A DNA stretch of 63,395 nucleotides, filler included, from Octopus bimaculoides (lineage: Eukaryota), in NCBI RefSeq assembly GCF_001194135.2. It is 9 parts of 8 records of this genome, joined end to end, with 100 filler letters (N's around TTAATTAATTAA, not from the genome) between each part and the next. Parts side by side here need not be neighbours in the genome. Positions count along the whole stretch, not along the records: positions 37,362 to 44,903 come from NC_069009.1; 8 more parts are not named here. The stretch is one strand, 5' to 3'. The notes below the pieces were generated by a model. That model did not search any database. It saw nothing but the letters and a program-made list of their open reading frames with translations, and was not told where the DNA came from. The translations under genes and the position numbers were made by a program. The first letter of the stretch is position 1. Each line of letters opens with the position of its first letter. Shown here piece after piece: positions 1 through 63,395 of the stretch.

Positions 1-14878: not shown

Positions 14879-15748
14879 TCATCTTCCATACAGTTTCTGT
14901 CTACCAAATTCACACACAAGATATTAATTGGCCCGAGGCTTTAGTAGAAGACACTTACCAAAGGTGCCGCGCAGNNNNNNNNNNNNNNNNNNNNNNNNNN
15001 NNNNNNNNNNNNNNNNNNNNNNNNNNNNNNNNNNNNNNNNNNNNNNNNNNNNNNNNNNNNNNNNNNNNNNNNNNNNNNNNNNNNNNNNNNNNNNNNNNNN
15101 NNNNNNNNNNNNNNNNNNNNNNNNNNNNNNNNNNNNNNNNNNNNNNNNNNNNNNNNNNNNNNNNNNNNNNNNNNNNNNNNNNNNNNNNNNNNNNNNNNNN
15201 NNNNNNNNNNNNNNNNNNNNNNNNNNNNNNNNNNNNNNNNNNNNNNNNNNNNNNNNNNNNNNNNNNNNNNNNNNNNNNNNNNNNNNNNNNNNNNNNNNNN
15301 NNNNNNNNNNNNNNNNNNNNNNNNNNNNNNNNNNNNNNNNNNNNNNNNNNNNNNNNNNNNNNNNNNNNNNNNNNNNNNNNNNNNNNNNNNNNNNNNNNNN
15401 NNNNNNNNNNNNNNNNNNNNNNNNNNNNNNNNNNNNNNNNNNNNNNNNNNNNNNNNNNNNNNNNNNNNNNNNNNNNNNNNNNNNNNNNNNNNNNNNNNNN
15501 NNNNNNNNNNNNNNNNNNNNNNNNNNNNNNNNNNNNNNNNNNNNNNNNNNNNNNNNNNNNNNNNNNNNNNNTGTGTGTGTGTGTGTGTGTGTGTGTGTTT
15601 ATTTTTGTTCGTTTTCTTCATCAGCGTTCACATGGGAGGAGAATGAACTAGAAAAATGGATACCGTTCTCTTTTGATTCTTTCGCAGCTAATTAACAACT
15701 TGGCGGAGATAATTTTTTTCTTTCCATATTCTTTATCATTATTATTAC

Positions 15749-15787
<39 letters not shown>

Positions 15788-16184
15788 CATTAGTATTAAT
15801 GTCTATTTTCTTGAAATATTTCAAGGATTGTTTCAAAACCCTTATTTTAATGATGTTCAACATTCCAAATATTGCAACTATGTTACAACTGGAAAAAGAT
15901 AATTTTTAAGACGTGTCTTCTGCTTTCTTCGTGTATTTTTTATTGTTGTTTTCTATATTTCATTTTTATTTTATTTTATTTTTATAATCATTTCTTCTCT
16001 TTCCTTTCTATTTTGATTGCATTCGTCCCAGATTTTTCAAAAATCTGCCTCTATTTTCTCACAAGAAATGTTCCACCCTCGGCGTAGATTGCAGCGTGAC
16101 ACTGAAGGTAATCAACCAATCAAAATCTTTTGCATATGGATATCGATTTCTTTTGGTGAAATACGTTTATATATAGAAATATAT

Positions 16185-16258
<74 letters not shown>

Positions 16259-16361
16259 GATAGATAGATAGATTTACGTATATATACATATATATATAAA
16301 AATGTATATATAAATGTATGTGCATGTTTAAATGTATGTATAGATAGATAAATAGATATTA

Positions 16362-16395
<34 letters not shown>

Positions 16396-16493
16396 TTGTG
16401 TGTGTGTGTAAGTATATACGCATATAGATAGAGACACATATATAAATACATTTACAAACATACATATGCATATTTGTACATATATACATATGT

Positions 16494-16576
<83 letters not shown>

Positions 16577-16589
16577 TACATATATATAC

Positions 16590-16630
<41 letters not shown>

Positions 16631-16842
16631 NNNNNNNNNNNNNNNNNNNNNNNNNNNNNNNNNNNNNNNNNNNNNNNNNNNNNNNNNNNNNNNNNNNNNN
16701 NNNNNNNNNNNNNNNNNNNNNNNNNNNNNNNNNNNNNNNNNNNNNNNNNNNNNNNNNNNNNNNNNNNNNNNNNNNNNNNNNNNNNNNNNNNNNNNNNNNN
16801 NNNNNNNNNNNNNNNNNNNNNNNNNNNNNNNNNNNNNNNNNN

Positions 16843-16902
<60 letters not shown>

Positions 16903-17306
16903 TATATATATATATACATATATCATTTGTGTTACTGTGCTCATCTTGTCATCAACGATCTTTTGCATAAGTTTGCTTCCATTATTTTCGTCTGTCGTAA
17001 TGTTACAATATCTGACATTGTGATATCAAACTCTCCGGCTTGGCACAGACTTCACTATGAGAAAAACAGCGTAGATTATTCCGACTGGCCACTTCAACGA
17101 AGGTAAATAACAAGAGAGTTAGCAACAACAACGCTTTTCCTAAAATTCCTAATCTTTAGTTGTTTTTATTGTTGAAATGACAGGTTAAGACACTACTCTA
17201 TACTAGAATCTAAACACTAATGGAAGCATTACCAAGAAATACTATTAGACACAATACACAGTGAAGTTTTGCTGTATTTACTAACAGTGCCTTAATCTTT
17301 ATTATA

Positions 17307-18172
17307 CGAGGGTAATCCCAAAAGTAAGGTCTCCAGAAATATTTAGAAATCACAGAAACGTTTATTGCCAATGATGTTTACATCATTTTAAAGTTTGAAC
17401 ATTTATCTATTTTTCTACATAATCGCCATTTCGGTTGATGCATTTTTGTAGGCGCTGGGGAAGGTTTTGTATACCCATGTCATACCGGCTCATCGCCATG
17501 TCGTTGAGGAAGCGTTGAACTTCATCTTTCACCTCATCGTCGTTGCTGAAGCGCGTTCCGGCCAAATGTTCTTTCAATTTAGGGAACAGGTGGTAGTCAC
17601 TGGGTGCCAAGTCCGGACTATAAGGTGGGTTGCCGTTTATGTCTTCTGTGAGCATTCGTGGGACCCATCTTGCGCACACCTCCCGATATTGCAACTTTTC
17701 ACTCAAAACCTTATGAATGCTGCTTCAGGAAATCTCAGAAACCAAAATGTGGAGATCATCCAGTGTGATCCGCCGATTTTCACGTAGGATTTGCTCAACC
17801 TTCGTGACTGTCTCGTCGGAAACTGGTGGTCACCCGCTTCTTTCTTCATCAGGAATTTCAGTACGACCAGCTGCAAATTCCTACAACATTTGCAGATGTA
17901 CACTTCCGTTAATTGGTGATGAATTTCAATCGATTTAATGTATTTTGCATTCAAAAACCGTATAACTGCGCGAACTTCACACTTGGCGGTAGTGTCAATC
18001 CGGAGCTCCATCAGATACGACTGCCATGCCAAGACTGAGCGTGGCAGCGAGGTGCGCGCAGGGGCAGGCGCAGGCGCTTGCACAACAAACACAACAGTAT
18101 GGCCAATAGCTGCACGCACAGTTTCTCTGCGACCCCAGCGCTTTGGAGACCTTACTTTTGGGATTACCCTCG
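17307..18172 (-). mobile_element. Internally deleted mariner element
   Basis: Perfect 28-bp TIRs (17307-17334 / 18145-18172); flanks TA and TG. WVPRML is fused directly to PPYSPDLAPSDYHLF, so the central catalytic region is deleted. Confidence 0.95.
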
Positions 18173-18589
18173 TGAAAACTTTTATCTCTGAGTAATTAAC
18201 AATTTGTTTCAACTTATATACATCATTTGATTTATAAACAACTCAATCCACTTATATAAATCTTATCAGAGCTATGGTTTAAAGTCAAACGAAATTCTGT
18301 GTGAATGGACAGCTGGATTGAAAAAAATTTAATTCAAATGCCTATGAATTATGAACGTGAGCGTTAACTTTTCAACTACATAGCAATTACAATTAAAAAA
18401 CAACACAATTATAAAGGATAAAATATAGTAACATACGCCAGAACACATGGCAACATGTTTCACCGTGAATTGAAGATGAACTACAGTAAGAATTCTTCCC
18501 TTATTGTACGCAAACACTAATGCACACAATATGAACAAAAAGCACAAACAAGATAGATATATGTATATTTAATATACATATATATTTAT

Positions 18590-19565
18590 ATACATATATG
18601 CAAAATCAAGGTATATTACGTCCACATTTGAATTATTGAGTAACTGCCTCAATATCCAGTCATAATGTTGTAAGAGCTGGGTCAGGCAGCTCCTACCTGG
18701 TCGAAAGCCGTCCTGGGTATCACTCAGCAAGTTATTTTCTTCAATGAATGCGATTAGTTTTCCTCTAACTATTCGTTCCATGACTTTGCTGATGTGTGAA
18801 GTCAGAGAGAAAGGCCTATAGTTTTTGGCATCTGCTCCGCTTCCCTCTTTATAGATTGGGCATATTATTCCCCCCTTCAGCTTGCTTGGCAGTCTGCCAT
18901 TTGCAAGAAATTTCTGGAAGAGGGGTTTTGCCAGGGCATGCTTACACGATTTGAGGAGGATTGCTGGGAAACCATCAGGACCAGCAGTTGAGTTTGTGTC
19001 CCCTTCATCTATGGCTAGTAGTACATCTTCGCTAATGTCGATGTATCATGTCGATGTATCATGTCAATGTCTGGTGTGGAAAAACATTTTTGACAGTCAT
19101 CTCTGAGGATCTCTTTCTGGATCGATTTCCAGTCTGCTTTTTGGAAGTTCAGATTGGAGAGATTTCGGGTGCTTCCTTTAGGCTGTATGTCTCTAGTTAC
19201 TTTCGGCCCAAACATAGACAGCTCTTTTATGTTGTGATCTGAGACTAATGTCAGCGTCACTTTCACATCATGAATGATGTCCATATTGTTCGTGAAGCAA
19301 AGATCCAGAATGTTATTCGCTCTAGTTGATCTGAGAACAGCTTGCTCCATGAATAGGGAATTGGTGAGGTTGAGCAGGGACTCCACCTGTGCCTGCTTGC
19401 AATGAGTCATTCCTGAGAGTATGAGACTTTCAGGCCATTTGACGTTGGGGAAGTTGAAATCTCCCATAAGAAATATGGTCACGCAGTGTTCCAGTTTCAT
19501 GAGGATTTCTTTAATTTTTGTGAGGCAATCTTCAAATTTGCGGATGTGGTTTGGAGCATCCGGTA
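18590..19565 (-). mobile_element. CR1-clade LINE ORF2 fragment (APE plus RT start, internal deletion)
   Basis: GDFNFP and LDLCFTN (APE); AGPDG, NYRPFSLTS, QDGFRPGRSC, VIYLDFA (RT). Bounded by (TA)n. Confidence 0.9.
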
Positions 19566-19687
19566 GGCATATATATATATATATATANNNNNNNNNNNNN
19601 NNNNNNNNNNNNNNNNNNNNNNNNNNNNNNNTTAATTAATTAANNNNNNNNNNNNNNNNNNNNNNNNNNNNNNNNNNNNNNNNNNNN

Positions 19688-19740
<53 letters not shown>

Positions 19741-19767
19741 CCGACTGGGTTCCAAGAGAACACTTAC

Positions 19768-19858
19768 CTTCTTCTATCTCAGGCACAATATTCACCACAG
19801 CACATCTTCCTAAACAAAACATCAGGGCTAGGTGAAAGACTGCATTGGTCAACATCAT
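19768..19858 (-). CDS. Probable first coding exon with signal peptide (MMLTNAVFHLALMFCLGRCAVVNIVPEIEE), likely of the Cys-loop gene; 91 nt, ends phase 1
   Basis: ATG start, hydrophobic core with a small-residue cleavage site, and a perfect G|gtaagt donor. Same strand as, and upstream of, the Cys-loop exons, but its phase does not join 7954 directly. Confidence 0.55.
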
Positions 19859-20246
19859 AATAATATTTTCAATTTTTGTCGCGGGATCGTCCGATAATGA
19901 GAAAGAAATTCTAGCAAAAGGGACACGAAGGGGTAATATATAAATGGAATCTCTTAAATTTATTCAAGTGGCCTACAAGTAAATATGTGTTGCTGTTTGA
20001 ACTACAATACAAAGCACCAGGAACATAAAATATTCGGGATAGGTTTCCAATTGTTTAATACTTTTCCTGAAATACTAACTGAAAAGTTAAAACAAAAACA
20101 TATACAACACAGGAAACAAAATGCTTAGAAGTATTATTCCGGGATTGAGAGTTCGAATTTAGCCGAAATCAGCTTTACTTCTCATCCCTTCCGAGATCTA
20201 TAAATTTTCTGTCGAGTACTGGTGTCGACAATATTAACTAACTTTA

Positions 20247-20895
20247 AGGCGGTGAACTGGCAGAAACGTTAGCACGCCGGGCGAAATGCTTAGCGGTATT
20301 TCGTCTGTCTTTACGTTCTGAGTTCAAATTCCGCCGAGGGCGACTTTGCCTTTCATCCTTTCGGGGTCGATAAATTAAGTACCAGTTTCGCACTGGGATC
20401 GATGTAATCGACTTAATCTCTTTGTCTGTCCTTGTTTGTTCCCTCTGTGTTTAGCCACTTGTGGATAATAAAGAAATATGAAACGTTAGCACGCCGGGTG
20501 AAATGCTTGCGACATTTCGTTTGTCTTGACGTTCTGGGTTCAAATTCCGCCGAGGCCGACTTTGCCTTTCATCCTTTCGGGGTCGATAAATTAAGTACCA
20601 GTTACGCACTGGGGTCGATGTAATCGACTTAATCCATTTGTCTGTCCTTGTTTGTCCCCTCTATGTTTAGCCCCTTGTGAGTAATAAAGAAATAAGAAAC
20701 GTTAGCACGCCGGGCGAAATGCTTAGCGATGTTTCGGCCGTCACTACGTTCTGAGTTCAAATTCCGCCGAAGTCGACTTTGCCTTTCATCCTTTCGGGGC
20801 CGATAAATTAAGTACGAGTTGCGTATTGGGGACGATCTAATCGACTGGCCCCCTCCCTAAAAATCTCGGGCCTTGTGCCTAGAGTAGAAAAGAAT
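20247..20895 (+). mobile_element. Head-to-tail trimer of a tRNA-derived SINE
   Basis: aaacgttagcacgccggg recurs at 20264, 20481 and 20697 (periods 217 and 216). Confidence 0.9.
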
Positions 20896-22174
20896 ATTAA
20901 CTAACTTCCTCCCGTCAAAACTAGTAGCCTTATGCCTAAATTAGAAACCATTATTGTTGGTTGTGGTGATGATATTGGCGGTGTTGTTATTGTTCTGGTC
21001 GTGATATCATCATCGTCGTCATCAGCGTAATCATTGGCAGAATCGTTAAGGTGTCAGACAAGATGCCTTGAGCTACTTTTTACGTTTTTGTATTGTGGGT
21101 TCAATTCACGCCCAGGACAAACTTGCATTTCATTCGTCCAAGGTTGATAAAATATGCAGTACAAGTAAAGTAGCGGGGATCAATGCTTTCGTTGAGCTCC
21201 TTTTTCTTTTTTAAATATTACTGCCTGAATTATTTGCGGTTGATTGGCAGAATCGTGAGAACGTTGAACAAAATGCTCCGCAGCACTCATTCTGACTCTT
21301 GACGTTCGGAGATCAAATCCCGCTGAGGTCAGCTGTGACTTTCCTTCTTTCTGGATCGATAAAATTAAATTCCCAGACATGTGCCGGGGCTGCTGTAATG
21401 GACTTTTACCGTACCCTTAAAATTATTGTTCTTAAACCCTGCAACGATGTTGGGCCTCGTTCAGGAGGAATTTTGTGTTCCTGGTCATTGATAATCGGGT
21501 AATCGGCCTATTCAGACCTAGACGTCGATAAAAAAAAAAAACAATTTTATTACATATAAGACACTTGGATATATACGGCGCAGTACCATTGCAACAGAGA
21601 AATTCTTTCAGAGGAAGAAGATGCTTTTGATGAGGACTTAAATGTTATCTGAAACCTGTAGAGTGGGGAAATATTATTGCAAGTATGTCCATTTAGGACG
21701 GTAGGGAAACCATTTTAATAATAATAATAATCTTTTATAGTATAGGCACAAGGCCAGAGATTTGGGGAAGGAGGATAGTCGATTACATCGTCCACAGTAC
21801 AGAGCTGGTACTTATTTTATCGACCCCGAAAGGATGAACGGTAAAGTTGACATTTGCCGGTTTTGACATTTGCCGGTTTAGCATTTGCCGGTTTTCCCAA
21901 TGGTATTACTTAAACTTAAGAAATATCTTCATCCTGGCCCCCGTACGCTTTTCTTCCCACGGATAAACCTAATCTGTTTCCCCTTTTATACTTTACATCA
22001 TGACATTTCTGTGATACACGATCCCTTATGATGGTTTTTTTTTTTTACGATCCCTTTTGATCGAAAATCTACCCCCCCCTCCCCGCCTTTTTTCCTTCCT
22101 TCTCCTCCCCAAAAAGAAAAGCTCTACTTTGTAACTTGCCCCTTCTATGTTTAGCCCTGTGAGGCTAATAAAGA

Positions 22175-22220
<46 letters not shown>

Positions 22221-22609
22221 TACATATATATGTATATATATATGAATATATATATATGTATAAATGTACGTCTATATATATATATATATGTATGTATGTG
22301 TAGATAATTACGTGTGTGTGTGTGCGTTTATTAGTTATTTTGGTCATTAAACAGCAGCGATCCTGGGACACTACCTTGGAGAATGTTTTGCCGAACAGCT
22401 AAATTCCGCGGGCGTAAGCACACCACCACCGCTTGTCAAGCAGCGGTGGGTGACAAAGACAGGTCCAAAGACACACACACGTTAGCTATCCTAATTATAT
22501 TGTTGATTTCATAGTCATAAAGTTGGACAAAATAATTACTAGTCTCTTTCCACCGTTGCAGATGTTTTTTTCCAGTGTCACAATACGTGCTTGATATGAT
22601 ATCAATACA

Positions 22610-23190
22610 GAGTTGAGACCATGGCCACATATCCTCACGGGAGGAAGTATAGCTTGTCTACATCTCCACTGGTGTTGAAATATCTTGTAACACTAAGTAG
22701 CTTGCGAGTTAGAACATCTTTCTTATTGATTTTTAAAAAAAAATTTTTTTATAGTGACCAGTTCATAAGGTCGAATATAGATGTGAGATCAGACACTGCA
22801 AAGGTCTTGTAAGAAATATGCTTGTTGTAAGCTGAGAGTTCAGATGACCATATTCTTTTTACTCTCCTGACGTATTCATTCCTAGTCTTCACCTTATATA
22901 TTGGTCCATTATACATGACAATCCCATCCTGTCCAAGATACTTATAATTGTCACCTGACTACAGAGGCTGTATTGACAAGTCATTCGCAGGGTACACCTT
23001 TTCCACGTTTTATTATCAAAACTTCACATTTGACTCCACAGAATCTCCTTCCAGTGTCTGGTGAGTATTCGGTAATGTGGTCCAGTTGTTCTGTTAGGTG
23101 GTTGGTATTTGACATACATTTTCAGCTCCTTGACAAAGAAAAATGTGAGCTTCTTCTGAATCCATTTCTATGGTCACTATGTGAGTAGGT
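22610..23190 (-). mobile_element. Highly decayed R4/Dong LINE fragment
   Basis: YKYLGQDG...EYVRRVKRIWSSELSAYNK...TSGDVDKLYF readable across broken frames. Confidence 0.65.
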
Positions 23191-23299
23191 ATGAAAAAGA
23201 GCTTAATGAGAGGACGAAGAGCAACACGGACAGGCTATCGCCCTGAAAGATGCCTTTCTGGTAGGGAAGGCTATCAGACACACAAACATATACACACAC

Positions 23300-23482
23300 A
23301 TACATATATATATACATATATACGACAGGCTTCTTTCAGTTTCCGTCTACCAAATCCACTCACAAGGCTTTGGTCGGCCCGAGGTTATAGTAGAAGACAC
23401 TTGCCCAAGGTGCCACGCAGTGGGACTGAACCCAGAACCATGTGGTTGGTAAGCAAGCTACTTACCACACAGCCACTCCTGC
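23300..23482 (-). mobile_element. 5' half of the CORE-like SINE
   Basis: Reverse complement contains ggcaccttgggcaagtgtcttctact. Near-identical to copies at 39640-39802, 40337-40500 and 43900-44058. Confidence 0.85.
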
Positions 23483-24123
23483 GCCTAATTGGTTGTACAA
23501 TTGTATGTATACAATTGTATGCTTTGGAGGAGCGATTGGGAGAACTTATTAAACAAATGGTAAAGCAAATAAATCTTAATAAATTTTTCATTCTTCAATT
23601 TTCTTTATTTCGGTTTTTACAGTTGGCTTTTACAATTAATCTCAAGAAAATGTCTTTAAACTGAATATGTTTATCATCGAAACTAATATTTACTTTGCTT
23701 TATTTTGTCTATTTGAAAAATGGTCCCTATCTTCTGCATTATACAATGGAGTATAAAAAACTTCACATCTCTACCATGCAATTTGAATTAATATTTACAC
23801 TATTGACATAGATGGTGATCTGTTACATCCGCTGTTCTTAAAACAGTTTATTGTACAACCAATTCCATTGTCGAATTTATAAGCATGGGTATGATAATCA
23901 GCTTTGAAACACATCACGATTCCTTCCTTGGATAAATAACGCAGCTTCAATTCAAACTCGAGCTTAAAGTACGAATAATGGATATCAACCTCGTGGTCAT
24001 CATAGTGATCTGTAAATTAAAAAAAAAATGAATGGAATAAAAGCTATGTCTTACAGTCATATGTATAAATACCCACACACACATACACAGATACATACAT
24101 ACATATATACATATTTATATATA

Positions 24124-24161
<38 letters not shown>

Positions 24162-24892
24162 NNNNNNNNNNNNNNNNNNNNNNNNNNNNNNNNNNNNNNN
24201 NNNNNTTAATTAATTAANNNNNNNNNNNNNNNNNNNNNNNNNNNNNNNNNNNNNNNNNNNNTACACATGCAACAGGGACACATAAACCACAGACCCACCC
24301 CCAGACCCTCACTCCATTCAGCAGTAAAGAGAATCATGCATCTTATGTTCTTTATCTAGCAGAGAGAGAACATTGTATAATATTATATGCTTGTTGAGAA
24401 TGAATGACAGACGTGAATGAAATAAAAGGTGTTTGCCGTTTCCATCTTCAGAACAGTTTTGATGTGTTGCTAGGTTAACATTTACAAACTACAACATACA
24501 TCTATAATACGGTGCTAGAATGTGACTATTGTTTATCATTCTTCTCTTACATGTCATGTAACTGTTATTTCATCTTGCTCTCGCTCTATTCTGGGCGGTT
24601 GTTGCTGAATAAAGCTATTTCCCTATTCAATACACACACACACACTTTCCAAACAAGACAGGTACATAGACACAAACTTTTTACTTGTTTTAGTCATTAG
24701 ACCATGGCCATGCTGGGGTACCACCTTGAAAATAAGTACCCCAGTACTTACTTATTTTAAGCCTGATACTTATTTTGTTACTGTCTTTTGTCAAACTGCT
24801 AGGGTACAGAGATGTAAACACACCAACACCGGTTGTCAAGTGGTGATGCGGGGAGAGGGGGAGACAAACACAGACACAAAGACACACACACA

Positions 24893-24932
<40 letters not shown>

Positions 24933-26499
24933 NNNNNNNNNNATGGTTACTGCTTGAACAACTTCAAACTTGTAAAGGCATGGATGGTAATCAGATTGAC
25001 ACTTGGTTGAACCACACAAAGAAGCTGCTCACCCTAATGTATCTGATGGAGAGAGTGCTCTGCTGGTCTCTTGTCTTAGGTTGATGACAAAAGTGTGCTT
25101 GGCTGAAGCTGCTACACAATTATCTGGCTGAGGAAAGATCTGTTGTAATAACTCAATACAAACTGTGTGTGTGTGTGTGTGTGTGTCATTATCTTTTAAT
25201 GGCCACATTCCATGCTGGTATGGGTTGGACAGTTTAACAGGATCTGATATGTCCAGGGACTGCATCATGCTTCAATGTCTGCTTTGGCATGGTTTCTATG
25301 GTTGGATGCCCTTTCTAATGCCAAACACTTCACAATATATACTGGGTGCTTTTCTTGTGCCACTAGCACTAGTGAGGTTGCCATGCAGCTAACAAGCCTA
25401 TAAGACCTGCAAGGTGGGGCGTTTTGCTTACAGATAGGGCTTGAACTATGTAAAAATACACACAAACATGTACCTATACACACACACACACACACATACA
25501 TATACACACTCACACATACATATACCAATAAGCATATAAGTTTGTATATATGGTACAAGCCTAAATATATATATAGATACTTAGACACATATACATATAC
25601 ACGAAAACATGTTCCACAATGCCTGGACAGGAAGGTATGTCTTCCCCTGCCCAGTGTGTCACCAATCCAGTCTTTTTGCCATCTCTTTAAGATGCAACAA
25701 CTTCAAATACATCTTCATCACTTTGTCCTAAATATTCCTTGGTTTTTTTATCTTCAGCCAATTTCATTCACTTTACACATGCAACAGGGACACATAAACC
25801 ACAGACCCACCCCCAGACCCCAACCCCATTCAGCAGTAAAGAGAATCATGCATCTTATGTTCTTTATCTAGCAGAGAGAGAACATTGTATAATATTATAT
25901 GCTTGTTGAGAATGAATGACAGACGTGAATGAAATAAAAGGTGTTTGCCGTTTCCNNNNNNNNNNNNNNNNNNNNNNNNNNNNNNNNNNNNNNNNNNNNT
26001 TAATTAATTAANNNNNNNNNNNNNNNNNNNNNNNNNNNNNNNNNNNNNNNNNNNNCCAGGTTCCAACACTTCACTGTACGTGAATTACTTCATGGGTCAA
26101 CAACAGTATGAACCAGTATGAACTCCTGTACAAGTTGCCCGGGCAGCAGTATCACAACCACATCACGTTTGACATGTACTTGTACCTGGCTCCTACATCT
26201 ATGAACACACACGCAAACATTTTGTTCTCATGACAGCCGGTCTATCGTTCTGTATACATAATGCACACACAGATACATATGTTAACATATCAATAAATCT
26301 TCTTTTAATCATTCTATGCGGTTGTCTCATTTTTCCATCTGGTAAGTAGATGGTTCTATCTCTTTATTGTAAGGGCTGTGTGATGTGGTACTAAAGAGTC
26401 ATTCTTGTCACCTCGCATTGCACGGTCCTTACAGTCCGTTGGCTTTGTTGGGGTAATGTTTTGAATACATTTGTATCATGCTTAGAAGTCAAAATATTT

Positions 26500-27200
26500 C
26501 TTGAAAGGAAAGTTCCCAGAATTAAACGACGAAGACGGGTTATTTAAACTGATGTTTCTAACTGACAATCACTTGAATGATTAAAATTTGCATTTACAAG
26601 GGAGAGATGAAACAGTACTTCACCTTTTTGAAAACTGGAAAGGTTTTTTTGTCAAAATTAGATTTTTTTGGCGTGATAGACTTAGCAATACTTACAAATA
26701 CTTTCCAAATGTAAAAGCTTATTCAAATCGATTTAATGTTTAATAAAATTGAACTTCAAAAATACATTGCAACGTTGAAAGAAGAATTTTCCAAGTGAAA
26801 TAGAGATTTCGAAAATGACACTCTTATATTTTCGTTTCTCATCAATCCCGACTTGATTGATTTGAAAACGAGCCCATTTCATCTATCACTTTTTGGCTCA
26901 ACAACAAATATACAAGGTAGTTTTGAAATGGAAATGATTGCATTAACAACTTCAGAATTGTGAAAAACCAAATTTATGGAATTACGAAAATCTCTTGAAC
27001 GAAGCAGCTTAGAGAAGTCAGTTGCCATATTCAATTGCTGGTTGTCGTTGCCTGAAAGATTCCATTCTTTGAAGAAAATTTCCTCTGCTCTGCTTTTAGG
27101 CTTTAACTCAGCATATACAGGATTACCCAAAAACAGAAACCATAAAATTTTATTAAATCTTACAAAAGCCCATCAAATTTCTTGAAATTTGTTCGACTTA
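26500..27200 (+). mobile_element. Decayed hAT (Charlie/SPIN-like) transposase C-terminal fragment
   Basis: LQGRDETVLHLFENWKGF and FNCWLSLPERFHSLKKISSALL resemble GTF2IRD2/SPIN-type transposases; recognised from memory. Confidence 0.5.
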
Positions 27201-27202
27201 AA

Positions 27203-27247
<45 letters not shown>

Positions 27248-27257
27248 NNNNNNNNNN

Positions 27258-27297
<40 letters not shown>

Positions 27298-27756
27298 AGG
27301 TGGTGAGTTGGTGGAATCGTTAGTACACGGAAGGAAATGCTTAGTCGCATTTCTACCAACTCTGTACGTACCGAGGTCAAATAAAAACAAAGTTGATTTT
27401 ATCTTTCAACCTTTCAAGGTGGGTAAAAACAAAGAATCAGTGAAGTCCTGTGGGTCGATGTAACTGATTAATCCCTCCCCTCAAAAGTTGCTGGTCTTGT
27501 GTCAAAATCGGAAACCATTGTTTTCTCATCCATATTCGGATTTGGGTTTTGTTTTATTGTTTTCATTCCTGTTTTTGTGTTGATCGATTTGATTAAATAA
27601 TATAACCAGAGATACATACGCACACACTTACATATACATAGACACATACATGCGCGCACACATACATAGAAATAGATACTCACATACATACGTACACACA
27701 TACCAGGACATGGAATCATACATACTTAAATGGGTATGTACATATTAACAAAATAT

Positions 27757-28958
27757 CCAGGGTGCGTCAGTTTTTGAGGATATCTCTTACAAGAACTCTG
27801 ACTGCTTTTTAACTATTTTTGACCTCATTTTTCGGATAAAGAATATCAGACACCAGATTGACTGTAAATGAAAAAGCATGTTGTAATCGTTTCCTTCATT
27901 GTCAAAGTTTGAAAGTGGATCACAGCTACTACTGACGGGGATCAAACATCATCATTTAAACACAAAACGCGTCATGCATAGGGTTCTAATACCATCAGAA
28001 CAAACGACTTTATACAAAAAGTTCAAGAGATAGTCGAAGAATACTCTAGAAATTCACTCTAATTCATTGCAAAGAACCACAAGGTTTCAGAATGCACAAT
28101 CATCAGTGTTGTGCATGAGAACATCTGGTACAAGTTGTATGTGATGTGGACGACTCAGATTACATCGGATATGTCAAGGGAGAATCGTTCGATCTATGCA
28201 AAGTGCTTGCTAGACAAGTTCAAACATTAAGAGGTCGGAGTGTTTGGTTTTTCTCGAATGAGAAAAAGTTCGATTGGTATCAAAAATATGCCCGAATAAA
28301 GGGGATATGTTATTCAGAGACCCGAATGAGGTTCCAACCGTATTGCATACTATGAATGTTCTAGGAGTCGTAAACAGCGAAGGAGATGTCATGCCTCCTC
28401 ACTTTGTTTCACAGGGTTTAAGAGTCATTGCCATTGTCTACACTGAAGTTTTCGAGAAAGTTCTGAGGCCCTGGATAGACAGAGTACGCAACGAAATACT
28501 GTATGTCATCCAATAAGACACTGCACCGACTCACAAGGCTAGAACGTGCCAATTATCATGTTCATAGTCTCTCAAGCACATAGCCTCCTAGATCTTCAGA
28601 CCTCATTCTATATGGCTATCACTTATGGGGTGTAATCAAGAGAAAGAGTTCGATCAACACCATTATAACACCATACAATTTCTGAAGTCCGACATAACCC
28701 ACACTATGTTCAAAATTGATAAATATTGTCTTATTCGGCCAAGTCGATAATTCGCCCTGCATTGAAGCAGCCATTAATGGTAACGATGGATTCGTTGGAT
28801 CGGTATGTGATAAAGCGATTCCCAAGTTTATTTGCACCAATTTGTTTTCAAATGCAGTTTTCTTAGATGGAATATACACATTTTTTTCTAAATTCATACA
28901 AATGAACTCTGTACATACATATGTCAATATTCTACTGTACTTAAAATATTGCACCCGC
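27757..28958 (+). mobile_element. Decayed maT/DD37D-like Tc1/mariner element
   Basis: VWFFSNEKKFD, VLGVVNSEGDVMPPHF, TAPTHKART and a PRSSDL-like motif. Ends cagggtgc / gcacccgcg; length about 1.2 kb. Confidence 0.65.
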
Positions 28959-41489: not shown

Positions 41490-41869
41490 ATAAAAAGATA
41501 GACAGACAGATAATCCAATAGATGGATGGATAAACAGGAGGTTAGATAGATAAATAGATAGATGGATAAACAGATAGGTTGATAGATAGATAGATAGATA
41601 GGTAGATAGACATGTAAATAGATAGACAGACAGACAGAGTGAGAGAGAGAGAGAGACAAATGGATGGATGGATGGATAGATAGGCAGATAGATAGATAGA
41701 TAGACAAAGAGATAAACAGATAGATACATACAGACAGATAGATAGATAGGCAAGTAGACAGACAGACAGACAGACAGATAGATAAATAGACAGACAGATA
41801 GATAGATAAATAGACAGACAGATAGATAAATAGACAGACAGATAGATAAATAGACAGACAGACAGATAA

Positions 41870-41949
<80 letters not shown>

Positions 41950-41990
41950 GTAGATAGATGGATAGATGGATAGATGGACAGACAGACAGC
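41490..41990. repeat. Compound (GATA)/(GACA)/(GATG) microsatellite inside an SLC38A10 intron
   Basis: Read directly from the sequence. Confidence 0.95.
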
Positions 41991-42002
41991 GCTCTGACTT
42001 AC

Positions 42003-42185
42003 CTTCGGGAACAACATCGTATAAAGACTGGTACGGCAGGGAAATATGATGAGGGGGAAGGTGACAGCAATGGAAAGGACAAAGCTCAGCTTCACCATGT
42101 CCGTGAAGAAAGTCGGGACCAGCATGTTGATTATGTCACCTGTAATCTCGATATTACAGAATGCTATGTAGCCAAAAAAACCAAC
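42003..42185 (-). CDS. SLC38A10: SLC38A10 internal exon (VGFFGYIAFCNIEITGDIINMLVPTFFTDMVKLSFVLSIAVTFPLIIFPCRTSLYTMLFPK), 183 nt, phase 0 to 0
   Basis: Boundaries are cttgcag|GTT and AAG|gtaagt. Carries the VGFFGY and FP..I.PCR motifs of SLC38/AAAP transporters. Confidence 0.95.
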
Positions 42186-42189
42186 CTGC

Positions 42190-43330
42190 AAGAGACAAGA
42201 GGTGAGAGGTACATTGTTAGCTGCCTGTGGTGAAGAAACAAGGTACCTGGTACCAATATGCATATGAACATACCCTGATGTAGTGAAAAACAGCTACAAC
42301 GTGCAAGAGGTGAGGTACATCGTTAGCTGTCTGTGGTGAAGAAACAAGGTACCTGGTACCAAGATGCATACGAACATACCCTGATGTAGTGAAAAACAGC
42401 TACAAAGTGCAAGAGGTGAGGTACAGCTGTGAAAGAAAAGAGATAAGGTCCCAGATACCAATATATAGACAATGTGTCCTGGTGTCTCTATTTACCCAAA
42501 AGTAGCAATAAAAGAAGGGAAAAACAGCCATCTGTAGAGAACGAGGTACCTGGTACCAACATGTGGACGAACATACCATGGTGTCTTCATGTACACAAAA
42601 GCAGTTGCATGAGAAAGGCAAGGTGCATATTTTGTCTGTGGTAAAGAAACAAGGTACCTGCAACCAACATGCAAATGAATTTACCCTGAAGAAACAGCTA
42701 TAAAAGAAAAAAGGTACAGTACGTGGTACCAACATGTAGATGACATAATCTGGTATCTATATGTACCCCAAAAGAGTTGCAAAACAGGTGAGGTGTATAT
42801 TTATCTATAGTGAAAGAGGTACCTGCTACAAACATGTAGCTGATGTGCCCTGGTACCTGTAAGTGCCTAAAAACAGATGCAAAAGAGGTGAGGTACATTC
42901 TATCTGTATTGATGGAGGTACTTGCTCCCATGACATGGCTGATGGGCCCTGGTACCTATATGTATCTAAAAATAGATGCAAAAAAGGTGAGGTACATTCT
43001 ATCTGTAGCGAAGGAGGTACTTGCTACAAACATGTGGCTGATGTGCCCTGGTACCTGTAAGTGCCTAAAAACAGATGCAAAAGAGGTACATCGTTAGTCA
43101 TTTGTAATGAAGAAAGAAGGTACTTGGTACCAGCATGTGAATGAACATACCGTGGTACTTCTATGTGCCCAAAAAAAGCTGCAAGAGAAAAGAAGTGAGG
43201 TACATAGTTGTCTGTAGCAAAGGAGGTACCAACATGATGTACCCTGAATCAAAAAGCACCAGTATGAGAAGAGGTGAAGTGAAACCAGTAACTGGAAAAG
43301 GGTACCTGGTACCAACATATACACACAGAC
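42190..43330. repeat. Degenerate tandem array, about 100-120 bp unit, about 10 copies, rich in ggtacc
   Basis: Recurring tgcaa(a)gaggtgaggtac...aaggtacctggtacca motifs fill most of the SLC38A10 intron. Confidence 0.9.
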
Positions 43331-43382
43331 AGACTGGTACATATACAGACAGTATGAAGGGACCGAGGTAAATAGAACTTAC

Positions 43383-43485
43383 CAGAAGGTAGGCAACGGA
43401 GCAGATATTTACAGCACTGCTTACAATCTTATTGATGACATTGAAGGAAGGTTCTGGAAGCTCATCATAAAGCAGGAACAACTGG
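43383..43485 (-). CDS. SLC38A10: SLC38A10 internal exon (QLFLLYDELPEPSFNVINKIVSSAVNICSVAYLL), 103 nt, phase 2 to 0
   Basis: Boundaries are ttccag|C CAG and CTG|gtaagt. The 34 codons align with recalled human QVLPTYDSLDEPSV...TFYVM. Confidence 0.93.
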
Positions 43486-43568
43486 CTGGAATAATAGATG
43501 TGAAGAGTGTGGCGTGGGTGGAAGGCCTGAGAGAGAGAGAAAGATTAAAGTTCTGTGTGTGCGTGTGC

Positions 43569-43609
<41 letters not shown>

Positions 43610-43649
43610 TACATATATATACATACACACATGCAGATTTTTATTCTTT

Positions 43650-43856
43650 TATTCTTTTACTTGTTTCAGTCACGTGACTGTGGCCATGCTGGAGCAGCGC
43701 CTTTAGTCAAACAAAATCGACCCCGGGACTTATTCTTTGTAAGCCTAGTACTTATTCTATCGGTCTCTTTTTGCCGAAACGCTAAGTTACAGGGACGTAA
43801 ACACACCAGCATTGGTTGTCAAGCGATGGTGGGGAGGGACAAACACAGACACACAA

Positions 43857-43889
<33 letters not shown>

Positions 43890-44058
43890 CATACATATAT
43901 ACGACGGGCTTCTTTCAGTTTCCGTCTACCAAATCCACTCACAAGGCTTTGGTCGGCCTGAGGCTATAGTACAAGACACTTGCCCGAGGTGCCATGCAGT
44001 GGGACTGAACCCACAACCATGTGGTTGGAAAGCAAGCTACTTACCACACAACCATGCC
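43650..44058 (-). mobile_element. Full-length CORE-like tRNA-derived SINE with internal (TA/TG)n
   Basis: Head aggcatggttgtgtggtaag, B-box-like ggttcagtccc, CORE-like segment, microsatellite, 3' module ending gaaacaagtaaaagaataaaa. Confidence 0.85.
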
Positions 44059-44395
44059 TGTACCTATGTATATACATGCTGAATATGATACATATATGTG
44101 AGCATGCGGAGAGCCAGAGTCATGCAAAAAAAATGCACCTGGTCCACTTTGTAAAGTGGCTGGCATTGGAAGGGCATCTAGCTGTAAAAACCCTTGCCAT
44201 AGCAGATACTGGAGCACGATGCAGTCCTTGGGGCCTACTAGATCATACCGAAACCTTGCAACCCATGCCAGCAACGAACATGGGTGTTAAACGATGACAA
44301 TGAAAAAGAAAAAGAGATTGAGATAAAAACCGTAATGAGAGGTGAGATGAGGTGTGACAGACGGGAAGGGGCGTGAATGATTGCCTTCTACTCAC

Positions 44396-44517
44396 GTTTG
44401 ACATCCAAAAGCCAGTGAAAAGATTGGTATACATTGGAAGAAGCCATCCCATCTCCAATACCTCACCTGCACAACCCAGTCGTTCTTCCACAGGTTTGGT
44501 AAAGACAGTAAGATCAT
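44396..44517 (-). CDS. SLC38A10: SLC38A10 internal exon (MILLSLPNLWKNDWVVQVRYWRWDGFFQCIPIFSLAFGCQ-T), 122 nt, phase 0 to 2
   Basis: Boundaries are tag|ATG and AC|gtgagt. The translation matches the human SLC38A10 segment as I recall it ([20 protein letters not shown]). Joins in frame to the 43485 exon. Confidence 0.92.
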
Positions 44518-44518
44518 C

Positions 44519-44569
<51 letters not shown>

Positions 44570-44775
44570 TATATATAACATACAGAAAATTGCACTACTG
44601 GGCACTGCACACATCCTACGCAAAACACTTTCAATACAGTAACCATAAGAGCATCATAGCAAACCACAGCACATACCCAAGGCACGCAGAGCTGTGCTCG
44701 GTAGGGAAGTGAAAGCACGTTATAAAAATAAAACTACTGAATAATAATAATAATAGTAATAATAATAATAATATT
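44570..44775 (+). mobile_element. 5'-truncated R4/Dong LINE 3' end between two (AAT)n tracts
   Basis: IQKIALLGTAHILRKTLSIQ-stop (RLE C-terminus), a short UTR and an AAT tail. Confidence 0.8.
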
Positions 44776-45679
44776 AATCATCATCGTCGTTTAACGTCTG
44801 CTTTCCATGCTAGCATGGGTTGGACGATTTGACTGAGGACTGGTGGACCAGGAGGCGACACCAGGCTCCAATCTGATCTGGCAGAGTTTCTACAGCTGGA
44901 TGCNNNNNNNNNNNNNNNNNNNNNNNNNNNNNNNNNNNNNNNNNNNNTTAATTAATTAANNNNNNNNNNNNNNNNNNNNNNNNNNNNNNNNNNNNNNNNN
45001 NNNATATACATATGCAATATATAAGTATATATATATATGCAATATATAAGTATATATATATATATATATATACATATACATATGTATGTATGTATGTATG
45101 TATGTATGAACAAGCCAACAAGTAACGAACACAAACCAAGCATCAACAACAAAAAAGACAAAAAAAAAGCCATATGCTTACTTCCTTTAGAAACATAACA
45201 CAGACCTTAGAGAAAAAAAATTGTCCAAATGCCACATTTTGTAACATCTTTCTCCACCAAAAACTGCCAAATTCTAATGAGATTTACATAAAGGAAATGC
45301 GCTACATAATTTATATAAGCTAATTTCCAGTAGATTTTTGGTTTTGTTTTTCATATTTGTTGTGATTTTCTTTTTTTTTTTTTTGCTTGATTGTTTAGTG
45401 GGTATCTTTAGTTTTCTTCATTTTCTTCATTGCTTTTTGGAGGGGGGGAGGTTATTTTTTTGAAAATACATTTACAAAATAATGGGTTTCCTGTGTTGTT
45501 GTTGTTGTTGCTGTTATTTTTTTTGTTATGTCTTTTTTTTTTGGTACTATTTCTTTATGGTCTTCTGTTTTCGCTTTGATTTTGTTAGTTTTGTTGTTGT
45601 TGTTGTTTTCTTTATTTTTTACTTCTTCATATTTCATCGTCTTGATCATAGTCATCAGCCCTCATCACCATTATGAACA

Positions 45680-46440
<761 letters not shown>

Positions 46441-46826
46441 CTCCGCCTCTCCTCGTTCTTTCCTTGATCGCCTTCTCTTCCTTCATACAATGAATTTTAC
46501 GCTTACGTTCAGTTAACAACTTTCACTTTCGTTTCGTCTCTAAACATTCATTGTTACTTGTTGTTTTTGGTGTTGGTGACAATGGTGGTGATGATCATCA
46601 TCATCATCATCATCGTAGAGATGATGATGGCGCTGGCGGCGCTGGCGTCGGAGGATGCATCCGTGGTGGTGGTGGTGGTGGTCATCGTTATATATAAACA
46701 TACTTTAATCCCCTAAGATCTCAGATATTTTTTCTGAATCTCTCTGATTCTCTAAATGTGCTAGCTTCCTGATAATAAATCGATATTAATTAATATCTGA
46801 TTTTTTACCCTATGTTTTAATTTCAA

Positions 46827-46884
<58 letters not shown>

Positions 46885-47287
46885 NNNNNNNNNNNNNNNN
46901 NNNNNNNNNNNNNNNNNNNNNNNNNNNNNNNNNNNNNNNNNNNNNNNNNNNNNNNNNNNNNNNNNNNNNNNNNNNNNNNNNNNNNNNNNNNNNNNNNNNN
47001 NNNNNNNNNNNNNNNNNNNNNNNNNNNNNNNNNNNNNNNNNNNNNNNNNNNNNNNNNNNNNNNNNNNNNNNNNNNNNNNNNNNNNNNNNNNNNNNNNNNN
47101 NNNNNNNNNNNNNNNNNNNNNNNNNNNNNNNNNNNNNNNNNNNNNNNNNNNNNNNNNNNNNNNNNNNNNNNNNNNNNNNNNNNNNNNNNNNNNNNNNNNN
47201 NNNNNNNNNNNNNNNNNNNNNNNNNNNNNNNNNNNNNNNNNNNNNNNNNNNNNNNNNNNNNNNNNNNNNNNNNNNNNNNNNNNNNNN

Positions 47288-47322
<35 letters not shown>

Positions 47323-48412
47323 ATATACATGCATTAATACATATACACGTATGTTTATGTATACATACATACATACATACATACATACATGCAAATAAAC
47401 AAACATACAAGATCTTCTCCCTTTTCTTTTTGGCCAGTCAGCTCTTGAGAGTCCAATCAAATTCTCTTAGTTCACTGATACTGTCAAGAAGATTTAACCG
47501 AACTGCGGCAGTTTTGTATCTGATTTTTCCTTTCTGCTGATGTTAGCTCTCTCTCTCTCTCTCGACAGTTTTTCCTCTAATTAATGTCTTCAATAAACAT
47601 AGATGACTTAGCCAAATTAAAGCAGTATTACTTTAAAAACCTTTAATTAGGAATATTGAAAATTTTTTAACTAATTAGAGACTATTGTAATATATTTAGT
47701 GACCATTGTAATAATGTTGAGACTAAGACAAGTCCTACTTAGTAATTTGATCACGTTAATTATTTATCTTTTTCTTGTTCTAATCATTAGACTGTGGCCA
47801 AGCTGGCGACACCGCATTGAAGAATTTTTAATCGAATGAATCGACCCCAGTACTTATTGTTTTGTTTTTTTTTAATCCTGGTACTTAATCTATCAAAATC
47901 TATTGCCGAGCCGCTAAGTTACCGGGACGTGAGCACAACAATACCGGTTGTCAGCCTGGACTGAGCAATGCCTTGTGAGTGAATTTGGTAAACGCCAACG
48001 GTGTGCAAGTTCGTCGCGTACAAATGTGTGTGTGCGTGCGCGCGTGTGTCTGGGTGTGTGTGCGTGTGCTTGTGTTTGTTTGTGTGTCTGTGAATATCTG
48101 TGTTTGTGTTTTTCTGTTTGAACTCATACTGATTGACAGCCGGTGTTGGTTTGCTTACGTCGCAGTAATTTAGCTGTTTGAAAAAGGATACCTAGAGATT
48201 AAATACATAACTATAAAAAAGTACTAGGGGTTATCTGTTCGGCTACCCCCAGCCCCACCCCAAAAAGCACACACACTGAGCGATGCTCCAGCATGTCCCA
48301 GTACGATGAGTTAAAACAAGTAAAAGTGAAATAGAACCATCTGGATTCAAGAGATCTATGAGCATGTCTTTTATTATTTTAACTTTTTTTCTTTTTTGAA
48401 ATATGTATATAT

Positions 48413-48960
48413 AATAGCTGAATAGCCCGTCGTTGCCAGGCAATTTTTACAATAGAATGTCGTATACAAATTTTTCTTTATTCCATGTCAGACCATGCCT
48501 TCCTCGACATATAGGCCTCTTAATCAGGAGAGATTTATGCAATTTTTCGCCAAAAAACTTCGTTGCTGATTTTCTCCCTTTTTAAATTATTTACATGTCT
48601 GTTTGGCTGTTTCACATGACTTTATTCATTAAATCTTCAGAAGTTCTTACAATTTTGATCGTTGTAATGCTTTGCTTTCGCTTGTTTAATAAAAATTCCT
48701 CCTTCTAATGATTTTGCCATCATTTCGTGATTGACTGCTATTATGCAAAACATGCCAGCTTCCAAATCCTGTTTTCAAACTAGGTAAAATTGATTAAACT
48801 TCCAACCTCAGTAACATTTTTCTGCAATTTTTCTGGAACAAATAAATAATGAAATCAGTTTGAATGTGGAAAATTATTTCATTATACCAAATTTAGAAAT
48901 TTCGACATGATTTTAAAATTTTCACAATATGTGATAGCAACAGAACAAGGAAGACCCTAC
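48413..48960 (+). mobile_element. Possible Helentron/DINE-like non-autonomous element
   Basis: Start atagctgaatagcccgtcgttgccaggc resembles such termini; recognised from memory only. Confidence 0.3.
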
Positions 48961-49247
48961 AAAGGTAGAGACAGGCAGTTATAGGACGTAACACACACAT
49001 ACATTCACAATCATACAGCCATGTAATCGCGAGTTTAAAATGGTGTATAGTAGACATGTGTATGTATGTATGTATGTATGTATGTATGTATGTATGTACG
49101 TACGTATGTATGTATTATGTATGTATGTACGTACGTATGTATGTATGTATGTATGTACGTACGTATGTATATATGTGTGTGTGTGTGTGTCTGTGTGAGC
49201 AGAAAAGCCCATCTAGCCTATCTCTCCTTAAAGCTACGCATTCCTTT

Positions 49248-49290
<43 letters not shown>

Positions 49291-50480
49291 ATCTATGTAT
49301 TAACGAAAGTATGTAGTCAGCGTCGCGTGTATATGACAGCTGTAATAATGTTACATCCCATTGCCATCGCTGTTCTCACCTTAACTGATATGTCACCCTC
49401 TATCTGTTACTACCTCAGACTAATGGTCTTTGCAACCTTCTCANNNNNNNNNNNNNNNNNNNNNNNNNNNNNNNNNNNNNNNNNNNNNNNNNNNNNNNNN
49501 NNNNNNNNNNNNNNNNNNNNNNNNNNNNNNNNNNNNNNNNNNNNNNNNNNNNNNNNNNNNNNNNNNNNNNNNNNNNNNNNNNNNNNNNNNNNNNNNNNNN
49601 NNNNNNNNNNNNNNNNNNNNNNNNNNNNNNNNNNNNNNNNNNNNNNNNNNNNNNNNNNNNNNNNNNNNNNNNNNNNNNNNNNNNNNNNNNNNNNNNNNNN
49701 NNNNNNNNNNNNNNNNNNNNNNNNNNNNNNNNNNNNNNNNNNNNNNNNNNNNNNNNNNNNNNNNNNNNNNNNNNNNNNNNNNNNNNNNNNNNNNNNNNNN
49801 NNNNNNNNNNNNNNNNNNNNNNNNNNNNNNNNNNNNNNNNNNNNNNNNNNNNNNNNNNNNNNNNNNNNNNNNNNNNNNNNNNNNNNNNNNNNNNNNNNNN
49901 NNNNNNNNNNNNNNNNNNNNNNNNNNNNNNNNNNNNNNNNNNNNNNNNNNNNNNNNNNNNNNNNNNNNNNNNNNNNNNNNTATATATATATATATGAATA
50001 TTTATATATCTATATATTTATATACACATACATATATATATGAGTGTGAGTGTGTGTGAGTGTGTGTGCGCGCGAGCGCTGGTGTGTGTTTTGTGTACCT
50101 TTGTGTCTGTATATCTCGCGCGCACACCGCTTGATAACCGGTGTCAGTCACTTTACGTCCTCTTTAAGTTAGTGGTTCCGTGAAAGAGAACAATAGAATT
50201 AGTACCAGTCTTTAAAAGAAAAAGAAACTATAAGTATTGGAGATCGAATGTTTCGGTTAAAAGTCCAGCATGGCCACAATCTAATGACTGAAACAAGTAA
50301 AAACAAAAGATAGAAGATGTCCTGTAGTTATCTCCCCTTCGGCTACGTCATCGGATTCGAATTCTGGCCTCATAATGGCCTGGTCTGTCTCCTTATGAAC
50401 GGGCGTCATGCTGTGATATTGCTCGCTACTCTGAGCATCCGGAAAAGCGAAAAATTGTGAAATGTTTCAATGCCACTTAC

Positions 50481-50790
50481 CACTATTCTTCCTTGCTAGC
50501 CTTCACCTTCTGCTCTGGGTACAGATTGAATTCAAGCCGAGCCGCTATGAATATGCTTCGTGAAAAATCATCGTGGTCCATTATATATAATCACATTTTC
50601 ACTGCTCTCTCTCTCTCTCCCTTTCTGTGTGTGTTTGTGTGTCTAGTTTGTAGCTTGGTAAGAAAGAAGAAAACACTACGTTAAAAGCACACTAAATAGC
50701 TGCTAACATTTCAATGTAATATCCAATTTTGCCAGGCTATAATAAAACAGCGTCCAAACTTCCGGGTTAGTTATTGGTAACATCCGGGCG
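50481..50790 (-). promoter_or_regulatory. Candidate promoter and non-coding first exon
   Basis: Minus-strand CCGGAAGT (50758-50765), CCGGATGT (50780-50787) and CCAAT (50773-50777), with a strong TG|gtaagt donor at 50481/50480. Confidence 0.3.
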
Positions 50791-51504
50791 TTTCGACATT
50801 GACGCCATAACTGCAATGAAGAAAAACTTCTCGACATTTGTATCACGTAAGCTTATGACCAATAGTAATGGAGAATAATAATTAGAAGTAAATATTTTGT
50901 TAAGGTTTGTATTAATGCTACAAATAGTAGGCAATAGGTAAATAGATAGGGAGGTACAGTGTGAATAGACGAGATCTATGGATAGATACATAGACACATA
51001 GATAGATACAATTACTTATATATGTGTATGTGTGTGTCTGTCTGTATGTATATATACATATATATTATATATATGTATACATGTATGTATGTATATATGT
51101 ATGTACGTATGTATATGCTTTCATATGTACACACATATATACAAACATATGTAGAAAGAGAAAGCGAGACACGTACAGCGAAATAAATGAGGAGATTTAT
51201 GTGTTTATGGAAATATATACATTTCTATATATATATTACATAATATATAATATAATATAATATATATATATAAGAGAGAGAGAGAGAGATGGGAGAGAAA
51301 GAGAACCAGCAGCTAAGGTATAAGGCAACGATCTTTCGCCACCAATATGAAAGTTGTTTTAGCATGTACGTGATATCAATTGTGTAAATGGGATTTATTT
51401 CTATATCAAACATCGTATTAGAATCGCTGTCTAGACACGCCTTCAAGAATCCTCATCTACACCATTTGAACAGAACATGTTAAGTTTGGTTGGTGCCGAT
51501 ATAA

Positions 51505-51543
<39 letters not shown>

Positions 51544-51553
51544 NNNNNNNNNN

Positions 51554-51591
<38 letters not shown>

Positions 51592-52030
51592 ATAGAGGAC
51601 CAGAGCTGTTAGGAAATGATTGAAGCAGCTGAGAAATGATCCCACTGGATTGAACCGAGGAGGAATAAAGGCTTAATTTACCCTAAGCTCAACTTGTATC
51701 TCGGATTCAGGTGTTTACGACATCCAAGGTATCTTGGCTCCGAGATCCAAGGTATCTTCACCACGCAGGAAGCTTCCGACTGGAACGCTGACAATAGCAT
51801 AGAATATGGCAGCAGTGAGATATCCAGAAGTACGGCCCCTTAGTATTTAAGGAGTTAAGGACCGAAGCATTTGCACGAGAGTGATGGCTTCGTCGCTGAA
51901 GGCATCCTTCTGTTCATCTCCCTCTTGCGTTTCTTACTAGCAACATAGATTTATATATTTGCATTTGTGTGTATGTACATATACATAACTAACTGTAAAT
52001 GAACTTTCGGCTTGGAGCTCGAGTTTATGC

Positions 52031-52094
<64 letters not shown>

Positions 52095-53072
52095 NNNNNN
52101 NNNNNNNNNNNNNNNNNNNNNNNNNNNNNNNNNNNNNNNNNNNNNNNNNNNNNNNNNNNNNNNNNNNNNNNNNNNNNNNNNNNNNNNNNNNNNNNNNNNN
52201 NNNNNNNNNNNNNNNNNNNNNNNNNNNNNNNNNNNNNNNNNNNNNNNNNNNNNNNNNNNNNNNNNNNNNNNNNNNNNNNNNNNNNNNNNNNNNNNNNNNN
52301 NNNNNNNNNNNNNNNNNNNNNNNNNNNNNNNNNNNNNNNNNNNNNNNNNNNNNNNNNNNNNNNNNNNNNNNNNNNNNNNNNNNNNNNNNNNNNNNNNNNN
52401 NNNNNNNNNNNNNNNNNNNNNNNNNNNNNNNNNNNNNNNNNNNNNNNNNNNNNNNNNNNNNNNNNNNNNNNNNNNNNNNNNNNNNNNNNNNNNNNNNNNN
52501 NNNNNNNNNNNNNNNNNNNNNNNNNNNNNNNNNNNNNNNNNNNNNNNNNNNNNNNNNNNNNNNNNNNNNNNNNNNNNNNNNNNNNNNNNNNNNNNNNNNN
52601 NNNNNNNNNNNNNNNNNNNNNNNNNNNNNNNNNNNNNNNNNNNNNNNNNNNNNNNNNNNNNNNNNNNNNNNNNNNNNNNNNNNNNNNNNNNNNNNNNNNN
52701 NNNNNNNNNNNNNNNNNNNNNNNNNNNNNNNNNNNNNNNNNNNNNNNNNNNNNNNNNNNNNNNNNNNNNNNNNNNNNNNNNNNNNNNNNNNNNNNNNNNN
52801 NNNNNNNNNNNNNNNNNNNNNNNNNNNNNNNNNNNNNNNNNNNNNNNNNNNNNNNNNNNNNNNNNNNNNNNNNNNNNNNNNNNNNNNNNNNNNNNNNNNN
52901 NNNNNNNNNNNNNNNNNNNNNNNNNNNNNNNNNNNNNNNNNNNNNNNNNNNNNNNNNNNNNNNNNNNNNNNNNNNNNNNNNNNNNNNNNNNNNNNNNNNN
53001 NNNNNNNNNNNNNNNNNNNNNNNNNNNNNNNNNNNNNNNNNNNNNNNNNNNNNNNNNNNNNNNNNNNNNNNN

Positions 53073-53113
<41 letters not shown>

Positions 53114-53607
53114 CCTCTCTCTCTCTCTCTCTGTCTCTCTTTCTCTCCCTCCAAAAAAGACTTCCTTCCAACATACACGTTTCTCTAATCTGAAAGGGAA
53201 TCATGATCCGTCCGGTCCACTGACCCTCACCTAAGACCCACCATGAAGTAAAGTACAACTAGCTTTTAACAAACGAGCAAATAACATTTGCGTCAACAGT
53301 AAAATGCCTAGCGGAAGCTACAAATTCTGCGCACGTCAGCAAGCTCTTTCTGTTTTTGTCGTTATTGTGGTAGTTGTGGTTTCTATACTCTGGAGGTGTG
53401 GAACAAACTGCGTGTTGGCATCAACGCCGTCTTTGTTCCGTTTATTTGGCTGGTTGGATGAGTTTATGTTGTTGCGAGGAGGGAGGGCATTTGAGGGGAA
53501 GTGTAAGGTGTTAGTGGTGGAGGTGTAATTGGTCGGGACTTTTAATATTCAATGACCCTTACTGTTTAGTGTGGGTGGTAACAGGTACGTCCATATATAT
53601 ATATATG

Positions 53608-53638
<31 letters not shown>

Positions 53639-55094
53639 CCCAGTTAGCTTAGAGTGTTGAAGACACACATTAATCATATTGGTTTATTAAGTAAGGAGGC
53701 GGTGGTGGGGTTGCCTGTACTTTCTAACGGTGCTAATTCAATTAGATGATAACATTTTTGTTCCTTTTTATCAAATTTCTCGGTTTTTGGCAGTACAAGG
53801 ACACATGCACATAGAAGAAACGGTGAGAGAGAGGAAAGGAAGAGAGAGAGGAAGAGGGAAGGAAGGAAAGAGAGACAGACAGGGATAGAGACGGTGAGAC
53901 ATAGACACAGAGTGAGACAGAGAAACAGAGAGAGAGAGAGAGAAAGATATACAGACACATATACACACATTTGTCAAGAATGGGTACATTTGAATGAATC
54001 ATCGTTACCCCCTAGTAACGGATCTCCGTCGGTTGCGACGACGCGTATTCGAGTGTTCGATCAACTTAGGTATCTGCTCATTAAATTTACAAGTAAGTTG
54101 TTGAGTATCCCGCAGACAAGTGTTTCTTTAACGTAATTCTCAGGTGGAATCCATGTAACATAGTGTTATATGACTGGATCTTCAAATGATTCGCCTAACG
54201 AAAAAAAATTTCTTTTAGTACTGCGGCCCGACTGATGACATGCATTGTCTAATGCGGCCCACTGCTCGAAAAAAAGAAACAGGTTGCCCATGTCTGTTGT
54301 ATACAATATACATACAAGTGTAAATACTATCAAATGTAGATGCTTACTGGTATTTAAAAACGAAATATGAACAACCAAATAATCAAAGCGAAAAGAAAAA
54401 AACTGTCTCACATGGAGAGTAAAACATGTGGCGATGGCATCAGCTAATTTGTAATGCCAGCATGATGAATGAGATTCTGTCAAACGCTGTATTTCAGTCT
54501 CGGCTATTGGTGAAAAAAATGAAAGAACATTTGATTGCCATTTCACACTAAAATCCGTTTATTTCTCGTTTAGACTTTCTCTGGACACTCAGAAATTTAT
54601 GGGTAAATACGGATTGTATAGGAACAGCAAACGTAATGACAGAAAGAGAAAAAGAGAGAGACAAAAAGAGAGAGAGAGAATGGATGAGAGAGAGGGAGGA
54701 AGGTGGGATATAGCGCTAGTTATCTTTTAAAGTTATCTTACTAATAGTAAGTAGATAGATGTAGGAATAACGATCAATCTAGTTAGCTGGCTAAGCTTGG
54801 CAAACTAACTAAAAGGATGAATGGATGCAGAGATGAGTAAATATGTATATAGCGACCGGGCGGCACAAGTAACAAAATGGGATGATAGATAGAGACAGAA
54901 AGATAGAGAGACAGACAGAGAGACACAGAGAGACACAGAGAGAGAAAGACAGACAGAGAAACAGAGACAGAGAGGACGCATGCATATGTACATTGTTAAC
55001 TCTCACACATACACACACATACACGAACACATATCTACACGCGCTCAAACTATTTCCAGAAAATAATTAATAGATAAATATATATCACTGGACG

Positions 55095-55136
<42 letters not shown>

Positions 55137-55951
55137 TTCAAGAAAAAGAAACAATTAATGATGTAAATTCCTTTTTACAATTTTGTCTTTGTTCCATCTT
55201 ATTGAAAATGAAATTCCTATTTACTATGAAGTTTCTGAATATATAAAATCATTATCAAACACACACATATATATATATAAAGCAAAAAACTGCTGGAAAA
55301 CCATATAGAGTGCCTTATAGTAATCAATCCGGCTGTGTGATGCACGTTCGTGATACGCCGAGATGTACTGTATTCTGCATCTTTTCAGGGGCACTTTAGC
55401 AAATAACGTTACAACACCATTACTTTCTTTCTATCTTTCCGTCTTTTTTTTTTTTTTTTTTTTGGTATGTATTGTTTCTTTAATTTACATCTCCAACCTT
55501 ATCGCATTGCGTCACGTTATGCCAACCTGATAATTACGGTTACACGTGTCTCTTGAATACCAAATTGCTTGTACATTGATTTCATAAGTTAGAATAGGCT
55601 TGATTGAACAATTGAAACTCATCGTCGAGACCGACGGAGAATCCACAACAGTCATATACGTATACAAATATAGACGATATGCAGACACACACAATCACAC
55701 ACACATACACTACACTACACACACACACACGCACAAATACAGAAACACACGCACACACAAACACACACACACACATACAAAGACAAACAAGCACACTCAC
55801 ATCAACGCAGTGCCTCGCAAAACACACATATATATTTGTATTTAAGTATGTATATGAAAACGAATATATATGTGTGCGTGTGTGTGTGTGTGTGTGTGTA
55901 TGTATGCATGTATGTATGTTTATGTATATATATATATATGTGTGAGTGTGT

Positions 55952-55994
<43 letters not shown>

Positions 55995-56077
55995 NNNNNN
56001 NNNNNNNNNNNNNNNNNNNNNNNNNNNNNNNNNNNNNNNNNNNNNNNNNNNNNNNNNNNNNNNNNNNNNNNNNNNNN

Positions 56078-56150
<73 letters not shown>

Positions 56151-56547
56151 ATGGGGGTGCGCGCGTGCTGTATAGTCTTCAGGTATTTATGTGTGTAAGA
56201 AAACAAAGTAAAGCTGTCCAATTGTTGCTATGAGTAAATTGTTTCCTTTCCACCACAGTAAGGGGCTGGAGTGGGAAAAAAAGACCAAGTGGGAATATTT
56301 TTACATGTTCGTTTTGAAGCAATTCGCTTGCTGGCCACGTTGTCGTTTATGGAAGAATGTAATTATCACAGGAATAACAATTTTGGTGAGCCATGATTGA
56401 AAAGCGACTAATAATGTATATGTGTGTGTGCGTGTGTGTACATATGTGCGTGTGTGTATGTGTACATGTATACATATGAATATATATATGTATATATATG
56501 CGGCGCTGTATATATAGTAATTTGTTTGTCTGTAGATATGTATTTAT

Positions 56548-56590
<43 letters not shown>

Positions 56591-56713
56591 TTTCTTCACA
56601 CACGCGCATATACACACACATACATACACACATACACGCATGCACACATACACATACACATATACAGACATATATATCTATAACTTTATATATATTACAT
56701 TACATTTTATGAT

Positions 56714-56750
<37 letters not shown>

Positions 56751-57826
56751 NNNNNNNNNNNNNNNNNNNNNNNNNNNNNNNNNNNNNNNNNNNNNNNNNN
56801 NNNNNNNNNNNNNNNNNNNNNNNNNNNNNNNNNNNNNNNNNNNNNNNNNNNNNNNNNNNNNNNNNNNNNNNNNNNNNNNNNNNNNNNNNNNNNNNNNNNN
56901 NNNNNNNNNNNNNNNNNNNNNNNNNNNNNNNNNNNNNNNNNNNNNNNNNNNNNNNNNNNNNNNNNNNNNNNNNNNNNNNNNNNNNNNNNNNNNNNNNNNN
57001 NNNNNNNNNNNNNNNNNNNNNNNNNNNNNNNNNNNNNNNNNNNNNNNNNNNNNNNNNNNNNNNNNNNNNNNNNNNNNNNNNNNNNNNNNNNNNNNNNNNN
57101 NNNNNNNNNNNNNNNNNNNNNNNNNNNNNNNNNNTATATATAGATAGATAGATAGATGCGTGTGAGTGTAAGTGAATTTATGCATGTATGTATGCATATA
57201 TTCATATGCACGTATGTATGCGCTTATGCCTTTGTAGGTAAGCATGTATATTTCCTGCTTCCGTTATCGCTACTATCACCCCGCTCAACTATTCGCTAAT
57301 TTATGGAGATGAGTTTTAAGATATTCTCTGTTCACACAAAACACATTATTCATATACAGATAACACACATATAAATACCCCCGCGGGTATAAGTAATGGT
57401 ACATTCACGTGTATTTATCGATGTATTCATGTGTGTGTGTGTGTGTGCATGTACGTGTGTTCGTGCATGTGTAGTATTTGTCTGTTTTTGTGTGTTTGTA
57501 TGTTTGTACGTTTATGTATGTATTTCGTAATTCTTCTTTGTACAATCAGGGCCTCGAAGACAAATTTTACGGAGTGAAATAACTCCGCTTTCGGGTCCCA
57601 GGAAGAGGATTCTCTCAAAATACGAAGAGGTCCAGGAGTTTTTTTGTTTCTATTTATTGATTCATATATCGTTTACCGTTTACTTATTTTATCCATTGGA
57701 TTGCAGCCATGCTCGAGCACCGCCTTGACGGATTAACCCCACTACTTACTCTTAAAGTCACGGAGACAAATACAAACGAACACCGGTTGTCAAGCGGTGG
57801 TAGGGAACACACGCAAGCAAAACATG

Positions 57827-57887
<61 letters not shown>

Positions 57888-59022
57888 NNNNNNNNNNNNN
57901 NNNNNNNNNNNNNNNNNNNNNNNNNNNNNNNNNNNNNNNNNNNNNNNNNNNNNNNNNNNNNNNNNNNNNNNNNNNNNNNNNNNNNNNNNNNNNNNNNNNN
58001 NNNNNNNNNNNNNNNNNNNNNNNNNNNNNNNNNNNNNNNNNNNNNNNNNNNNNNNNNNNNNNNNNNNNNNNNNNNNNNNNNNNNNNNNNNNNNNNNNNNN
58101 NNNNNNNNNNNNNNNNNNNNNNNNNNNNNNNNNNNNNNNNNNNNNNNNNNNNNNNNNNNNNNNNNNNNNNNNNNNNNNNNNNNNNNNNNNNNNNNNNNNN
58201 NNNNNNNNNNNNNNNNNNNNNNNNNNNNNNNNNNNNNNNNNNNNNNNNNNNNNNNNNNNNNNNNNNNNNNNNNNNNNNNNNNNNNNNNNNNNNNNNNNNN
58301 NNNNNNNNNNNNNNNNNNNNNNNNNNNNNNNNNNNNNNNNNNNNNNNNNNNNNNNNNNNNNNNNNNNNNNNNNNNNNNNNNNNNNNNNNNNNNNCGTGCG
58401 TGCGTGCGTGCGTGCGTGCGTGCGTATGTGAGCGTGTACGTATTTGCGTCTTTGTGTCTCCATTGTAGCTATCAATCAAAGATTTAAGTTCAAATATTTC
58501 CTTATGGTTCGCTTCTGTAACATTGTGGAATGTAATCTTTTATGATGTCGTCCTGACGATAACAAAAAAGAAACAAAAAATCGATGTCCAACATGTCTAC
58601 TGATCGGATATCAATGGATCTTCTAGGAACATTTTGCCAGAAGACAAGGCACCATGTTCGTGAATTTCCCGCTTGTGTGGGTACAACTGAGTGCGAAGAA
58701 TGAATAAAATCAACCGAGAGGCCTTTTAGTGACCAAAAAAAGTTCACCGAATCGATATTCGGATACACATGGGCAGAGGAGGAGACCACTAAGAGTCAAT
58801 ACGATCTACTAGAAATATCCACCAAATCTTCCTCAAATCATATCCTATCGACTTAAAATTGAACGATCTATTCTAAAATGCGCATGAAATATATGTATAA
58901 GTGTTTGTACACACGCGCGCGCACACACATACGAACATACACACACATATATGTAGTGTACGTATATATATATATATATATATATGTATTCTTTTATTCT
59001 TTTACTTGTTTCNNNNNNNNNN

Positions 59023-59064
<42 letters not shown>

Positions 59065-59228
59065 CTATGTCTATGTGTGTGTATGCGTGTGTGTGTGTTG
59101 TATCTATTCAGATGCCAAGCAGCATGATGTCTTAGCCAGAATGTTTATATAACAGAATAAATGTGAGAGAAAAAGAAAAGAAAGAGAGGCTGGATAAACC
59201 GACAGACAGACAGAGAAAAATACATTGC

Positions 59229-59262
<34 letters not shown>

Positions 59263-59399
59263 CATACATACATACATACATACATACATACATAAAACAC
59301 GCATAGCATATATATATGTACGTGCAGATAGACAGAGAAGCACACATGCGTATACACACCCACACGCATGCATACACACAGATACATGCTTTTATATAG

Positions 59400-59630
59400 G
59401 CGGCGTGCTGGCAGAAACGTTAGCACGCCGGGCGAAATGCTTAGCGGTATTTCGTCTGCCGCTACGTTCTGAGTTCAAAATCCGCCGAGGTCGACTTTGT
59501 CTTTCATCCTTTCGCGGTCGATAAATTAAGTACCAGTTACGCACTGGGGTCGATGTAATCGACTTAATCCCTTTCTCTGTCCTTGTTTGTCCCCTCTATG
59601 TTTAGCCCCTTGTGGACAAAAAAGACATAA
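59400..59630 (+). mobile_element. Full-length tRNA-derived SINE (same family as the 20247 trimer)
   Basis: ggcggcgtgctggcagaaacgttagc...gttctgagttcaaaatcc...cctttcgcggtcgataaattaagtacc. Confidence 0.9.
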
Positions 59631-59798
59631 GATACATGCTTTTATATATATATATATATACACACACAGAGATAGAGCATATATATATATGCATATATNN
59701 NNNNNNNNNNNNNNNNNNNNNNNNNNNNNNNNNNNNNNNNNNTTAATTAATTAANNNNNNNNNNNNNNNNNNNNNNNNNNNNNNNNNNNNNNNNNNNN

Positions 59799-59831
<33 letters not shown>

Positions 59832-60130
59832 GTATGTATATATACTGTGGGCAGTTGTATAGGACGTATTCGTTAATAGCCAGTGAAATATCCATACGTG
59901 TGTGTGTATACGTGTGTATGTGTATGTGTGTGTGTGTGCGTGTGTGTATAATATATATGAGAATGTTTACGGAAATATAAGCCCCGGACCAATAGATTCA
60001 GGCGCACACAAACGCATATATACACAAGACTATATACACTGTGCGAGACTTGTGTATACGGACGCAGGATCAGGAGTTTTCTCTCTATCTCTCTCTCTCT
60101 TTCTCTCTCTCTCTCACAGACTCACACACA

Positions 60131-60170
<40 letters not shown>

Positions 60171-60181
60171 ANNNNNNNNNN

Positions 60182-60225
<44 letters not shown>

Positions 60226-60753
60226 AACACACACGTGCACGGATATCAAGGCTCCGAGACACTCCCATGTTTAAGAGTTAACGTGTTTGTGTAGTGTGTT
60301 TTCACAGATATGTAAATAACGATTGTCAGTATCCCCCCACACACACACACACATATATACATACTTACATACAGACAAGGCATATAAGTAACGTATAACA
60401 TACATACGCAACATTGATGCACACACACGCAATAATGTACACACAAACACACATATAGTTCGCAGGGTTGTTTGTATGCATGTGTGTATGCGCTCGTGTG
60501 CGTGCGTCAGTGCGTCCGTAATTTTGTTGTTATATGTGGATATGTTGTAAACATAGAGAGATGGGGGAGTCATGGTTCGATCTAGAGGCACGTAAACACA
60601 TAAACACACATTTATAGAGAGAGATAAATAGATACACGCACATACTTACGCAAGAATAGTTAATTGTCACACACTCACACATATACGTGTATATATACAT
60701 TATAAAATTGGATCGCCCGTCGCTATATATATTCTATTACAGATACATATACA

Positions 60754-60792
<39 letters not shown>

Positions 60793-61264
60793 NNNNNNNN
60801 NNNNNNNNNNNNNNNNNNNNNNNNNNNNNNNNNNNNNNNNNNNNNNNNNNNNNNNNNNNNNNNNNNNNNNNNNNNNNNNNNNNNNNNNNNNNNNNNNNNN
60901 NNNNNNNNNNNNNNNNNNNNNNNNNNNNNNNNNNNNNNNNNNNNNNNNNNNNNNNNNNNNNNNNNNNNNNNNNNNNNNNNNNNNNNNNNNNNNNNNNNNN
61001 NNNNNNNNNNNNNNNNNNNNNNNNNNNNNNNNNNNNNNNNNNNNNNNNNNNNNNNNNNNNNNNNNNNNNNNNNNNNNNNNNNNNNNNNNNNNNNNNNNNN
61101 NNNNNNNNNNNNNNNNNNNNNNNNNNNNNNNNNNNNNNNNNNNNNNNNNNNNNNNNNNNNNNNNNNNNNNNNNNNNNNNNNNNNNNNNNNNNTATATATA
61201 TATATGCAAACATACTTTTACCTCCATGTCCATCTATCTAACTATTAATCTATCTGTATAAATC

Positions 61265-61350
<86 letters not shown>

Positions 61351-62017
61351 GTCACAGATACAGACAGACACACACATACATGTACATTATAGCTCTATAC
61401 GATACGCACATACAAATATAACCTCATATACACACACAAACACACATATCCACAATACGCTAAACTCCAGTACGCCACACACACACACACACACGTTACA
61501 AACACGTACATTACAGGAGCATCTTTCTACACGGTGTGGTAAGTGTGTGCTACGGAATACGTCACCAATCTCACACACACACACACACACACATACTCAC
61601 GCACAGCCATATACATATGTTGCCGCACACACATCCACACACATACACTCACACACACACACGCACACACGCACACACGCACACACGCACCTGCCTACAA
61701 AGGTTCTCTCTGTGTCTTTGCATTATGAAATGACTATATCGTCTCAAACCATTAAAACGATCGTGGAAGCGGATTCGCTAAGTCAACACCACCACACAAG
61801 GTAAGCTTCGTTGATGCTGTTGTTGTTGTTGTGGTTGTTGTTCAAATTTTCTTACTTTGTTTTCGTACACCACGGACCGGGTCAGTCTGGAGCACAAACT
61901 TACAAGATGACATACCTAGGCATCAGTTGTATATTTCTTTGCATTTCTCTATTTTCCAATTTCTTATCAAGGCCTTTTTTTAATGTATGTGTGACGTGTT
62001 TATTATACATTCATAAG

Positions 62018-62051
<34 letters not shown>

Positions 62052-62788
62052 NNNNNNNNNNNNNNNNNNNNNNNNNNNNNNNNNNNNNNNNNNNNNNNNN
62101 NNNNNNNNNNNNNNNNNNNNNNNNNNNNNNNNNNNNNNNNNNNNNNNNNNNNNNNNNNNNNNNNNNNNNNNNNNNNNNNNNNNNNNNNNNNNNNNNNNNN
62201 NNNNNNNNNNNNNNNNNNNNNNNNNNNNNNNNNNNNNNNNNNNNNNNNNNNNNNNNNNNNNNNNNNNNNNNNNNNNNNNNNNNNNNNNNNNNNNNNNNNN
62301 NNNNNNNNNNNNNNNNNNNNNNNNNNNNNNNNNNNNNNNNNNNNNNNNNNNNNNNNNNNNNNNNNNNNNNNNNNNNNNNNNNNNNNNNNNNNNNNNNNNN
62401 NNNNNNNNNNNNNNNNNNNNNNNNNNNNNNNNNNNNNNNNNNNNNNNNNNNNNNNNNNNNNNNNNNNNNNNNNNNNNNNNNNNNNNNNNNNNNNNNNNNN
62501 NNNNNNNNNNNNNNNNNNNNNNNNNNNNNNNNNNNNNNNNNNNNNNNNNNNNNNNNNNNNNNNNNNNNNNNNNNNNNNNNNNNNNNNNNNNNNNNNNNNN
62601 NNNNNNNNNNNNNNNNNNNNNNNNNNNNNNNNNNNNNNNNNNNNNNNNNNNNNNNNNNNNNNNNNNNNNNNNNNNNNNNNNNNNNNNNNNNNNNNNNNNN
62701 NNNNNNNNNNNNNNNNNNNNNNNNNNNNNNNNNNNNNNNNNNNNNNNNNNNNNNNNNNNNNNNNNNNNNNNNNNNNNNNNNNNNNNNN

Positions 62789-62832
<44 letters not shown>

Positions 62833-62898
62833 AAGAGAATAGGGGGACAGAAAGAAAGAGATATGATGGAAGAGAGAGAAAGAGATAGACAGACAGAC

Positions 62899-62969
<71 letters not shown>

Positions 62970-63004
62970 CAGACAGATAGATAGATAGATAGATAGATAG
63001 ACAG

Positions 63005-63041
<37 letters not shown>

Positions 63042-63395
63042 AACAGAAAGAGAGACAAGGAGAGAGAGAGAGAGAGAGAGAGAAACAAACGACACACAGA
63101 CACAGGCTAATATACATCGTGACGATAATACCTAACAGTGTCTCAACCTGTCGCACCTTACGAATAGGATCCAGATGTACCTTTCGAGTCGGGTGGTGTG
63201 GGTGTAAGGGGTCTCTGTGTGTGCACGCATGAATGTACACGCGCATAGATGTATATACGTATATATATATACATATATGTGTGTGTGTGCGCGCGCTTGT
63301 GTTGTATATGTGTATACATGTGTGTACATTCTCATCAATTACAAGCATACAAACATAGACGCACCCACACATACATAAGCATATATATATATATA

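What the first reader, a model, noticed from the sequence alone, without database searches (positions are those of the whole stretch)
42186..43330. SLC38A10 intron is a tandem array of copies of its own downstream splice-acceptor junction
Seen: on the minus strand the true junction reads gtacctctcacctcttgtctcttgcag|gttggtttttttggctacatag. The upstream repeat units contain degenerate copies of this intron end plus about 20 nt of exon: gtacctcacctcttgcaC-gttgtagctgtttttcactacatc (about 42300), cctgttttgcaA-ctcttttggggtacata (about 42778), ctcttttgcaT-ctgtttttaggcac (about 42878 and 43074), and ttcttttctcttgcAG|cttttttgggcacatag (43179-43180). Most copies have lost the AG at the homologous position (AC, AA, AT). 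At least two keep a strong YAG (43179-43180 and 42698-42699), and two have a new AG a few bases downstream. Inference: the acceptor region was amplified about 10 times and the decoys then decayed, possibly under selection against mis-splicing. The surviving sites could give cryptic exons, NMD-coupled isoforms or stepwise splicing.
Basis: partly seen in the sequence, partly recalled or inferred. Interest (0 to 1): 0.75.

Follow-up and report, generated by a model that had tools for sequence, protein, structure and literature searches.

The report
Intron built from copied splice-acceptor junctions
One intron of the octopus amino-acid transporter gene SLC38A10 consists almost entirely of about 12 decayed tandem copies of its own downstream intron-exon junction, a structure already described in amphioxus as a "mirage" minisatellite, so this is a neat but not new kind of thing.

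Summary
The piece is 100% identical to Octopus bimaculoides chromosome CM046629.1, and the gene is SLC38A10 (XP_052833760.1), on the minus strand.

The 1197-nt phase-0 intron (43382..42186) holds about 12 tandem units of roughly 100 nt (43345..42213). A 13th unit, in register, is the last 27 nt of the intron plus the first ~90 nt of the exon.

A profile of the intronic units hits the exon-only sequence, and 0 of 2000 dinucleotide shuffles reach that score. It finds nothing else in ~33 kb of octopus flank or 70 kb of mussel locus.

The exon peptide VGFFGYIAFCNIEITGDII is conserved across phyla, and the mussel has the same intron without an array. So the exon is ancestral, the intron is old, and the array is lineage-specific. 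Indels shared by all units indicate one decayed founder copy that was then amplified.

The claim that AG was lost under selection is not supported. The AG columns show 1 and 3 parsimony changes against a mean of 1.6, and every full-length unit still carries a strong pyrimidine-tract YAG.

RNA evidence could not be obtained. The closest known cases are amphioxus "mirage" minisatellites and the human F7 IVS7 VNTR. I file this as a new member of a known kind.

The parts
43383..43485 (-). Upstream exon (103 nt), encoding ..QLFLLYDELPEPSFNVINKIVSSAVNICSVAYLL and ending CTG|gtaagt.
   Evidence: Sequence; alignment to XP_052833760.1 / P0002.
43346..43382 (-). Donor GTAAGT plus about 37 nt of unique intron head. 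This is the only part of the intron that is not recognisably repeat.
   Evidence: The unit HMM gives no hit here; the array hits start at 43345.
42213..43345 (-). Array of about 12 tandem pseudo-junction units, listed high to low: 43343-43286 (partial), 43285-43204, 43203-43090, 43089-42996, 42995-42897, 42896-42797, 42796-42698, 42697-42627 (partial), 42626-42526, 42525-42425, 42424-42319, 42318-42213.
   Evidence: TRF, the repeat finder, MAFFT alignment, nhmmer E 1e-8 to 1e-26 per unit. Identities between units are mostly 54-75% (the partial first unit falls lower), 78-90% among the three 99-nt units, and 95% for the last pair.
42797..43089 (-). Younger sub-block of three roughly 99-nt units (78-90% identical). 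All three carry AT at the homologous AG position and a new tttttAG 8-9 nt downstream (43065, 42966, 42867).
42213..42424 (-). Youngest pair of 106-nt units (95% identical). Each has a CTAAC motif in its 3' tail, which lies about 28-30 nt upstream of the next acceptor, and each keeps a pyrimidine tract and gttgtAG|ctg.
42095..42212 (-). Terminal, functional unit: the last 27 nt of the intron (pyrimidine tract plus AG) and the first ~90 nt of exon B. It lies in register with the array.
   Evidence: HMM of the intronic units: 15.6 bits, E 7e-5 in the piece, 0 of 2000 shuffles; alignment.
42186..42187 (-). True acceptor AG, in the context ctctcacctcttgtctcttgcAG|G, with 84% pyrimidines upstream.
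   Evidence: gene models; same junction in Mytilus.
42216..42220 (-). CTAAC branch-point-like motif about 30 nt upstream of the true AG. It lies in the tail of the last intronic unit. Its role as branch point is inferred, not shown.
   Evidence: Motif scan.
42003..42185 (-). Exon B (183 nt, 61 codons, phase 0 at both ends): VGFFGYIAFCNIEITGDIINMLVPTFFTDMVKLSF...MLFPK, followed by the donor AAG|GTAAGT.
   Evidence: Mytilus has an exon with the same boundaries.
43179..43180 (-). Pseudo-acceptor that keeps the homologous AG (ttcttttctcttgcAG|c, 89% pyrimidines). Using it would add 993 nt and bring in a premature stop.
42294..42295 (-). Pseudo-acceptor that keeps the homologous AG (gttgtAG|c), with CTAAC 28 nt upstream. 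Using it would add 108 nt, in frame and without a stop (36 aa: LFFTTSGYVHMHIGTRYLVSSPQAANNVPLTSCLLQ).
42225..42226 (-). Acceptor-like site ttcttcaccacAG|g, derived from the exon sequence ttcttcacgg. Using it would add 39 nt, in frame and without a stop (AANNVPLTSCLLQ).

Best explanation
This is a locally generated intronic minisatellite of the 'mirage' type.

Proposed history:
1. The phase-0 intron between codons ..AYLL and VGFFGY.. is ancient.
2. In the octopod or cephalopod lineage, a segment of about 115-125 bp was duplicated in tandem. It spanned the 3' splice site (at least 27 nt of pyrimidine tract plus AG) and the first ~90 nt of the downstream exon.
3. Only the downstream copy stays joined to the rest of the exon, so the upstream copy became intron.
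4. That pseudo-copy lost about 4 nt at the exon start and 15 nt (codons AFCNI).
5. It was then amplified to about 12 units, probably by unequal crossing-over or replication slippage. Later local re-duplications produced three 99-nt units and two 106-nt units.

The array now makes up about 97% of the intron and most likely has no function of its own.

Splicing goes to the last unit. The likely reasons are that its acceptor has the best signal (an uninterrupted pyrimidine tract, CAG|G, CTAAC at about -30) and that it is the acceptor nearest to the consensus donor AAG|GTAAGT 183 nt downstream (exon definition).

Shown: the array, its homology to the exon, the direction of origin, the age of the intron, and the shared indels. 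Inferred: the amplification mechanism, the reason the true site wins, and neutrality.
For: - Array and register.
- Homology of the intronic units to exon-only sequence: 8.2 bits over exon positions 4-80, 0 of 2000 shuffles. This is above every background hit in the rest of the 46.6-kb octopus locus and in the 70-kb mussel locus.
- Exon peptide VGFFGYIAFC(N/D)xxIxGDI...F..D..KL is conserved in sequence and length in molluscs, insects and mammals, and Pfam Aa_trans covers it. The exon is therefore the source, not the product.
- Mytilus edulis has the same intron position and phase (AYLL|gtgagt ... ttttgtag|GTTGGATTTTTTGG), a roughly 1.9-kb intron and no ~100-nt array.
- All intronic units share gaps against the functional junction (42185-42182 and 42164-42150). 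They are also closer to each other (mostly 60-75%) than to the junction unit (54-65% for the ten near-complete units).
- Three independent gene models use the terminal acceptor.
- The same phenomenon has been published in amphioxus. Those arrays include the 3' end of an intron plus the 5' part of an exon and are reported not to disturb splicing (PMC3087553, PMC3902484).
Against: - No genome-wide search of O. bimaculoides for the unit was possible, so dispersal elsewhere is excluded only for 46.6 kb of this locus.
- No other octopod genome or protein was reachable, so the age and lineage of the array are inferred from divergence only.
- No RNA reads were available. Exclusive use of the terminal acceptor rests on gene models.
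- Two nearby pseudo-acceptors (42294, 42225) look competent and would keep the frame open, so 'no function' is not proven.
- Identity to the exon unit is only 54-65%, and the exact indel placement is ambiguous.
Confidence: 0.85

Rival explanations
1. The array works as a set of decoy or alternative acceptors. It would titrate U2AF/PTB-type factors or give NMD-coupled unproductive isoforms. The two nearest sites would give in-frame +13 aa and +36 aa protein isoforms, or the intron would be removed stepwise.
For: 12 pseudo-acceptors combine at least 70% pyrimidines with YAG. CTAAC motifs precede three acceptors. The sites at 42294 and 42225 give stop-free in-frame insertions, and all other sites give premature stops. 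The AG|GTACC and AGG|GTATGT motifs recur in the units.
Against: No RNA data were available. All three gene models use only the terminal site. There is no excess change at the AG columns, so no trace of selection on splicing signals in either direction. Apart from the true donor at 43382, the donor-like sites in the intron lack the GTRAGT core that all real donors of this gene have, and reach 7 of 9 matches at most. The intron is only 1.2 kb, so recursive splicing is unnecessary. Amphioxus mirages are reported not to affect splicing. A stop-free 39-nt or 108-nt insert is not improbable by chance.
Confidence: 0.1
2. The repeat is a dispersed satellite or a TE-internal tandem repeat that landed in the intron, and its resemblance to the junction is incidental.
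For: Octopus genomes are repeat-rich. The same piece holds SINE-like copies and a 145-nt tandem that do recur elsewhere in the locus.
Against: The unit HMM finds no copy outside the intron in the 46.6-kb locus. The similarity to the exon is colinear over about 90 nt of conserved coding sequence plus the acceptor, lies in register with the array, and is matched by 0 of 2000 shuffles.
Confidence: 0.04
3. The tandem duplication created the intron itself (Rogers-type intron gain from a duplicated AG|GT-containing exon segment).
For: The array fills nearly the whole intron. Mirage repeats have been proposed as a route to new introns (PMC3087553).
Against: Mytilus edulis has an intron at exactly the same codon boundary and phase, with no array, so the intron predates the array. 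The donor region shows no similarity to the unit.
Confidence: 0.02
4. The units encode a cluster of small RNAs (miRNA or snoRNA), or the array is an assembly artefact.
For: Units of about 100 nt in an intron with GGTACC palindromes. The whole-intron MFE has z = -2.5 against 40 shuffles.
Against: No Rfam family matches inside the array at E <= 1. Single units fold no better than shuffles, with z from -1.4 to +0.8. Units differ by 25-45% and carry private indels, which a mis-assembly would not produce. Only the copy number of the 95%-identical pair could be uncertain.
Confidence: 0.02

Closest known systems
Amphioxus 'mirage' minisatellites (Adh3, Canestro et al. 2002 NAR 30:2871; globin BflGb6/BflGb9, PMC3087553; TnC, presenilin, PGBD5, PMC3902484)
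   Same: Both are tandem, minisatellite-like duplications whose unit spans an intron-exon boundary. BflGb6 copies exactly the 3' end of an intron plus the 5' part of the next exon. The authentic junction is the terminal unit. Many copies keep AG/GT signals yet normal splicing is reported. Sub-blocks are homogenised and boundary units are excluded from that homogenisation.
   Different: The amphioxus arrays are young (81-100% identity), short (3-6 units) and polymorphic. The octopus array is old (mostly 54-75% identity), has about 12 units, shares derived indels, and fills about 97% of an ancient intron. The host is a mollusc. I found no report from cephalopods. Polymorphism and the effect on splicing were not testable here.
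Human F7 intron 7 37-bp VNTR (PMC1557585)
   Same: It is a minisatellite with one unit spanning an exon-intron boundary, so the authentic splice site sits next to a row of pseudo-sites that normally stay silent. The site adjoining the exon is the one used.
   Different: F7 is the mirror case, with donor rather than acceptor copies. Its units are 37 bp and the pseudo-sites are identical in sequence. Selection of the authentic site was shown experimentally there. Nothing was tested experimentally here.
Intron gain by internal tandem duplication of an AG|GT-containing segment (Rogers model, as cited in PMC3087553)
   Same: Both involve tandem duplication inside a gene that copies splice signals and turns former exon sequence into intron sequence.
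   Different: Here no new intron was created. The intron is shared with Mytilus, so the duplication only lengthened it.
Tandem exon duplication giving mutually exclusive exons
   Same: Both are local tandem duplication of exon-containing segments within a gene.
   Different: Only the 5' part of the exon was copied, without its donor. The copies cannot act as self-contained alternative exons, and they have lost the reading frame.

Membership tests
Mirage-type boundary minisatellite | Head-to-tail tandem repeats of minisatellite unit size | tested here: met
   About 12 units of 94-114 nt plus partial units.
Mirage-type boundary minisatellite | The unit contains both intronic and exonic sequence of one boundary, including the splice signal | tested here: met
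   The unit HMM matches 27 nt of intron, the AG and exon positions 4-80. 0 of 2000 shuffles reach the score. Alignment.
Mirage-type boundary minisatellite | The authentic boundary is the terminal unit of the array, in register | tested here: met
   The unit ending at 42213 is followed directly by GTACCTC.. at 42212, which starts the functional unit.
Mirage-type boundary minisatellite | Regular splicing is not disturbed | not testable with these tools
The only support is that three gene models join AYLL|VGFFGY.
Mirage-type boundary minisatellite | Length instability or polymorphism between haplotypes | not testable with these tools
   Only one assembly is held.
Dispersed satellite / TE-derived repeat | Copies of the unit at other genomic loci | tested here: inconclusive
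   None in the 46.6-kb locus L001 outside the intron. The whole genome could not be searched.
Rogers-type intron gain by tandem duplication | The intron is absent at this position in outgroups | tested here: not met
   Mytilus edulis has the intron at the same codon boundary and phase.
Recursive splice sites | A pyrimidine tract and AG juxtaposed to a consensus donor (AG|GTRAGT) inside a long intron | tested here: not met
   The AG|GT sites in the units read AG|GTACCT and have weak pyrimidine tracts. There is no GTRAGT in the array, and the intron is only 1.2 kb.
SLC38A10 / Pfam Aa_trans (host gene) | Match to PF01490 above the gathering score, and orthology to annotated SLC38A10 | tested here: met
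   47.6 bits against a cut-off of 25.6. 100% DNA identity to the locus of XP_052833760.1. Orthologues are named SLC38A10 across animals.
Intronic miRNA/snoRNA cluster | Rfam match or a hairpin more stable than shuffles | tested here: not met

The most novel reading that the evidence does not exclude
The roughly 12 retained pyrimidine-tract/YAG modules are used. The array would act as a tunable sink of decoy acceptors that sets the level of productive SLC38A10 mRNA through NMD-coupled mis-splicing. The two nearest sites (42294, 42225) would give in-frame +36 aa and +13 aa isoforms. Copy-number variation of the minisatellite would then modulate expression between individuals or species.
Probability: 0.08. 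Interest if true: 0.6.

Novelty: new member of a known kind. Interest (0 to 1): 0.33.

Why it matters
The locus shows that boundary-spanning ('mirage') minisatellites are not peculiar to amphioxus. They occur in a mollusc and can persist long enough to replace almost the whole content of an ancient intron, so they are one concrete route by which exon sequence becomes intron and introns lengthen.

It is also a natural cis-competition experiment. A dozen acceptor modules of graded strength sit upstream of one real acceptor, which could be used in minigenes or RNA-seq to study 3' splice-site choice in cephalopods.

As a single locus without transcript evidence, its importance is modest.

Tried and rejected
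- Orthologous intron in other octopods: two searches with the search for homologous proteins returned only O. bimaculoides models and non-cephalopod orthologues. The representative search gave the same picture. Look-ups for the Batillaria and Haliotis proteins found no contig on record.
- PDB sequence search: no hit.
- Exon-only blastn against the intron: only weak colinear HSPs, E 0.08. This was superseded by the profile test.
- Mussel exon B against the octopus unit HMM: no hit, because the sequences are too diverged at the DNA level.
- tblastn read-through of the donor into the first units: the extension is not convincing.
- Extension of the array to the donor: no HMM hit in 43420-43330.
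- Excess change at the AG columns: not found.
- RNA structure or small-RNA cluster: whole-intron z = -2.5, single units not significant, and no Rfam hit in the array.
- The Canestro 2002 paper (PMC117041) is not held, so it is cited only through PMC3087553.

Full report
**Locus.** The piece 37362-44903 is 100% identical over all 7542 bases to Octopus bimaculoides assembly GCA_001194135.2, chromosome CM046629.1. The gene lies on the minus strand. It is annotated as XP_052833760.1, 'putative sodium-coupled neutral amino acid transporter 10'. The exon peptides match Pfam Aa_trans at 47.6 bits against a cut-off of 25.6, and the orthologues found across animals are named SLC38A10.

The upstream exon is 43485..43383 and ends CTG|GTAAGT. 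The intron is 43382..42186 (1197 nt, phase 0). The downstream exon (exon B) is 42185..42003, which is 183 nt or 61 codons: VGFFGYIAFCNIEITGDIINMLVPTFFTDMVKLSF...MLFPK, followed by AAG|GTAAGT. Three independent gene models all join ..AYLL|VGFFGY...

**The observation.** TRF reports a 106-nt period (42196-42425, 94% matches) and a 99-nt period (42770-43087, 81%). The repeat finder reports 11 in-register copies of a 27-nt core spaced about 100 nt apart, and it links 42164-42206 (exon start plus acceptor) to 43161-43199. I segmented the intron into 12 units between 43343 and 42213, two of them partial. The next unit begins in register at 42212 and is the functional junction itself.

**Is it more than chance?** I built a profile HMM from the 12 intronic units only. 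Its scores were:
- Exon B alone, with no intron sequence: 8.2 bits over exon positions 4-80, against a best shuffle of 5.5.
- 42095-42212: 15.6 bits, against a best shuffle of 9.7.

In all three tests 0 of 2000 shuffles reached the observed score. As natural-sequence controls, the best hit outside the intron is 6.6 bits in the 46.6-kb octopus locus and 4.1 bits in 70 kb of the mussel orthologous locus.

The unit corresponds to about 27 nt of intron plus about 90 nt of exon, reaching ...ACATGCTGGTCCCGACTTTCTTCACGG. The coding origin is still visible after translation. Units read ..CWYQVPSFFITND or ..YWYQVPCFFTT where the exon reads ..NMLVPTFFTD.

**Direction of origin.** The exon-B peptide VGFFGY(I/V)AFC(N/D)xxIxGDI....F..D..KL.F is conserved in sequence and in length in bivalves, gastropods, insects and mammals. 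The exon is therefore ancestral and the intronic units derive from it.

The Mytilus edulis orthologue (locus L002) has an intron at exactly the same codon boundary and phase: AYLL|gtgagt ... ttatattttgtag|GTTGGATTTTTTGGTTAT. Its exon B has the same boundaries. That intron is about 1.9 kb and contains no ~100-nt array. So the intron is old, the array is a lineage-specific addition, and a Rogers-type origin of the intron itself is excluded.

**History of the array.** All intronic units share gaps against the functional junction. One is about 4 nt at the very start of the exon (42185-42182, exact placement ambiguous). The other is 15 nt at 42164-42150, which is exactly the codons AFCNI. The units are also closer to one another (mostly 60-75% identical) than to the junction unit (54-65% for the ten near-complete units).

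This points to a single duplicate that decayed and was then amplified, rather than ten separate copies of the true site. Later local events are visible as three 99-nt units (78-90% identical) and two 106-nt units next to the exon (95%). The most exon-like unit is the far upstream 43203-43090 (65%). That fits the known tendency of array edges to escape homogenisation, a pattern also described for amphioxus mirages.

The unit HMM finds no other copy in the locus. A genome-wide search was not possible.

**Splice signals.** The intron contains 55 AG dinucleotides. Twelve pseudo-acceptors combine at least 70% pyrimidines in the 19 nt upstream with YAG, and every full-length unit has at least one.

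At the position homologous to the true AG, 3 of 10 units keep AG (43180-43179, 42401-42400, 42295-42294). Three read AT, and these form one sub-family and hence probably one event. Two read AA and two read TG.

On a neighbour-joining tree of the units, Fitch parsimony gives 1 change for the A column and 3 for the G column. The mean is 1.63 per column over 38 columns, and 7 of those columns have 3 or more changes. There is no evidence that AG was hit preferentially. The three AT units have also gained a strong tttttAG 8-9 nt downstream.

The true acceptor does have the best-looking signal, with an uninterrupted tract ctctcacctcttgtctcttgCAG|G and CTAAC about 30 nt upstream. It is also the acceptor closest to the consensus donor 183 nt downstream. 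Apart from the true donor at 43382, the intron contains no GTRAGT donor. I infer, but have not shown, that signal strength plus exon definition explain its use.

If they were used, all but two of the pseudo-acceptors would introduce premature stops. The two nearest, 42294 and 42225, would add 108 nt and 39 nt in frame without a stop. That is not improbable by chance for inserts of this length.

**Rivals tested.** An RNA-gene cluster is unlikely. No Rfam family matches within the array, and single units fold no better than shuffles. The whole intron is only mildly more stable than shuffles (z = -2.5, 40 shuffles), which is expected from 18 copies of the half-palindrome GGTAC. An assembly artefact cannot explain units that differ by 25-45% and carry private indels.

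**Comparison with what is known.** The structure has a name. 'Mirages' are minisatellite-like tandem duplications spanning intron-exon boundaries. They were first described at amphioxus Adh3 and later found in globin, troponin C, presenilin and PGBD5 genes. BflGb6 duplicates precisely the 3' end of an intron plus the 5' part of the next exon. Splicing is reported as undisturbed even though many copies keep AG/GT (PMC3087553, PMC3902484). The human F7 intron-7 VNTR is the donor-side counterpart (PMC1557585).

The octopus array meets the structural criteria: tandem units, a unit that spans the boundary, and the authentic junction as the terminal unit. It differs in being old, long (about 12 units), marked by shared derived indels, filling about 97% of an ancient intron, and occurring in a mollusc. 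My literature searches found no cephalopod report. Undisturbed splicing and length polymorphism could not be tested.

**Verdict.** The core of the interpretation, amplification of the acceptor junction, is supported. The selective-decay part is unsupported and the splicing consequences are untested. This is a new member of a known kind, of moderate to low interest.

Noticed in passing
window 41488-41986: A (TAGA/TCTA)n microsatellite of about 500 nt fills most of the next intron, starting a few bases after the exon B donor. Exon B is therefore flanked by tandem arrays on both sides.
   Followed up: partly
window 37388-37415: Interstitial telomere-like repeat, (TTAGGG)-type hexamer x4.7 with 100% matches.
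   Followed up: no
window 43650-44070, 39606-39808, 40655-40796: Copies of a dispersed SINE-like element, 87-93% identical to several other places in the 46.6-kb locus L001. They translate to the recurring 'TGFFQFPSTKSTHKALVG' pseudo-ORF.
   Followed up: partly
window 39019-39380; L001 4579-4925: A 145-nt x2.5 tandem repeat with relatives elsewhere in the locus (period 116 there). Unlike the finding's array, this is a dispersed element with internal repeats.
   Followed up: partly
L001 43402-44107 (outside the piece): The last coding exon of the same gene is itself a 30-nt x23 coding tandem repeat (QQQAAQNVAQ motif). Orthologues in other molluscs also have Q-rich repeat tails.
   Followed up: no
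L001 10001-36615 (P0002 residues ~103-140 and ~176-183): The RefSeq model XP_052833760.1 contains stretches with no counterpart in orthologues, and the locus holds 13,236 N. The upstream part of the gene model is probably wrong.
   Followed up: no
window 43550-43600: Sub-threshold Rfam hits to mir-297, mir-466 and mir-3149 on both strands fall on a (TA)n/(TG)n microsatellite. They are low-complexity artefacts.
   Followed up: yes
window 42213-43345: GGTAC, often as the palindrome GGTACC or the doublet GGTACCAGGTACC, occurs 18 times in the intron. It arose at the site of the exon sequence GGTCCCG. Whether it promoted slippage or recombination is unknown.
   Followed up: no
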